Shown: positions 1-64,000, counted from the stretch's first letter. The stretch is DNA of 64,000 bases from an uncultured Clostridia bacterium (GCA_934643825.1 CAKUCW010000003.1:19320-83319), one strand, 5' to 3'. Numbers and translations: made by a program. The notes: generated by a model not told the origin, from the letters alone.

Positions 1-477
1 GATATCCTCGATATCTGGGTTCCATTCATTCAGCGGGTCACAGCGATAAAAGACGGGTTTACCGCCGCACAGATACGCATTATTGCTCCACAGCGAATAG
101 CACGGAGAAGGCAGCAGAATCTCGTCGCCCGTTCCGATCAGCGCGTTCATCAGCATGGACGCCGCTTCACTCACGCCGTTGCAGATAAAGACGTCGTCCG
201 GCATGATGCCCTGCAAGCCGCGCCCGATATGATAGGTGCAGATGACGTTTCTTGCCGCCGCCATGCCGCGCACGTCGCAGTACGGCACGGCTTCATCGAT
301 ATGCAGCGCCAGCGCCTGACGGACGCTGTTGGGCAGCTTAAAGCCAAAACGACCGGGGTTGCCGGTGTTCAGTTTGAGGACATTGATGCCTTCGGATTCC
401 ATCCGCAGCGCCTCCTGATACAGAGGTCCTCGGATATCAGAATGCACGTGATCCAGACGATCAGAGCGTGTTACCAT
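1..477 (-). CDS. Class I/II PLP-dependent aminotransferase, AlaA-like (N-terminal part only; gene runs off the window start)
   Basis: My translation of the minus strand from ATG at 477 gives MVTRSDRLDHVHSDIRGPLYQEALRMESEGINVLKLNTGNPGRFGF...ICNGVSEAASMLMNAL. This is colinear with the N-terminus of E. coli AlaA-type aminotransferases. An AAGGAG RBS lies 9 nt upstream. The ORF is absent from the track because it is open at the window edge. Confidence 0.8.
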   Translation of the reverse strand, partial: MVTRSDRLDHVHSDIRGPLYQEALRMESEGINVLKLNTGNPGRFGFKLPNSVRQALALHIDEAVPYCDVRGMAAARNVICTYHIGRGLQGIMPDDVFICNGVSEAASMLMNALIGTGDEILLPSPCYSLWSNNAYLCGGKPVFYRCDPLNEWNPDIEDI

Positions 478-584
478 TTTTTCTTTCTCCTTTGACCGAA
501 GCGCATTTTCATACGGCATGGTCAGATTGATATCCACCAGAGCCCTTGACGCATTCGGGATAGGTGGTTTGTGTATACCGAATT

Positions 585-613
585 ATTATACCGAACGATT
601 CGCCTAAAATCAA
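585..613 (-). promoter_or_regulatory. Sigma-A type promoter for the aminotransferase gene
   Basis: The minus strand reads TTGATT, a 17-nt spacer, then TATAAT. A 9-nt direct repeat TTCGGTATA (period 13) overlaps the -10 and could be a regulator site. Confidence 0.55.
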
Positions 614-638
614 CATGATTTGACATTTTAACGACGCA

Positions 639-1502
639 TCATTTTTTCCGTTCCGCCCTGCGCCCCATGCGATTGCCCAGAAAACGCGCCGCGCAATTTG
701 CGGCAAAGCAGAAGCATTCGCCGATCCGCCCCTCCCGAACGAGCTGGCGCATCACGTTTTTGACCAGCTTCACGCCTGTTCCCATTTCGCTGATATGTTC
801 AAAGCGATCCTCATACCGCTTCATCGTCTGACCGATGATATAGTTGCGGCGATACTCCTGCCCGAGCGTAAAGCGATGGGAATGATAGACGACCGCCTCG
901 CCGCTGTACGCGATTTGATATCCCGCATGCAGCAGTTTTTCCGCCATCAGCATATCTTCATTCGTCAAAATCGGATGGTCAAACCCACCGACCTCCAAAT
1001 AAGCGCTCTTGCGGTATGCGGCGCATACATCAGAAATGAGAAACGCACGCACCCCCAGCTTTTCGATCTCCGCTCTCCCCCACACGCGGCTCTCCGCGGG
1101 ATAGTTATTGGCGCGGATCAGCCGTTCAAAGGGACGCGCATTCGGATACGCGGTCTGCCGCCCGCCGACCGCCGCAACCCGCGGATTGTCAAACGGCGCA
1201 AGCAGGTTTTTCATGCAATCCCTATTCACCGGCATGGCATCCTGCGTCATAAAGACGACAACATCCGCATCGCATCGGCGAAGCGCCTCATCCCGCGTTC
1301 CGCCATGATCGAAGTCCTGCCGGCGTATCGTTTCGACGCAGACGCCCGGCACGCTCCGCGCACGCTTCACCGTAGCGTCATCCGATTGCGAATCGACGAC
1401 GAGGATCTGCGTCGGCGGCAGGCTTTGAGCCCAAAGCGTTTCGAGCAGCGAAACGATCTGCTTTTCAGCATTGAGCGTCGGAATCACAACCAAATAGCGC
1501 AT
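639..1502 (-). CDS. Glycosyltransferase family 2
   Basis: 287-aa ORF. The N-terminus MRYLVVIPTLNAEKQIVSLLETLW...ILVVDSQSDDAT and a DxD-like FMTQDAMP segment are typical of the GT2/GT-A fold. Confidence 0.85.
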   Translation of the reverse strand: MRYLVVIPTLNAEKQIVSLLETLWAQSLPPTQILVVDSQSDDATVKRARSVPGVCVETIRRQDFDHGGTRDEALRRCDADVVVFMTQDAMPVNRDCMKNLLAPFDNPRVAAVGGRQTAYPNARPFERLIRANNYPAESRVWGRAEIEKLGVRAFLISDVCAAYRKSAYLEVGGFDHPILTNEDMLMAEKLLHAGYQIAYSGEAVVYHSHRFTLGQEYRRNYIIGQTMKRYEDRFEHISEMGTGVKLVKNVMRQLVREGRIGECFCFAANCAARFLGNRMGRRAERKK

Positions 1503-1778
1503 GGCGTTCTGTCTCCCTTGTCCATATCATCGATCAAATCAGTCTCATTATATACATGCACGCGTCGGCATGTCAACCAACGGAGCCCGGCACGGCTTCT
1601 TCGTGCTTTTAGAAAGGCAAAATGAAACGGGCGGTTTTTCTTTACAAATCCGCCGAGCTTTTCTTTTGTTAAATCATCGTAAAATGCGTAAAAAGCGCCT
1701 GCAGCGTCCTTTCTCCTCATAAAATCAGGAAAAAGAGGCAATTCCCAAAAACTTTTCTCATAAATTTTAACTAAAAGC

Positions 1779-1807
1779 TTGATTTTTATGTTAAACCGAT
1801 GTAAAAT
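1779..1807 (+). promoter_or_regulatory. Sigma-A type promoter upstream of the antiporter-mgtC pair
   Basis: TTGATT (1779-1784), an exact 17-nt spacer, then TAAAAT (1802-1807), in an AT-rich intergenic region. Confidence 0.55.
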
Positions 1808-1845
1808 TCAAGTTAAATTATCCGAGAAGAAAGGAATCTTGCAAA

Positions 1846-3291
1846 TTGATCGAATCCATGCAGACCTCGCCGGTTGCGCGGGTCATTATTTCTATTTCGG
1901 CGATGCTTTTCGCAGGCTTCGCGATGACGCGCATCACAAAGCGTCTGCGGCTGCCCAACGTAACGGGCTACATCCTCGCAGGCATCCTGATGGGTCCCTG
2001 CTGCTTTAACCTCATTCCGCAAGAGATCATTTCCGGTACGGACTTTCTTTCGGATATCGCGCTGGCGTTCATCGCGTTCAGCGCGGGCGAGTTTTTTAAA
2101 GTCGATGTGCTGAAGCGCAACGGCGCAAAGGTCATCATCATCACAGTGCTTGAAGCCTGCCTGTCATCGCTGGCTGTCTTCATTCTGGTTTACGGCGTGC
2201 TGCATCTGGAATTGAGCTTCGCCATCGTGCTATCCGCATTGGCTTCGGCAACGGCGCCCGCCTCCACGATGATGACCATCCGGCAGACCGGCGCACACGG
2301 CGACTTCGTCGATACGCTGCTGCAGGTCGTCGCGCTGGATGACGTCGTCGGCTTGATCCTGTACAGCATGGCGATTTCCGTCGCCATCGCTTCCGAAACG
2401 GGCAGCTTGCAGCTTTCTACCGTCATGATGCCCATCTTCGCCAACCTGTGCGTACTGATTCTGGGCGCGGTATTCGGCTGGATTCTCAAGCTCTTCTTCC
2501 GCAAGCGCTCGACGGATAACCGCCTGATCGTTTCCATCGCCATGCTCTTCGCCTTCTGCGGCATCTGCGCCATGGCGGATGTTTCTCCGCTGCTGGGCTG
2601 CATGTCCATGGGCATGACCTACATCAACCTGACGGGCGACGAAAAGCTGTTCCGTCAGCTGGGCTACTGGAGCCCGCCCATCCTGCTGCTGTTCTTCGTC
2701 CGCTCCGGCTTGAACTTCAACCTCGGTGCGCTGACGGATACCCTCGGTGCGGGCGGAAGCGTTCCGCTGGCGCTGGTCGGCATTCTGTATTTCGTCGGAC
2801 GCATCGTCGGCAAATACGCCGGCTCCTATCTCGGCTGTCTGTTTGCGGGCAAGGGCAAAAAGGTTCGCAACAACCTCGGTCTGGCGCTCATCCCTCAGGC
2901 GGGCGTCGCTATCGGTCTGGCTGCCATGGGTGCGCGTACGCTCGGCGGCGAAACCGGTGAAATGCTGGAAACCATCATCCTGGCGTCCAGCGTGCTTTAT
3001 GAGCTGGTTGGACCCGCCTGCGCCAAGCTGGCGCTGTATCTCTCCGGTTCGTATGGCAAAAACGCGCCTGCGGCGGAACCCGCTCAGCCCGATACCCCGA
3101 AGAAGAGCGGTCTGGAAACGCTGATCGAGCGCATGAAATCGATCGAAGAACACCTGCCTGCCCCGGTTGAATCGAGCCTCGAAGAGGAAATCGCCTTTAC
3201 GCAGGCGGCGCAGGAACAATATGATTTGGCACAGTTTTATCACAACCGCCGCTTCAAGGGCGGCAGATCGACAGGAGGACTTCACGCATGA
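1846..3291 (+). CDS. Cation:proton antiporter (Na+/H+ exchanger / Kef-like CPA family) with hydrophilic C-terminal tail
   Basis: 481-aa polytopic ORF. LPNVTGYILAGILMGP near the N-terminus is a typical CPA signature. The start is uncertain (TTG at 1846 or ATG at 1858). Confidence 0.85.
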   Translation: MIESMQTSPVARVIISISAMLFAGFAMTRITKRLRLPNVTGYILAGILMGPCCFNLIPQEIISGTDFLSDIALAFIAFSAGEFFKVDVLKRNGAKVIIITVLEACLSSLAVFILVYGVLHLELSFAIVLSALASATAPASTMMTIRQTGAHGDFVDTLLQVVALDDVVGLILYSMAISVAIASETGSLQLSTVMMPIFANLCVLILGAVFGWILKLFFRKRSTDNRLIVSIAMLFAFCGICAMADVSPLLGCMSMGMTYINLTGDEKLFRQLGYWSPPILLLFFVRSGLNFNLGALTDTLGAGGSVPLALVGILYFVGRIVGKYAGSYLGCLFAGKGKKVRNNLGLALIPQAGVAIGLAAMGARTLGGETGEMLETIILASSVLYELVGPACAKLALYLSGSYGKNAPAAEPAQPDTPKKSGLETLIERMKSIEEHLPAPVESSLEEEIAFTQAAQEQYDLAQFYHNRRFKGGRSTGGLHA

Positions 3292-4001
3292 ACATGAACG
3301 ACCCAATTGCAACGCTGCTGGGCAGCTGGGCAGCCGAACTCAACATCTACTCCATTCTGCTCAGGGTTGCCATTTCCGTTGTATTTGCCGCTATCATCGG
3401 CTGTGAACGCGCAAGCAAGCGCCATGCCGCCGGTCAGCGTACGTTTATCCTCGTTTCTCTGGCTTCCACGATGGCGATGATGCTGGATAAGAGCTTCTCC
3501 CCTTCCAATCCTCAAATCATTTCCGCTGCGGCGGTCATCGCAATCGCCATCATCAGCAGCAACTCCATCCTTTACAGCTCCAAGAACCAGATCAAGGGTC
3601 TGACGACCTCCGTCGCGCTCTGGGCTTGCAGCATCATCGGTCTGACCATCGGCGCGGGCCTGTATACCGTGTCCGTCATCGGCTATGCCGCGCTGATGTG
3701 CTGTCTGGCGCTGTTCCCGACGTTTGAGATCGACCTGAAGAACCGCTCGAATCACTTCGAGATTCATCTGGAGCTGAAGAACCGTGAAGACCTCCAGCGC
3801 TTCATCACCACCATGCGTACCCTCGGGCTGAAGATCGACGACATCGAAGCCAACCCTGCTTACATCAACTCCGGTCTGAGCGTCTTCTCCGTTTCCCTGA
3901 CCGTCCGCCAGAAGGACAGAGCCAAGTACCGCAGCCATCGCGAGATGATCGACGCGATCAACACGCTCGACTTCGTCTACTACGCCGAGGAAATCGACTA
4001 A
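3288..4001 (+). CDS. MgtC/SapB family membrane protein
   Basis: 237 aa. LLRVAISVVFAAIIGCERASKRHAAGQRTFILVSLAS matches the MgtC N-terminal domain, followed by an ACT-like C-terminal domain. The ATGA start overlaps the antiporter stop. Confidence 0.85.
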   Translation: MNMNDPIATLLGSWAAELNIYSILLRVAISVVFAAIIGCERASKRHAAGQRTFILVSLASTMAMMLDKSFSPSNPQIISAAAVIAIAIISSNSILYSSKNQIKGLTTSVALWACSIIGLTIGAGLYTVSVIGYAALMCCLALFPTFEIDLKNRSNHFEIHLELKNREDLQRFITTMRTLGLKIDDIEANPAYINSGLSVFSVSLTVRQKDRAKYRSHREMIDAINTLDFVYYAEEID

Positions 4002-4062
4002 GCTTTTCCCCGTTCCGGTATGGATTTCCGACGCTTCCTGTGGTATCACACTGAATAAGCCG

Positions 4063-4129
4063 TCATGCAGATTTTTTCCAGCCTTATGCCTACGGCAGAA
4101 GGACCCGGAAAGGTCTGCATGATTTTTTT
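4063..4129 (+). terminator. Rho-independent terminator candidate after mgtC
   Basis: TCATGCAGA (4063-4071) pairs with TCTGCATGA (4114-4122) around a long, partly paired loop. A run of 7 T follows. Confidence 0.5.
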
Positions 4130-4165
4130 GCATGAAACCACAAAGCTCACGGGGAGGTCACGCGC

Positions 4166-4729
4166 ATGAAAATTTGGATCGTCGAAGACGAAGCTCCTCA
4201 GCGAATGCTGCTCTGCGACCTCGTTCGTCAGGCATGCGGCAAGCACGGCGTAAAAGCCGATATCGTTGCGCTCGAGAGCGGCGAAGCGCTGACGAATGCC
4301 TATCAGTCCGGCGCCGATCTGCTTCTTCTGGATATCGATATGCCCGGCATCAACGGCATGGATGCCGCGCACATCATCCGCCAGAAAGACGAGCGCGTGT
4401 TGATCGCCTTCTGCACCAATCTGGTTTCCCGCGCCTTGGACGGGTATGCCGTTGCCGCGATGGATTTTCTGGTGAAGCCCGTCACGGCGGCTCGCATTGA
4501 CGAGCTGCTTGACAAGGTCTTCCATCGGCTCAGCGTCGCCGCACCCGTCACCCTCACCCTGCATACGCAGGACAGCACCAATACCCCGATTTCCGGTCTG
4601 TACGCCACCGGCAACAACGTTTCCGGCTTGAGCATTGCGGCTTATGTGAATATCGAAGGCACCGGTCTGGGCTTCGCGCTGACCAGCGGCCGTCTGGCGG
4701 GCGCAAACGCCGCCGCGACCATCCAGTAA
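4166..4729 (+). CDS. Chimeric ORF: CheY-like receiver domain (LytTR-type regulator N-terminus) fused to a C-terminal remnant of an FAD-dependent oxidoreductase; probably a gene-fusion fossil
   Basis: Residues 1 to about 125 form a complete receiver (EDE, LLLLDIDMPG, FLVKP). The tail ISGLYATGNNVSGLSIAAYVNIEGTGLGFALTSGRLAGANAAATIQ looks like the extreme C-terminus of fumarate-reductase/KstD-like flavoproteins. There is no DNA-binding domain. Confidence 0.6.
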   Translation: MKIWIVEDEAPQRMLLCDLVRQACGKHGVKADIVALESGEALTNAYQSGADLLLLDIDMPGINGMDAAHIIRQKDERVLIAFCTNLVSRALDGYAVAAMDFLVKPVTAARIDELLDKVFHRLSVAAPVTLTLHTQDSTNTPISGLYATGNNVSGLSIAAYVNIEGTGLGFALTSGRLAGANAAATIQ

Positions 4730-4745
4730 TCAAATCGTTCCAAAA

Positions 4746-4774
4746 CGTCGTCGCTTCTGCGGCGGCGTTTTTTT
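4746..4774 (+). terminator. Rho-independent terminator
   Basis: CGTCGTCGC-TTCT-GCGGCGGCG stem (two G-U pairs) followed by 7 T. Confidence 0.7.
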
Positions 4775-4927
4775 CATGCACGGAGGATTACATAAAGCCT
4801 GCCCGCGTGCGCCAATCTTCAGCATTTCACTGACTTGGGCGGAAGTGCGGGCGGACTCAGCCCGCAAAAAGCCGCCCGCTTTCCTCCTTTTAAGAAGAAA
4901 ACGGGCGGCTCGTGGCTGCTACATGAT

Positions 4928-5479
4928 TCAGTTCTTCGCCTTGGCGAGCAATGCCTCGTGAACACCGGAAACCATGTCCAGCGTCTGATCCTTGCTGTAA
5001 GACGTGCGTCCCGACGCCTGCATCGACGCCAGACCATGCACGAAGATGTACAGCTCCTCGCTCACTGTCTTCGCCTTGTCCTTGTCCAGACCGGACTGCG
5101 CGGCTTCCGCCTCGACAATCGGGTCGCGGACGAGCAGATTGCCAAACGTCGTCATGCCGCCGTCGGCATTCATGAACATATGAGCGAAAAGATGCGGCTG
5201 CTCATTGGCAAAACGGATATACGCTTCGCAGCTGCTCTCAAGCACATGATCTTTATCGTAATTCTGCGCCGCCACCTGCTCAAATTCGTCGTGAGCCTTC
5301 TGGTTGAGCGCATTTTTCAGGTCATCCATGCCCGAGAAATAACTGAAGATCGGCTGCGTGGAGCAATTCAGCGCTTTCGCAACAGAGCGTGCGTTGACAG
5401 CTCTCATGCCCTCCTGGCAAAACATCGCAAACGATCTCTCCAAAATCATCTCTCGAGTGATCCTCTGTTTGGGTGGCAT
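4928..5479 (-). CDS. TetR/AcrR family transcriptional regulator
   Basis: 183 aa. The N-terminal HTH REMILERSFAMFCQEGMRAVNARSVAKALNCSTQPIFSYF is typical of TetR_N. Confidence 0.85.
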   Translation of the reverse strand: MPPKQRITREMILERSFAMFCQEGMRAVNARSVAKALNCSTQPIFSYFSGMDDLKNALNQKAHDEFEQVAAQNYDKDHVLESSCEAYIRFANEQPHLFAHMFMNADGGMTTFGNLLVRDPIVEAEAAQSGLDKDKAKTVSEELYIFVHGLASMQASGRTSYSKDQTLDMVSGVHEALLAKAKN

Positions 5480-5597
5480 AATTACACTTCCTGTCGTTTT
5501 TTAAAGAATTTTGATTTATGGTAACATATTCTTTTTGTTTCGTCAACAGTGCCGATTCCACCGCTCAGCCCCGAATTTCCATTATGAATCATCATGT

Positions 5598-5623
5598 TTT
5601 GTACACAATTTTTTGTGTGCAAA
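5598..5623. promoter_or_regulatory. Candidate TetR operator palindrome
   Basis: TTTGTACACAA-TTTT-TTGTGTGCAAA, with 11-bp arms and one mismatch. It lies in the AT-rich divergent region next to the tetR start. Confidence 0.4.
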
Positions 5624-5850
5624 CGCTTGTTTTTATTGATTTTTTTGACACGAATTTCGGCGATTTTGACTCAAAAAATTCTCAAAAAACGGGCAATGAA
5701 AAATTTTTTCACGCTCATAAAAATATTTATTTTACAAAATACGGCCGTCATCTTTCGTCCTTTCTACAACGGATGCCCTGTTTTCCCTTCAAAAATTCCA
5801 TACTTGATATTCAATATTCCTTTTGCTGCCCGCTTTCCTTTTTCAGCCGG

Positions 5851-5879
5851 TTGCGCATCTTGCCCCTTCGTGATACAAT
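5851..5879 (+). promoter_or_regulatory. Sigma-A type promoter for the secreted-protein gene
   Basis: TTGCGC, 17 nt, then TACAAT preceded by TGa (extended -10). It lies about 38 nt upstream of the ATG at 5917. Confidence 0.5.
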
Positions 5880-5916
5880 GAGGCTTAACAACGCAAACAT
5901 TGTGAGGTTACCGATT

Positions 5917-6705
5917 ATGAAACGTCTTTTCGCGTTCTTTCTTTTCCTGCTTCTTCTCCCCTGCGCGGCGCTGGGCGAATCGCTCTCGCTCGATGACCTG
6001 AGCGACGCGCCGGAGGTGCAGACTATCGACTATATCCCCGACACGCAGGACGCCGCCGTAACGGGCGACAGCGCCGCACGCGAGGATTGGATCGACCGCA
6101 TCATTGCGCTCGCGCAGACGCTTTATACGCAGGCAAACGGACGCGCCCAGCGTGCGCAGTACAGCGGCGACATCTACGTCTGCAAGAACTTCACCGTTCA
6201 TCTCTTCCGCGAAACCTGCGGGGATTTCCGCATGGCGGAGTATCCCGATGTACCGCTCGTCATCCCCAACAACCAGACGAAAGCGGACTGTGCGCCCTAT
6301 GTCTACGGCGTAGAATGGCAGGATATCCCCGCCAGCGAGGGCAATCCGTTTTACGCGGCGGCAACTTTCCGCTATGACGACAGCCTGAGCAAGGAAGAAA
6401 ACCGCGAAAAGGCTCGCGAGTTTCTCCGGCAGGTCAAGCGCGGCGATTACTTCCAGATGGCGGCGAATTACTACTACGGCGTCGGCGCACACAGCATGAT
6501 CTTCATCGCCGATTACGACCCACAGACGGATACCGTTCACTGGGCAGATTCCAACATGAAGGGAAAGAGCGTAAGCGGCGTTCGCTACGCCTACGTTCAG
6601 TTTGACGCAGAAAAGAACATCGACTGGTTTGTCGATGCGTTTTGCCGAAAGAAATACGGCGCAACGATCTATCGTCTGCGCGATGACATCATCTACGCAA
6701 ACTAA
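5917..6705 (+). CDS. Secreted hypothetical protein (signal peptide)
   Basis: An internal ATG follows a GTGAGG RBS. MKRLFAFFLFLLLLPCAALGESL is a signal peptide. The track ORF start at 5518 would add about 130 aa of AT-rich non-coding-looking sequence. Confidence 0.65.
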   Translation: MKRLFAFFLFLLLLPCAALGESLSLDDLSDAPEVQTIDYIPDTQDAAVTGDSAAREDWIDRIIALAQTLYTQANGRAQRAQYSGDIYVCKNFTVHLFRETCGDFRMAEYPDVPLVIPNNQTKADCAPYVYGVEWQDIPASEGNPFYAAATFRYDDSLSKEENREKAREFLRQVKRGDYFQMAANYYYGVGAHSMIFIADYDPQTDTVHWADSNMKGKSVSGVRYAYVQFDAEKNIDWFVDAFCRKKYGATIYRLRDDIIYAN

Positions 6706-6796
6706 ATGGGCTGAGCCCATCTTCACTTCCGCCGAAATAATTCAAAAAAGAGGTCTGGGACAATTCCCAAACCTCTTTTTTTCTTTAGCGGATGAC

Positions 6797-7966
6797 TCAT
6801 TCCGTATAGCTATGCTCCAGCGTTGCAACGCAGCAATACCCCGGGTATTCCTTCTCCATTTCCGAGGCGATTCGCCGCTGAATCTCCGCCTCGCTCAGCT
6901 TCACATCAAACGGCACAATGCAGTCAAACACGACATTCACCCGCAGCTTGCCCGGCACAATGCGCAGATCATGGATCGTCATCTTCGGATCAATGTCCCT
7001 GCAAATCGCGCTGACCGCTTCCTTCAGCGCAGGCACACGCGGGTCGTCCGTCGCAATCGGGTCATAATGTACGACCAGATGCAGCTTTTCGTCCTTCAAG
7101 AAGTCCCGCTCAATGGCGTCGAGGATATCATGGCTGGCAATCGGATCTTCCCGGGCAGACATTTCCACATGCACGCTGGCGAACTGCCGCCCCGGACCGT
7201 AATCGTGAATCATCAAATCATGCACACCCAGCACGCCCGGATACGCCATAATCTTATCCCGGATATGGCGCACGGTTTCCGGCGAAGGCGCTTTGCCGAG
7301 CAGCGGATCGAGCGTGTCCCTGACCAGCGAAAAGCCGCTGACCAGAATAAACACCGCGACTGCCGCGCCGACATAGCCATCCAAATCAAGTCCTGTTTTC
7401 TTCGCCAAGATTGTGCAGATCAATACCGCGCTGGTCGTAATCACGTCGTTTCGGCTGTCGCTCGCCGTCGCCTCCAGCGTGGTCGAACTGATCCGCCTGC
7501 CGATATTTCGATTAAAGAACATCATCCAGAGCTTCACCAAGATGGATGCCGCCAGAATGAGGACGGTCAGCAGGCTGAACGCCACCGGCTCAGGCGAAAA
7601 AATCTTCTGCACGCTGCTCTTGAGCAGTTCAACGCCGATGGCGAGAATCATCACCGCGACCATCAGTCCGGAGAGGTATTCATACCGTCCGTGTCCGTAG
7701 GGATGTTCGGCGTCCGCGGGCTTATCCGCCAGCTTAAAACCGATCAGGCTGATCAGGCTCGATGACGCATCCGACAGGTTATTGACCGCGTCCGCCATGA
7801 CCGCGACCGAGCCGCTGAGCAATCCCGCCAGCAGCTTTCCCGCAAACAAAAGCACATTGCAGCTTATTCCGACGATACTCGCCGTCATGCCGTATGCGCC
7901 GCGCACGCGCTCATCCTTCACGTTTTCATAATCCGGTATCCGTTTGACAATAGCATCCGTCAACAT
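6797..7966 (-). CDS. Cation diffusion facilitator (CDF) family metal efflux transporter
   Basis: 389 aa. SVAVMADAVNNLSDASSSLISL...HPYGHGRYEYLSG is the CDF signature. A C-terminal cytoplasmic domain is present. Confidence 0.9.
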   Translation of the reverse strand: MLTDAIVKRIPDYENVKDERVRGAYGMTASIVGISCNVLLFAGKLLAGLLSGSVAVMADAVNNLSDASSSLISLIGFKLADKPADAEHPYGHGRYEYLSGLMVAVMILAIGVELLKSSVQKIFSPEPVAFSLLTVLILAASILVKLWMMFFNRNIGRRISSTTLEATASDSRNDVITTSAVLICTILAKKTGLDLDGYVGAAVAVFILVSGFSLVRDTLDPLLGKAPSPETVRHIRDKIMAYPGVLGVHDLMIHDYGPGRQFASVHVEMSAREDPIASHDILDAIERDFLKDEKLHLVVHYDPIATDDPRVPALKEAVSAICRDIDPKMTIHDLRIVPGKLRVNVVFDCIVPFDVKLSEAEIQRRIASEMEKEYPGYCCVATLEHSYTE

Positions 7967-8268
7967 GAAACAAACACTTCCTTATCCCCGCCGCGGCAGA
8001 GCGCTCGCCATGGATCGGAACATTCCGCCCGGCTGAATAAACGCCTTTTATCCATCCGCATTTTGCCGATGGATTTTTCTTTTCGCCGCGGTTTTCATTG
8101 TACTCCGGGGAGAATCAAGCGTCCGCCCCTACCATAATGGCTATTTTGTATCATATTCGCCGTCTTTCCGGTTTTTCCTTCCATGTTAGTAGAACCTATT
8201 TTAAATCAATCAGAAGGTTTTCGGGCATTGACGACGGATAGAAATGGGTCAACGGTGCATTTTGTATT

Positions 8269-8297
8269 AAAAACAGCCCTGCTTAGAAACGGGGCTG
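8269..8297 (-). terminator. Rho-independent terminator after the methyltransferase gene
   Basis: The minus strand reads CAGCCC-cgtttctaagca-GGGCTG followed by TTTTT. Confidence 0.55.
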
Positions 8298-8401
8298 TGG
8301 AAAAAAGCGGTGTGATCTATCTATGTGGGAACAGCCCCACTTGCAAATTAAAGCAGCAATCCAAAAGTGATCGTTCGAGCAAGCCGAACTTGATCGTCCG
8401 C

Positions 8402-9142
8402 TCATGATTTTCTTGCTTTTATCAGTAAAAAATCCGGTTTATGAAGCAAATCCTTGTAATGCGGATACTTTTCAAGCAGTTCATCCGTCGGCAGCGGCTC
8501 GATCATTTTTTCAATCGTAAAGCCTTCTTCTATCAAAGTATTCACGATCGTAGAGAATGTTCGATGATACTTTTTAACGTTCTCAATAAACCACTCCGAT
8601 TCTCTTTCTCCTTCAACGCTGTAATACGCAAGGTTTAAATGCACTTTATTTCCATTTTCATCCTTCGTCCATCGGTTGCCGCCCGAATGGCATGTGCATA
8701 ATGGATTTTCTTGCGAGAAAATAAGCACGCCTTTCTCCTCCAGCAAGTTATGCACATCTCGGATTACTCCCCTAAAATCCTCAACATAATGAAACGCCAG
8801 TGAACTGACCACAACATCAAACGTTTCCTGTAACTGCGCTATTTCCTCCATCGGCATATGAATATATCTTATTTTTGAATCAGAATTTTCAGTCCTTGCC
8901 ACTTCCAGCATCTTCTGAGATATGTCAATCCCAACGACTTTTTCTGCTCCATAATCAACGATCTTTTTACAATGCTCTCCGAATCCGCATCCCAAATCCA
9001 GAACTCTTTTTCCTTTCAATTCGGGCATCATGGAAAACAACGCAGGAATTTCAAACAAATTGTTTGCGTTGACCTGATTATCCCTTATTTTCTTATACCC
9101 TGAAAAAAACACTTCATCGTCGTATATATTCTGCCGAGCCAT
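8402..9142 (-). CDS. Class I SAM-dependent methyltransferase (low-GC gene)
   Basis: 246 aa with the SAM motif I VLDLGCGFGEHC. The gene and its flanks are visibly AT-richer than the neighbours. Confidence 0.85.
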   Translation of the reverse strand: MARQNIYDDEVFFSGYKKIRDNQVNANNLFEIPALFSMMPELKGKRVLDLGCGFGEHCKKIVDYGAEKVVGIDISQKMLEVARTENSDSKIRYIHMPMEEIAQLQETFDVVVSSLAFHYVEDFRGVIRDVHNLLEEKGVLIFSQENPLCTCHSGGNRWTKDENGNKVHLNLAYYSVEGERESEWFIENVKKYHRTFSTIVNTLIEEGFTIEKMIEPLPTDELLEKYPHYKDLLHKPDFLLIKARKS

Positions 9143-9268
9143 TTCAATCCTCCGTAAATTCCCGATTTCTTACCGTCAACTAAATATAGCACACATCAAA
9201 CGCCGATGACAATACGCAATCTCGCGCACCTTCCCATGCTGCATCCTTTTTTCTGCCAACTTGCGGAT

Positions 9269-9862
9269 TCACGCATTCGTTCGAAGCAGCTCCATCCGCT
9301 CGATGAGCCTTCGTCCCTGTCCCGCGGGCGCGGTCATCGCCAGAACGGTATCCACCCTCGCAATATTGGACGCAAGCCGCGTCACAATGCCTGCGCATTG
9401 GTCAAATCGTTCCGGCGCTTTCAGCGGCGCAAATCGAAGCGGAACGACCGCGTCATATTGCGGCAGTCTGTCCGCCGCATGCGGCTCCATGAGCAGCGCC
9501 GCCGCAGCCGCATCGCCCGCCAGCCGCATGGAAAGATAGCGCAGCAGCACAGTCTGCGCCGCCCGTTCCTGCGCCTGCTCATCGGGCTGTTCGTCGGTTT
9601 CCGGACGGATTTCAAGCTGGATGACGCCGTCTGCCCACAGGAGCGCATAGCCGACCGTTTCCGGCTCAAGCCGCGCAATGCTGCCGTTTTGAAGCACCAT
9701 TTCCAGCGCCACGGGTTTTGTTTTCCCATCCAGCGGAAAGAACTGAATGAACACTTCGGCGTTTTCTGAGGCGGGGAACGTCTGTCCTTCCCCGTCCACC
9801 GGACCGCAAAACTGCCCATTGACCCAGAGCAGCCCGCGCACGGCGCTCTCCATTTCGATCAT
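9269..9862 (-). CDS. Hypothetical protein
   Basis: The ORF has genome-typical GC. I prefer the internal start MIEMESAV, because a terminator-like hairpin follows dgoK at about 9903-9935. I recognise no family. Confidence 0.45.
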   Translation of the reverse strand: MIEMESAVRGLLWVNGQFCGPVDGEGQTFPASENAEVFIQFFPLDGKTKPVALEMVLQNGSIARLEPETVGYALLWADGVIQLEIRPETDEQPDEQAQERAAQTVLLRYLSMRLAGDAAAAALLMEPHAADRLPQYDAVVPLRFAPLKAPERFDQCAGIVTRLASNIARVDTVLAMTAPAGQGRRLIERMELLRTNA

Positions 9863-9953
9863 ACAGCGCACATACCCACCCTCTCTCGGAAGATGGGTAT
9901 GCAAAAAGAGGGAGCGTCTATGCACTCCCCCCTTTAAAAACAATCCTTCTCTT

Positions 9954-11027
9954 TTAGCCGCCGATTTTCAAAGCGCCGCTGACGCCCATTTTCGCGGAAA
10001 TCTCACGCGGAACGGCAATCGCGCCCTCGTGCCCCAACGCACCCAGTACGTCGATCATCGCCTGCTGCACAGGCGCTTTTCCCGCGACATAGATTCTCGG
10101 CAGAAGAATGTCGTGCATCGGCTCAACCGTCGGCGGAAAGCCGAGTGCCGCGCCTACGCCGAGCGACTGAATCACCGTGCCCGTCGGGAGCGGAACCTCC
10201 TCCGGCTCATCGGGAAGGAAATCCTCCATCGCCTGCACGTCCAGCGCCAGCGCCGCGCCGAGCAGATAGCTCTGAATCTCCGCCTTGCTTCGCTTGCCCA
10301 GCGTCCTCAGAATCCGTCCGGAGAATGCCGCACGCCCCAACCCGCTTTGCGAGCAAGCCCATGCGCCCTCCATCGCCATCTCGCTGACATAGGCTTCCGG
10401 CGTCACAAACGCGCTTCCGACCGCATCGGCAAGAAGGGTATGATGGGTCATCGCGTCCAGAAGCTCTCCGGATATGGACGTCATGCAGCCGAGAATCTTT
10501 CCCTCTTCGCTCATCGCAACGAATTTGTTGTGCGAACCGGGCAGGACAAGCATCGCCTTCTCCTTCAGCCCCAGCAGGTCATACAGTCCGATGGCTTCCG
10601 TTTCCTCTCCGCGCATCATATCCATCATGCTGAAGTTTTCCAGATCCACGGGCGCGGCAAAGTTACGCACGCCGGGGATGAACATGATGGGGAACGGCGC
10701 GATTTCCGGGAAGACCTGCTCACGCATCGCGTTTTTCAGATCCTGCTCCGACGCGGGCGCGGATACATGCGGAATTTCGAGCAGACCCATGTCGCTGGTA
10801 ATCATGCCGTAGGCGATGCAGCGGTGCACGTCGCCCGCTTCAAGCCCGTTCCTGCCGAGCAGCTGCGCGATGCATTCCGCAAGTGTCGTTTTCAGATAGC
10901 TGTTGTTTCCGTCTACTGCGGTATGGCGGACGCCGCCGTCCCTCGCTATGCTGTCCAGCGGTTTGCGCTCGTCGCTGAGCAGCGTCACGCGCAGGTTCGT
11001 CGTTCCGCCGTCAATGATGAGAATCAT
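9954..11027 (-). CDS. dgoK: 2-dehydro-3-deoxygalactonokinase (DgoK family)
   Basis: MILIIDGGTTNLRV...CIAYGMITSDMGLLEIPHVSAP matches the DgoK family pattern. The start is ATG after a GGGAGG RBS and overlaps the eda stop. Confidence 0.75.
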   Translation of the reverse strand: MILIIDGGTTNLRVTLLSDERKPLDSIARDGGVRHTAVDGNNSYLKTTLAECIAQLLGRNGLEAGDVHRCIAYGMITSDMGLLEIPHVSAPASEQDLKNAMREQVFPEIAPFPIMFIPGVRNFAAPVDLENFSMMDMMRGEETEAIGLYDLLGLKEKAMLVLPGSHNKFVAMSEEGKILGCMTSISGELLDAMTHHTLLADAVGSAFVTPEAYVSEMAMEGAWACSQSGLGRAAFSGRILRTLGKRSKAEIQSYLLGAALALDVQAMEDFLPDEPEEVPLPTGTVIQSLGVGAALGFPPTVEPMHDILLPRIYVAGKAPVQQAMIDVLGALGHEGAIAVPREISAKMGVSGALKIGG

Positions 11028-11695
11028 TTCGCCGCCTCCCATTCCGCGATTGCCTGCGTGAACGCCTTCGCCCGCGCTTCAACCGCCGCGTAATCTCCCT
11101 CTCGCACAGCCTTTGCCGGCACGAGCTGACCGCCCACGCCAAAGCCGCACACGCCCGCGTTCAGGAATTCACTCACGTTTTCCGGTTTGACTCCGCCGAC
11201 CGCCGTCATCGGGATATGCGCCAGCGGCGCACGAACCGCCTTGATATACCCCACGCCAAGCTCGCCCGCCGGGAACAGCTTCACGATATCCGCGCCCGCG
11301 TTATGCGCCGCAACGATCTCCGTCGGCGTAAGCGCACCGGGCATGGAGACCATGCCGAGCTGACGCGTCCGGCGGATGACGCCGTAATCCACGTTCGGCG
11401 AAATGACCAGGCAGGCGCCCGCGTCGCATGCTGCTTCAACCTCCGGAACGGTCAGCGCCGTGCCGCAGCCGACCAGCATGCTGCTGCCGTATTTTTCAAC
11501 CGTGTGGCGAATCTTTTCCGCATTCTCGCGGAGGCAATCCTCGCCGTCGTGGTCAAACGTAAATTCCAGAATGCGCACGCCGCCAGCCGCCAGCGCTTCC
11601 ACCACGCCGTCCAGCTTTTCCATCGGAACGCCGCGCAGAATCGCAATCAGCTTCTCCCGGCGAATCGCCGTCAAAACCTCATGATGAGAAAGCAT
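11024..11695 (-). CDS. eda: KDPG/KHG aldolase (Eda/DgoA family)
   Basis: 223 aa. LIAILRG...GVRILEFTF...GCGT...SP...PG..TPTE...A.GADIVKLFPA is the classic class I KDPG aldolase pattern. It lies adjacent to dgoK. Confidence 0.85.
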   Translation of the reverse strand: MLSHHEVLTAIRREKLIAILRGVPMEKLDGVVEALAAGGVRILEFTFDHDGEDCLRENAEKIRHTVEKYGSSMLVGCGTALTVPEVEAACDAGACLVISPNVDYGVIRRTRQLGMVSMPGALTPTEIVAAHNAGADIVKLFPAGELGVGYIKAVRAPLAHIPMTAVGGVKPENVSEFLNAGVCGFGVGGQLVPAKAVREGDYAAVEARAKAFTQAIAEWEAAK

Positions 11696-11712
11696 GCTTT
11701 TTTCCTCCCTGT

Positions 11713-13086
11713 TTATGCGCAGAGCGCAAGGATTGCGTAAGCGTAAATCCGCGCCGCTTTGACAAAGTTGGCAACGTCAATGCTCTCATTCGCCTGATGC
11801 TCAAGCTCCAGTTCGCCCGGGAAGAGCATGCCGTAAGCCACGCCTTCCTTCAGGTGACGCGCATATGTGCCGCCGCCGATGGCAAACGGCTTCGCGTCCG
11901 CGCCCGTGATGGTGTTGTAAACATCCATCAGCTTGACGACCAGCTCGCTGCTTTCCGGAACATGATGCGGCTGGCTCGCGTGCGTCGGCTCAAGCGCAAA
12001 GCCCGCCGGCGCAAGGCGCTTGGCGACCGTTTCGCTGATGGTGCGGTCATTGAAGAACACCGGGAAACGGCAGTCAAACGTCACATTCAGCTTGCCTTCC
12101 TTCGCAGAGAGCAGACCGAGATTGATGGTCAGCTTGCCGGAAACCGCGTCGCTGCCCGCAATGCCCAGGTTCGCGCCCTCCGAACCTTCGCCCGCCGCTT
12201 CATCCAGCAGCGCGATCGGCGCACCGCCGATGCCCAGCTTGTTCAGCACGGCAATGAGCATCTTCGCGGCGTTCTTGCCCTTCTCCGGGAAGGACGCGTG
12301 CGCGGCAACGCCGGTCACCGTCAAGCGGGTGTTTCCGTCCACCAGTTCGGTTTCCAGCTGGCAGTCCTCGTCATCGACATCAAACGCATCGGCAGCCGCT
12401 TCGCGCCAGTCGCCCGCCAAAATCGCCGTCGCCAGATTCGGAACGATGTTGCAGCGCGTGCCGGATGCGATTTCAAGCAGACGATCATCCGCCATCGGTG
12501 CATGGAGGGTGAGCTGCATGATGCCCTTTTCGGTATTGATGAGCGGGAAATTAGCGTCCGGAGAGAAGCCCATATCCGGCAGACCGACCTTCTTCTCGTA
12601 GTACTTCAAATCTTCCATGCCGCATTCCTCGTCGCAGCCCAGAATCAGGCGGCAGCGGCGGCGCAGCGGAATACCCGCGTCCATAATCGCCTTCATGCCA
12701 AAGAGCGCGGCAACGCCGGGTCCCTTGTCATCGCTGGTTCCGCGTCCGATCATGCGTCCGTCGATGATCTCCGCGCCGTAAGGATCATGGTTCCAGCCGT
12801 CGCCCTCGGGCACGACATCCAGATGCGCCAGCACCGCCACGACGTCATCGCCCGAACCGATTTCCGTGTCGCAGCAATATCCGTCCACGTCGCGGGGCTC
12901 AAATCCCAGACGCTTCAAATCCGCCATCGCGGTATCCAGCGCACGGCGCACGTCCGCGCCAAACGGCGCATTCTCCGCGCTTCTCTCGGCACGCACGCTC
13001 GGCACGCGCACCCAGCGCTGAAGGGTCTGCACCATATCGCCTTTAAGAGCGGCGAGCGCCGCATCCAGCTTTTCATTGTACTGCAT
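11713..13086 (-). CDS. pepV: M20 family dipeptidase (PepV/Sapep type)
   Basis: 457 aa. VLAHLDVVPEGDGWNHDPYGAEIIDGRMIGRGTSDDKGP is the M20 metal-binding and catalytic signature. Confidence 0.85.
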   Translation of the reverse strand: MQYNEKLDAALAALKGDMVQTLQRWVRVPSVRAERSAENAPFGADVRRALDTAMADLKRLGFEPRDVDGYCCDTEIGSGDDVVAVLAHLDVVPEGDGWNHDPYGAEIIDGRMIGRGTSDDKGPGVAALFGMKAIMDAGIPLRRRCRLILGCDEECGMEDLKYYEKKVGLPDMGFSPDANFPLINTEKGIMQLTLHAPMADDRLLEIASGTRCNIVPNLATAILAGDWREAAADAFDVDDEDCQLETELVDGNTRLTVTGVAAHASFPEKGKNAAKMLIAVLNKLGIGGAPIALLDEAAGEGSEGANLGIAGSDAVSGKLTINLGLLSAKEGKLNVTFDCRFPVFFNDRTISETVAKRLAPAGFALEPTHASQPHHVPESSELVVKLMDVYNTITGADAKPFAIGGGTYARHLKEGVAYGMLFPGELELEHQANESIDVANFVKAARIYAYAILALCA

Positions 13087-13103
13087 CAGAATTTTCCTCC
13101 TTT

Positions 13104-14279
13104 TTATCCCAACACTGTTTTCAAGTGTTCAAGCGCCGTTTCCAGCTGCGCACGCGGGCAGCCGATGTTCAAACGGATAAATCCGCGTCCACCCTCGCCA
13201 AAGAACAATCCGTCGTTTACCTTGATGTGCGCGGCAAGCAGCCGACGCATCAGTTCCTCCTGCTCAAGCCCCAGCGCCCGGCAGTCCAGCCACATCAGAT
13301 ACGTCGCCTCCAGCGGCGTCACGACAACCTTCGGGAAGTTTTCCCTGGCATACTGCATCACGAAATCGCGGTTCTCCATCAGGTATGCCTTCAAGCCGTC
13401 GAGCCACGCGTCGCAGTCCGTATAGGCGGCGCGGGTCGCCGCCAGCGCAAACACATTGCCGCTCTTCACGCCGCAGGCGTTGATCTCCTGACAAATCCGT
13501 TCGCGCATCGTTTCGTTTTCGCAGACGATGGCGCTCTGCTGAAGCCCTGCGACATTGTAAGTCTTGCTCGCCGCGCAGAGCATGACGGCAAACTCGCGTG
13601 CATGCGGCGCTTCCAGCACGCTGTGGTGCTTCGCGGGCTGATAGACGAAATCCGCATGGATCTCATCGCACGCCAGCGGCACACCGTATTTGTAGCAAAG
13701 CGCCGCCACACTCGCCAATTCCTCTTCCGACCAAGCGCGTCCGCACGGGTTATGCGGCGAACACATCATGACCATCCTGGCTTCCCGCGAGGCGAGTTTT
13801 CCCTCCGCGTCGGCGAGATTCAGCGTATAGCGTCCCTTTTCGTCGCGCACCAGCGGACTGGCGACAACCTTTCTGCCGCTCTCGCGGATGGACGCATAGA
13901 ACGGTCCGTATACCGGCGTAAAGATCAGCACACCGTCGTTCGGCTCGGTCAGCGCACGAACGCACATGCGCAAGCCGGACACGACGCACGGAAGCATCAG
14001 CACCGCTTGGGGATCGATGGCGACCTGATGGCGCCGCTTCCAATAGTCGCACAGGGCGCGGGCATCTTTTTCGCCTGCGTGCGTATAGCCCCACGTTCCC
14101 TGCGCTGCGACCTTGGCGAGCGCCTGCGCGATTGCGGGCGGCGACGGGAAATCCATATCCGCAACCCACATCGGAACCAGATCCGGATCGTTGTTTTCCG
14201 CCATCATTTCGTCCCATTTTACGCAGTCCGTGCCGATGCGCGAAATGCCGGCATCAAAGTAAGCCTTGTCAAATATCAA
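13104..14279 (-). CDS. patB: MalY/PatB family PLP-dependent C-S lyase (cystathionine beta-lyase type aminotransferase)
   Basis: GTDCVKWDEM...VPMWVADMDFPSPP is the PatB/MalY signature. I place the start at TTG 14279, 9 nt after a GAGGAGG RBS, rather than at the track ATG 14336. Confidence 0.85.
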   Translation of the reverse strand: MIFDKAYFDAGISRIGTDCVKWDEMMAENNDPDLVPMWVADMDFPSPPAIAQALAKVAAQGTWGYTHAGEKDARALCDYWKRRHQVAIDPQAVLMLPCVVSGLRMCVRALTEPNDGVLIFTPVYGPFYASIRESGRKVVASPLVRDEKGRYTLNLADAEGKLASREARMVMMCSPHNPCGRAWSEEELASVAALCYKYGVPLACDEIHADFVYQPAKHHSVLEAPHAREFAVMLCAASKTYNVAGLQQSAIVCENETMRERICQEINACGVKSGNVFALAATRAAYTDCDAWLDGLKAYLMENRDFVMQYARENFPKVVVTPLEATYLMWLDCRALGLEQEELMRRLLAAHIKVNDGLFFGEGGRGFIRLNIGCPRAQLETALEHLKTVLG

Positions 14280-15855
14280 TTTTCTCGACCTCCTCAGTCT
14301 TTGGTATCGCAAGAAGCAGCGGCAGCACACAGACAAACGGATAGAGATACCGCCCCTGCATCACAGGTCCTAACAGATAGGTCAGCCACAGCAGTAAAAC
14401 CAGCCCGATCAAGGCAAACCGTTTTCCTCGTCCGCTGTACAGGGCATAGCCTGCGCACAGCAGCATCACCCAAATCAGCAGCCCCGCATTGAGCAGCCAT
14501 CGCAAGACGGGAATCCCGCTTGCGCCGTTTGACGCAACATGCCCATCCAGCCACGCTCTTGCCGCCTCAAAGCGCTGCGGCTGCGTCGGCGGCGTCTGCC
14601 CGAAGGGGTCGCCCAGCACGCGGGGATTGAGCCCCAGCTCGATATATTGAACCGTTCCATGATAGCTTCGATAGGGATACAAAAATGGAAGCGCGAGATT
14701 CCAAAACGCATCGTGATAGATACCCGGGCACTTTTTGCCGATCGACGCCCACAGCTTCAGCGCACCACGCGGGTTTGCCATGACGGCAGGCGTGTTGATG
14801 AAATTCTTCACCGGATCGGCAAACTTTTCATCGTATCGCGTATAACATTCCTGCTTGAAGAACTCGTCCATTGCCGCACGCTCTTCCGGGGTAAAGCTCT
14901 CCGGCGATTTCTGATAAGCACGGGCGAGCTGCTGCGCCGGAACGCTGAACATTTCCTTGGCGTCGCCGCCCTCGGCATTCGTCAGCGCGGCAAGCCCTGC
15001 GCCTGCTCCTGCGCCAAGCAACGCCGCCGCCAGCGCGAAGCAGACAGTTCTGCGCATGCCCTTTCCCCAGATCATCGCCAGCACAATCCAAACCGCCAGC
15101 GAATAGATCATGTTGTTGCGGAACAGACAGGCAAGCGTTCCGGACAGAATCAGCACGATTCGTCTGCCAAGCGTCAGCCCGGTTTGCGTTTCTTCCATCA
15201 AATATGCCACGAACAGCGCAAAGAACGCTCCAAAAAGCACGTCCTTGGTATAATTGCCCGCGAAAAACATGTGATACGGAAAAAGCCCAAAGTACACCGC
15301 AGACAGCCGCGCCGCTCTGCGCGAACATGTGCGGGATATGGATGCGCAAATCAGGGCAAAGCATCCCGCGATCAGCGCCGATTGCAGCACGCTGTAAAGG
15401 AAGGCACAGCGCTCAATCGACTGAAAGACATCGTAAAAGCTCAGGCAGAATCCCAGCAGAAGCGTATGCGCCAGCGGATGTGCCGCATTATATTGTCCGG
15501 AAGCAACCTGCCAAATCTGCGCACTCGTGTCGTAAACAAACGATCCGGGATACTCAATCAGCAGCATCGGCACATAGCAAAGCCCGATCCCTATGAATGC
15601 CGCAAACGTATGAAACGGACGCCCCGCCTGTTTGGGCGTGCAGACCATTTTGGGCATTAAAAATTCCATCAGCACCAGCAGGATCAGCCAAGCCGCCGGA
15701 AAGCTCACGGCAAACCGACCGAGCGTTGCGCCCAAGCCCGCCGTACCGGATGCATCAATCTGTGAGCCTACGGAAAACAGCAGCGCATACATCGCCGCGC
15801 CAAACGACAGGACGGCAATCTTCTTTCCCTTGTTTTCTTTTAATATGCTCCGCAT
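14269..15855 (-). CDS. Polytopic membrane protein, GT-C-like (DUF6020-like, from memory); paralog 1 of 3 in this window
   Basis: 528 aa with many TM segments. It shares YPGSFVYD, AHPLAHTLLL and TKDVLF motifs with the ORFs at 22317 and 24076. Confidence 0.75.
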   Translation of the reverse strand: MRSILKENKGKKIAVLSFGAAMYALLFSVGSQIDASGTAGLGATLGRFAVSFPAAWLILLVLMEFLMPKMVCTPKQAGRPFHTFAAFIGIGLCYVPMLLIEYPGSFVYDTSAQIWQVASGQYNAAHPLAHTLLLGFCLSFYDVFQSIERCAFLYSVLQSALIAGCFALICASISRTCSRRAARLSAVYFGLFPYHMFFAGNYTKDVLFGAFFALFVAYLMEETQTGLTLGRRIVLILSGTLACLFRNNMIYSLAVWIVLAMIWGKGMRRTVCFALAAALLGAGAGAGLAALTNAEGGDAKEMFSVPAQQLARAYQKSPESFTPEERAAMDEFFKQECYTRYDEKFADPVKNFINTPAVMANPRGALKLWASIGKKCPGIYHDAFWNLALPFLYPYRSYHGTVQYIELGLNPRVLGDPFGQTPPTQPQRFEAARAWLDGHVASNGASGIPVLRWLLNAGLLIWVMLLCAGYALYSGRGKRFALIGLVLLLWLTYLLGPVMQGRYLYPFVCVLPLLLAIPKTEEVEKIDI

Positions 15856-15857
15856 GG

Positions 15858-16445
15858 TCAGACCTCGCAGGCAATGATCCAGTAACCGCCGTCGCGAGCG
15901 ATGACTTCTGCATTCGCATAAAGCTCCTTGAGGAACTTGAGTGCGCTGGGCGCTCCCTGCTGTTTCCTGATGACCAGATACAGGGCGCCGCCGGGCGCGA
16001 GATGCGCCTTAGCATCCTCGAACATCTGATAGATGACCGCCTTTCCGGCACGGATGGGCGGATTGGTGATCACGGCGTCAAACTCGCCCTCGACGGCAGC
16101 AAATCCATCGGACAGGAGAGCCTTTGCCTGCATATGGTTCTTGGCGACATTCTGCGTCGCCAATGCCAGCGCACGCTCATTGACATCCACCATCGTCACA
16201 TCAAGCGACGGAAAGCGCGACAGCGTCATCACGGTCATTGCGCCCCAGCCGCATCCCAGATCCAGCACGCGTCCATGCAGCTCAGGCAGGCTCTTACAGA
16301 GCAGCTCACTGCCGGGATCGACATGCTGCTTAGAGAACACGCCCGCATCCGTATCAAATGCAAGCGTTTTTCCCATGAACACCATCGTGAAATGGCGATC
16401 CTCGTGTTCACTGGTAGGGGCATTGGTATAATAATACTCCGGCAT
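15858..16445 (-). CDS. Class I SAM-dependent methyltransferase, RsmC/RlmG-like MTS domain
   Basis: VLDLGCGWGAMTV and ITNPPIRAGK (NPPxH-like) motifs. The start is the second ATG, which lies after an AAGGAG RBS. Confidence 0.8.
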   Translation of the reverse strand: MPEYYYTNAPTSEHEDRHFTMVFMGKTLAFDTDAGVFSKQHVDPGSELLCKSLPELHGRVLDLGCGWGAMTVMTLSRFPSLDVTMVDVNERALALATQNVAKNHMQAKALLSDGFAAVEGEFDAVITNPPIRAGKAVIYQMFEDAKAHLAPGGALYLVIRKQQGAPSALKFLKELYANAEVIARDGGYWIIACEV

Positions 16446-16484
16446 AAAAAACTCCTTCATGATAAGGTAGGGGGGTACGTTGGG

Positions 16485-16650
16485 GCTACTCGCCCCAAAC
16501 CCTCGGCAGGGAACTTATTCACTGTACCCTCTCTTCACTTCGCGGCGGTTTAAATAGGCTCATCGTCAGCTGTCGCATGGCGACAGCGTAGCAGAAGGTC
16601 AAGGGAACTTAGTTCCCTTGTGGGGTTTGGGGTGAAACCCCAATCGTTCT
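16485..16650. repeat. Two convergent copies of the mosaic hairpin repeat family
   Basis: Left copy: GGGGCTACTCGCCCC-AAACCCTCGGC-AGGGAAC...CTTCACTTCGCGGCGGTTTAAA. The right copy, read on the minus strand, is GGGGTTTCACCCC-AAACCCCAC-AAGGGAACTAAGTTCCCTT...GCTACGCTGTCGCCATGCGACAGCTGA, colinear with the units at 43494-43750. Confidence 0.8.
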
Positions 16651-17403
16651 CCCCCACGTTTCAACAACGCGCTCCCCGTCATCCGGCTGCTCAAGCTGAG
16701 CGACTTCCTCATCGGTCAACTCGCGCCACTCGCCCGGCGCAAGCGTAGGATCCAGCATCAGGCTTCCGATCGCCATGCGTTTAAGATAGACAACAGGCTT
16801 TCCACAGGCGGCAAACATGCGCTTGACCTGATGATACTTGCCCTCGGTCACGCGGATGAATGCCGCGTTTCCCTCAGCTTTCCAAATCTTCGCCGGTCGC
16901 GCCTCAAACTCGCCGTCCGCATCGCTGATCTGAATGCCGGCTTCAAGCGCCCGGATATCCGCGTCCGTCAATTCGCCGTCGAGCCGCGCATAGTAAATCT
17001 TGCCGACCTCGTGCTTGGGCGAAATGATGCGATGGGCAAGCTGTCCATCCGATGTGATGACAAGCAGCCCCTCGGTATCCTTATCCAACCGACCGGCGGG
17101 CATCGCGCCCATCGCGGCATACATCGGCGGAAGCAGATCCATGACGGTCTTCTGCTTTTTGTCCCTCGCGGCAGTCAGCACGCCTGCCGGTTTATGCAGC
17201 ATCACATGCCGAACGGATTTATAGCTCAGTCGTCTGCCATCCAGCCGGATGTCGCTTTCCTCTCCATCGACCTGCATGCCCGCGTCCCTGGCAGGCACGC
17301 CGTCCACCGTCACACGTCCCGCACGAACTGCCGTTTTGATTTCACTGCGCGTACCCTCGCCGAGCAGCGCCAGCAGCTTATCCAGCCGCATTTTGTTACT
17401 CAA
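16609..17403 (-). CDS. rsuA: Pseudouridine synthase, RsuA/RluB family (S4 domain plus catalytic domain)
   Basis: MRLDKLLA...RAGRVTVDGV (S4 domain), HVMLHKPAG and GRLDKDTEGLLV (catalytic Asp motif). The last 13 or so codons lie inside the hairpin repeat. Confidence 0.8.
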   Translation of the reverse strand: MSNKMRLDKLLALLGEGTRSEIKTAVRAGRVTVDGVPARDAGMQVDGEESDIRLDGRRLSYKSVRHVMLHKPAGVLTAARDKKQKTVMDLLPPMYAAMGAMPAGRLDKDTEGLLVITSDGQLAHRIISPKHEVGKIYYARLDGELTDADIRALEAGIQISDADGEFEARPAKIWKAEGNAAFIRVTEGKYHQVKRMFAACGKPVVYLKRMAIGSLMLDPTLAPGEWRELTDEEVAQLEQPDDGERVVETWGRTIGVSPQTPQGN

Positions 17404-17675
17404 ATCTCATTTCCTTCATTTCCTTGGTTTGTTTTCAATTATACAGCACGGCGCGTGGTTTTGCAATTATAAGCTCCTCCGAAGTGTTTTTTGTCGTCAT
17501 TGCTTGTTTTTTATCAACCTTTCGCCCGCATCACATCCGTTTTTCGTCGATTTTTGTGCAGGTTTGTGTGGGACATAATTCGCCCGCTAGGACGGTTTGT
17601 GTTCAAAAACTGACCCGTTTCCGATTCATATCAAGCAAACATCACATGAATTTGCTTTCCCTTTTGCATAGATTA

Positions 17676-17684
17676 TGGTATAAT
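17676..17684 (+). promoter_or_regulatory. Extended -10 promoter (TGgTATAAT) for the glg operon
   Basis: TGGTATAAT lies about 90 nt upstream of the glgC ATG. Confidence 0.5.
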
Positions 17685-17774
17685 GACATCAAGTGGACAG
17701 GCGGATGAGAAGGTTCTCTTCTCCCCGCCCCTCCGACGTTCCGATCAACCCAATATCACAGGAGTGTGTTTACG

Positions 17775-18956
17775 ATGAGGAAGAAGCAATGCGTTGCCAT
17801 GCTGCTTGCTGGCGGACAGGGCAGCCGTCTGGGCATTCTGACCAAGGATGTCGCCAAGCCGGCAGTTCCCTACGGCGGAAAATATCGCATCATCGATTTT
17901 CCGCTTTCCAACTGCACCAATTCGGGCATCGATGTCGTCGGCGTGCTGACGCAGTATCGCCCGCTGGAACTGAATGCCTATATCGGCTCCGGTTCTCCGT
18001 GGGATCTTGACCTTTCCAACGGCGGCGTCTACGTTCTGCCGCCGTATCAGACCGGCAAAACCGGCGAATGGTACAAGGGCACGGCAAACGCCATCTATCA
18101 GAATATCCCGTTCATCGCCCAGTGGGATCCGGAGTACGTTCTCGTTCTCTCCGGCGACCATATCTACAAGATGGACTACAACGCCATGCTCCGCGAGCAT
18201 ATCGCCAAGGGCGCGGATCTGACCATCGCCGTGCGCGAGGTTCCGTGGGAAGAGGCGCCGCGCTTCGGCATCCTCAATACGGATGACAACAACCGCATCA
18301 CCGAGTTCGAAGAGAAGCCGGCTCATCCGAAGAGCAACAAGGCTTCCATGGGCGTGTACATCTTCTCCTGGAGCAAGATGCGCAAGTACCTCGAGCTGGA
18401 CGAAGCCAACCCGAACAGCGACAACGACTTTGGCAAGAACATCATTCCCGCCATGCTCAGCGCCGGCGAGAACCTCTATACCTACACCTTTGACGGCTAC
18501 TGGAAGGACGTCGGAACCATCGAGTCCCTCTGGGAAGCGAACATGGATCTGCTCGAAATGCCGATGCCGATCGACCTGTACGACAAGCGCTGGCGCATCT
18601 ACGCCCGTAACCCGGGCATGCCGCCGCATTATGTTGCCGAGGGCGCAAAGGTCATCAACTGCCTGATTACCGAGGGCTGCGAGGTCAAGGGCGTCATCAA
18701 TCACTCCGTCCTCTTCGCGGGCGTAACGGTTGAGACCGGCGCGGAAATCACTGACGCGGTCATCATGCCGGGCGCGGTGATCGATCGCGGCGCGGTCGTC
18801 CGCCGTGCAATCATCGCGGAGAATGCGCACATCTGCGCGGGCGCCGTGGTCGGCGAGGAAACCGGCAAGATTGCCGTCGTCGGGCATAACGCCGTCATTC
18901 CCGCAGGGGAAAAGGTTGCCGCCGGCGTACAGATCGACGCCGACGCGCAGCAGTAA
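17775..18956 (+). CDS. glgC: Glucose-1-phosphate adenylyltransferase, catalytic subunit GlgC
   Basis: [52 protein letters not shown] is the canonical GlgC N-terminus. The ATG lies 11 nt after AGGAG. Confidence 0.9.
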
Positions 18957-18970
18957 GGAGGGGCACTCAC

Positions 18971-20095
18971 ATGAAAGACGTCATGGGTCTGATTTTCACA
19001 GGCGAAAACGATATCCATCTGGGCGAGCTGACCAGCCTGCGTGCTGTCGCGGCGCTGCCGATCGCGGGCCGTTACCGCGTGATCGACTTCCAGCTCTCCT
19101 CGATGGTTCACAGCGGCATCAAGAATGTCGGCGTCATCACCCAGAAGAACTATTCCTCTCTGATGGACCATATCGGCTCCGGTCGTGAGTGGGATCTTCA
19201 CGGCAAGCAGGGTCTGGTGATGCTTCCGCCGTTCCTGACTCGCGAAAACATGGGCGTTTACTCCGGTCTGCTGGATGCGCTCAAATCCAACAGCACCTTC
19301 CTGCGCCTGTCCCGTCAGGAGTATATCGTGCTGACCAACAGCCACACCATCTACAATATGGATTACACCGACGCCCTCAAGTACCATGTGGAAAAGGGCG
19401 CGGATGTGACCGTGCTGTATGCGCATGGCACGAAAGCCGTCGGCACCGAAGGCGAAAACGACACCTTCCTGTCGGTTGACGAAGACGGAAAGGTCACGGG
19501 CATGGAGATCGGCTCTGCCGTTCCGACCCGCGAATGCGCTTCCCTGAAGATTTACATCACCAAGCGTGAGTTGCTGCGCCATCTGGTCGAGCAGGCTGCC
19601 GCCAACGGCATGCACGATTTCGACCGCGATATTCTCCAGCGCAACATCAACGACGGCAACCTCAAGGTCTACGGCTATGAATACAAGGGACTGGCATGCC
19701 AGATTGACTCTATCCAGTCTTACTTCAACTTCAACATGTCGCTGCTGAACAGCGATGTGCGCCGTCAGCTCTTCCCGGCTGACCGCCCTGTGTATACGAA
19801 GGTTCGCGACGACCTGCCGGCCCGCTATGTTGACGAGTGCGAATGCTCCAATTCGCTCATCGCCAACGGCTGCATCATCGAAGGCACGGTCATCAACTCC
19901 GTCCTCTTCCGCGGCGTTAAGGTCGCCAAGGGCGCGGTGATTAAGAACTCCATCGTCATGCAGGACGCGCAGATTCAGGAAGGCGCAGAGATCGACCACT
20001 GCATTCTGGATAAGCAGAGCGTCATCCGCCGCAATGGCCGCCTGATTGCGCCCGCCGCCTATCCGATCGTCATCGCCAAGAACGTTGTTATCTGA
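18971..20095 (+). CDS. glgD: Glucose-1-phosphate adenylyltransferase subunit GlgD
   Basis: 374 aa. A GlgC paralog with a degenerate G-rich loop (MGLIFTGENDIHLGELTSLRAVAALPIAGRYRVIDFQLS), immediately downstream of glgC as in Firmicutes. Confidence 0.85.
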   Translation: MKDVMGLIFTGENDIHLGELTSLRAVAALPIAGRYRVIDFQLSSMVHSGIKNVGVITQKNYSSLMDHIGSGREWDLHGKQGLVMLPPFLTRENMGVYSGLLDALKSNSTFLRLSRQEYIVLTNSHTIYNMDYTDALKYHVEKGADVTVLYAHGTKAVGTEGENDTFLSVDEDGKVTGMEIGSAVPTRECASLKIYITKRELLRHLVEQAAANGMHDFDRDILQRNINDGNLKVYGYEYKGLACQIDSIQSYFNFNMSLLNSDVRRQLFPADRPVYTKVRDDLPARYVDECECSNSLIANGCIIEGTVINSVLFRGVKVAKGAVIKNSIVMQDAQIQEGAEIDHCILDKQSVIRRNGRLIAPAAYPIVIAKNVVI

Positions 20096-20103
20096 TTTTT
20101 TAA

Positions 20104-20141
20104 GCGGGGGTCGTGCGGATAAGGGCGACTCCCGCCTTTTT
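20104..20141 (+). terminator. Intra-operon hairpin with T-run between glgD and glgA (terminator/attenuator candidate)
   Basis: GCGGGGGTCG-12 nt-CGACTCCCGC (10 bp, one G-U pair) followed by CTTTTTC. Confidence 0.55.
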
Positions 20142-20219
20142 CGCAGAGCGGCATACACCGCCTGCGTTTCAAAAGCATTCACTCAAATCCACTTGATTTA
20201 AAAGGAGGACACATCGCTC

Positions 20220-22133
20220 ATGAAGATCCTTTTTGCAGCTTCCGAGTGCGTACCTTTTATTAAGACCGGCGGTCTTGCCGACGTTGTCGGCGCTCTTTCC
20301 CCTGTTCTCAAGCAGCAGGGTGCGGACGTCCGCGTGATTCTGCCGCTGTATGCCGCCATCCCGCAGGAGTATGTCAACCAGATGAAGCTCGAGTGCGAGT
20401 TTGAGGTTGAGCTGTGCTGGCGCCGTCAGTATTGCGGCATCAAGAGCCTTGAGTATCAGGGCGTCACCTTCTATTTCGTCGATAACCAGTATTACTTCGG
20501 TCGTTCCTACATCTATGGTCTGGGCGGCGACGAGTACGAGCGCTTCGGCTTCTTTGACCGTGCGGTCATCGACGCGCTCCCCCACCTCGATTTCCAGCCT
20601 GATGTCATCCACTGCCACGACTGGCAGACCGGCATGATCCCGGCGCTGCTCAAGATTCAGTATGCGCAGTATCCGTTCTATCAGGATATGAAGACCGTTT
20701 ACACCATCCACAACCTCCAGTATCAGGGCGTGTTCCCGATCAAGGCGGTTCAGGATACCCTCGGTCTGGGCGACAGCCTGTTCACCTCCGACAAGCTCGA
20801 GTGCTACGGCTGCGCGAACTACATGAAGGCAGGCTTGGTCTATGCGGACGAACTGACGACCGTTTCCCCGAGCTATGCGGATGAAATTCAGACCGCGTTC
20901 TACGGCGAGCGTCTGGACGGACTCCTCCGCGCACGCAAGGATCAGCTCGTCGGCATCCTCAACGGCATTGACATCAACGATTATGACCCGGCGAAGGATC
21001 CGCAGATTTACGCCAACTATGATCCGTATCATCTGGGCGGCAAGGAAATCTGCAAGCAGGAACTGCAGAAGGAGCTTGGTCTTGAGGTCAACCCGACCGT
21101 TCCGCTCGTGGGCATCATCTCCCGCCTGTCCAACCAGAAGGGCTTTGACCTCATCGAGTGCGTCATCCGCGAACTCATGGCGACCGGCATCCAGCTCGTC
21201 GTGCTTGGCATGGGCGAAGCGAAGTACACCAACCTGTTCTCCTGGGCGGAAAGCGAGTATCCGGGTCGTCTGGCGACGCGCTTTGCGATGAACCACCAGC
21301 TCGCGCACCGCATCTACGCCGGCAGCGACATGTTCCTCATGCCCAGCCAGTTCGAGCCGTGCGGTCTGTCCCAAATGATCGCCATGCGTTATGGCTCCGT
21401 GCCGATCGCCCGCGAGACCGGCGGTCTGCGCGACACCGTTCTCTCCTACAACAAGTTCACGGACGAAGGCAACGGCTTCACCTTCTTCAACTACAATGCG
21501 CATGACATGCTGCATACCGTTCGCCGCGCCGTGCATTATTACAACAACAACCGCGATGTCTGGTATCGCCTGATCGTCCGCGGCATGACCGGCGATTACA
21601 GCTGGTATTCTTCCGCCGGCAAGTATCTGGCGCTTTATGAAGAAGTGATCAAGCCCGCAACGGACTTCACGCTCGCCCAGCCTGTGGAAACCGAAAACCC
21701 TAAGGAAGCCCCGGCTCAGAGCGCCCCGCGTGCGGAAGCTGAAGCCAGCGCGGAAGCCGGGGAAACGCCCAAGAAGGCGCCTGCAAAGCGTGCCCCGCGC
21801 AAAAAGGCTGCTCCGAAGACCGAAGCCAAGGACGAAGCCAAAGCGGAAGAAGCGTCTGCAAAGCCCAAGCGTGCCCCCCGCAAGAAAGCCGAGCCGAAAG
21901 CCGAAGTAAAGGCTGAGGTTAAGGAAGAGCCGAAGACCGAAACCAAGGCTGAAGCCAATGCGGAAGAAGCGCCTGCAAAGCCCAAGCGTGCCCCCCGCAA
22001 GAAGGCCGAGCCGAAAGCCGAAGTAAAGGCTGAAGCCAAAGCGGAAGAAGCGCCTGCCAAGCCCAAGCGTGCCCCCCGCAAGAAAGCTGCTCCGAAAGCC
22101 GCGGTAAAGGCTGAGGAAAAGCCCGCTGAGTAA
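20220..22133 (+). CDS. glgA: Glycogen synthase GlgA (GT5) with a roughly 160-aa Lys/Ala/Pro/Glu-rich repetitive C-terminal extension
   Basis: MKILFAASECVPFIKTGGLADVVGAL and the ...PSQFEPCGLSQMIAMRYGSVPIARETGGLRDTV motifs. The core ends near residue 478, and a KAPE repeat tail continues to residue 637. Confidence 0.9.
   Translation: MKILFAASECVPFIKTGGLADVVGALSPVLKQQGADVRVILPLYAAIPQEYVNQMKLECEFEVELCWRRQYCGIKSLEYQGVTFYFVDNQYYFGRSYIYGLGGDEYERFGFFDRAVIDALPHLDFQPDVIHCHDWQTGMIPALLKIQYAQYPFYQDMKTVYTIHNLQYQGVFPIKAVQDTLGLGDSLFTSDKLECYGCANYMKAGLVYADELTTVSPSYADEIQTAFYGERLDGLLRARKDQLVGILNGIDINDYDPAKDPQIYANYDPYHLGGKEICKQELQKELGLEVNPTVPLVGIISRLSNQKGFDLIECVIRELMATGIQLVVLGMGEAKYTNLFSWAESEYPGRLATRFAMNHQLAHRIYAGSDMFLMPSQFEPCGLSQMIAMRYGSVPIARETGGLRDTVLSYNKFTDEGNGFTFFNYNAHDMLHTVRRAVHYYNNNRDVWYRLIVRGMTGDYSWYSSAGKYLALYEEVIKPATDFTLAQPVETENPKEAPAQSAPRAEAEASAEAGETPKKAPAKRAPRKKAAPKTEAKDEAKAEEASAKPKRAPRKKAEPKAEVKAEVKEEPKTETKAEANAEEAPAKPKRAPRKKAEPKAEVKAEAKAEEAPAKPKRAPRKKAAPKAAVKAEEKPAE
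21846..22119 (+). repeat. Three near-identical 73-nt coding repeats within the glgA tail
   Basis: GAAGAAGCG(T/C)CTGC(A/C)AAGCCCAAGCGTGCCCCCCGCAAGAA(A/G)GC... starts at 21846, 21963 and 22044. Each copy encodes EEA(S/P)AKPKRAPRKKA(E/A)PKA(E/A)VKAE. Confidence 0.9.
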
Positions 22134-22141
22134 GACTCACG

Positions 22142-22169
22142 TCCCCGCCGTCCAAGGCGGGGATTTTTT
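22142..22169 (+). terminator. Rho-independent terminator after glgA
   Basis: TCCCCGCC-GTCCAA-GGCGGGGA followed by TTTTTT. Confidence 0.85.
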
Positions 22170-22316
22170 GATTGACCTTCAAGACGTATTCCGTTACAAT
22201 GAAAGAATGGAAGATGGACAGCGATTCTTTTCCCGTCGCATATACCCGGAGGAATTGCCCTGCGCCATCAAGAATGGTTTTACATCAAACAGCATCATGC
22301 ACCAAAGGAGCTTTCC

Positions 22317-24092
22317 ATGTCTGTGATCCGAAAACATGCCGCGCTGTGGGCGCTGCTGTCCTGTCTTGTGCTTGCCATCGCCGCGCCCTATCTCATTCCC
22401 GCCAACCCGGACAGCGCCGTCTTTCGTTCCGGCACGCTGGGGTTGATTCTCGAATTTGCCTGTTTTTATCCCATCTATCAGGCAGCTTCGCACGCCGGCA
22501 AACGCCGGTTTGTCAGCGGGCTGGTCTTCGGCTTACTGTTTGCTGTCGCCCTGAGCATCGGTTCTGAACTGTTTATCTACAACGGACTACTTCGCGGCAT
22601 GGGCAGCCTGATCCGCCGTACAGCCGTGCCTCTTCTCGCGACGCCGGCACTTGGTTCGCTTGCCGCAAGGATGCTTGCCGTGCGCGAACCGATGCAGCCC
22701 AAAAAGTCCCTGCGCCTTCCGCTTTGGGCGTATGCACTCTTTTTCCTGCTCTGCTGGCTTCCCGTGCTGCTGGCGTTCTTCCCGGGAGCGCTGAATTACG
22801 ATTTCCCGGGGCAGTATAATCAGCATTTGCAGCATTTCTATTCCAACATTCATCCCCTGCTGCACAGCGCCTTGAGCAATGGCTTGATGGCACTGGGCGA
22901 AGCTTTGGGCAGTCCGACGCTCGGCGTGCTGATCAACACGATCTTACAGATGATCCTCTTCGCCCTCGCGCTGGCATACAGCTGCGTATTCGTTCAGCGC
23001 CGCGGCGCACCTGCCTGGGTCAGCCTGCTGATGGCTGCCGCTTACGGTTTGATGCCGATCTTCTCGGTCATGGCGATTTCCACTTGTAAAGACACGCTGT
23101 TCTCCGCCAGTGTGCTGGTCATGCTGCTCAAAACATGGGAACTGATCGAATCCCCGGAAACTTTCCTGGCGCACCGCGGAAATATCGCGCTTTACATCGT
23201 CTGCGGCGTCGGAAGTGCGCTGCTGCGCAACAACGGTCTGTTCGCCTACGCGCTGCTTCTCCCCTCCCTGCTGATCGTTCTGCGCGGCTATCGCAAGCAG
23301 GTTGCTTTGCTCCTTGCCGCGTGTTTGTGCGCCAGCGCCGCCGTCACAGGCGTGCTGACCGTCGCACTCTCTCCCGAGGCCTCTCCCTCCTTCCAGCTAT
23401 ACAGCATTCCCGCCCAGCAGCTCGTCCGCGCCTACAACAGCGGCAGAATGAGCGACGAAGAGAAAGCAGAAATCGCGGAATGGTATACGTCTGAAGAAGG
23501 CTATTACACCGTTCGCCCCCATCTGGGCGACGCCGCGAAGGGCTATCTGGATCGCCCCCGCATCCAGACGGACGGAAGCGACTTCATGAAGCTCTGGGCG
23601 AAGGACGCCAAGAAGTATGCGCATGAATATGTGGAAGCGTTTTTGCTGCTCAACGTCGGCTCGTGGTATCCCGACGACCTGAGTCACTCCACCATCTACC
23701 CCGACGCCTCTTACAACGACAAAGGCTATTTGCAGCTGGAAGAATACGACATGACCGATGTCGGGATCCAGACAAGCAGCTTCCTGCCCGCCGTGCGCAA
23801 GCTGTTTGAGCGCATCTGCCGCCGCAATTATTATCAGAAATATCCCATCGTCGCCATCCTCTTCTCGACTGCGACGCCGTTCTGGGTGATCGTGTTCGCC
23901 TGCGCAAAGCTGGTTTCCGAAAAGCGCGGGCGATTCCTGCCTGTAGCGCTCGGTGTGCTGGGCATCTGGCTGAGCTACCTGTTCGGGCCCTGCACCCTGC
24001 CTCGATATACCCTGCCGCTGTTCTGCATGGCGCCTGCGCTGCTGTTTGCTTCTTATTTGAAGCCCGGAGAATCACATGATGAAAACAATTGA
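22317..24092 (+). CDS. Polytopic membrane protein, GT-C-like (DUF6020-like); paralog 2
   Basis: 591 aa, with an AAGGAG RBS. Motifs FPGALNYDFPGQ, IHPLLHSAL and STCKDTLFSA are shared with the other two paralogs. Confidence 0.75.
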   Translation: MSVIRKHAALWALLSCLVLAIAAPYLIPANPDSAVFRSGTLGLILEFACFYPIYQAASHAGKRRFVSGLVFGLLFAVALSIGSELFIYNGLLRGMGSLIRRTAVPLLATPALGSLAARMLAVREPMQPKKSLRLPLWAYALFFLLCWLPVLLAFFPGALNYDFPGQYNQHLQHFYSNIHPLLHSALSNGLMALGEALGSPTLGVLINTILQMILFALALAYSCVFVQRRGAPAWVSLLMAAAYGLMPIFSVMAISTCKDTLFSASVLVMLLKTWELIESPETFLAHRGNIALYIVCGVGSALLRNNGLFAYALLLPSLLIVLRGYRKQVALLLAACLCASAAVTGVLTVALSPEASPSFQLYSIPAQQLVRAYNSGRMSDEEKAEIAEWYTSEEGYYTVRPHLGDAAKGYLDRPRIQTDGSDFMKLWAKDAKKYAHEYVEAFLLLNVGSWYPDDLSHSTIYPDASYNDKGYLQLEEYDMTDVGIQTSSFLPAVRKLFERICRRNYYQKYPIVAILFSTATPFWVIVFACAKLVSEKRGRFLPVALGVLGIWLSYLFGPCTLPRYTLPLFCMAPALLFASYLKPGESHDENN

Positions 24093-25869
24093 TTTTATGC
24101 GCCGCCACGCGACGCCGATTGCGCTGCTTCTACTGCTGCTGTTCGTTGCCGCAGCGCCGTATCTCATTCCCGAAAACCCGGACAGCGCCGTCTTTCGTTC
24201 CGGTACGCTGGGACTGATTCTGATTGCGGCATGCTTCTTCCCCGTTCGCCGTGCGCTGGAACGCCACGACATGCGCGATATTCTGTTTGGCGTGGGCTTC
24301 GCGCTGGTGTTTGCGCTCTGTCTGGGGCTGGGCAGCGAGCTGGTTGCCTACGACGGTTTGCTTCCCGGAAAAGGCGCCCTGATCCGCCGTCTGGCTGTTC
24401 CCGTCATGGCTTCTCCGACGCTGGGCTTGCTGGCTTCCTACCTGTTTGCCTTTGCGCCCTGCCGTCAGGCAAAAACAGAGTCCGCCTGCGGCTGCAAAAA
24501 GCTGTCGCTCTCTTTCTGGGTGTACTTTGCCGGGCTGACGATTGGCTATGTGCTGATTCTGCTGGCGCTTTTCCCCGGCGTCATCTCCTATGACTTTGAA
24601 CATGAAATCCGTCAGTTCACATCCGGTGTCTATGAAGCGGCTCATCCCGTCTTTCACACGCTGCTGCTCGGCTCGATTTATGCGCTGGGCGAATCCATTT
24701 TCGGCTCGATGACGGCTGGCGCCGCGCTGTACAGCGTCTTTCAGCTGCTCGTGATGGCGGCGTTGTATGCCTGGGCATGCACGTTTATGCAGCGCCGGGT
24801 TCCACGCGGTGCAGCGCTGGCGGTTTGGGCGCTGTTCGCCCTTTTCCCTGTGCATGGCGTGCTTGCCGTTTCAACCGCCAAGGATCCGCTCTTTGGCAGC
24901 CTGTGCGTCGTGTTCTGCCTGCTGCTTTGGAACATGGCGGAAAACCCCGCCGCAATGCTGCAAAACCGCAAGCGCACCGCCGCTTTCATCCTCACCGGCG
25001 TATTCATGTGTCTGCTGCGCCACAATGCCATCGCCGTCGTTGCGATGGGCTGTCTTGCGGCGCTGCTTCTGGGCAAAGGCGTGCGCAGTCGTGCGGCGCT
25101 GCTCTGCCTGCTGACGCTGATTTCCTGCCTGCTGCTGCCTAAAGCCTTTGAAACCGCTGTCGGCGCGACAAAAACGCCCAGCAGCGAGTTGATGAGTGTC
25201 CCCTGTCAGCAGCTGATGCGCACGGCTGAATATGCGGGCGTCACCGAGGAAGAGCATGATGAGCTTGAAAGCTGGTTTTCCGACCAGACGTATCGCTACC
25301 GCTCGCATTGTGCCGACCCGGCAAAGGGCGGCAACTTCACCTTCAGCCGTTATCAGCAGAATCCGAGCGCGTTCTGGTCCATGTATCTGCGCTATGGCGT
25401 GAAGTATCCTCGTACCTATCTGGAGGCTTTTCTTGAAAACAGCGTCGGCGTCTGGAATCCGGATGACCGCAGCCATGCGCACAGCCTGAGCACCGAAGAA
25501 ACGGTCTATATTTATCTGAACACCACCTACCCCTTCGACAGCGAACGCTATCCGATTCAGGCAAAATGCCTGTTGAAACCGCTGCATAAGCTCATCTATG
25601 CGTTCACGCATCACGTCCGTCAGGAGAAGTATCCGATTCTCGCCCAGCTCTTCTGCCCGGCGACGTATACCTTTCTGCTTCTGCTGACCGTTCTGCGCCT
25701 TCGCAGAGATCGACGCCGCACCTTTGCGCTGGCAACGCTCCCGCTTTGGGGCTTGTGGGCAACGGTTCTCTTCTCGGCTGGTGTGTTCGTCCGCTATGTC
25801 TATCCGATTATGGCAGCATCGCCTCTGCTGCTCGCTCTGGCATTCTTTTCCGAAAACAAGCCGTCTTAA
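24076..25869 (+). CDS. Polytopic membrane protein, GT-C-like (DUF6020-like); paralog 3, tandem to paralog 2
   Basis: 597 aa. It overlaps the upstream stop by 17 nt. Motifs: FPGVISYDFEHE, AHPVFHTLLL, STAKDPLFGS. Confidence 0.75.
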   Translation: MMKTIDFMRRHATPIALLLLLLFVAAAPYLIPENPDSAVFRSGTLGLILIAACFFPVRRALERHDMRDILFGVGFALVFALCLGLGSELVAYDGLLPGKGALIRRLAVPVMASPTLGLLASYLFAFAPCRQAKTESACGCKKLSLSFWVYFAGLTIGYVLILLALFPGVISYDFEHEIRQFTSGVYEAAHPVFHTLLLGSIYALGESIFGSMTAGAALYSVFQLLVMAALYAWACTFMQRRVPRGAALAVWALFALFPVHGVLAVSTAKDPLFGSLCVVFCLLLWNMAENPAAMLQNRKRTAAFILTGVFMCLLRHNAIAVVAMGCLAALLLGKGVRSRAALLCLLTLISCLLLPKAFETAVGATKTPSSELMSVPCQQLMRTAEYAGVTEEEHDELESWFSDQTYRYRSHCADPAKGGNFTFSRYQQNPSAFWSMYLRYGVKYPRTYLEAFLENSVGVWNPDDRSHAHSLSTEETVYIYLNTTYPFDSERYPIQAKCLLKPLHKLIYAFTHHVRQEKYPILAQLFCPATYTFLLLLTVLRLRRDRRRTFALATLPLWGLWATVLFSAGVFVRYVYPIMAASPLLLALAFFSENKPS

Positions 25870-26017
25870 CCGACGCGTATCGCCTTTTTCATGAAACAGC
25901 GATTTCCCCACAGACATGTTCCTTTCCTTCTGCATGATATGCCATACCTGCCGCTCCGCCAAAACGGCGCGGCAGGTTCAGCGGGCTTTATCGCTTCAGA
26001 CTGTGGACAATAATGAT

Positions 26018-26041
26018 CCCCCGGCGTAGCCGGGGGTTTTT
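26018..26041 (+). terminator. Rho-independent terminator
   Basis: CCCCCGG-CGTAG-CCGGGGG followed by TTTTT. Confidence 0.75.
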
Positions 26042-26149
26042 CTTAGACGGGCGTAGCCCTCTGTTACTTGCCACGCGTCACGTCGCGTTGGTACGGTCTG
26101 ACACTTGCATAGGCTTGTTACTTGCTGCCCGTAAACGGGCTCAACTTAC

Positions 26150-26584
26150 TCAGAAATTCCCCATTGTCAGTTGTTCTCCCGCCTTGTCTTCATCCAACTG
26201 ATGCTTTATGTACTCCTCGATTTTCTTTGCATTCTTCCCTACTGTATCCACATAGTACCCTCTGCACCAAAACTCTCTGTTCCGGTATTTGTACTTTAGT
26301 TCTGGATACTTTTCGTAGATCATTAAACTACTTCTCCCTTTTAAATACCCTACAAAACTTGATACAGATACCTTGGGTGGAATCTTTACTAACATATGTA
26401 CATGATCTTTACAGACTTCGGCTTCCACTATTTCGATTTTCTTCCAATCACATAGCATCCTTAGTATTTTTCCTATCTCTACTCTCTTTTCCCCGTAGAA
26501 TACTTTTCTTCTGTACTTAGGCGCAAATACAATATGGTATTTACATTCCCACTTCGTATGTGATAAACTATTCATGTCGTTCAT
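26150..26584 (-). CDS. tnpA: IS200/IS605 family transposase TnpA (Y1 HUH)
   Basis: 144 aa. SHTKWECKYHIVFAPKYRRK...DHVHMLV...YLKGRSS...FWCRGYYVDTVG carries the HUH motif and the catalytic Tyr region. Confidence 0.92.
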   Translation of the reverse strand: MNDMNSLSHTKWECKYHIVFAPKYRRKVFYGEKRVEIGKILRMLCDWKKIEIVEAEVCKDHVHMLVKIPPKVSVSSFVGYLKGRSSLMIYEKYPELKYKYRNREFWCRGYYVDTVGKNAKKIEEYIKHQLDEDKAGEQLTMGNF

Positions 26585-26591
26585 TCGAATG

Positions 26592-26653
26592 ACCTCCTTT
26601 TGTTGTCCCTTGTTGCAGTTGCCAGACCGCTTCTTGATTATACAACAAAAGGA
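26592..26653 (-). promoter_or_regulatory. Stem that sequesters the tnpA Shine-Dalgarno (IS200-style translational repression), with a TATAAT in the loop region
   Basis: On the minus-strand RNA, CTCCTTTTGTTG (from 26653) pairs with CAACAAAAGGAG(G) (ending at 26592), which contains the RBS. The -10 TATAAT is at 26636-26641. Confidence 0.6.
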
Positions 26654-26730
26654 GTTTCTTCTTCTACATGATCGCCAAAAGGCTTTTTTTGAACCACTCG
26701 CCTAGCGAGTGGTTTTCATTTATACAAAAA

Positions 26731-26760
26731 GCTATTCTCCCCCCTGAAGGGGAGAATAGC
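26731..26760 (-). terminator. IS200 left-end terminator-like hairpin upstream of tnpA
   Basis: The minus strand reads GCTATTCTCCCC-TTCAGG-GGGGAGAATAGC followed by TTTTTG. Its orientation would block read-through into tnpA. Confidence 0.65.
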
Positions 26761-26969
26761 CCTTCCCGCAAATGAAAGAATAGCTGAATTTCTTAATTTT
26801 GCTATTCAAGTCAAGTTTGCTCATGTCAACACGCTGCAGCGGGCTTTATGCCCGCTTTTTTCATGCGCGAAAAACCGCGCAGCATCGGTTGCGTGTGCAG
26901 AATTTCAATGTTTGGCGGATTTCGGCGGATGAGAAGAGAAATTTACCCCATTTTTTTATTCCCAACCTC

Positions 26970-26998
26970 TTGACATTCACGCTTGACCGATGTATTAT
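26970..26998 (+). promoter_or_regulatory. Sigma-A type promoter of the gntR-ABC operon
   Basis: TTGACA, an exact 17-nt spacer, then TATTAT. Confidence 0.65.
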
Positions 26999-27021
26999 TG
27001 TATTAACCACTTAGTACAATA
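26996..27021. promoter_or_regulatory. Candidate autoregulatory operator of the YtrA-type GntR regulator
   Basis: TATTGTATTAA-CCAC-TTAGTACAATA, with 11-bp arms and one mismatch. It overlaps the -10 and TSS region. Confidence 0.5.
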
Positions 27022-27041
27022 GTACAGGAAAGGAGAAGCCT

Positions 27042-27398
27042 ATGGAATGGCATATTGCCGCCGGACGTCCTGTCTATATCCAGCTCGTCGAGCAGCTCGA
27101 ACGGGCTGTCGTCACCGGCGTATATCCCCCGGGCGAACGGGTTCCCGCCGTCCGTGATCTCGCCGCACAGGCGCAGGTCAATCCCAATACCATGCAGCGT
27201 GCGCTTGCGGAGATGGAATCGCGTGGTTTGCTCGTCACCCAGCGCACGGCAGGGCGCACCGTCACCTCGGATACTGCCTTGATTGCGAAAACGCGTCAGG
27301 CACTCGCCGCCTCGCTTGCTCAGGACTTTCTGGCGCAGGCAAAAGCGCTCGGACTTACCCGCGAGGAAATCCTCGCATTGCTTCAACAGGAGGAATAA
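27042..27398 (+). CDS. GntR family transcriptional regulator, short YtrA subfamily
   Basis: 118 aa. PVYIQLVEQLERAVVTGVYPPGERVPAVRDLAAQAQVNPNTMQRALAEMESRGLL is the GntR wHTH. Confidence 0.85.
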   Translation: MEWHIAAGRPVYIQLVEQLERAVVTGVYPPGERVPAVRDLAAQAQVNPNTMQRALAEMESRGLLVTQRTAGRTVTSDTALIAKTRQALAASLAQDFLAQAKALGLTREEILALLQQEE

Positions 27399-27401
27399 AA
27401 C

Positions 27402-28100
27402 ATGACAGCAATCTATACCGCTCATCATCTGACCAAAAAATACGGCGGGCATACGGCTCTGCGCGATGTCAGCTTTTCGATCGAGCCGGGGCGTCTGGTC
27501 GGTCTGCTCGGCCCGAACGGCGCAGGCAAATCGACGCTCATCAAATGCTCGATGGGGCTTTTGACGCCGACGTCGGGCGACATCATCATCGGCGGCGTCA
27601 AGCCCGGACCGGCATCCAAAGCCATGACCGCTTATCTTCCCGACCGCATGGCGCTCTCCGAAAGCCTGCGCGTGCGCGATGCCGTAGCGATGTTCGCGGA
27701 TTTCTTCACCGATTTCGATCGGACGAAAGCGCGTGACATGCTGCTTGACCTGCATCTGGATGACAGCCAGCGCATCGGCGCAATGAGCAAGGGCATGCAG
27801 GAGAAGATGCAGCTCTGCCTGGTCATGTCCCGTGCCGCAAGGCTCTATCTGCTCGACGAACCGCTCGGCGGGGTCGATCCCGCAGCGCGTGATTATATTT
27901 TGAACACGATCCTGCGCAATTACAACGAAAACGCCGCCGTCGTCCTCTCGACGCATCTCATCGGCGATATCGAAAAGGCGCTGGATGAGGTTCTGATTCT
28001 CAAGGACAACACCGTGATGCTGCATCAGAGCGTGGACGAACTGCGCGAGGAAAAAGGCTGCAGCGTGGATGAGTATTTCAGGGAGGTTTTCAAATGCTGA
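27402..28100 (+). CDS. ABC transporter ATP-binding protein
   Basis: Walker A GPNGAGKST, signature MSKGMQEK (degenerate LSGGQ), Walker B LYLLDEP. Confidence 0.9.
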   Translation: MTAIYTAHHLTKKYGGHTALRDVSFSIEPGRLVGLLGPNGAGKSTLIKCSMGLLTPTSGDIIIGGVKPGPASKAMTAYLPDRMALSESLRVRDAVAMFADFFTDFDRTKARDMLLDLHLDDSQRIGAMSKGMQEKMQLCLVMSRAARLYLLDEPLGGVDPAARDYILNTILRNYNENAAVVLSTHLIGDIEKALDEVLILKDNTVMLHQSVDELREEKGCSVDEYFREVFKC

Positions 28101-28924
28101 GCAAATTGATTAAATATGAGCTGAAAGATGCTTCTCATTCCCTCTTCCCCATCGGTCTGGGCATGGCGATTCTGAGCGTGATTTCCGCGCTGATGGTCGG
28201 CTCTGCCACGAAGGGATTTGACCTTTCGCGCCTTCCGTTCTATCCGCTGCTGAGCGGCTTGGTCGGGCTGCTGACGTTCATCTGCGTCATCGCGGTGGTG
28301 GTCATCTGCCTGATGTCCAACGTCGGCAGCTTCTACCGCATGCTCGGTCATCGGGGCTATCTGGAAATGTCCCTGCCCGTGACCATCCATCAGCACATCG
28401 CGGCGAAGCTGATTTCCGCCGTGCTGACCACCCTGCTGACCCTCATTTTCCTCAACCTGTGCGGCTTTGTCATCGTTCTGCCGAATCAGCCCGCCAACTG
28501 GTTCAGCACCATGCTCGGCGAAGGGCTGAACATGCTGCAAAACACCCCGATTAGCTTCATGCTTCTGCTCGTCCTCTTCCTGCTGGCAGGCGTAGCGATG
28601 TTCTATCTGCACACCTATCTGTCCTGCGCCATCGGCGGCTTTTTCCCGCAGCAGCGCAAACTGGCGAGCATCATCACGTTCTTCATTCTGCAATTCGTCG
28701 CGCAGGTGCTTTTCCTTCTGGTCGTCTCTTTCGCTTTCTCGCATATGGAATCGCTGGTTGACGCTCTGGGGCGTTTCGCCATCGACATTCTGAACAGCAC
28801 CGACGGCGAATGGAAGATCTTCTATGGTTCGCTGACCGGCGTTGTGGTGATTGAAGTCCTGATTGACGCGGTGCTGTGGTTCATCACGCGGACGATTCTG
28901 GTCAAGAGCCTGAACCTGCCGTAA
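28094..28924 (+). CDS. Membrane protein, putative ABC-2 type permease partner
   Basis: 276 aa with about 6 TM segments. It overlaps the ATPase stop, a typical YtrA-operon architecture. Confidence 0.7.
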   Translation: MLSKLIKYELKDASHSLFPIGLGMAILSVISALMVGSATKGFDLSRLPFYPLLSGLVGLLTFICVIAVVVICLMSNVGSFYRMLGHRGYLEMSLPVTIHQHIAAKLISAVLTTLLTLIFLNLCGFVIVLPNQPANWFSTMLGEGLNMLQNTPISFMLLLVLFLLAGVAMFYLHTYLSCAIGGFFPQQRKLASIITFFILQFVAQVLFLLVVSFAFSHMESLVDALGRFAIDILNSTDGEWKIFYGSLTGVVVIEVLIDAVLWFITRTILVKSLNLP

Positions 28925-29050
28925 GGCTGTTCCGCGGCTGAAACGGCTTTCTCCGGTGAAGGCGCGTGGGTTCACGTTCTGAATCCGCCCGTTCTTTTCT
29001 TCAAGAGCCGATCACGCAGTCGGCTGGGTACAGTTTTCCATACAACAGGA

Positions 29051-29225
29051 GGCTGTCAAGCTTAAACCGAACATTTCAAGAAACAAATATCTAAGCATTC
29101 GGGAATATGATATGGGGCTTTGCCCCATCGCCCCACCAAAGGGCTTTCCGGTCGCCCTTTGGAAACCTTCGGGCGCAAATACTTAGTTTTATTCTTGAAA
29201 TATCGGTGCTGTTAGCTTGACAGCC
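29051..29225. repeat. MITE-like element: roughly 50-bp imperfect inverted arms around a core of the mosaic hairpin repeat
   Basis: Arms GGCTGTCAAGCTTAA...ATTTCAAGAAACAAATATCTAAG and CTTAGTTTTATTCTTGAAAT...TTAGCTTGACAGCC. The core is ATGGGGCTTTGCCCCATCGCCCCACCAAAGGGCTTTCCGGTCGCCCTTTGG. Confidence 0.75.
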
Positions 29226-29231
29226 CCCTGT

Positions 29232-30416
29232 TTATTCGATTTTAAGCACAGCCTGCACCGCTGTGTCCACGCCTTTTTCAAAATCGGAAAGCGTCTGCGG
29301 AATCAGGATATCCGGCTCGACAGGCTTGTGCGGCGCACCGTTCGCAAAATCCTTCGTTGAATACATCAGATAGAGCGTGTCCTTCAAATTCACCGCATTC
29401 AATTCGCCAAAGCCGATCGTACCGCCGGTCGTTTCCCCGACGAGCGTTGCGCCGATTTCCCGCAGATCCTCCGCATTCATCACCGCGGAAGAGAACGTTC
29501 CCGCGCCGATCAGCGCGAAAAGCCGGCTTCCCTGCTCCTCGTATTTTTGAAGAAGCTGAATCAGGGGCTGAATGACGCTGCTGTCCCCGCCGCCGTTGTG
29601 ACGCAAATCGACGATGATTTTTTCCGGCGCAGACGTCAGCTGAGCGTCAAGCGCCGCGGCAAAGTCCTTCATCGGCATGTTCTCGTCGTTCGTGCATTCG
29701 TTGTACTGGATAAACAGCGTTCCCGCCTCCGCCAGCGTTGCGCGGTATGTGCCGCGCTGCAAGAGCGTATCCGCCAGCGGAAGGATGGTCGATGTGTCGT
29801 AAGCGTATTCGGTCAGACTTTCAAAGGCGACCGTCTGCTTCTCCCCGTCCATCGGGTTTTCAAGCGTAACCTTGACAGCGTCCATCGAATCCGTCGCGCC
29901 GATTTCCCTGAGCAGAGCAAGCATGCACAAATTTCGCGCAGTCTGCGTTCTGCGGCATCCTTCCGTTTCGAAGCTGATGTAGGCAGAGAGTGCCGTTTCG
30001 ACTTCTTCAATCGGCATATCGCCGATGGCGGCGATCGTCCATCCCAGATAGGGCTTCGCGCATTCCTGCCCCTGAACGATCACATATTTTCCCTCGACCG
30101 CCATCACAAAATACGGCGTGCGAACATTATACCATGCCCCGTCGAACAGCTGCGTATGCTCATCCTTCAAAGATGCAATCCATCGGCACAGCGCAAAGCC
30201 CGCTTCTCCCTGTTCCTCCAGCTCGTCCCAATTCTGCGTCAGCGCTTCCGCCTGCGCATCAAACGCCTCTTTCGTGATATTCGTGTAAGGCGCGGGATGA
30301 TTGGCTCGAAGCGTATCCGCCACAATCTGCGGTATGCCTGCCTGCGCCTTTGCGCCGCCCGACAGCAAAAGCATCGCCGCCATCAGCAGCCCTGCAAACC
30401 CATTTGTCTTTTTCAT
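29232..30416 (-). CDS. S41 family peptidase (C-terminal processing/tail-specific protease-like), secreted
   Basis: Signal peptide MKKTNGFAGLLMAAMLLLSGGAKAQA. IVDLRHNGGGDSSVIQPL and GAGTFSSAVMNA match the S41 catalytic region. Confidence 0.8.
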   Translation of the reverse strand: MKKTNGFAGLLMAAMLLLSGGAKAQAGIPQIVADTLRANHPAPYTNITKEAFDAQAEALTQNWDELEEQGEAGFALCRWIASLKDEHTQLFDGAWYNVRTPYFVMAVEGKYVIVQGQECAKPYLGWTIAAIGDMPIEEVETALSAYISFETEGCRRTQTARNLCMLALLREIGATDSMDAVKVTLENPMDGEKQTVAFESLTEYAYDTSTILPLADTLLQRGTYRATLAEAGTLFIQYNECTNDENMPMKDFAAALDAQLTSAPEKIIVDLRHNGGGDSSVIQPLIQLLQKYEEQGSRLFALIGAGTFSSAVMNAEDLREIGATLVGETTGGTIGFGELNAVNLKDTLYLMYSTKDFANGAPHKPVEPDILIPQTLSDFEKGVDTAVQAVLKIE

Positions 30417-30453
30417 GTTGTTCCTTCCTGACGGCTTGCGAATCCAGCCGCGC

Positions 30454-30846
30454 TTATAAATCGTCGCTGCTCACACCGCCGCCATAGCGTTTGAGGATGT
30501 ACTCACCCTGCTCGTTCTTCTCATAGTCAAAGCCGTAGCTGCCCGTTTTTCCATTCAGCTGATAGGTCAGCGTCACGATGACGCGGTCTGCGCCCGTCGT
30601 TTTGCACGCGACGCCCGTCTCTGTCACGGTCGCATCCGGAAACGCATCGGTGAATGTCTTGACCGCCATCTCCCGCACGACCGGAACAAAGCTCCAATCT
30701 CTGCTTGCGCTCCCGCTCTGCGGCGTATCCAGCTGTTCGCTCTTGAGTTTTTCGCCGACCTCGTGCAGCGTGCCTTCGATTTTCGTGCATCCCGAAAGCG
30801 TGATGACCAGCGCCGCAAGAAGCATCGCGCAAATGATCTTCTTCAT
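30454..30846 (-). CDS. Lipoprotein, function unknown
   Basis: MKKIICAMLLAALVITLSGC carries a lipobox (LSGC). 130 aa. Confidence 0.7.
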   Translation of the reverse strand: MKKIICAMLLAALVITLSGCTKIEGTLHEVGEKLKSEQLDTPQSGSASRDWSFVPVVREMAVKTFTDAFPDATVTETGVACKTTGADRVIVTLTYQLNGKTGSYGFDYEKNEQGEYILKRYGGGVSSDDL

Positions 30847-30862
30847 ATTTATTTTTCTCCTT

Positions 30863-32218
30863 TTATCCCCACGCCTTTTTCAGCGCTTCCAGCCCCTGAC
30901 GTATGGCTTCCTCGTCCATGCCGGAAAAGCCCAGCAAGACGACGCGGTTCGCCTCGCCCGTTCCCTGCATCACCGCGTAATCGCACAGCCGCGTCAGGTG
31001 GACGCCTACCCGCTCTGCCAGCGGAATCAGCTCGCCTGCTGCCGCCCGTCCGCCCGCTTTGAGCAGCACGTGAAGCCCCGCGCCGCAGGGCGCGACTTCG
31101 CCCAGCTCCAGCTTTTTCGCCGTGTCGGTCAGCGTTTGCAGCCGCGCCCGATAGACGACGCGCATCCGCGCAATATGCCGCTCCAGATAGCCGCCTGCGA
31201 TAAACTTACGCAGGGTTTCCTGTTCAAAGCCCGGAACGGTACACGCCGCGTGCATCGCCCGATAGCGCGGCACAAGCTCCATCGGCAAAACCATGAAGCT
31301 CAGGCGCAGTCCCGGCGCAAGCGTCCGCGAAAACGTGTTCATATAGACGACCTGACTGCCGCCCTCCATCGCACGGAGAGCCGGCGCGTTGGCGCCGCTG
31401 AAGCGGAACTCGCTGTCGTAGTCGTCCTCCAGAATATAGCCACCGGTTTCCCGCGCCCAGCGAAGCAGCGCTTCGCGCTGACCGGTCTGCATCTCCTCGC
31501 CGGTCGGGAACTGATGGGTCGGGGTGACATACGCCGCGCCCGCGCCGCCCGCATACAGCGACCGGATGTCGATCGCTCCATCGCAAAGCGGCGTCGGCAC
31601 AATCCGCGCACCGCTGGCGACCAGTATGCGCCGCACGCGGGAATAGCCGGGGTCTTCCACGGCAAAAAGGCGTTCGCGCCCGATGAGCGAAACGAGCGCG
31701 GAAACCAGCACCTCCGTTCCCGATCCCAGAACGATGGCGTCCGGAGAGACATCCACGCCGCGCATCCTGTGCAGATAGCCGGCAATCTCCCGGCGAAGCG
31801 CCGCGTCGCCCTGCGGGTCGCCGGAGAGCAGCAGGGTCGTGCTTTGCTCGCTGAGTACCTCGCGCATCAGCCGCGCCCACGTCGCGTAGGGAAAATGCCC
31901 CGCATCTGCCGCGCCCGTTCCGAAATTCCAGCGGACGGGCGGCTTTTCGGTTTGCTGTGTCTCTGCCGCCGCAAACGGCTGGCTGAGGGCATAGATGCCG
32001 CTTCTGGGGCGGCTTTCGCATCGCCCTTCGCTGATGAGCCGCGCATACGCCGCTTCAACCGTCGCCGTGCTGATGTTCAGATGCGCCGCCAGCTCACGCT
32101 TGGAGGGCATGCGTTCGCCCGGGCGGATGCTGCCGCGTTCCATGTCCCCGCGCAAGGCGGTATACAGCTGCTCGGTCAGCGTCGTGCGGCTGCTTGGATC
32201 CAGATTGCAGGTGAACAT
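30863..32218 (-). CDS. MocR/PdxR-type regulator (GntR wHTH fused to a fold-type I aminotransferase-like domain)
   Basis: The N-terminus LTEQLYTALRGDMERGSIRPGERMPSKRELAAHLNISTATVEAAYARLISEG is followed by an AAT-like domain. 451 aa. Confidence 0.85.
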   Translation of the reverse strand: MFTCNLDPSSRTTLTEQLYTALRGDMERGSIRPGERMPSKRELAAHLNISTATVEAAYARLISEGRCESRPRSGIYALSQPFAAAETQQTEKPPVRWNFGTGAADAGHFPYATWARLMREVLSEQSTTLLLSGDPQGDAALRREIAGYLHRMRGVDVSPDAIVLGSGTEVLVSALVSLIGRERLFAVEDPGYSRVRRILVASGARIVPTPLCDGAIDIRSLYAGGAGAAYVTPTHQFPTGEEMQTGQREALLRWARETGGYILEDDYDSEFRFSGANAPALRAMEGGSQVVYMNTFSRTLAPGLRLSFMVLPMELVPRYRAMHAACTVPGFEQETLRKFIAGGYLERHIARMRVVYRARLQTLTDTAKKLELGEVAPCGAGLHVLLKAGGRAAAGELIPLAERVGVHLTRLCDYAVMQGTGEANRVVLLGFSGMDEEAIRQGLEALKKAWG

Positions 32219-32220
32219 CG

Positions 32221-34164
32221 TTATCCTTCCACCTCACAGTGCGCCCATTCCCGTACATGATCCCACGCGACATAGAAGCCCGCGCCATGGCTGCAAAAAA
32301 CGCTTCCCGGCGGGTTCTTTGTGTCGGCAAGCGGATCATATCCGCTCTTTTTGACGATTTCCTCTTGATTTCTGCATGGCTCATAACGCCAAAAGCCCGA
32401 CATGAGCCGCCCGTGTCCTCTTGTGGACGCGGCGAACTTCGTCGGATAATCCCAAAACATCGCCGCCGTGCAGCTTCCCGTCAGCGTCACTTCATCTTCT
32501 TCCGTTTCCGGTGCATCCAGCTGTGCGCCGATGCGCAGAAGCTCCCCCGTCACGCGGCTGAGCGCTTCCAGCGGCATCGCCAACTCAAACCGCACGACCG
32601 GTTCGAGCAGCACATTGTCCGCCTGCATCAGCGCGTTGCGAATGGCGCGGCAGGTTGCTTCGCGGAAATCGCCGCCTTCCGTATGCTTGAGATGTGCGCG
32701 TCCCGCAATCAGGCGAATCCGCACATCCGTCAGCGGGCTTCCGGTCAGCACGCCGGGATGCGTCCGCTCAAAGACATGCGTTTCAATCAGCCTCTGCCAG
32801 TTGAAGTCGAGCGTATTGGGCGGGCAATCCGCCGAGAACGTGATGCCGCTCCCGCGCTCCCCCGGCTCAAGGCTCAGCCACACCTCCGCATAATGGCGCA
32901 GAGGCTCATAATGCCCGATGCCGATGACGGGCGCATCGATCGTCTCCTGATACAGCACATGCGGGGGAAGCATGCGAACCTCGTCGCCAAAGCGCGTCTT
33001 GAGCAGCGTTTCCAGAATTTCAATCTGTACCGCGCCCATCACGCCGACGGATACGCCGCCTTCTTCCGGCGTGACCGCCAGCAGCGGGTCTTCCTCCTCC
33101 AGCTCACGCAAATGGGCGAGCAGCGCCGTGATATCCAGCGGCGGCACGGGTTCCACCCTGACGCTCATCAGCGGCACAAGCTCCGCGCTGTCTTTTGTCA
33201 GCTCTGCGCCGATGCGTTCTCCGGGGCGGACATCCAGCCCCGCAACCGCCGCCGTCCTTCCGGCAGAAAGCTCGCCGAGCGTCGTCAGCTTGCCGCCCTG
33301 CGGCAGCATCAGCGCGGAAACCTTCTGCGTGCCGCGTGCCGTGTTGACCTCGTCCCGCACGCGCAGAACGCCCGCCGTCGCCTTGATATAGGCATAGCGG
33401 ACGCCGCCGACGCGCCGCACGCGGTAGACCTGACCGGCAAACGGCAGACTTTCCCGGCTTGCCCAATCCGTTTTGCAGAGCGCGGCAATCGCCCGCATCA
33501 GTTCATCCACGCCCGTTCCCGTCAGCGCACTTCCCGCCAAAACGGGAAACAGCGCACCCTTTAAAAAAGCACGGTGCGCTCCATCCAGATAATCTTCTCT
33601 TTTTGCGCAATCGGAAAAATGCGCTTCCAAAAGCGCTTCATCCCTCGCGGCAAGCTCTTCTTTCAGCGCATCTGCGTCCGCGCCGGTCATCAGCACACAG
33701 TCGCCGCTGAGCAGCCGCTGCATCTGCGCCGTCACCCGCGCCGCATCCGCGCCTTCCCGGTCGGTCTTGTTGAGAAAGATGAGCGTGGGAATGCGCTTCT
33801 TTCTGAGCAGTTTGAAGAGCGTCACCGTGTGGCTCTGCACGCCCTCCACGCAGGACACGACCAGCAGCGCCGCATCCAGCACACAGAGCGCACGCTCCAT
33901 TTCGCCGGAAAAATCGACATGCCCCGGCGTGTCCATCAGCGTGACAAAGAGCGGCTCTTTGCTGTCTGTATGCCACTCAAGCGCAGCCTGTTCGGTAAAA
34001 ACCGTAATGCCTCGTGCGCGTTCCATCGGATCATCATCCATAAACGCGTCGCCGTGGTCTACGCGTCCGCAGGTTCTGATCACGCCCGAGCGGCAGAGCA
34101 TCTGCTCGCAAAGGGTCGTCTTGCCCGCATCAACGTGCGCCGTCACGCCAAGGGTCAGGTTCAT
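32221..34164 (-). CDS. Translation-factor GTPase family protein (EF-G / Tet(M)-Tet(O)-like architecture)
   Basis: 647 aa. LGVTAHVDAGKTTLCEQML (G1), RGITV, DTPGHVDF (G3) and NKTD (G4), then EF-G-like domains II-V. Confidence 0.85.
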   Translation of the reverse strand: MNLTLGVTAHVDAGKTTLCEQMLCRSGVIRTCGRVDHGDAFMDDDPMERARGITVFTEQAALEWHTDSKEPLFVTLMDTPGHVDFSGEMERALCVLDAALLVVSCVEGVQSHTVTLFKLLRKKRIPTLIFLNKTDREGADAARVTAQMQRLLSGDCVLMTGADADALKEELAARDEALLEAHFSDCAKREDYLDGAHRAFLKGALFPVLAGSALTGTGVDELMRAIAALCKTDWASRESLPFAGQVYRVRRVGGVRYAYIKATAGVLRVRDEVNTARGTQKVSALMLPQGGKLTTLGELSAGRTAAVAGLDVRPGERIGAELTKDSAELVPLMSVRVEPVPPLDITALLAHLRELEEEDPLLAVTPEEGGVSVGVMGAVQIEILETLLKTRFGDEVRMLPPHVLYQETIDAPVIGIGHYEPLRHYAEVWLSLEPGERGSGITFSADCPPNTLDFNWQRLIETHVFERTHPGVLTGSPLTDVRIRLIAGRAHLKHTEGGDFREATCRAIRNALMQADNVLLEPVVRFELAMPLEALSRVTGELLRIGAQLDAPETEEDEVTLTGSCTAAMFWDYPTKFAASTRGHGRLMSGFWRYEPCRNQEEIVKKSGYDPLADTKNPPGSVFCSHGAGFYVAWDHVREWAHCEVEG

Positions 34165-34955
34165 GTCGTTTCCTCCGCCGGTTCGCTGTCCTGCTTTGCG
34201 TTTTCGTCCTCTTCGCGTATCCTTTCAAGAACCGCGTTCACAACCTTTTGCTCATGGCGGGTGAACTTGCGCCCCTTCAGATACGCCTGCGCCATCTCCG
34301 GTCTGCGCCGCAGGGTGATATACAGCGATTCGCTCATCTGCCAATCGACAATATGCGCATGGTTGCCGTTGAGCAGCGGTTCCGGAACGGTCATCCCTTC
34401 AAATTCACGCGGGCGGGTATACTGCGGATATTCCAGCAGACCGGAGGAAAAGCTCTCCGTCTGTGCGCTTTCCTCGCATCCCAGCACGCCGGGAACCAGC
34501 CGCGCCACGCAATCCACCAGCACCATCGCCCCCAGCTCGCCGCCGGTCAGCACATAATCGCCGATGGAAATCTCTTCATCGATGCACAAATCGAGCGCCC
34601 GCTGATCCACGCCCTCGTAATGCCCGCAGAGCAGAATCAGTTCATCCTCTTGGGCAAGCTCTTCCGCCTTCTTCTGCGTCAGCGTTTCTCCCCGCGGGGA
34701 AAGGTAGATGCGGCGCACGTTCTTTTTGTCGCCCTGCACATCGCGCACGGCGTCCACGATTGGCTGCGCCAGCATGACCATGCCCGCGCCGCCGCCAAAG
34801 GGCGCGTCGTCCGTGTTATGGTGCTTGTTTTTTGAATAAGCGCGGATATCGACCTCGCGGATCTCCATCAGCCCGGCTTTCTCCGCACGCCCCAATATGC
34901 TGGTATGCAGCGGCGTGAACATTTCCGGAAACGTCGTCAGGATGGTGATCTTCAT
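34161..34955 (-). CDS. trmD: tRNA (guanine37-N1)-methyltransferase TrmD
   Basis: MKITILTTFPEMF...DDAPFGGGAGMVM...LLCGHYEGVDQR...SIGDYVLTGGE are canonical TrmD motifs. ATGA overlaps occur at both ends. Confidence 0.9.
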   Translation of the reverse strand: MKITILTTFPEMFTPLHTSILGRAEKAGLMEIREVDIRAYSKNKHHNTDDAPFGGGAGMVMLAQPIVDAVRDVQGDKKNVRRIYLSPRGETLTQKKAEELAQEDELILLCGHYEGVDQRALDLCIDEEISIGDYVLTGGELGAMVLVDCVARLVPGVLGCEESAQTESFSSGLLEYPQYTRPREFEGMTVPEPLLNGNHAHIVDWQMSESLYITLRRRPEMAQAYLKGRKFTRHEQKVVNAVLERIREEDENAKQDSEPAEETT

Positions 34956-35551
34956 GGTTCCTCCGTCTTGTTCTCCGTCGAAAGGAGCGTCATTTCCTGC
35001 TTTGCCATCTCTTCCAGCACGGCATACATCTTCTCTTCCTGCGTCGCGATTTCCAGAATCTCAATCTCGCGCAGGGTAAAGGTTTCTTCCTCCGCCTCGC
35101 GTCCGAAGAAATCCATCAGGCGCAGCTTGAGCCTCAGCCCGTTCGCCTCCACCACTCTGCCGGTAACCATATCGTCGCCCATGATGACGGAAACGATATC
35201 CCCGCGCTCCTTGCACGCCAGCAGCACGCTGAGCATCAGGTCGGTATCCTCGGCGGGCGCCTGCGTAAAAAAGCAGCGGTGGTGCTGCTTGTGGTACGCC
35301 ATCAGCATCGCCAGCCGCTGTTCATATTCCTCGCCCGCAAGCACCTGAATGACGTCCTGATTGCGGCGCACGCGCCAGCCGTCAATCTGCCCCCACGGGG
35401 ACAGATCACACATCAGCACATGCTGTCCGTCCACCGCTTCCACAAAGCCCGCGGAGAATCCTTCCGGATCCTCCGGATCGGTATAGACGGACGCCAGCGC
35501 CCCCTGCGCCGCCAGTATCCTGAGCAAATATACCATATAACCGTTGGTCAT
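34952..35551 (-). CDS. Hypothetical protein with two similar roughly 75-aa modules
   Basis: 199 aa. The halves LLRILAAQGALASVY...GFVEAV...RVRRNQDVIQVLAGEEYEQRL and LSVLLACKERGDIVSVI...GRVVEA...TLREIEILEIATQEEKMYAVL align by eye. The gene is translationally coupled to trmD. Confidence 0.6.
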   Translation of the reverse strand: MTNGYMVYLLRILAAQGALASVYTDPEDPEGFSAGFVEAVDGQHVLMCDLSPWGQIDGWRVRRNQDVIQVLAGEEYEQRLAMLMAYHKQHHRCFFTQAPAEDTDLMLSVLLACKERGDIVSVIMGDDMVTGRVVEANGLRLKLRLMDFFGREAEEETFTLREIEILEIATQEEKMYAVLEEMAKQEMTLLSTENKTEEP

Positions 35552-35571
35552 AGTCTACCCTTTCAAAACCC

Positions 35572-36840
35572 TTAATACCGTCTCATCGGCAGATAGAACC
35601 GTCTGTTTCCCCAGATATCCACGATCATCACGCAGGGTTCGCCCGCGCAGACGGGCATTTCCAGCGTTGCCGCCAACGCGGGCGTCGCAACGCTCCTCGC
35701 ACTCAGGGCGCACCGCCTGTATACATCGCCCTGCACAAAGCCGCAGCTCCACTGATCGACGGCGTCCATTCCGTTGATGCCCGCCGCCTGCGCCTTTTCG
35801 CTTTCAAAGCTGATGAGCCGAACCGTATAGGACGTAATGGCAGGGAAAACCTCCGCTTCCACGCGGCAGTCGTCCTCGCCGCACGGCGCTTCAACCTCAA
35901 ACGCATAATCCAGCGCCTGCCCCGCCGTGCCTTGGGAAAGACGCTTGCCCGCCGTCGCAATGGCGAGCGAACTTTGGTCTACGCAGAGAAAACGCCTGCC
36001 CAGATTCGCCGCCGCAACCGCCGACGTTCCGCTTCCCGCGAACAGGTCGCAGATGAGGTCGTCCTCCTGAGAGGAACAGCTCACGATGCGCTCAAGCAGC
36101 TTCAGCGGCTTCTGCGTTTCGTATCCGGTGCGCTGAGGATCCTTCTGCTGCAAATGGCTGATATCGTCCCAAACATCGCCGGGATAGGCAGGCTCATCGT
36201 CATAATAGCGATATTCCTTGCCGCCGGATACGATCGAGCGATAACTGCGTCCGTTTTCATCCACAGCGCGGCGCATGTGGTTGCTTCTGGATTCATTCCG
36301 CGCAACCGGCACCGCCTTGAGGTTGAAGTAATACGACTTGGATCGGGCATAGAACAAAATCACGTCATGCTTGCGCGGGAAGTAGCTCCGTGCGCGTCCG
36401 CCCGTCTGATAGCTCCAGATGATCTCGTTGAGGAAATTATTTTCACCGAAAACCTCATCCATCAGCAGCCGCAGATGCGCATACATCCGGCTGTCGATAT
36501 GCAGGAAGATGGTTCCCTCTTTTTTGAGCAGCTCCCTGGACAACGTCAGCGTCTCGCGCATCATCGTCAGATAGTGGCTGCGATCCTCCCATCGATCGTC
36601 ATAGGCAGGCAGATTCAGGCTCGGCGAACCGGTGCGGTATCCCTTTTCGCCCACGCGTGCCTTCATCTCAAACTGTTTTCCCGTGTTAAACGGCGGATCC
36701 AGATAAATCGTTTGAACCTGACCTTTGAACCGAGCCAGAAGCTTTTGACCGTCTTCCGGCATTTTCGCCTGTATCAGCGTACCCCTGCTTTCCCGGCAAG
36801 CATGCCTTTCTGCGGCGCAATGGATATATGTGCAGGGCAT
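35572..36840 (-). CDS. Beta-class N6-adenine/N4-cytosine DNA methyltransferase (PF01555-like), with no adjacent endonuclease
   Basis: TIYLDPPFNTG (motif IV) precedes DLFAGSGTSAVAA (motif I). FGENNFLNEIIW and ETQKPLKLLERIV are typical of Mod/M.RsrI-like enzymes. The start is ATG 8 nt after AAGGAAGG. Confidence 0.8.
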   Translation of the reverse strand: MPCTYIHCAAERHACRESRGTLIQAKMPEDGQKLLARFKGQVQTIYLDPPFNTGKQFEMKARVGEKGYRTGSPSLNLPAYDDRWEDRSHYLTMMRETLTLSRELLKKEGTIFLHIDSRMYAHLRLLMDEVFGENNFLNEIIWSYQTGGRARSYFPRKHDVILFYARSKSYYFNLKAVPVARNESRSNHMRRAVDENGRSYRSIVSGGKEYRYYDDEPAYPGDVWDDISHLQQKDPQRTGYETQKPLKLLERIVSCSSQEDDLICDLFAGSGTSAVAAANLGRRFLCVDQSSLAIATAGKRLSQGTAGQALDYAFEVEAPCGEDDCRVEAEVFPAITSYTVRLISFESEKAQAAGINGMDAVDQWSCGFVQGDVYRRCALSARSVATPALAATLEMPVCAGEPCVMIVDIWGNRRFYLPMRRY

Positions 36841-36931
36841 AGCCTCCACCTTCCTTAATCGCGATAACGCGTAGCTTTCTTCTGAATGGTATACGATGTG
36901 CCTGATTCACAGACACGTTCCCTAATATAGT

Positions 36932-36960
36932 ATTATACTGTGTTTTTCCTTTTTTTACAA
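36932..36960 (-). promoter_or_regulatory. Sigma-A type promoter of the methyltransferase-trmD gene string
   Basis: The minus strand reads TTGTAA, an exact 17-nt spacer, then TATAAT. Confidence 0.6.
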
Positions 36961-37049
36961 GAGGCGGCAACGAATGCCATGCGGGTTTTGTGGACACGAG
37001 GCTAACCCTTTTTGACACCAATGTCCCCTTCGAACGCCCATGCCGCATC

Positions 37050-37078
37050 TTGCGCCGCATCAGGCAGCGTGTTATAAT
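37050..37078 (+). promoter_or_regulatory. Sigma-A type promoter (extended -10) for the ykgJ-like gene
   Basis: TTGCGC, 17 nt, then TATAAT, with TGt immediately upstream of the -10. Confidence 0.55.
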
Positions 37079-37122
37079 ATATTTTTAGGCTTAGATTGTC
37101 ATTGTTTTAAAGGTTGACACTC

Positions 37123-37165
37123 GGAGGCTTTGCCCCTGCTCCCGGCAGGGAACCTCTTTTCCTGC
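37123..37165 (+). repeat. Partial copy of the mosaic hairpin repeat in the 5' leader of the ykgJ-like gene
   Basis: GGAGGCTTTGCCCC-TGCTCCCGGC-AGGGAACCTCTTTTCCTG resembles GGGGCTACTCGCCCC-AAACCCTCGGC-AGGGAAC at 16491. Confidence 0.6.
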
Positions 37166-37220
37166 ACCTGTTTCGCTGTCAGGCGCTGTTTTTTCAATGC
37201 ACGCCCAAGGAGGTCTTTTC

Positions 37221-37697
37221 ATGTCAAACGCCATTCTCCGCGCCCGCGAGCTGCTGGGCGACCTCACGCCGCTGAAAACCGACTGCGGACGCCTGTGCGG
37301 CGGCGCATGCTGTCAGGGCGATGAGCAAACGGGCATGCTGCTCTTTCCCGGTGAAGAGCGCAGCTTTGAAAACTGCGATTTCGGGCATGTGATTCCGGCG
37401 AACTTCTCCCTCGCCGGCAGAGACGTGCAGCTCTTTGTCTGCTCCGGGCATTGCCGCCGCGAAAGCCGCCCGCTCGCCTGCCGCCTGTTCCCGCTCTTCC
37501 TTCGTTTCCGCAAGGATGGCTCGACACGCATCCGCATGGATCCCCGCGCTTTCAGCGTCTGTCCCTTGTGCGATTACGGGATGGATGCGCTGCACGACGC
37601 GTTCATTTCCGCTGCACGATGCGCCTACGACGCGCTGCTGGAAGACGCCGACTGTGCGGCGTTCCTCAAAGCGCTGGATGACGAACTGCGGCTTTAA
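37221..37697 (+). CDS. YkgJ family cysteine-cluster protein (UPF0153-like)
   Basis: ATG lies after AAGGAGG. CGRLCGGACCQG is the CxxxCxxxCC cluster. 158 aa. Confidence 0.7.
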   Translation: MSNAILRARELLGDLTPLKTDCGRLCGGACCQGDEQTGMLLFPGEERSFENCDFGHVIPANFSLAGRDVQLFVCSGHCRRESRPLACRLFPLFLRFRKDGSTRIRMDPRAFSVCPLCDYGMDALHDAFISAARCAYDALLEDADCAAFLKALDDELRL

Positions 37698-37705
37698 TCG
37701 CTTAT

Positions 37706-40700
37706 TTACAGCACAACGCTTGCCGTATAGCCGCCCGACGTTCCCAAATAGAGCGTGCCGTTGGCGATGGACGCCGATTCATACGCGGCGTTCAGAAGCG
37801 TCGTCGCGTTTTCGCCGTTCACATCGCAGGTCATCACGCCTTTGTTCGTCAGTTCAATAACCTTTTGCCCATAAACGAGCAGACAGGTCGCCCCGTCGCG
37901 CCGAATGGTCGCGCTCTGCCCGTTCATCACGCGGACGATCGAGCCGCCCGAGCGCACCAACAACGCCTGACCGCACTGAACCGCCTGATCCGCCGCGCCG
38001 CTGTAAAGCGTCGTCTGCTGTCCCGTCGTGATGGAGAAGGATACCACGCCGTCCTGCGTGACGCAGAGCAGCGCATTCCCCTGCACATCGAGCGAAAAAT
38101 CGCTGACGCCGGTCATCAGCTCGCTTTCTTCTCCGGAAAGCGTACGCTCCTTGAGCGCCGCGTTCGCATCCAAAATATACATCACGCCGTCATGCAGCGC
38201 AAATTTTAAGACGATGCCCGCACGCAGAAGCACTTCGCGGTTTCCGCTCTGCGTGTTCAGCCGAATGACGCAGTCCTCTCCCCCGTCGCTGGCGACATAG
38301 TAAAGCTTTCCGTTCGTCAGATGCAGAAAGCGCGGCACATCGCGTGAAAGCAGGCTTGCGGACGCGCCGTTATAGGGACGCTTGACCAGCATGCCGCCCT
38401 GCGCGGCGTCCGCACCGTACAGCGCGTTTCTGTCGCTGACAACGATGCCGCCGCCCGCCAGACTCGCCTGATATGCACCGTTCAGGCGGTATTCCTCGTT
38501 CTGCCGACCGCTGTTGTCCGCAGACTGGTGCGCAACCTGCGCCGTGACCGCGCTGCTGGCATACAGTCTGGATTGTGTGCCGCTGCCCGCCGCGCCGTCT
38601 GCCGTCAAGCCGTTCGCCTGCTGAAACTGGCGGACGGCTTGTTCTGTTGCGCTGTCATAAACGCCGCTTACAAAAGAGGCGGACAGGTAGCCCAGTGCCG
38701 CCAGCCGGCTTTGCACCTGTCTTACCTGTTCGCCGCTCATGCCCGCCGTCAGCACGTCGGATACCACGACGGTATCCGATGCGCTGCTCAGCTTGTCTCC
38801 GACGCGCACGCCGTTGGCATCCAGCGCGTCGTTTGAATAGATCAGTTTGAGGGACTGCGGACCTGCCGCGCCATCCACCTTCAGGTTGTTCATTCTCTGG
38901 AAAGCCTTGGTCGCGTCAACGGTCGTCTGTCTGAATCTGCCGTTCACTTCTTTGCTGTTCAGATAGCCCAGCTCGGCGAGCCGCGCCTGATACTGGCGGA
39001 CGTTTGCGCCCTCGCTCTCCCACTGGATGACCGTGGTCGTATCCGGAACGCTGGTCGGCTCAACGTAGTTTCCGCCGGTGCCGCCCGTGCTTTCCGAACC
39101 GGATGCGCCGAAATACGCGCTGTAAGAAACCGCGCTGCCGCTGTACAAAACAGAGAGCGTTCCAGTGCCCGCGATTCCGTCCGCCGTGAGGCCATTTGCC
39201 TCCTGAAAGAGCTTGACCGCCCGTTCCGTACCCGAGCCGAACTGCCCGTCCGGCGTGCTGCTCAGATAGCCCAGCGAAACCAGATACCGCTGCATAATCT
39301 GCACCTGATCGCTCTTGTCGCCGCGGCGCAGAACCGTATAGCTTCCGGAGGGAACGCTGCTGTCGTCGTCGTCATCCGGAATCGGCGTGATATCCGGCTC
39401 GACATAGCCGCTGCTTCCCGCGGAAACGGCGCCGGAGCTGTTCAGCTTGTTCATCGTGCCCTTGCCCGCGATGCCGTCCGCGCCCAAGCCGTTGGCACGT
39501 TGGAACGCCATAACTGCCGTGGTCGTTTCGCTTCCGAATCGTCCGTCGATTCGCCCGCTGTAATAGCCCAGCTCAAAAAGCCGCGCCTGAAGGTTGTATA
39601 CGCCCTCGCCGCTGTCGCCTTCGCGCAGGGTGCCGTTCGTGCTCGGCGCCGCCGTCGCGGTCGCCGCCTTGCAGCTGCCGCTGAGCTTTTTGAGCGTTGT
39701 CGCGCCCGCCGTGCCGTCCGCTGTCAGGTTGTTGTTTCTCTGGAAAGCCGTCAGTGCGGTCTGCGTTTCCGTTCCGAATACGCCGTCCGCGACGCCGCTG
39801 AGGTAATTCAGCTCAATCAGCCGTTCCTGCAAGGCATAAACGTCGTTGCCCGTCATGCCGACGGTCAGCGTGCGCGTCTGATCCGGGTTGGCGGTCGTCA
39901 CAGGGCTGGCGGCATATTTCGCATTGGCGGAATAGAGCTTCGTCTGCGTTGCACTGCCCGCCTGTCCATCGGCGCTCAGCCCGTTCGCCCGCTGGAATGC
40001 CTTGACCGCCGACGCCGTCGTCGAGCCGTAAATGCCGTCCACGCCGCCGGAATAGTAGCCCAGCTCTGCCAGACGTCCCTGCAATTTGCGAACTTCCAGC
40101 CCGGATGCGCCGCTCTTGAGCAGCACATAGGTGTTTTCCACCGTGCTTGCGCTGACCGTTTTGGGCTGTGCGGAGGAAGAATAGAGCTTATCCTGCGTCG
40201 CACGCCCCGCAATGCCGTCCGCCGTCAAGCCGTTTCGGCTCTGGAACTCGGTCACGGCGCTCTGCGTCGCGGTCGAGTATTTGCCGTCCACCATACCGGA
40301 ATAATAGCCCAGCTCAACCAGACGCGCCTGCAAATCGCTGACATCGTTGCCCGTCGAGCCGACGCGCAGGACGGGATAACCCGCATTGTAATCCTGCGTA
40401 GAGGTCGCCCAGCTCTGCGCACCGGGCGCAGCGGTTGCAGCCGTGCGCGGCGTAGTCGTCGGCAGGCTTCCGCTCGACCAATCTTCCCATGTGCTTTGGT
40501 CGCTGGCGCTCCAAGTATCCGGCGTGGGCGTCGGCGTCGCCTTCGGCGCAGGCGTCGGCGTGCTCGTCGGCAGGGACTGCACCGTACCGAACGGAACCGT
40601 TCCGTTGGAGATTTCAAGCGGATCGAGCGTCGGGTCGGGCTGAATGAAGCAGCCCGTCATCGTCGCCAGCATTCCCGCCAGCATGACGCCAAGCAACGCC

Positions 40701-40726
40701 TTTTTGACGGATTTTCTCACGTTCAA
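37706..40726 (-). CDS. Large lipoprotein with 7 tandem peptidoglycan-binding (PG_binding_1) domains and a C-terminal beta-propeller-like domain
   Basis: Lipobox MLATMTGC. There are seven copies of G..G..V..LQ.RL.ELGY(Y/L)SG..DG.FG..T..AV..FQ..NGL.ADG.AG..T...L. The C-terminal ~280 aa are rich in repeated beta-strand motifs (DUF5050-like, from memory). Confidence 0.85.
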   Translation of the reverse strand: MNVRKSVKKALLGVMLAGMLATMTGCFIQPDPTLDPLEISNGTVPFGTVQSLPTSTPTPAPKATPTPTPDTWSASDQSTWEDWSSGSLPTTTPRTAATAAPGAQSWATSTQDYNAGYPVLRVGSTGNDVSDLQARLVELGYYSGMVDGKYSTATQSAVTEFQSRNGLTADGIAGRATQDKLYSSSAQPKTVSASTVENTYVLLKSGASGLEVRKLQGRLAELGYYSGGVDGIYGSTTASAVKAFQRANGLSADGQAGSATQTKLYSANAKYAASPVTTANPDQTRTLTVGMTGNDVYALQERLIELNYLSGVADGVFGTETQTALTAFQRNNNLTADGTAGATTLKKLSGSCKAATATAAPSTNGTLREGDSGEGVYNLQARLFELGYYSGRIDGRFGSETTTAVMAFQRANGLGADGIAGKGTMNKLNSSGAVSAGSSGYVEPDITPIPDDDDDSSVPSGSYTVLRRGDKSDQVQIMQRYLVSLGYLSSTPDGQFGSGTERAVKLFQEANGLTADGIAGTGTLSVLYSGSAVSYSAYFGASGSESTGGTGGNYVEPTSVPDTTTVIQWESEGANVRQYQARLAELGYLNSKEVNGRFRQTTVDATKAFQRMNNLKVDGAAGPQSLKLIYSNDALDANGVRVGDKLSSASDTVVVSDVLTAGMSGEQVRQVQSRLAALGYLSASFVSGVYDSATEQAVRQFQQANGLTADGAAGSGTQSRLYASSAVTAQVAHQSADNSGRQNEEYRLNGAYQASLAGGGIVVSDRNALYGADAAQGGMLVKRPYNGASASLLSRDVPRFLHLTNGKLYYVASDGGEDCVIRLNTQSGNREVLLRAGIVLKFALHDGVMYILDANAALKERTLSGEESELMTGVSDFSLDVQGNALLCVTQDGVVSFSITTGQQTTLYSGAADQAVQCGQALLVRSGGSIVRVMNGQSATIRRDGATCLLVYGQKVIELTNKGVMTCDVNGENATTLLNAAYESASIANGTLYLGTSGGYTASVVL
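38560..40370 (-). repeat. Coding repeats for the 7 PG-binding domains (diverged)
   Basis: The periodicity of about 65-100 codons is seen in the protein. Coordinates are approximate. Confidence 0.6.
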
Positions 40727-41418
40727 TCCTCCTCTCCCCGCAGAATCGCGTCCACCTCATCCAGTGAGCGAATGTCATAGGCAATCGGCAGACCTTTATC
40801 GTTTTTCAAGCCCTTCGGGTTAAACCAGCAAGCGTCAACATCCGCGTTCTTTGCCGCCGCGATGTCGCTGGAAAGCGAATCGCCCAGCATCAGTGCGCGG
40901 CGTTTATCCGCCACGCCTGCCAGCTCCATCGCCTTTTCCAGCATCAGCGGATCGGGCTTTGCCGCGCCGACCTCAGAACTGATGACCAGACCGGAGATCA
41001 ACGGGTTCAGCTCGCTTTTTGCCATGCGGCTGCGCTGAACTTCGCTGATGCCGTTGGTCACGATGATGACCGGAACCCGTTTGCTCCAGCGCTCGACTGC
41101 CTGCACCGCGCCGGGCAAAAGCACGCTTTGCTGACCCAGCGCATCAACAAATGTGTCGCACATTTTCTGTGCATCGCCCGTTTTGCCGATTGCTTTCAGG
41201 AAATCCTCAAACCGGCGCACACGCAGAACGCTCTGCTCGATTTTTCCCAGTTCAAGCTGTTTCCAAAGCCCCTCGTTGATTTTCGAGTAAATCCGGAGCA
41301 GCTCAGGCGTTGCGCTGAAACCCGCCGTTTCGCAAACGATGGCAAAAGCATTTTCTTCGGCTTTGGTAAAATCAAAAAGCGTATTATCCGCATCACAGAG
41401 CAGCACGTCGTAGCGCAT
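40723..41418 (-). CDS. HAD family hydrolase (YjjG-like nucleotidase subfamily)
   Basis: LLCDADNTLFDF (motif I DxD), VTNG, and GDSLSSDI (motif IV). Confidence 0.85.
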   Translation of the reverse strand: MRYDVLLCDADNTLFDFTKAEENAFAIVCETAGFSATPELLRIYSKINEGLWKQLELGKIEQSVLRVRRFEDFLKAIGKTGDAQKMCDTFVDALGQQSVLLPGAVQAVERWSKRVPVIIVTNGISEVQRSRMAKSELNPLISGLVISSEVGAAKPDPLMLEKAMELAGVADKRRALMLGDSLSSDIAAAKNADVDACWFNPKGLKNDKGLPIAYDIRSLDEVDAILRGEED

Positions 41419-41551
41419 GAATCGTTTTCTCTCCTATTCTATCCATCCAAGATGTGATGGTTTTATTGTATCACATTTTCCGCACAAAGAAAAGCGGCGC
41501 GAAAGCCTTTCCGCCTCCGCGCCACTGGGAATGATTTCTTATTCTTTCTTT

Positions 41552-41953
41552 TTAAATCCACCATTCAGGCGTCAGCTCGCCAAGCGTAACGATGCGCCCC
41601 GATTCATAATCGAGCATAATCTCCACATCGCGATACGTTTTCGGCATGAGCTGGGTCATCATCTCGCGGCACGCGCCGCACGGCGGCATGGCTTTGCCAT
41701 CCCAGTTTACGGCGATCACGCGGCGAATTTCGCTCTCTCCGTGGGTGATCATATTGAAAATAGCGTTTCTCTCTGCGCAGATGCCCAGCGTACACGCGCT
41801 ATCCACGCAAACACCGACATAGATTTTTCCCGAACCCGCTTCAATCGCCGCCGCAACGCCGCCTGCTTCCATCATCTCGGAAACCTTGCGCGGATTCAGC
41901 ACGGCTTTTGCCGCATGGTACAGCTCCGTCCAAACCGCATCCACTTTACGCAT
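41552..41953 (-). CDS. Cytidine deaminase family protein (small homotetrameric CDA / blasticidin-S deaminase type)
   Basis: CAERNAI and PCGACRE zinc-binding motifs. I use the internal start MRKVD after GGAGG, which overlaps the mbl stop by 8 nt. Confidence 0.8.
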   Translation of the reverse strand: MRKVDAVWTELYHAAKAVLNPRKVSEMMEAGGVAAAIEAGSGKIYVGVCVDSACTLGICAERNAIFNMITHGESEIRRVIAVNWDGKAMPPCGACREMMTQLMPKTYRDVEIMLDYESGRIVTLGELTPEWWI

Positions 41954-42983
41954 CCTCCAGCAGGTCGCTTCTGCTTCCGGAAACCAGATCGATATTCTCA
42001 TAGCGATCGGGATCGTCAATCAACGCGCTGAGTCCGTGCGCCACGCAAAGATCCGGCTCATCGGCAAGCGTCGTGCGGATTCTGAGCTGGTCGCTGATGA
42101 CGCCGTCCAGCCCGAAGAGCTGTGCGCCGCCGCCGCTGAGCGTGATGCCCTCGTCGAAGATATCGCTCGCCAGTTCGGGCGGTGTGCGCTCGATCATCCT
42201 GTGAAGCGCATTGATGAGGTCGCGGAGCGGCTCGTCAAGCGCCTCGATCATCTCTTCGGAATTGACCGTCACCGCACGCGGCAGACCGGAAACCAGGCTT
42301 CTGCCGCAGGCGTCCATCTCCAGCTTGACGCCGCGCATACGGGCAGAGCCGATATCGATCTTCAGCTCTTCCGCCGTTCTCGAACCGATCAGCAGGTTAT
42401 GCTTTTTGCGCAGGTAATCGCTGATGGCATCATCGAAGCGGTCGCCGCCGATATTCAAAATATCCCAAACGATCTGATGACCGAACGAAAAGACGGACAC
42501 ATTCGTTCTTCCGCCGCCGATATCGATATTCATGCGTCCATACGGCTGGTCAATGCGCATACCTGCGCCGATTGCGGAGGCAACGCCTTCATCAACCGGC
42601 ACAACGCTGCGCACGCCCGCATCGACCAACACATCCACCAGCGTCTGCTGTTCACTGGGCGCCATGCCGCCGGGCAGCGCCAGAAGCAGCTTCGGGCGGA
42701 ACGCCGCACGCTTACCGACAACCTTACGCATGCAATACCGCAGCATTTTACTGACCAAGTCAAAGCTGCGGATGCGTCCGTCGCGGAGCGGGCGCTCGAC
42801 GATCAGCCCGGCGGGGGTTCTTCCGTACATACGGCGTGCTTCCTCGCCGACAGCGACCACATTACGGGTCTGCCTGTCATAAGCGACATAAGCCGGTTCG
42901 CTCAGCACGATTCCCTTTCCCCGGACGACAATATGAAGGGTCGATGTGCCCAAATCCATTCCCAGTTCATCAACGCCAAACAT
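41946..42983 (-). CDS. mbl: MreB/Mbl family rod-shape protein
   Basis: GMDLGTSTLHIVVRGKGIVLSEPAYVA...GRTPAGLIVERPLRDGRI...NIDIGGGRTNVSV is actin-like. It lies downstream of spoIIID, as does B. subtilis mbl. Confidence 0.85.
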   Translation of the reverse strand: MFGVDELGMDLGTSTLHIVVRGKGIVLSEPAYVAYDRQTRNVVAVGEEARRMYGRTPAGLIVERPLRDGRIRSFDLVSKMLRYCMRKVVGKRAAFRPKLLLALPGGMAPSEQQTLVDVLVDAGVRSVVPVDEGVASAIGAGMRIDQPYGRMNIDIGGGRTNVSVFSFGHQIVWDILNIGGDRFDDAISDYLRKKHNLLIGSRTAEELKIDIGSARMRGVKLEMDACGRSLVSGLPRAVTVNSEEMIEALDEPLRDLINALHRMIERTPPELASDIFDEGITLSGGGAQLFGLDGVISDQLRIRTTLADEPDLCVAHGLSALIDDPDRYENIDLVSGSRSDLLEDA

Positions 42984-43081
42984 TCGTTGTACTCCTTTTT
43001 CTCCATTAGGTACTCTCTCCGCCGGGCCGGGCGTGGTATCCACAGCATTCCGTTCAAGCCGGTGGCTTGATCACAGCGCGG

Positions 43082-43339
43082 TCAAAAGAGTTTTGCATAT
43101 CTTCTTCGTGTAGCTTCTCCGCCGCGCAGATGGCGTTCTGCCTTATTGCGTGCCAGCACAGCGGAAACCTCTTTATAAAGCGGTGCGGACAAATCCGAGA
43201 GCCGCGTTTCCATATCCTTATGCACAGTCGATTTAGAGACACCCATCACATCAGCTGTCTTTCTTACCGTAGCGCCCGTCGCGGCGATATATTCCGCCTC
43301 CAGCAGCACCCTGCGCTCGATCGCCTGATTCACGCGCAT
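43082..43339 (-). CDS. spoIIID: Stage III sporulation protein D (SpoIIID) transcription factor
   Basis: GATVRKTADVMGVSKSTVHKDMETRL...AERHLRGGEATRRRY closely parallels B. subtilis SpoIIID (...FGVSKSTVHKDLTERL...HLRGGEATK). Confidence 0.88.
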   Translation of the reverse strand: MRVNQAIERRVLLEAEYIAATGATVRKTADVMGVSKSTVHKDMETRLSDLSAPLYKEVSAVLARNKAERHLRGGEATRRRYAKLF

Positions 43340-43493
43340 CCCCCCAGACAGTCTTGGCAATCCGGGCTATCCTATGCGGGAAAACGCGTTTCTTGACATC
43401 CTTAACCCTATTATCATATCGCAGGGCAGGAAAATCGTCAAGGGGACGATTGGGGAAAACGGCGGTGTGAAGCGATTCGTGAGACGGTTTTTT

Positions 43494-43750
43494 TGGGGCT
43501 TTGCCCCAAACCCCACCAAGAACCTGAGGTTCTTGGATTTCCCGCTACGCTATCGGCGTACGACATGGGGCTTTGCCCCAAACTCCACCCAAGAACCTGA
43601 GGTTCTTGGATTTTCCGCTACGCTGTCTCTTTGCGACAGCTGATGGTTGACGGAATACGACATGGGGCTTTGCCCCATACCCCACCAAGAACCTGAGGTT
43701 CTTGGATTTCCCACTACGCCGTCGCTTTGCGACAGCGGACGGCTGTTCAG
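43494..43750 (+). repeat. Three head-to-tail copies of the mosaic hairpin repeat (unit about 70-95 nt)
   Basis: The core (AT)GGGGCTTTGCCCCA(A/T)A(C/T)(C/T)CCACC(C)AAGAACCTGAGGTTCTTGGATTT(T)CC(G/A)CTACGC starts at about 43494, 43566 and 43662. Copies 2 and 3 add a CTGTC(T/G)C-TTTG-CGACAG hairpin. Confidence 0.9.
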
Positions 43751-43755
43751 GCATC

Positions 43756-43782
43756 AAAAAACCTCTCCGGCAGTCGGAGAGG
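43756..43782 (-). terminator. Rho-independent terminator of truA
   Basis: The minus strand reads CCTCTCCG-ACTGC-CGGAGAGG followed by TTTTTT, 6 nt after the truA stop. Confidence 0.85.
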
Positions 43783-43787
43783 TCAGC

Positions 43788-44621
43788 TTATTCAAAATAC
43801 CCCAGTGCCTTTTCTTCATCGCCATCGTAAAGCACGCGCATCAGCGCCAGACCGCAAGCGGGCGCGGTCTGCCCGAGAGCCAGACGGTCTCCGGTTTCAA
43901 TGGCTTTTGCAATACAGCCCATCTCACGTTTACCCATACCGACTTCCATCAGCGTGCCGGCGATGATGCGAACCATATTATACAGGAATCCATCGCCCAG
44001 CACCGTCAGCACAACATCGTCGCCGCATCGCCTGACCTGTGCGCGATAAAGGGTGCGTACCGTGCTTTTTGCAACGCTTCCGCTGGCGGCAAATGCCGCA
44101 AAATCGTGCTTTCCGCAAAGGCTCTGCGCCTCTGCGTCCATCTTTTCGGCATCCATGAGAACCGGCACATGCGCCTTATACTGTCTGCCGATGGCGCACA
44201 TCTGCCGCTGGTTATAAAACGTATAGCGATAAACCTTTCCGCAGGCGGAAAAACGGGCATGAAAGCCATCCGGCGCCGCCGCGCTCTCCCGGATCCGGAT
44301 ATCGGGCGGGAGCATGGTATTCAGCGCAAAGCTCACCTTATCCGGCGGAATGCGGCTCGCGCTGTCAAAATGAGCGCAAAGCCCGAAGGCATGAACGCCC
44401 GCATCCGTTCGGCTCGACCCTGTGACGGCAATCTTCTCCCCCGTCAGCCGGGAAAGCGCCTCCTCCAGCGTCTGCTGAACGCTCGGGCCGTTGATCTGCC
44501 TCTGCCAGCCGCTGTACGCCGTGCCGTCATATTCGACAACGAGCTTAAAACGCCGCTGTTCCTCGGGCGGATGATCCGCAGGGCTGGGAATGTGGTGGCT
44601 TTGCAGCTTAAACTCAGCCAA
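43788..44621 (-). CDS. truA: tRNA pseudouridine(38-40) synthase TruA
   Basis: FKLVVEYDGTAYSGWQRQ...GSSRTDAGVHA (catalytic Asp). The start is uncertain: I favour TTG 44621 after GGAGGG, while the track gives 44651. Confidence 0.85.
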   Translation of the reverse strand: MAEFKLQSHHIPSPADHPPEEQRRFKLVVEYDGTAYSGWQRQINGPSVQQTLEEALSRLTGEKIAVTGSSRTDAGVHAFGLCAHFDSASRIPPDKVSFALNTMLPPDIRIRESAAAPDGFHARFSACGKVYRYTFYNQRQMCAIGRQYKAHVPVLMDAEKMDAEAQSLCGKHDFAAFAASGSVAKSTVRTLYRAQVRRCGDDVVLTVLGDGFLYNMVRIIAGTLMEVGMGKREMGCIAKAIETGDRLALGQTAPACGLALMRVLYDGDEEKALGYFE

Positions 44622-45420
44622 GGAGTCTGCCCTCCGCAAAGATAACGGCAAGGAACGCCGCCATCGCCATCGCGCCGAACAGATCCAGCTTCGTATACTT
44701 CAGCTCGCGCAGGCGCGTGCGGTGGTCGCCGCCGTGGTAGCAGCGGGCTTCCATCGCCATCGCCAGCTCATTGGCGCGGCGGAAGGAGCTGACAAACAGC
44801 GGCACAAGCAGCGGAATCATCGCCTTGGCGCGGGCAATGAGGTTGCCGCTCTCAAAATCCGCACCGCGTGCCATCTGCGCCTTCTGAATCTTATCGGTTT
44901 CTTCCAGCAGCGTCGGGATGAAGCGCAGCGCGATGGTCATCATCATCGCCAGCTCATGCGCCGGGAAATGAATCTTCTCCAGCGGATGCATGATGCGTTC
45001 CAAGCCGTCGGTCAGCTGCACCGGGCTGGTCGTCAGTGTCAGCACAGACGTGCCCATGACCAGGAACACCAGTCTGAGCGCAAAGAAAACCGCGTTATGC
45101 AGCGCTTCCCGCGTCAGGGTGAAAAAGCCGAGCGTAAACAACGGCGTTTCGCCCTGCACAAAGAACAGGTTCAGCACAAATGTAAAGATGATGATGAACC
45201 GAAGGGGCTTGATGCCCTTGAGCAGATAAGAAAACTTGATGCCCGAAATGCGCACCACGATATACAAAAACAGCAGCGCGATGGCATAGCCCGGCAGATT
45301 GCCCACGCAGAACACGCCGACGATATACAAAATCGTCAGGATGAGCTTCATGCGCGGGTCCATGCGATGGATGGCGGAATCTCCGGGGAAATACTGTCCC
45401 AGCGTGATATCGTTAAGCAT
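44614..45420 (-). CDS. ecfT: ECF transporter transmembrane (T) component EcfT
   Basis: The internal start MLNDITLGQYFPGDSAIHRMDPRMK follows GGAGG. The conserved ...ARGADFESG... motif (Ala-Arg-Gly) is present. 268 aa. Confidence 0.85.
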   Translation of the reverse strand: MLNDITLGQYFPGDSAIHRMDPRMKLILTILYIVGVFCVGNLPGYAIALLFLYIVVRISGIKFSYLLKGIKPLRFIIIFTFVLNLFFVQGETPLFTLGFFTLTREALHNAVFFALRLVFLVMGTSVLTLTTSPVQLTDGLERIMHPLEKIHFPAHELAMMMTIALRFIPTLLEETDKIQKAQMARGADFESGNLIARAKAMIPLLVPLFVSSFRRANELAMAMEARCYHGGDHRTRLRELKYTKLDLFGAMAMAAFLAVIFAEGRLLG

Positions 45421-46279
45421 GGCGACCTCCCTTTCCGATGGCGGCTTCAACCGCTGCGCGGACTTCATCCATCCGGTAAATGCCTTCCGGAATGTCGAAT
45501 CCCTTTTCGCGGAGTTTCTGCGCCAGCTCGACCGCCTGCGGCACATCCAGACCGATGGCACGCAGTTCCTCGCCCTTCGCGAAGACCTCGCGGGGCGTTC
45601 CATCCATGACGACGCTGCCGTGATTCATGACGATGACGCGCTCAGCCAGCGCCGCCACGTCATCCATCGAGTGGCTTACCATGACGATGGTCGCGCCGGA
45701 TTCCCGGTGCAGGTCGCTGATCAGCCCGAGAATTTCTTCCCTGCCTCGCGGGTCAAGCCCGGCGCACGGCTCATCCAGCACGAGCGTCTGCGGCTCCATC
45801 GCCAGCACGCCCGCAATCGCGACGCGGCGCATCTGTCCGCCCGAAAGCTCAAACACGGAACGCTCGGCAATCTGATCGTAATCCAGCGCAACGCGGCGCA
45901 TCGCCGTGCGCACGCGGCGGTCGATCTCCGCCTCGTCCAGCCCCAGATTCTTCGGTCCGAAGGCGATATCCTTCTCAACCGTTTCTTCAAACAGCTGGTT
46001 TTCCGGATACTGGAAGACCAGACCGACGCGGCGGCGAATGGCACGCCTGTCCGTATTCTTATCCGCCAGATCCAGCCCATCGACCAGAACGCGTCCGCTC
46101 GAAGGCATGATCAGTCCGTTCAGATGCTGCACAAGGGTGGATTTTCCGCTGCCGGTATGACCGATCAGACCGATGAACTCGCCGTCGTTGATCGTCAGGG
46201 ACACGTCATTCAGCGCCTTCGTTTCATACGGACCGCCCTGCATGTATACATAGTTCAAATGCTCGATGACAATCGACAT
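45413..46279 (-). CDS. ecfA2: ECF transporter ATPase EcfA2
   Basis: GHTGSGKST, LSGGQMRRVAIAG, LVLDEP. It has the characteristic EcfA C-terminal helical extension. Confidence 0.9.
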   Translation of the reverse strand: MSIVIEHLNYVYMQGGPYETKALNDVSLTINDGEFIGLIGHTGSGKSTLVQHLNGLIMPSSGRVLVDGLDLADKNTDRRAIRRRVGLVFQYPENQLFEETVEKDIAFGPKNLGLDEAEIDRRVRTAMRRVALDYDQIAERSVFELSGGQMRRVAIAGVLAMEPQTLVLDEPCAGLDPRGREEILGLISDLHRESGATIVMVSHSMDDVAALAERVIVMNHGSVVMDGTPREVFAKGEELRAIGLDVPQAVELAQKLREKGFDIPEGIYRMDEVRAAVEAAIGKGGRHA

Positions 46280-47106
46280 ACTTCCTCCACCATCTCGTCC
46301 ACAGTCAGCACATCCGCCCGCACGTCCACGCCGTCCGCACGCAGCATATGCGCCAGATCCGTCATCGGCGGTACGTCAAGCCCCAGTGCGCGAACCTGAT
46401 CCACCTTGGTGAAAACCTCACGCGGCGTTCCGCTCATGGCAATCCTGCCCTCGTCCATGACGATCATATAATCGGCGGTCGCGGCTTCGCTCATGTAGTG
46501 GGTAATGATGACGACGCTGATGCCCTCTTCCCGGTTGAGCCTGTGAACCGTATTCATGACCTCGCGCCGTCCGCTCGGGTCAAGCATAGCGGTCGATTCA
46601 TCCAGAATGATGACATCCGGCTTCATCGCCAGCACGCCCGCGATGGCGACGCGCTGCTTCTGTCCGCCGGAGAGCATGTGCGGCGCTTTCTTGGCGAACT
46701 GGCTCATTTGAACCGCGGCAAGCGCTTCATCGATGCGCACGCGAATCTCCTTGGGCGGCACGCCGTTGTTCTCCAGCCCGAACGCGACATCCTCTTCGAC
46801 GACCGTCGCGACAATCTGGTTATCCGGATTCTGGAAAACCATGCCCGCATGCTGACGGATATCGAAGACGAGATCGTCGTCACGCGTATCCATGCCGACG
46901 ACCCACACCGTGCCCTCCGAAGGCACATACAGCGCGTTGAAGAGCTTGGCAAGCGTCGATTTGCCGCTTCCGTTATGACCGAGTATCGCGAGGAACTCGC
47001 CCTTCTTTACGCGCATGTTCACATGATCCACCGCGTTTTTCTCCGCTTCCGGGTAGGCGTAGCAAAGCTCGCTGGTGATGATGCGGTTATCTTTCAGATT
47101 TGACAC
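46255..47106 (-). CDS. ecfA1: ECF transporter ATPase EcfA1
   Basis: GHNGSGKST, LSGGQKQRVAIAG, IILDES. The start is GTG 47106, 6 nt after GGAGGAA. Confidence 0.9.
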   Translation of the reverse strand: MSNLKDNRIITSELCYAYPEAEKNAVDHVNMRVKKGEFLAILGHNGSGKSTLAKLFNALYVPSEGTVWVVGMDTRDDDLVFDIRQHAGMVFQNPDNQIVATVVEEDVAFGLENNGVPPKEIRVRIDEALAAVQMSQFAKKAPHMLSGGQKQRVAIAGVLAMKPDVIILDESTAMLDPSGRREVMNTVHRLNREEGISVVIITHYMSEAATADYMIVMDEGRIAMSGTPREVFTKVDQVRALGLDVPPMTDLAHMLRADGVDVRADVLTVDEMVEEVCRLSSSI

Positions 47107-47126
47107 TGACCATTCCTCCGTGTACT

Positions 47127-47165
47127 GAAAACAGCGCCCCAAAAACTTCCGTCTTTGGGGCGCTG
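47127..47165 (-). terminator. Riboswitch expression-platform terminator
   Basis: The minus strand reads CAGCGCCCCAAA-GACGGAAGT-TTTGGGGCGCTG followed by TTTTC. It ends about 20 nt before the ecfA1 RBS. Confidence 0.85.
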
Positions 47166-47188
47166 CAAAAGCATAGCAAATAGATGCC

Positions 47189-47302
47189 GTCCTCTTCCAT
47201 CCAGACTATACTGTCGGTTTCGGAATTTCGCCGAATCGAGGGTCACTTGACCCGTCGCGGACTATACCGCCGGTCGGGAATCTCACCCCGCCCTGAAGAC
47301 TC
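47189..47302 (-). promoter_or_regulatory. FMN riboswitch (RFN element) aptamer
   Basis: The minus strand reads GUCUUCAGGGCGGGGUGAGAUUCCCGACCGGCGGUAUAGUCCGCGACGGG...CCGACAGUAUAGUCUGGAUGGAAGAGGAC. This matches the invariant RFN cores and the P1 closure. Confidence 0.92.
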
Positions 47303-47306
47303 ACTG

Positions 47307-47315
47307 ATTATAGCA
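47307..47315 (-). promoter_or_regulatory. Extended -10 promoter (TGcTATAAT) driving the riboswitch leader
   Basis: The minus strand reads ATGCTATAATCAGTGAG, with the aptamer P1 starting 6-7 nt after the -10. Confidence 0.6.
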
Positions 47316-47359
47316 TAAACATGCTGAAAAGGAAAGAGCAAATTTATCCTTCTGCCCGC

Positions 47360-48304
47360 TTACTGGTTGAAGGTGACAACTTCCTCTTCCGGCGGCTGAG
47401 CCGGCTCAACCTTGGTCACATACAGCACGGGTCCGACGCCCTTATACTGTTTGCGCTCCTCCGCCCTGACCTCAGCGGTGATCATCTGCCACGTCTTGGG
47501 CTGGGGAATCGGCTGACCGTTCGCCTTGGCGATAAAGCCGACAAAGCGCACGTCTTCCGCGCAGCAGACCATGCCCATACGACCCGGCACATACTCGTCC
47601 TGGCCGATGTTGCGGCCGCGGTAGATATAGCCCTTGAAGCGAACCGTCTTTCCGTCGTAATCCTCAGGATTTTCGGACGCGTCGAGGTAGAAAATGCCGA
47701 AATGGCGATCCTCAATCTCAATCACGGGCGCATCCATGTCGTAGGGCGGCGGCATGCCCGCGCCGTAATCCTCGCTGGTTCCGTCGTCGTTTTCAAAATA
47801 GAGCGACGCCTGCGGGTTCATGCTGCGCACGTTGCGGTCGCGGATGAGCTGGCGCGTTTCCTCCGTTGCGCGGTTGAAGACGACCATGTCCGCATCGGTG
47901 ATATGCTGAAGCATGCGCTGACCCATGTTTTTGGCATAGAGGTCAAACGTTTCCGCATTCACCGTCGTGATGATCTGGTAGATTTCCAGCACCTTGGGCG
48001 TGCGTCCAATCGCCGCATCCAGATCCCACATGCCGTTCATCTCGATGATCACGCGGTCGGGGTGATGCTTGCGCACGAACGCCCGCAGGGTTTCTTCGTT
48101 ATATTCGTCCTCGTCCTCGATGCACTCCACGACGCTGTGCGTCTTCTTGAGCATATCGGGTTCGTATTCCGTTTCGCCCTCTTCACACTGAATGATGAGC
48201 GTATTCTCATCGCGTGTGAAGCCCGGATCCTGCAATACGCTGGCGATAAAAGAGGTCTTGCCGCTTTCAAGGAAACCGGCAAACATGTAAACCGGAATTG
48301 CCAT
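47360..48304 (-). CDS. G3E/COG0523-related P-loop protein with degenerate metal motif, fused to a DUF1980/YcgQ-like C-terminal domain (CC..D motif)
   Basis: MAIPVYMFAGFLESGKTSF is the P-loop, and IIQCEEGE replaces the GCICC motif. The C-terminus ...GRMGMVCCAEDVRFVGF resembles the TIGR03943/DUF1980 domain (from memory). Confidence 0.7.
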   Translation of the reverse strand: MAIPVYMFAGFLESGKTSFIASVLQDPGFTRDENTLIIQCEEGETEYEPDMLKKTHSVVECIEDEDEYNEETLRAFVRKHHPDRVIIEMNGMWDLDAAIGRTPKVLEIYQIITTVNAETFDLYAKNMGQRMLQHITDADMVVFNRATEETRQLIRDRNVRSMNPQASLYFENDDGTSEDYGAGMPPPYDMDAPVIEIEDRHFGIFYLDASENPEDYDGKTVRFKGYIYRGRNIGQDEYVPGRMGMVCCAEDVRFVGFIAKANGQPIPQPKTWQMITAEVRAEERKQYKGVGPVLYVTKVEPAQPPEEEVVTFNQ

Positions 48305-48317
48305 TTTGTTCCTCCGA

Positions 48318-49532
48318 TCAGGCGACGCCGAACAGCTGCGCCAGCTTCTCATCCGCCAGCTTGCTGCCGATTACGCACAGGCGGCCGGTGTAGTCCGCCG
48401 GACCCTTGCGGATATTCTGCTCGCCCGGGGTGTAGTCAAAGTGGATCCAGCCGCCGTCCGCGCAGGGCACGATGCCCTTCGCACGCAGAACCATGCCGTA
48501 CTCGCCGTCATCCAGCTTCGCCAGCATGACAGACAGCTCGTTCTCGCCAAACACGCGAACCGTTTCAACGCCCCAAGAGGTAAACACCTCATCGGCGTCA
48601 TGTCCGTGATGATGGTGATGATGACCGCAGCTGCAAACGCCGTTCTCATCATAGTGATGATGATGCTCATGCTCATCATGCTCGTCATGGTCATGATGAT
48701 GCTCGTGCTCATGTTCATCCTCATCCTCGTCATGATGGTGATGATGCTCATCCTCATCCTCGTCATGATCGTCGTGGGCATGATGGTGATGATGCTCATG
48801 CTCATCCTCATCCTCATCTTCGTCATGATCATCGTGGTCATGATGATGGTGATGGTGGCAGCACTCGTCCTCATCCTCGTCCTCGTCGCCATGCTCAGCC
48901 ATGACGACCGCCAGCATATCCTGCGCAAGGTTATGGTCGTCCTGCATCGCGGAGAGGATGGTCTCGCCGCTGATTTCATCCCACGGCGTGGTGATGATAC
49001 GCGCCTTCGCGTTATGCTCACGCAGGAGCGCAACGACCGCCTCCAGCTTCTCCTGGCTCATGCCCTGCGTGCGGGAGAGCAGGATCGTGCCGGCGTATTC
49101 AATCTGGTTGAGGAAGAACTCGCCGAAGTTCTTGACATACATGCGGCACTTGCCCGCGTCCGCGACAGTCACGAAGCTGCCCATGCAGGCTTCCGGAATA
49201 TCCTTCTCCACGCCTTCGACCGCACGGATGACGTCGGAAAGCTTGCCGACTCCGCTCGGCTCGATGAGGATGCGGTCCGGATGATACTGGTCGATGACCT
49301 GACGGAGTGCCTTGCCGAAATCGCCGACCAGCGAGCAGCAGATGCAGCCGGAGTTCATTTCCGTCACCTGAATGCCGGCTTCCTTCATGAAGCCGCCATC
49401 GATACCGATCTCGCCGAATTCATTTTCAATCAGAACAACTTTCTCGCCGGAAAGCGCCTCTTTAAGCAGTTTCTTGATGAGCGTGGTCTTGCCAGCGCCA
49501 AGGAAACCGGAAAAAATATCAATTTTCGTCAT
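48318..49532 (-). CDS. COG0523 (CobW/ZigA/YeiR-type) metallochaperone GTPase with a roughly 100-aa His/Asp/Glu-rich insertion
   Basis: GFLGAGKTTLIKKLL (P-loop), SGCICCSL (CxCC motif), then HGDEDEDEDECCHHHHHHDHDDHDEDEDEDEHEHHHHH...GHHHHHHGHD before the CobW_C-like domain. Confidence 0.85.
   Translation of the reverse strand: MTKIDIFSGFLGAGKTTLIKKLLKEALSGEKVVLIENEFGEIGIDGGFMKEAGIQVTEMNSGCICCSLVGDFGKALRQVIDQYHPDRILIEPSGVGKLSDVIRAVEGVEKDIPEACMGSFVTVADAGKCRMYVKNFGEFFLNQIEYAGTILLSRTQGMSQEKLEAVVALLREHNAKARIITTPWDEISGETILSAMQDDHNLAQDMLAVVMAEHGDEDEDEDECCHHHHHHDHDDHDEDEDEDEHEHHHHHAHDDHDEDEDEHHHHHDEDEDEHEHEHHHDHDEHDEHEHHHHYDENGVCSCGHHHHHHGHDADEVFTSWGVETVRVFGENELSVMLAKLDDGEYGMVLRAKGIVPCADGGWIHFDYTPGEQNIRKGPADYTGRLCVIGSKLADEKLAQLFGVA
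48603..48900 (-). repeat. Low-complexity CAT/GAT/GAG-rich DNA encoding the His/Asp/Glu tract
   Basis: Runs of catgatgatg and catcctcatcctcgtc. Long spurious ORFs appear in other frames of this tract. Confidence 0.8.
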
Positions 49533-49684
49533 ACAGAGCATCTCCTTATGGGGTTACGATTGGGTAACGTTATGTTGTGGCATCGCGCAGCGGATCGTTC
49601 TTTTGCCGCAGCCCGATTCCAAACGCATATTGTACACCGTTTTTCGGGAAAAAACAAGGATTTCGGAAGAAAAAACAAGGTTGG

Positions 49685-50857
49685 TCAAATTCGGGCGACT
49701 CCGGTCTCTTTCGCCGCTTTCGCAACGGCAGCGGCAACCGCCGCGCCGACGCGCCGGTCAAACGCCTTGGGGATGATATAATCCGCGCTCAGCTCTTCGT
49801 CGGAAACCAGTCCCGCGATGGCATAGCTCGCCGCAACCTTCATCGCCTCGTTGATATCCTTGGCGCGGCAGTCGAGCGCACCGCGGAAAATGCCCGGGAA
49901 CGCCAGCACGTTGTTGATTTGGTTCTTGTAGTCGCTGCGTCCGCTGCCCACGACAACCGCGCCCGCCGCCAGCGCCTCATCCGGATGAATTTCCGGAACG
50001 GGATTCGCCATCGGGAACACGCACGCGCCCGGATTCATGCTCGCCACCATTTCTTTGGAAACGACGCCCGGAGCGCTCACGCCGATGAACACGTCCGCGC
50101 CGCGCATGGCATCCGCCAGCGTGCCGGTGATGTGGCGCGGATTGGTGATGCGGCTCATTTCCTCATGCGCCGGGTTCAGCCCCTCCATGCCCTCGCAAAT
50201 GATGCCGAAGCGGTCAACCATGACCAGATCCTTCACGCCGAGGTTCATCAGGTGCTTGCCGATGGCAACGCCGGCGCTGCCCGCGCCGTTGATCACGACA
50301 CGCGCCGTTTCCATCGTCTTTCCGACAACCTTCAGCGCATTGATCAGCGCCGCCGCAACGACGACCGCCGTGCCATGCTGGTCATCGTGGAAAACCGGGA
50401 TATCGCACAGTTCCTTCAGCCTGCGCTCGACCTCGAAGCAGCGCGGCGCGGCAATGTCTTCCAAATTGATGCCGCCAAAGCTGCCGGAGATGAGGTAGAT
50501 GGTGCGCACAAGCTCATCGACATCCTGCGTGCGCACGCAGAGCGGGAACGCATCGACGCCCGCAAACTCCTTGAACAGCACGCACTTTCCTTCCATAACG
50601 GGCATGCCGGCTTCCGGGCCGATATCGCCCAGACCGAGGATCGCGGAACCATCCGTGATCACGGCGACCATGTTGGCGCGGCGGGTCAGCAAAAAGCTCT
50701 TGTCATAATCATCCCGAATCGCCAGGCAGGGCTCGGCGACGCCCGGCGTATAAGCGAGAGAGAGTTCTTCGCTGTTGGTAACATGAACACGCGGGGCAAT
50801 TTCCAGCTTGCCCTTCCACTCATAGTGCTTTTTCAACGCTTCCTGCTTGATATCCAT
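49685..50857 (-). CDS. NAD(P)-dependent malic enzyme (short form)
   Basis: The internal start MDIKQEALKKH follows AAGGAG. LSLAYTPGVAEPC...VAVITDGSAILGLGDIGPEAGMPVMEGK is the malic enzyme signature. Confidence 0.9.
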   Translation of the reverse strand: MDIKQEALKKHYEWKGKLEIAPRVHVTNSEELSLAYTPGVAEPCLAIRDDYDKSFLLTRRANMVAVITDGSAILGLGDIGPEAGMPVMEGKCVLFKEFAGVDAFPLCVRTQDVDELVRTIYLISGSFGGINLEDIAAPRCFEVERRLKELCDIPVFHDDQHGTAVVVAAALINALKVVGKTMETARVVINGAGSAGVAIGKHLMNLGVKDLVMVDRFGIICEGMEGLNPAHEEMSRITNPRHITGTLADAMRGADVFIGVSAPGVVSKEMVASMNPGACVFPMANPVPEIHPDEALAAGAVVVGSGRSDYKNQINNVLAFPGIFRGALDCRAKDINEAMKVAASYAIAGLVSDEELSADYIIPKAFDRRVGAAVAAAVAKAAKETGVARI

Positions 50858-51008
50858 TGCTAACTCCTTTTCCTCGGGGCTGTGCCCCAAACATTCCCAA
50901 TTCCCGTCCATCATACTTGAAATGCCGCAAAATTTCAATCCCATCAGGCAGGAAAAAGCGCATGAAAATCGAAAACAATGTCTGATATCGATTTTCGTGG
51001 AGGTTGAT

Positions 51009-51254
51009 ATGAAACTCACTCGTCAGCAGGTGCTTGACCTGCTTATCCGCGCTCAACAAAGCGGACATCTGCCTGATGACGGCGTCACTTCTCTGTTCGT
51101 CAGCCAGAGCCGCGGCAAGCCCGTTCAGCTTGCCGTCACCGTTTCCGGCGAAAAGATCAGCGTGCGCCAGAGCAGGATTCCGTTTTCCAGACCAATGGTC
51201 TTTTCTTTATCCGAACTGAATCAAAACGTATCATTTCGAGAGGAGAATCTTTAA
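51009..51254 (+). CDS. Small hypothetical protein (81 aa)
   Basis: The ATG lies 6 nt after GGAGG, and the stop abuts the ADH RBS and start. I recognise no family. Confidence 0.4.
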   Translation: MKLTRQQVLDLLIRAQQSGHLPDDGVTSLFVSQSRGKPVQLAVTVSGEKISVRQSRIPFSRPMVFSLSELNQNVSFREENL

Positions 51255-51255
51255 A

Positions 51256-52437
51256 ATGAGCAATTTCAGTTACTATACCCCGACCCACGTCTATTTTGGG
51301 CGCGGAACGCAGAATCAGGTCGGTGAGCTTGTCCGCGCTCAGGGCTGCAAGAAGGTTCTGATCCATTACGGCGGACAGAGCGCACGCCGCAGCGGTCTGC
51401 TCGATCAGGTTGAGGCGTCGCTGGACGCGGCAGGCGTTGCGCATGTTCAGCTCGGCGGCGTCGTGCCGAATCCGCATCTGTCCCTTGTCTACGAGGGCAT
51501 CGAGCTTTGCCGCAAGGAAGGCGTCGATTTCATCCTTGCCGTCGGCGGCGGAAGCGTCATTGACTCGGCAAAGGCGATCGGCTACGGCATGTGCATGGAC
51601 GGCGACGTCTGGGAGCTGTATAACCACACGCGCCGCGCCACCGGCTGCCTGCCGATCGGCGTTATCCTGACCATCGCCGCTTCCGGAAGCGAGATGAGCG
51701 ACTCCTCCGTCATCACCAAGGAAGAGGGCGGCATCAAGCGCGGCTATAACGACGACATCTGCCGCCCGAAGTTCGCCATCATGAACCCGGAATTGACCAT
51801 GACCCTGCCGGATTACCAGACGGCATGCGGCTGCACGGATATCCTGATGCACACGCTGGAGCGCTATTTTGTGCAGGGCGACGCCATGGAAATCACGGAC
51901 AGCATCGCCGAAGCGCTGATGCGCACGGTGATGGAGCAGGCGAAGATTCTGCGCGACGACCCGAAGAACTACGACGCACGTGCCGAAGTCATGTGGGCGG
52001 GCAGCCTTTCGCACAACGGCTTGACCGGATGCGGACATGACGGAAGCGACTTTGCTTCCCATCGCCTCGAGCATGAAATGGGCGGCATGTTCGACGTTGC
52101 GCACGGCGCGGGTCTGGCGGCAATCTGGGGAAGCTGGGCGCGTTATGTCTATCAAAACTGCATGCCGCGTTTCGTCCGCTTTGCCCGGAACGTCATGGGC
52201 GTTGATGCCGTGCTTTCCGATGACGCGGCGGCTCTGCGCGGCATCGAGCTGATGGAGGATTTCTTCCGCTCGATTCATATGCCGACCTGCTTCAGCGAGC
52301 TGGGCATTCATCCGACGCAGGCGCAGCTTGAGGAAATGGCGCATAAGTGCCGCATTGCCGTCGGCGGTCTGCTCGGTTCGGCAAAGAAGCTCGATGAGAG
52401 CGACATGCTCGCCATCTACAAGCTGGCAAACCACTGA
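51256..52437 (+). CDS. Iron-containing alcohol dehydrogenase (butanol dehydrogenase/YqhD-like)
   Basis: 393 aa. FGRGTQNQVGELV...ILAVGGGSVIDSAKAI...H.LEH......HG is the Fe-ADH pattern. Confidence 0.9.
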   Translation: MSNFSYYTPTHVYFGRGTQNQVGELVRAQGCKKVLIHYGGQSARRSGLLDQVEASLDAAGVAHVQLGGVVPNPHLSLVYEGIELCRKEGVDFILAVGGGSVIDSAKAIGYGMCMDGDVWELYNHTRRATGCLPIGVILTIAASGSEMSDSSVITKEEGGIKRGYNDDICRPKFAIMNPELTMTLPDYQTACGCTDILMHTLERYFVQGDAMEITDSIAEALMRTVMEQAKILRDDPKNYDARAEVMWAGSLSHNGLTGCGHDGSDFASHRLEHEMGGMFDVAHGAGLAAIWGSWARYVYQNCMPRFVRFARNVMGVDAVLSDDAAALRGIELMEDFFRSIHMPTCFSELGIHPTQAQLEEMAHKCRIAVGGLLGSAKKLDESDMLAIYKLANH

Positions 52438-52455
52438 CAGAAGCATTAAAAATTC

Positions 52456-52524
52456 AGCTATTCTTTCCTTGATCCCGGCGGAAGTGCTTTTCCCCACAAA
52501 AAAGGAAGAATAGCTTCTTTTGTT
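52456..52524 (+). terminator. Long-loop hairpin with T-run after the ADH gene; sequence-related to the flank of the IS200 copy
   Basis: AGCTATTCTTTCC...(35 nt)...GGAAGAATAGCT followed by TCTTTTGTT. AAATTCAGCTATTCTTTC equals the reverse complement of 26773-26790. Confidence 0.5.
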
Positions 52525-52725
52525 ATGGGCGTTTTTCGTTCACGACGCGTTTTTGTCGTGTATGAACATATACCGCATTTAGCGCCCACCCTTTGGGTAT
52601 TCAAGACAACTCCCTTTTATTCTTCTGAACAATATGATAAATTACAGTATAGGAGATTGTATGCTTTCCATATTTTAGAGAAGAAAGATATAGGGTTATT
52701 TTCACAGTACATGAGGAGGAGCACC

Positions 52726-54654
52726 ATGCGCCAAACGATTGATCTCTGTCAGGGCTGGCAATTCACCGGTTTTGACGGAAAGACCATCGAGGTCAACGTT
52801 CCCCATACCTGGAACAACATCGACGGACAGGATGGCGGAAACGATTACAAGCGCGGAAGCTGCCGATACGAGCGTTCCTTTGCCTGCCCTACGTTTGACA
52901 GGGACAGCGAAGAGGTCTGGCTCGAATTCGACGGCGTCAACGCATCCGCAACGGTCACCGTAAACGGCAGGGAAGTCTGCGTCCACGACGGCGGCTATTC
53001 CACATTCCGCGCAAACGTCACGCCGCTGCTTGCCGAAACGAATGACCTCGTCGTCATCGCCGACAACAGCAAAAACGACCGTGTCTATCCCCAAAAGGCG
53101 GATTTCACCTTCTACGGCGGCATTTATCGTGCGGTTCGTCTGCTGATCGTCAACAAAGTCCATTTTGCGCTGGACTATCTCGGCTCCTGCGGCGTCCGCG
53201 TGACGCCCACGCCGGACGGCGATTCCGCCAATGTCCGCGTGCAGAGCCGCGTCACCGGCGGCGAGGTGAGCATCACGCTCATCAACGCCAAGGGAAAGAC
53301 CGTCGGCACGGGCGCGGGGCTTGATACCGTCGTCCGCATCGAAAAGGCGCACCGCTGGCACGGTGTGGAAGATCCGTATCTCTACACCTGCCGCGTCGAG
53401 CTGAAGGACAACGGCGTCGTGACCGACAAATTGGAGATTCCGTTCGGCGTCCGCTCCTTCCGCACCGACCCGAAGAAGGGTTTCTTCCTCAACGACAAGC
53501 CCTATCCCCTGCACGGCGTATCTCGCCATCAGGATCGCAAGGGCGTCGGCAACGCCATCACCCGTAAGATGCACGACGAGGACATGGCACTCATCCGTGA
53601 GCTGGGCTGCAACACCGTCCGTCTGGCGCACTATCAGCACGACCAGTATTTCTATGATCTGTGCGACAAATACGGCATGGTCGTCTGGGCAGAGATTCCC
53701 TACATCAGCGAGCATATGCCCAACGGTCGGGAAAACACCATCAGCCAGATGAAAGAGCTGATTGAGCAGAACTACAACCACGCGAGCATCGTCTGCTGGG
53801 GCGTTTCCAACGAGATCACCATCTCCACCAAGGACAAGAAGGACATGCTCGACAATCACCATGTCCTCAACGACCTCATTCACGAAACCGACCCGCTCCG
53901 CTTCACGACGCTGGCATGCTATGCGATGTGCGGCCCGTTCAACAAGAGCGCCCATATCACCGACGTCGTCAGCTGGAACCTCTATCTGGGCTGGTATGTC
54001 CCGGGTCTGTTCCTCAACGACCTGTGGATCGGTTTCTTCCATCTCTGCTTCCCGAAGCGCTGCCTCGGATACAGCGAATACGGCGCGGAGGGCATGCCGA
54101 ACCTGCACAGCTCTCATCCCCGCCGCAACGACCACACCGAAGAATATCAGGCGAAGTACCATGAGTTCATGATCAAGTGCTTCAAGCGCCATCCGCACAT
54201 GTGGGCGACGCACGTCTGGAACATGTTCGATTTTGCGGCGGACGCCCGCGATCAGGGCGGCGAGCCGGGCATGAACCACAAGGGACTGATGACCTTCGAC
54301 CGCAAGATCAAGAAGGACAGCTTCTATATCTATAAGGCAAACTGGAGCAAGGATCCCTTCGTTCACATCTGCTCCAAGCGCTATGTCGAGCGCTGCGAAA
54401 AGACGACCACCATCAAGGTCTATTCCACCGAGAAGAAGATCAAGCTGCTGGTCAATGGCAAGCCCTTTGCCGAGCAGACGCGTGACGACCACGTCTTCAC
54501 CTTCCGCGTGCCGCTCACCGGCGACATCCGCGTGGAGGCCATTTCCGGCAAATACACGGACAGTGCGACCTTCCGCAAGGTCGATCATCCGAATCCGGAT
54601 TACGTCCTCAAGAAGGTTAAGAACCGTCAAAAATCCAATTGGGTCGATGCCTGA
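52726..54654 (+). CDS. Glycoside hydrolase family 2, probable beta-glucuronidase
   Basis: ATG lies after AGGAGGAG. The acid/base motif is WGVSNEIT and the nucleophile motif is YSEYGAEG. An N-x-K motif (GMNHKGLMTFDRK) is present, and the genomic context is hexuronate utilisation. Confidence 0.8.
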   Translation: MRQTIDLCQGWQFTGFDGKTIEVNVPHTWNNIDGQDGGNDYKRGSCRYERSFACPTFDRDSEEVWLEFDGVNASATVTVNGREVCVHDGGYSTFRANVTPLLAETNDLVVIADNSKNDRVYPQKADFTFYGGIYRAVRLLIVNKVHFALDYLGSCGVRVTPTPDGDSANVRVQSRVTGGEVSITLINAKGKTVGTGAGLDTVVRIEKAHRWHGVEDPYLYTCRVELKDNGVVTDKLEIPFGVRSFRTDPKKGFFLNDKPYPLHGVSRHQDRKGVGNAITRKMHDEDMALIRELGCNTVRLAHYQHDQYFYDLCDKYGMVVWAEIPYISEHMPNGRENTISQMKELIEQNYNHASIVCWGVSNEITISTKDKKDMLDNHHVLNDLIHETDPLRFTTLACYAMCGPFNKSAHITDVVSWNLYLGWYVPGLFLNDLWIGFFHLCFPKRCLGYSEYGAEGMPNLHSSHPRRNDHTEEYQAKYHEFMIKCFKRHPHMWATHVWNMFDFAADARDQGGEPGMNHKGLMTFDRKIKKDSFYIYKANWSKDPFVHICSKRYVERCEKTTTIKVYSTEKKIKLLVNGKPFAEQTRDDHVFTFRVPLTGDIRVEAISGKYTDSATFRKVDHPNPDYVLKKVKNRQKSNWVDA

Positions 54655-54706
54655 GAAGGCAGCACGATAGATTGAACCACACATACACAGAAGGGAGTCC
54701 TCATTC

Positions 54707-56302
54707 ATGTCTAAACCCGCAGCCGCGGCGAGCCATGACGGCGTGAATCGCGCAAAGCCATATCAGCTCATGCTGTTCCCGCTCAACAACGGCGCAACCA
54801 ACGTTTACTTTGTTCTCATCCTCTCCTATGTCGCTCAGTTCGGTTCGAGCATCCTCAAGCTGGGTATGTTCGCCTCCATCATGGTCACCGTCATGCGTAT
54901 CGCCGACGCCGTGACCGACCCGATCATCGGCGCGATGATGGACCGCACCAGCACCAGAATCGGTAAATTCCGCCCGTTCATGATTCTGGGCAGCGCGGTC
55001 ATGGCAATCAGCGTCATCATCCTCTACTGCCTGCTCCCGCTGATTCCCGAGTCAATGATGGCTCTGCGCTATATCAGCTTCACGTTGATCTATTTCATCT
55101 GGGTGCTTGGCTACACGTTCCAGACGAGCTGCACCCGCGCCGGTCAGACCGTTTTGACCAACGACCCGAGCCAGCGTCCGCTGTTCACCATCTTCAACAC
55201 CATCGGCTCCCTGCTGGGCATGGGCGTCATGCAGTTCATGATCCCGCTGGTCAAGGCAGGCTTTGACGTCAAGGATGAAGCGGGCGTGCTCATCTCCTCC
55301 GGCTACGCCAACCCCGAGCTTTACCGCATCATCACCCCGATCGGCATCGCGATTTCCGTTCTGCTGACCGCGCTGGCGATTATCGGCATCGCGGAAAAGG
55401 ATCGTCCGGAATACTACGGCATCGGCGGCAAGGATCAGAAGAAGGTCAAGTTCTCCGAGTATGCTCAGATTCTGAAGGAAAACAAGCCGATGCAGCGTCT
55501 GATGGTCGCCGGCGCGGGCTGCAAGCTCGCCCTCGCCATCGCAACGAACACCACCGTTCTGCTCGCGCTCTACGGCATCCTGATGGGCAACTACAACTCC
55601 CTGTACCTGCCGATGATGATTCTGGGCTATGTGTTCGCCGTTCCGTTCTTCCTGCTCTCTGTCCGCACCTCTCAGAAGAAGGGACAGAAGGCTTCCCTCA
55701 CCCGCTATGTTTCCATCGCGCTCCTGTGCTACGTCGGCGTGCTTGCCCTGCTGCTCTTCAGCCAGAACGGCAATCCGGCGCGTATGCTGTCCTTCCCGTT
55801 TGAAGGCGGCAGCAGCATCAACCTGTACACCATCCTGTTCATCCTCTGCTTCGGCATCGGCTACGGCGCGTATTATGCCACGGCGGACATGCCGATCCCG
55901 ATGGTTGCGGACTGCTCGGACTACGAAACCTATCGTTCCGGCAAGTACATCCCGGGCATCATGGGCACCATGTTCTCCCTCGTGGATAAGCTCGTTTCCT
56001 CTCTGGCTCAGACGCTGGTTGCGTTCATCTTCCTGCTCTGCGCCGGCATGAGCGAGCTGCCGACCGACAGCACCCCGTATTCAGTCGGCATCAAGGTCGC
56101 CGTCATCATCATGTTCTGCGTCATCCCGATGCTCGCGTGGATCGCGACGCTCATCGCCATGAAGGGTTACAGCCTGACCGGCGAAAAGATGAAGGAGATT
56201 CAGGCTGTCAACGGCGCACGCAAGAAGGCGATTGCCTCCGGCATGACCCTCGAGCAGTCCATGGAAACCTACAAGACCCTCGCGGATGTCGAGAAACAGT
56301 GA
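54707..56302 (+). CDS. Glycoside-pentoside-hexuronide (GPH):cation symporter family transporter
   Basis: 531 aa with about 12 TM segments. RIADAVTDPIIGAMMDRTSTRIGKFRPFM is the GPH/MelB-UidB signature. Confidence 0.85.
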   Translation: MSKPAAAASHDGVNRAKPYQLMLFPLNNGATNVYFVLILSYVAQFGSSILKLGMFASIMVTVMRIADAVTDPIIGAMMDRTSTRIGKFRPFMILGSAVMAISVIILYCLLPLIPESMMALRYISFTLIYFIWVLGYTFQTSCTRAGQTVLTNDPSQRPLFTIFNTIGSLLGMGVMQFMIPLVKAGFDVKDEAGVLISSGYANPELYRIITPIGIAISVLLTALAIIGIAEKDRPEYYGIGGKDQKKVKFSEYAQILKENKPMQRLMVAGAGCKLALAIATNTTVLLALYGILMGNYNSLYLPMMILGYVFAVPFFLLSVRTSQKKGQKASLTRYVSIALLCYVGVLALLLFSQNGNPARMLSFPFEGGSSINLYTILFILCFGIGYGAYYATADMPIPMVADCSDYETYRSGKYIPGIMGTMFSLVDKLVSSLAQTLVAFIFLLCAGMSELPTDSTPYSVGIKVAVIIMFCVIPMLAWIATLIAMKGYSLTGEKMKEIQAVNGARKKAIASGMTLEQSMETYKTLADVEKQ

Positions 56303-56351
56303 CCCTTTCCCCTGCATCATTTTAAATCATATAAAAGGAGTACACTAACCT

Positions 56352-57407
56352 ATGAAGAGTTCTTTCCGTTGGTATGGCGACAGCGATCCGGTAACGCTGG
56401 ATATGATTCGCCAGATTCCGGGCATGCGCTCCATCGTTTCCGCCGTTTATGACGTCAAGCCGGGCGAGGTTTGGCCGGAGGAATCCATCAAGCACCTCGT
56501 TGACGAGTGCGCCGAAAAGGGACTGATCTTCGACGTCGTCGAGTCCATCCCCGTGACCGAGGAAATCAAGCTCGGTCTGCCGGAGCGCGACCGCCACATC
56601 GAAAACTACTGCGAATCCATCCGCCGCTGCGCGAAGTACGGCATCAAGTGCGTGACCTACAACTTCATGCCCGTCTTTGACTGGACGCGCACGCAGCTTG
56701 ACAAGATGGCGCCGGACGGCTCCACCAGCCTGGTCATGTACTGGGATCAGATGAAGAACCTCGACCCGCTCAAGGACGATATCCACCTGCCGGGCTGGGA
56801 TTCCAGCTACACGCAGGACGAAGTCCGCGACCTGATCCGCGCTTACGGCAAGCTCGGCGAGGAAGGTCTGTGGGCAAACATCGAGTACTTCCTCAAGCGC
56901 GTTATTCCGGTCGCCGAGGAATGCGGCGTCGTGATGGCGCTCCATCCGGATGATCCGCCCTACCCGATCTTCGGTCTGCCGCGTGTCATCACCTGCGAGG
57001 AGAACATCGACCGCTACCTCGCCATCGTGGACAGCCCCTCCAACACCATGTGCCTTTGCACCGGTTCTCTGGGCTGCTCCCCGAAGAACGACATCCCCAA
57101 GCTGGTTCGCAAGTATTCCGCGATGAACCGCATCGGCTTCATGCACCTGCGCAACGTCCGCATCCTGCCGGATACGTCCTTTGAGGAGTCCGGTCACCTG
57201 ACCAAGGACGGCAGCCTGGATATGAACGCCATCGTCAAGGCGCTGGTTGAAACCGGCTTCACCGGCTACTTCCGCCCGGATCACGGACGCATGATCTGGA
57301 GCGAGGTCGGCTCCAACGCGAAGCCCGGCTATGGTCTGTATGACCGTGCGCTCGGCTCTGCCTATCTCAACGGCCTGATCGAGGCGAACGGCGGCATCAT
57401 CGAGTGA
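56352..57407 (+). CDS. uxuA: Mannonate dehydratase UxuA
   Basis: MKSSFRWYGDSDPVTLDMIRQIPG... is the canonical UxuA N-terminus. 351 aa. Confidence 0.9.
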   Translation: MKSSFRWYGDSDPVTLDMIRQIPGMRSIVSAVYDVKPGEVWPEESIKHLVDECAEKGLIFDVVESIPVTEEIKLGLPERDRHIENYCESIRRCAKYGIKCVTYNFMPVFDWTRTQLDKMAPDGSTSLVMYWDQMKNLDPLKDDIHLPGWDSSYTQDEVRDLIRAYGKLGEEGLWANIEYFLKRVIPVAEECGVVMALHPDDPPYPIFGLPRVITCEENIDRYLAIVDSPSNTMCLCTGSLGCSPKNDIPKLVRKYSAMNRIGFMHLRNVRILPDTSFEESGHLTKDGSLDMNAIVKALVETGFTGYFRPDHGRMIWSEVGSNAKPGYGLYDRALGSAYLNGLIEANGGIIE

Positions 57408-57474
57408 TCCGCCCCGCCCCGTTTGAGCGATATATTTATTTAAACACAACCGATTGAAAGGATGTAGAAGAACT

Positions 57475-58317
57475 ATGAATCTGCCTTTGAATGTTGATTT
57501 TTCCGGTAAAGTTGTCGTTATCACCGGTGCGGGCGGCGTGCTCTGCGGCGAAATGGCTCGCGCTTACGCGCAGGCGGGCGCCAAGGTTGCCGCGCTCGAC
57601 CTGAACGAAGAAGCCGTCCAGAAGCTCGCCGACGAGCTGACCGCCGAGGGCTATATCTGCAAGGGTTACAAGGCAAACGTTCTGGATCCGGAGGCTCTTG
57701 AGGCTGTCCATCAGCAGGTTCTCGCCGACCTCGGCCCCTGCGATATTCTGATCAACGGTGCCGGCGGAAACAACCCGCGTGCGACCACCGACAACGAGTA
57801 TCAGCACGAAGCCAAGGAAGGTCAGAAGACCTTCTTCGATCTGGATCAGAGCGGCGTTGACTTCGTCTTCAAGCTCAACTTCCAGGGCACGCTGCTGCCG
57901 ACTCAGGCGTTTGCCAAGGACATGGTCGCCCGCAAGAACGGCAACATCCTGAACATCTCCTCCATGAACGCTTACATCCCGCTGACCAAGATCCCGGCGT
58001 ACTCCGGCGCGAAGGCTGCCATCAGCAACTTCACCCAGTGGCTGGCGACCCACTTCGCGGGCACCGGCATCCGCTGCAACGCGATTGCTCCGGGCTTCCT
58101 GGTTTCCAACCAGAACCGCGCTCTGCTCTTCAACGAGGACGGCACCCCGACCGCTCGCAGCGCGAAGATCCTCGCCGGCACCCCGATGGGCCGCTTCGTG
58201 GATTCCAAGGAGCTGCTCGGCGGCGTGTTCTTCCTGACGGATGACGCGGCTGCTTCCGCGATCACCGGCGTCGTTCTGCCGATCGACTGCGGCTTCGCTG
58301 CTTACTCCGGCGTCTGA
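57475..58317 (+). CDS. SDR family oxidoreductase, probable D-mannonate oxidoreductase (fructuronate reductase, YjmF type)
   Basis: GKVVVITGAGGVLCGEMA (TGxxxGxG), plus S...YSGAK catalytic residues. It lies directly downstream of uxuA. Confidence 0.8.
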   Translation: MNLPLNVDFSGKVVVITGAGGVLCGEMARAYAQAGAKVAALDLNEEAVQKLADELTAEGYICKGYKANVLDPEALEAVHQQVLADLGPCDILINGAGGNNPRATTDNEYQHEAKEGQKTFFDLDQSGVDFVFKLNFQGTLLPTQAFAKDMVARKNGNILNISSMNAYIPLTKIPAYSGAKAAISNFTQWLATHFAGTGIRCNAIAPGFLVSNQNRALLFNEDGTPTARSAKILAGTPMGRFVDSKELLGGVFFLTDDAAASAITGVVLPIDCGFAAYSGV

Positions 58318-58429
58318 TTCGACTGTATTGCCGATAAGCGCACGCAAACGCTCGACAAAAAACACCGTTTTCACATTTCTGCCATATTTCGGAATCTGCT
58401 GAAAAATGCTTTCCGAATAACAAAAAAGA

Positions 58430-58438
58430 TGGTATAAT
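58430..58438 (+). promoter_or_regulatory. Extended -10 promoter (TGgTATAAT)
   Basis: It lies about 70 nt upstream of the ATG at 58509. Confidence 0.45.
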
Positions 58439-58508
58439 AGAAAGTGATAACAAGCAGTCCGACAGCGAAAAATGTCGGCTGCTCAATGAAAAAAGGAGTG
58501 CTATCGAC

Positions 58509-59174
58509 ATGAAAAAGTTCATTGCTCTGCTTGCCGTTGTCCTGATGCTCCCATGCATCGCGCTGGCTGATCCCGCCGCTATCCTTGCTGCCGATCCGGA
58601 AGAGGTCATGACCTTCGACCGCGATTCTCAGGTGACCGCATGGGAAGGCAAGTGGGTTCTCTCCGCTGCTTTCATCGGCGAAGATTACGCTGAGGAAAAC
58701 GACCTCACGACCACCGGTCTGATTGCGGTTCCCGAAAATGCCGCTACCCTCGAGCTGTCCACCGTTCTGGACGGCAGCGCGAACGACAAGGAACTCGGCA
58801 CCATGGTTGACGTTGCTTCCTACATCCACGCGCATGTGTACGACCTGATGGGCACCCTGACCTTCTCCGAAGAGATTGCTCCGGACGACGAGCCCTACAC
58901 CGTGAAGAGCGCTTGGGACGAGTGGCCCAACAACGTCATCCGCGGCGAGAACGACGGTGACTTCAACTACGGCCCGTCCAAGACCCACATCAAGGGCGAA
59001 GAAGACACCCTCTACTGGGCTGCCATCACCGGCGTCGAAGTCGAGGATATGGACGAGATGAAGTACATCGGCATGAACAAGGCCGGTCAGATGATCCTGT
59101 GCTATGCCGACGACAACGTTGCCAAGAAGGACGGCGACGTCTGCTTCGCTTACATCTTCGAGCGTGCCGAGTAA
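58509..59174 (+). CDS. Secreted acidic hypothetical protein
   Basis: Signal peptide MKKFIALLAVVLMLPCIALADP, with an AAAGGAG RBS. 221 aa. Confidence 0.6.
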   Translation: MKKFIALLAVVLMLPCIALADPAAILAADPEEVMTFDRDSQVTAWEGKWVLSAAFIGEDYAEENDLTTTGLIAVPENAATLELSTVLDGSANDKELGTMVDVASYIHAHVYDLMGTLTFSEEIAPDDEPYTVKSAWDEWPNNVIRGENDGDFNYGPSKTHIKGEEDTLYWAAITGVEVEDMDEMKYIGMNKAGQMILCYADDNVAKKDGDVCFAYIFERAE

Positions 59175-59197
59175 TCGAGCAATCAAGCAAATAAAAG

Positions 59198-59229
59198 GAG
59201 CATCCTCTGAAAAAGAGGATGCTCTTTTT
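59198..59229. terminator. Bidirectional rho-independent terminator between convergent genes
   Basis: GAGCATCCTCT-GAAAA-AGAGGATGCTC is flanked by A-rich sequence (ATAAAAG) on one side and TTTTT on the other. Confidence 0.85.
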
Positions 59230-59298
59230 GTATGCATGGAAAAACACACGAAGTTGTTTCTCAGCTTCATCGATTCTGATTCATGAATCGAAACGCTG

Positions 59299-60834
59299 TC
59301 AGTCGTAACACCTTTCCTCCCTGCGTTTCTCCGCATTGAACGCCGCAAACAGGCAGCCTACCGTCACAACCAGCAGGAAACCCGCCCAGAGAATGCCCGT
59401 CCATTCCTCACGGGTCAGCCCCAGCATCATCGGGCGATATACGCGCATCGCAACAGCTTCGCCGAGCTGCGTGTCCCCGTGATCCGTCTGCCATGCCAGC
59501 GTCGCGCCCAGCAGCTTTTCGCGCATGTTCTCCAGCGGTTCATCTGCCCGGACGCGCAGTCGCACAACCCGCGTATTGGCATCGACAGCGCCCGCCTGCT
59601 CATCGGCTGCATCCATGTGCAAATCAAAGACAATGGCATCGTTTTCCCTGCGAATCTCCGGTTCCTCCTGCGCATGATCTGCCGCGACGGCTTCCGCCTG
59701 CGGCTTTGCGCCATCGTCTGTCATCCACGGCACGACGGTTTTTTCATCGGATTCGCCCGTTTCAGCTTCATCCTCCGTGGCAGCATCCGCCTTCTTTTCT
59801 TCCGTTACCAGCGAAATTCCATCCGGAAGCACGCAGGAAACGCGCACATCCGCCGCCGCCAGCCCCGCGTTGACCACCACCACATTGAGCGCCATCTCTT
59901 CTCCTGTTTCCAGGCTCTCCGCCTGTGGCAGAAGGCGTGCGCTGATTCTCGCACCGCACAGCTGAATGCGCGGCACGGCAATGCGCTTGCCGCCCACCCG
60001 CAGCGTGCCATTCAGCAGGCGCATGGCGTCCTCATCGCCATCCAGCGCGTTCTCGGCAATTTTGACCGTCCACGCGAGCGTTACGCCGGACGGCTTGCCG
60101 TCCTTCGCGGCTTTCGCGCAGACTTCGCCCACCATACGGCGTTCCGCCTGTGTAAAGCCTGCCGGAAGCTCGCTGACAAGCTCAACGCCGACCGGGAGAA
60201 TCAGCTCAACCGGCACGGTTTGATCCGCCGTACCCGCGTTGCAAACCTCCAGCGCATACACCAGCGTATCGCCGATCTTCGCTCTGCCGTCTTGGTCGCC
60301 CTGCACGGCAGCGCTTGCCGAAACATCCGCCACACACAGCTGCATCGGCATCACCGCACGATAAAAGCGCGTACCGATATTCATCTCGACTGAGATCTTC
60401 GTCTGCTCGCTCTTGCCGCCCGGCATCAGCGTCAAATTACGCGTAAACGTTGTCACGGAAGGCCGGAGCGTTCCGTTTTCATCCATTTGAGCGGCGGGAA
60501 GCGTCGCTTTCCATGCGCTCTGCTGCCCCGCGTCCATCGCCAGTCTTTCCGGAAGCGTCAACGTCAGGGAAACCTCCGTTTCCACCGGACGCGGGTTTTG
60601 CGCCGCAATGGTCACGACAACCGTTTTCCCCTCTTCCACGCGGTTTTCCTGTGCGCTGATTTCGAGCGTCAGGTCTTTTTCCATCGCTGCCGCGGTCTGT
60701 GCCGCGCCGACAGCCAGCCCCTCGCTCAGTCCCGTTTGCACAGCCTGAAAGAAGTCCGGCAGTCCCTGTGCCATGCCCGCCGCAGGCAAAAGCAGGCAAA
60801 CCGCAGCCAGGACAATCAAGCAAATCTTTTTCAC
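59299..60834 (-). CDS. Cell-surface protein with DUF11/CARDB-like repeats, an N-terminal signal peptide and a C-terminal TM anchor
   Basis: GTG start 8 nt after AAGGAGG. Signal peptide VKKICLIVLAAVCLLLPAAGMAQG. There are three segments resembling LVYALEVCNAGTADQTVPVELILPVGVELVS. The C-terminal anchor is WAGFLLVVTVGCLFAAF. Confidence 0.65.
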   Translation of the reverse strand: MKKICLIVLAAVCLLLPAAGMAQGLPDFFQAVQTGLSEGLAVGAAQTAAAMEKDLTLEISAQENRVEEGKTVVVTIAAQNPRPVETEVSLTLTLPERLAMDAGQQSAWKATLPAAQMDENGTLRPSVTTFTRNLTLMPGGKSEQTKISVEMNIGTRFYRAVMPMQLCVADVSASAAVQGDQDGRAKIGDTLVYALEVCNAGTADQTVPVELILPVGVELVSELPAGFTQAERRMVGEVCAKAAKDGKPSGVTLAWTVKIAENALDGDEDAMRLLNGTLRVGGKRIAVPRIQLCGARISARLLPQAESLETGEEMALNVVVVNAGLAAADVRVSCVLPDGISLVTEEKKADAATEDEAETGESDEKTVVPWMTDDGAKPQAEAVAADHAQEEPEIRRENDAIVFDLHMDAADEQAGAVDANTRVVRLRVRADEPLENMREKLLGATLAWQTDHGDTQLGEAVAMRVYRPMMLGLTREEWTGILWAGFLLVVTVGCLFAAFNAEKRREERCYD

Positions 60835-60989
60835 TGGATCAACCTCCTTGCGCGATTTACTTTGACCAAATTTTCCTTCTGCTATACACAAAAAGCGGGC
60901 TGAGCCCGCCTTCACTTCCGCCGAAGTCCGCCACACATCAAAGTCTTGCTCACGCGGGCGATTTTACGCAATTTCCTATACGTTAAAAT

Positions 60990-61225
60990 CGGGGAGAGGG
61001 ACGTTAGAGCTGCCGCCCTAAAACCCGCCTGAGGGGGCTTCGTCCGGGAAACTCGCATAGGGGCGCTGTCCTCTGCCTGCGGCAGACGCGCCCGCTTCGC
61101 GAACGCGCAAGCGCTCCTTGCGATTTCCGATTTCCGTCACGCTGAATCCCGCACAGCGGGCGCGTGACTCCAATCCCCTCAGACTCCCTTCTTCGCTTCG
61201 CGGCGGTTTAAAGCGTGTGCGCGTT
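60990..61225. repeat. Highly structured intergenic element related to the mosaic hairpin repeat family
   Basis: Nested hairpins (TCTGCC/GGCAGA, CGCAAG/CTTGCG, GTCACGC/GCGTGAC with an inner CCCGC/GCGGG) sit inside an outer CTGAGGGG...CCCCTCAG pair. The 3' end CTTCGCTTCGCGGCGGTTTAAA matches 16536-16556. Confidence 0.7.
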
Positions 61226-61290
61226 TATTTCCGCGAATCAAAAAAAAGCCATGCGGCATACCCACACAGCTTTTTCTAAACTTTGATCGA

Positions 61291-61602
61291 TTATTCCTGT
61301 TCGCCGTCGTCTTCGCTCAGCGCTTCGTCGATGGCTTCCCAGACTTCTTCGTTTTCCTCGACGGTTTCTTCTTCAACGTCAAAAACGTCCTCTTCGCCGT
61401 CCAGCACGAGGATATCCTCCTCGCCCGCGTTCTTCGCCTGCACGATCAGCTCCATCGTATCCACGTCCACCGCGAAAATCGTCTCCGGAGAAGCGGAATG
61501 ATCCTTCAGATAGCGAGCGACGGAAGCCGCCAGCTTACGATTCATTTTGAAAACAATGGCACGATGTTCGCTATGCGTGATTTCCATATTCATATCGTCC
61601 AT
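61291..61602 (-). CDS. Small acidic hypothetical protein
   Basis: 103 aa, with an AAGGAG RBS 9 nt upstream. The C-terminal third is almost entirely D/E. Confidence 0.5.
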   Translation of the reverse strand: MDDMNMEITHSEHRAIVFKMNRKLAASVARYLKDHSASPETIFAVDVDTMELIVQAKNAGEEDILVLDGEEDVFDVEEETVEENEEVWEAIDEALSEDDGEQE

Positions 61603-61745
61603 AATGGCACACTCCTTTAAGCATTGGTTTCTGTCAGGATAACATCTCCGGCAGTTTCTGTCAAGAGCTGCCTTTTATTCGTTCAGCCTTTCTGGAATTC
61701 TGCCATTTTAAGGGCTTTCCGAACCGTTAAGAACGCGACAAGAAA

Positions 61746-61883
61746 TTACTTTTCGTGTCCCGCCGTCCAATGGGCAAGCGCATAAATCACGCCGATGATC
61801 ACCAGCATGACCGCAAAAATGCCCAGCATACCTTCACCCATGAAAACAAGGGATTGCCGAAATGCCTGAAGATTGATGCTCAT
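61746..61883 (-). CDS. 45-aa single-TM protein, OadG-like small subunit candidate (not in ORF track)
   Basis: My translation: MSINLQAFRQSLVFMGEGMLGIFAVMLVIIGVIYALAHWTAGHEK. A GGAGGG RBS lies 7 nt upstream, and the start is 13 nt after the oadB stop. Confidence 0.55.
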   Translation of the reverse strand: MSINLQAFRQSLVFMGEGMLGIFAVMLVIIGVIYALAHWTAGHEK

Positions 61884-61896
61884 GGTTTCGCCCTCC

Positions 61897-62997
61897 TTAA
61901 ACCAACGGCGCAATCATCGCCAGAATGATGCCGCCCGCGATCACCGACGCGACCTGTCCGGCGACATTCGCGCCCGCCGCCTGCATGAGAATGAAGTTAT
62001 ACGGATCCTCATCCTTCGCCATCTTCGCAATCACACGCGAAGACATCGGGAACGCGGAGATACCCGCCGCGCCGATCATCGGGTTGATCTTCTTCTTCGC
62101 AAACAGGTTGATGAATTTACCGAAAAGCACGCCGCCGAATGTATCAAACATAAACGCAACCAAGCCCAGCGCCAGAATCATCAGCGTTTCGGGCACAAGG
62201 AAGCTCTCCGCCTGCATGCGCACGGCGACCGTCAAGCCCAGAAGCAGACTGATGAGGTTCGCCAGCACATTCTGCGCCGTTTCGGAAAGCGTGCGCAGAA
62301 CGCCGCATTCGCGCAGCAGATTGCCGAACATCAGGAAGCCCACCAGCGCCACGCTCTGCGGCGAAACCAGACCCGCAATCACCGTCACCACGATGGGGAA
62401 CAGGATGCGCGTCGTCTTGGTGATCTTGCCCGGGGTATAATCCATGCGGATCATGCGCTCTTTTTTCGTCGTAATCAGCTTGATGCAGAACGGCTGAACG
62501 ATCGGCACGAGCGCCATATAGGAATATGCCGCGACGATAATCGCCGCCGTATAATTGCTTTTCAGCGTGTTGGCGACAAAGATGGACGTGGGGCCGTCCG
62601 CCGCGCCGATGATGGCGATGGACGCCGCGTCGCGCAGTTCAAACCCAAACAAACTCGCCATCGACAGCGTAAAGAAGATGCCGAACTGTGCCGCCGCGCC
62701 GAAAAGCAGCAGTTTCGGGTCGGCCAGAAGCGGCCCGAAGTCAATCATCGCGCCGATGCCGATAAACAGCAGCAGCGGGAAAAGCTCATTCGCCACGCCT
62801 GCGTTAAACAGCGTATCCAACACCTCGACCGCGCCCGAGTTCGGCAGGTTGCACAGGATGCAGCCAAAGCCCATCGGCAGCAGCAGCGTCGGCTCCATCT
62901 CCTTGCGGATCGCGAGATAAATCATCACGCCGCCGATTGCCCACATGATAACCATCTGCACCGTCAGCTCACTCAGATTGCCCAGAATGGATGACAT
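61897..62997 (-). CDS. oadB: Sodium ion-translocating decarboxylase beta subunit (OadB/GcdB/MmdB family)
   Basis: 366 aa and polytopic. EPTLLLPMGFGCILCNLP...FPLLLFIGIGAMIDFGPLLA is typical of the family. Confidence 0.9.
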   Translation of the reverse strand: MSSILGNLSELTVQMVIMWAIGGVMIYLAIRKEMEPTLLLPMGFGCILCNLPNSGAVEVLDTLFNAGVANELFPLLLFIGIGAMIDFGPLLADPKLLLFGAAAQFGIFFTLSMASLFGFELRDAASIAIIGAADGPTSIFVANTLKSNYTAAIIVAAYSYMALVPIVQPFCIKLITTKKERMIRMDYTPGKITKTTRILFPIVVTVIAGLVSPQSVALVGFLMFGNLLRECGVLRTLSETAQNVLANLISLLLGLTVAVRMQAESFLVPETLMILALGLVAFMFDTFGGVLFGKFINLFAKKKINPMIGAAGISAFPMSSRVIAKMAKDEDPYNFILMQAAGANVAGQVASVIAGGIILAMIAPLV

Positions 62998-63043
62998 GTT
63001 TTTTTCCTCCGTTTCTTGATATCATCAAAACCTTGACGCCTAT

Positions 63044-63072
63044 ATTATATGCCCGGTTTTTATTTCATGCAA
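63044..63072 (-). promoter_or_regulatory. Sigma-A type promoter for oadB
   Basis: The minus strand reads TTGCAT, an exact 17-nt spacer, then TATAAT. Confidence 0.65.
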
Positions 63073-63120
63073 GATCGAAGGATTATTACATTTTTAATGT
63101 ATTAATCGAATGAGCCGCGC

Positions 63121-63693
63121 TTACAGCTCGATTACCCCTGCCCCCATCGCCTTCGCCTCCCGTTCATCATGGGTGACGAGGATAACAGTCTTTCCAGCCG
63201 AAAGGATGCGCGTGCGCTCGATGACGCACGCCTTGGTTTCCTCATCAAGTCCCTTAAACGGCTCATCCAGCAGCAGAACATCGCTCTCCGCGAGCAATGC
63301 ACGCAGGATGGCAACGCGCCTGCGCATGCCGCCCGAAAGCTCACGCACGGGCTGCGTCATGCAGCCGCCAAGCCCCATGGCGGTCAGCTCTTTGCGAATG
63401 ATCTCTTTTGAAAGGCTCGGCGCGGTCAGGCGGATATTGCCGACAGGCGTCATGAATTCCAGCAGCCTGTCTTCCTGAAAGACGACCGCAAGCCGCGCTC
63501 CCTGTATGCCGGTGATGGTTCCGCCATCCATCACCTCCAGCCCCATCAGGATGCGCAGAAGCGTCGTTTTGCCCACGCCGGAATACCCCATGACCGCCGT
63601 TGTCGTTTTCGCGGGAAAGACGGCGGAAAAGTCGCTCAGCACCTGCTTTCCGTCAAAGGCTTTATACAGATGCGAAACCACGATATCCGTCAC
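63121..63693 (-). CDS. ABC transporter ATP-binding protein (short, nitrate/sulfonate/taurine-type)
   Basis: GYSGVGKTTLL, LSGGMRRRVAIL, LLLDEPF and VTHD motifs. The GTG start at 63693 overlaps the permease stop. The track ATG at 63891 would overlap the permease gene by 200 nt. Confidence 0.75.
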   Translation of the reverse strand: MTDIVVSHLYKAFDGKQVLSDFSAVFPAKTTTAVMGYSGVGKTTLLRILMGLEVMDGGTITGIQGARLAVVFQEDRLLEFMTPVGNIRLTAPSLSKEIIRKELTAMGLGGCMTQPVRELSGGMRRRVAILRALLAESDVLLLDEPFKGLDEETKACVIERTRILSAGKTVILVTHDEREAKAMGAGVIEL

Positions 63694-64000
63694 AGCTGCG
63701 TCAGCCTCCTTTCCAGCCGCGTCAGCAGAAAGCCGAACAGCTTTTCCACGCCCACGCTGAGGCACACGATGACCACCGTCCACGCAAACAGCTCCGGCGT
63801 ATCGAGGTAGACCTTCGCCTGTTGGAGCCGCTCGCCGATGGAGTTGACCGGCATGCCGATGACCTCCGCCGCCACGCCCGCCTTCCAGCAAAGCCCCAGC
63901 CCGACCGTGCAGCCCGTTCGGAAATACGGCATGACCTGCGGCAGATCGATGAAACGAATTCTCCGCATCGGCGTCACGCGAAAGACCCGCGCCATTTCCC
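63690..64000 (-). CDS. ABC transporter permease (BPD inner-membrane component), C-terminal part; the gene continues beyond the window end
   Basis: ...FIDLPQVMPYFRTGCTVGLGLCWKAGVAAEVIG... resembles SsuC/TauC-type permeases. The frame stays open to position 64000. Confidence 0.7.
   Translation of the reverse strand, partial: EMARVFRVTPMRRIRFIDLPQVMPYFRTGCTVGLGLCWKAGVAAEVIGMPVNSIGERLQQAKVYLDTPELFAWTVVIVCLSVGVEKLFGFLLTRLERRLTQL

Follow-up and report, generated by a model that had tools for sequence, protein, structure and literature searches.

Which genes are governed by an FMN riboswitch that is not followed by a riboflavin gene? This question is raised by a 64-kb stretch of DNA from an uncultured Clostridia bacterium (hereafter the window, 64,000 nucleotides in length), in which an RFN element was proposed to precede ecfA1-ecfA2-ecfT-truA, the energizing module of ECF transporters. 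In Firmicutes, the shared ecf module is generally regarded as constitutive and mostly found in linkage with the ribosomal-protein genes. To our knowledge, the riboswitches described for ECF vitamin uptake are situated either on an S-component or on a dedicated operon. The proposal that the riboswitch of the window controls the ecf operon rather than a riboflavin gene was borne out by the promoter, the aptamer, the terminator and the lack of a rib gene. We consider it likely that the leader is a functional FMN-dependent OFF switch, which acts by transcription termination on ecfA1-ecfA2-ecfT-truA, and that the module is shared by RibU and other S-components. In silico, this reading is supported by the identity of the aptamer, the promoter, the terminator, the antiterminator, the structure of the operon and the conservation of the arrangement.

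Identity of the aptamer

Judged by its sequence, the RNA upstream of ecfA1 is a clear member of the RF00050 family (FMN riboswitch aptamer). The covariance model matched the minus strand at 47304-47185 with 109.5 bits (gathering score 66.2, E 1.4e-24). The alignment covers model positions 1-138 and thus the whole model without truncation, and the aptamer is the sole Rfam match in the window. With a clade-specific covariance model (R1), it scored 138.7 bits. The six-helix junction, the conserved cores and covarying helices were recovered in 21 aligned sequences. All core blocks are identical in these sequences (alignment A1), and the stems show compensatory changes (GGGTC/GACCC, GGATGG/CCATC, GGGGGAC/GTCCCC; TTCGG/CCGAA versus ATTGG/CCAAT). 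Four independent assemblies carry the leader of the window at 98.4-99.6% identity, so that it is no assembly artefact. Accordingly, the RFN element assigned to the minus strand by the initial annotation was recovered at full length. Of its suggested borders, 47302 and 47189, the latter is correct, since the 3' strand of P1 and with it the aptamer end there (...GAAGAGGAC), while the former is off by 2 nt, as P1 begins at 47300. The closing helix with GUCUUC was read as described (Table 1). Binding of FMN by this aptamer is predicted.

Table 1. Features of the riboswitch leader and of the ecf operon (positions in the window)
Feature	Position	Strand	Basis
Extended -10 promoter element TGCTATAAT	47307..47315	-	sequence reading
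FMN riboswitch aptamer (RFN element), full length	47185..47304	-	RF00050 covariance model
P1 5' strand GUCUUC	47300-47295	-	sequence reading
Antiterminator 5' half GUCUUCAGGGCG (P1 5' strand + J1/2)	47289..47300	-	complementary to 47162-47151
Antiterminator 3' half CGCCCCAAAGAC (part of terminator 5' arm)	47162-47151	-	complementary to GUCUUCAGGGCG
Intrinsic terminator	47128..47165	-	fold: stem 47165-47151 / 47146-47132, loop GGAA 47150-47147, U-run 47131-47128
Shine-Dalgarno GGAGGA of ecfA1	47114..47119	-	sequence reading
ecfA1, ECF transporter ATPase, 283 aa, GTG start	46255..47106	-	TIGR04520, 391.7 bits, cutoff 315
ecfA2, second ECF ATPase, 288 aa	45413..46279	-	TIGR04521, 398.2 bits, cutoff 330
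ecfT, transmembrane coupling component, 268 aa, ATG at 45420	44614..45420	-	PF02361 CbiQ, 167.8 bits
truA, tRNA pseudouridine(38-40) synthase	43788..44651	-	TIGR00071, 190.5 bits, cutoff 142.85; PF01416
Operon-end intrinsic terminator, 10-bp stem then TTTTTTGATG	43750..43784 (also given as 43784-43760)	-	terminator scan

Promoter and expression platform

The extended -10 element TGCTATAAT is located 6 nt 5' of P1, which agrees with the distance of 6-7 nt reported previously for the motif TGcTATAAT. Its -35 region is weak (TTTCCT, 17-nt spacing). A generic sigma-70 scan of the window did not list this promoter, due to the poor -35. In all 15 riboswitch loci that were inspected, TGnTATAAT or a near variant (e.g. 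TGATATACT) occurs within 60 nt 5' of P1. The distance between promoter and P1 amounts to 6-9 nt in 13 of them and is greater in L012 and L037.

The aptamer is followed by a hairpin with a U-run, as had been noted, though not by one of 12 bp, because folding yielded a stem of 15-16 pairs including G-U and A-U. Nor does the U-run end about 20 nt before the Shine-Dalgarno sequence of ecfA1. The true spacing is 8 nt, and a value of about 20 nt corresponds to the distance to the start codon (21 nt from the U-run to the GTG at 47106, with 7 nt between the Shine-Dalgarno sequence and the GTG). A spacing of 8 nt leaves no room for an independent promoter 3' of the switch. In an alignment of all 21 leaders (A2), terminator pairing was found in 98% of the alignment cells compared to 41-54% in slid controls, and one pair (151/183) is AU in 11 sequences and GC in nine.

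Part of the 5' arm of the terminator is complementary to the 5' strand of P1 and the adjoining J1/2. The energies of this antiterminator duplex range from -20 to -25 kcal/mol in most loci, and its pairing was found in 90% of the alignment cells (38-55% in slid controls). A swap from G:C to C:G occurs in L037/L038, and only one pair shows changes on both sides. Covariation therefore lends weak support to the antiterminator, since its aptamer half is nearly invariant for reasons of the aptamer itself. When the nascent RNA was folded only as far as the loop of the terminator, the antiterminator emerged as the unconstrained minimum free energy (MFE) structure (-57.4 kcal/mol), while enforcement of P1 resulted in -47.8 kcal/mol, which is about 9.6 kcal/mol worse. 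By contrast, the complete leader adopts the aptamer together with the terminator (MFE -78.0 kcal/mol). The fold check proposed along with the initial annotation thus revealed mutually exclusive structures that are coupled to P1, as anticipated for an OFF switch under kinetic control. The leader resembles in this respect that of B. subtilis ribD (ribDEAHT), in which a promoter-proximal aptamer is likewise followed by a terminator, and the P1 5' strand can pair with the 5' arm of that terminator instead. In both leaders, the global minimum lies in the OFF state. The ribD FMN riboswitch reportedly is a kinetically controlled transcription terminator. What separates the two systems is the target, riboflavin biosynthesis in the case of ribD and a transporter module in the window.

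On this basis, the following mechanism may be proposed. Transcription would start approximately 6-7 nt 3' of the extended -10. Binding of FMN to the nascent six-helix aptamer would close P1 and leave the 5' arm of the terminator free to form the hairpin of 15-16 bp, and RNA polymerase would stop 8 nt before the ribosome binding site of ecfA1. When FMN is scarce, GUCUUCAGGGCG would pair with CGCCCCAAAGAC, and the resulting antiterminator would permit read-through into the four genes. In vivo, falling flavin would then lead to more EcfAA'T energizing module and to a greater capacity for RibU-dependent riboflavin uptake, while leaky termination may maintain a basal supply of the module for other substrates. 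TruA would be produced from a co-transcribed passenger gene.

The ecf operon and its neighbourhood

The assignment of the four downstream genes was corroborated by family models: EcfA1, EcfA2 and TruA scored above their TIGRFAM cutoffs, and EcfT was recognised by PF02361. The length of the EcfA1 product is common to most homologues among the matches listed. EcfA2 was additionally matched by NF010158 (424.8 bits, cutoff 390), and its gene shares 25 nt with the 3' end of ecfA1. The ecfT product reached only 81 bits with TIGR02454, a score under the cutoff, and is therefore not a CbiQ equivalog. For truA, the coordinates refer to the longest ORF. The TIGR00071 alignment begins at residue 33, and the real start is probably located some 30 codons inside this ORF. 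The frames of ecfA1, ecfA2, ecfT and truA overlap or abut.

EcfA1, EcfA2 and EcfT are thus encoded together, as in group II modules, and in Firmicutes the shared housekeeping module (group II) has its genes arranged in this order, truA included. The ecf operon is a subject of PMC8046335. Gene order and gene families are the same as in the housekeeping ecfA1-ecfA2-ecfT-truA operon. However, the latter is usually linked to the ribosomal-protein cluster, whereas the operon of the window follows a cobW-like gene and possesses, in part of its clade, a metabolite-sensing leader.

Two adjacent genes of the CobW family are situated immediately 5' of the riboswitch (48318-49541 and 47360-48352, both on the minus strand). 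One of them encodes a ZigA/CobW-like GTPase with an insert of about 100 residues rich in His, Asp and Glu. The product of the other combines a CobW nucleotide-binding domain with DUF1980_C and matches the C-terminal part of TIGR03943 ('putative permease subunit'). At the other end of the operon, the truA terminator is directly followed by spoIIID (43082-43360, minus strand; PF12116, 102 bits) with a promoter-like site at 43441-43413, and next by an mreB/mbl-like gene (43043-41946). This neighbourhood points to a sporulation-capable lineage.

S-components and the probable sharing of the module

Reading of the sequence between the riboswitch and ecfA1 revealed neither an ORF nor ribU, in keeping with the earlier statement that no RibU-type ORF or rib gene lies there. 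The ORF and Pfam screen together with tblastn for RibU detected no S-component, ribU or rib gene in the window. Approximately 10 kb past each of its edges were likewise devoid of rib, ribU and S genes and of a further FMN aptamer. In the clade relatives, no S-component or RibU was found within 6 kb of ecfA1 (TM-ORF screen, tblastn). The genuine PDB chains 3P5N_A and 5KC0_A served as RibU probes, and tblastn with them detected no RibU in the window or in any of 80 loci retrieved with EcfA1. Apart from EcfT and unrelated membrane proteins, the TM-ORF screen of these 80 loci yielded a single S-component candidate in L059, a distant Clostridia MAG. It is a QueT S-component gene (L059:8255-8857; PF06177, 160 bits) located immediately 3' of ecfT, and no preQ1 or other riboswitch was found within the retrieved locus.

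The transcription unit hence comprises only ecfA1, ecfA2, ecfT and truA, and in the window, beyond its edges and in the 80-locus screens no S-component gene was detected in or next to the operon of the window and its clade. This corresponds to group II and not to group I, where the S-component is part of the riboswitch-controlled operon. The catalogued FMN regulon would require a gene for riboflavin biosynthesis or transport downstream of the element. Such a gene is missing here, which concerns the content of the regulon and not the RNA family. Since the operon has no S-component of its own, the module most likely serves RibU and S-components encoded elsewhere, as judged from the operon architecture and prior knowledge.

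On the other hand, the module might in practice be dedicated, with RibU, encoded elsewhere, as the only or overwhelmingly dominant S-component, in which case the ordinary logic of the RFN regulon would apply. FMN regulons normally contain riboflavin biosynthesis or transport genes only, and riboswitch control of ecfA/ecfT is otherwise known only for dedicated cases (TPP, thiW-ecfAAT). Moreover, no other S-component was detected within about 84 kb around the locus, but this says little because 84 kb represent a few percent of the genome. The operon has the housekeeping architecture, with equivalog-level EcfA1 and EcfA2, linkage to truA and no S gene, which argues against a dedicated function. 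In addition, Clostridia with group II modules usually possess several S-components. Finally, about half of the close species have the same operon without the FMN element, a finding that is harder to square with a tight FMN regulation. A dedicated module is therefore regarded as unlikely, and sharing by RibU and other S-components remains the preferred reading.

Conservation in relatives and metagenomes

The 80 loci are species representatives. The closest named relatives of the window are 'Candidatus Ventricola' and 'Candidatus Onthenecus', some MAGs being labelled Christensenellales/Christensenellaceae; all of these are Clostridia of the gut that have not been cultured. In a search of the 80 loci with a covariance model derived from the aptamers of the clade, the FMN element was detected in 20 of them, always on the ecfA1 strand and directly 5' of ecfA1. 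The alignment of the ecfA1 upstream region, suggested earlier as a check, thus showed the same leader in one quarter of the species genomes. All element-bearing loci belong to a single clade ('Candidatus Ventricola'/'Onthenecus', Christensenellales-like), and the scan yielded no FMN element at loci with less than 73% EcfA1 identity. All 11 relatives tested passed the RF00050 threshold (105-117 bits). Promoter, aptamer and GC-rich terminator with U-run are common to the window and the 15 loci inspected in detail, and the parts of the leader have been kept with compensatory changes over EcfA1 identities from 73% to 99%. Metagenomes were scanned for the 3' core of the aptamer followed by TTTT and an EcfA-type Walker A motif. 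This pattern returned 18 contigs, all of which contain the aptamer, and in 17 of them EcfA1 is 81-100% identical to that of the window. Among the contigs with informative names, most originate from the human gut.

The eighteenth contig, L087 (66% EcfA1 identity), was rejected as an independent lineage outside the clade, being chimeric or recombinant. Clade-like sequence in L087:1-3272 comprises the C-terminal end of the upstream gene, the first (5') half of ecfA1 and the riboswitch, which is identical to that of the L089-L101 group; the 3' half of ecfA1 as well as the N-terminal ~183 residues of the upstream gene are unlike the genes of the window. Another peculiarity is the MAG SUG1048 (JALFVL01), which contains two ecfA1-A2-T loci (L025 and L080) with 84.5% nucleotide identity. 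The riboswitch belongs to L025; L080 is truncated within ecfA1 and shares 90% identity with L017 and L020. Either the bin is a mixture or two paralogous modules are present in it.

In L002-5, L015 and L023, the spacers are long (214-459 nt) due to hairpin-rich repeat elements inserted 3' of the terminator. Remnants of ribU in these spacers were discounted, as repeats occupy them and tblastn for RibU was negative. REP/MITE-like hairpin repeats with motifs such as GGGGTCTGGGGATGAAATCCCCAGA, GGGCGATAGCCC and GCGCGAAGCG recur in the spacer between the cobW-like gene and ecfA1 in this clade. They were found at positions 5690-6000 of both L007 and L008, and also in L022, L039, L076 and L013; between terminator and ecfA1 they are present in L002 (5500-5745), L003, L004, L005, L015 and L023. 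The exact 25-mer of the repeat is confined to L007 and L008, and the window contains no copy at up to three mismatches.

Relatives without the switch and its probable loss

Close relatives that lack the switch have retained the cobW-like gene in synteny, and ecfA1 begins 10-30 nt past its stop codon or is separated from it by a repeat-filled spacer. The short distance suggests that ecfA1 is co-transcribed there with the upstream cobW-like metal-chaperone operon. As about half of the close relatives manage without the element, the control is dispensable, and FMN control may be of modest physiological weight. Replacement of the FMN element by another riboswitch was ruled out, since a scan of 11 switch-less close relatives and 37 distant Clostridia loci detected no Rfam cis-regulatory RNA. 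Within the sampled loci, riboswitch control of ecfA1-ecfA2-ecfT-truA is confined to this clade.

When mapped on a query-anchored tree computed from the joined EcfA1, EcfA2 and EcfT sequences, the switch occurs in L037/L038, which branch off deepest within the clade, as well as in many crown lineages. The switch is missing in the outgroups and in several interspersed lineages. This distribution is most simply explained by a single early gain and three or more later losses. Loss is also in line with L035, where the terminator hairpin is still recognisable without U-run or aptamer (score 40 versus 21.9 +/- 3.4 for the null). Putative leader relics in L032-34, L036, L040 and other switch-less relatives were indistinguishable from shuffled controls.

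The patchy distribution, which fits repeated loss, and the decayed terminator of L035 are also compatible with the idea that a ribU or rib gene formerly separated the riboswitch from ecfA1 and has since been deleted, the leader now attenuating the ECF operon without an adaptive role; the FMN-ribU arrangement is, after all, common in Firmicutes. However, no ORF or ribU fragment is present between switch and ecfA1 in the 20 genomes and 18 metagenome contigs. Furthermore, the functional parts are intact and show compensatory substitutions over the whole range of EcfA1 identities, which indicates purifying selection in exactly this context, and where the element was lost it has been removed outright and did not degrade slowly. 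The suggestion that a leader was left behind after loss of ribU is thus disfavoured by the conservation of its parts in 20 species and by the repeat content of the long spacers, and we regard it as very improbable. Equally improbable is a mere insulator, whose terminator would block read-through from the cobW-like metal-chaperone operon with an incidental response to FMN, because, despite the probable co-transcription in switch-less relatives and the weak terminator-like hairpin of the upstream gene (47357-47336, terminator scan), a plain terminator would suffice for this purpose, yet the aptamer, the conserved antiterminator and a dedicated promoter have all been kept.

Comparison with known systems

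To date, the FMN-regulated genes listed by the RegPrecise comparative study are those of riboflavin biosynthesis plus ribU, impX, pnuX, ribX and ribY, and ecfA/ecfT occur there only in the TPP regulon of Chloroflexi, in operons that include the S-component thiW (PMC3766115). A survey of riboflavin transporters guided by FMN riboswitches assessed the ECF system through RibU only (PMC4418817). In C. difficile, FMN riboswitches are located 5' of ribU, ribDEBAH and CD3299 (PMC11477304). An FMN riboswitch on an ecfA/ecfT module is described neither in these two studies (PMC3766115, PMC4418817) nor in the full-text literature searched. The objection considered along with the initial annotation, namely that the arrangement might already be a common, documented member of the RFN regulon, was thus not borne out by these sources.

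The FMN-ribU systems (ypaA of B. subtilis, CD0147 of C. difficile) share with the present one the RF00050 aptamer, a logic by which ECF riboflavin uptake would increase at low FMN and their occurrence in Firmicutes. Their switch, however, acts on the S-component and affects riboflavin only, whereas here it precedes the A1-A2-T module and truA without an S gene. Transcription of ECF A and T genes is controlled by a coenzyme riboswitch in the TPP-dependent thiW-ecfAAT (Chloroflexi) and ykoEDC operons and in the cobalamin-dependent cbiMNQO operon as well. These dedicated operons include their own S-component (ThiW, YkoE, CbiMN) and are substrate-specific, unlike the operon of the window, which contains no S gene and whose ligand would be FMN. 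Among the known systems, TPP-riboswitch control of thiW-ecfAAT comes closest. The RNA family is known, and the ECF energizing operon is a new target class for the FMN regulon.

Possible consequences of flavin control

The data suggest that flavin status sets the amount of the importer engine in cells of this clade. It is conceivable, though a more tentative assumption than the switch itself, that flavin status gates all ECF-dependent micronutrient uptake through one shared EcfAA'T and, in addition, tRNA pseudouridylation by TruA. If so, the uptake of folate, biotin, thiamine, pantothenate, queuosine precursors and others would be affected, which would amount to a hierarchical cross-vitamin regulation exploiting the competition of S-components for limiting amounts of the module. 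A shared engine under the control of a conserved FMN riboswitch would not only extend the FMN regulon to this new class of targets but also imply that a single vitamin regulates how abundant the module is, and every competing S-component would be affected in turn. It would offer a concrete way of asking whether vitamin uptake is limited by the amount of the module, and it would have a bearing on vitamin cross-feeding in the human gut, the home of these uncultured organisms. In that case, compounds that target FMN riboswitches, such as roseoflavin or ribocil-type ligands, could suppress the uptake of several vitamins at once in bacteria of this kind.

Further observations

An additional flavoprotein with FMN_bind and FAD_binding_2 domains (flavinylated fumarate-reductase-like) is encoded at L085:1938-3746, on a contig close to the right flank of the window. 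Its gene is missing from the otherwise syntenic loci L084 and L086, and it may bear on the flavin demand in this group. Within the window, two ORFs on the minus strand (26150-26584 and 8402-9142) stand out by a GC3 of 0.42-0.43 compared to about 0.65-0.8 in their neighbours. The former resembles by eye the IS200/IS605 transposase TnpA (MNDMNSLSHTKWECKYHIVFAPKYRRK...), and the latter encodes a class I methyltransferase according to a Pfam match of the identical gene in L081. Both ORFs were probably acquired horizontally.
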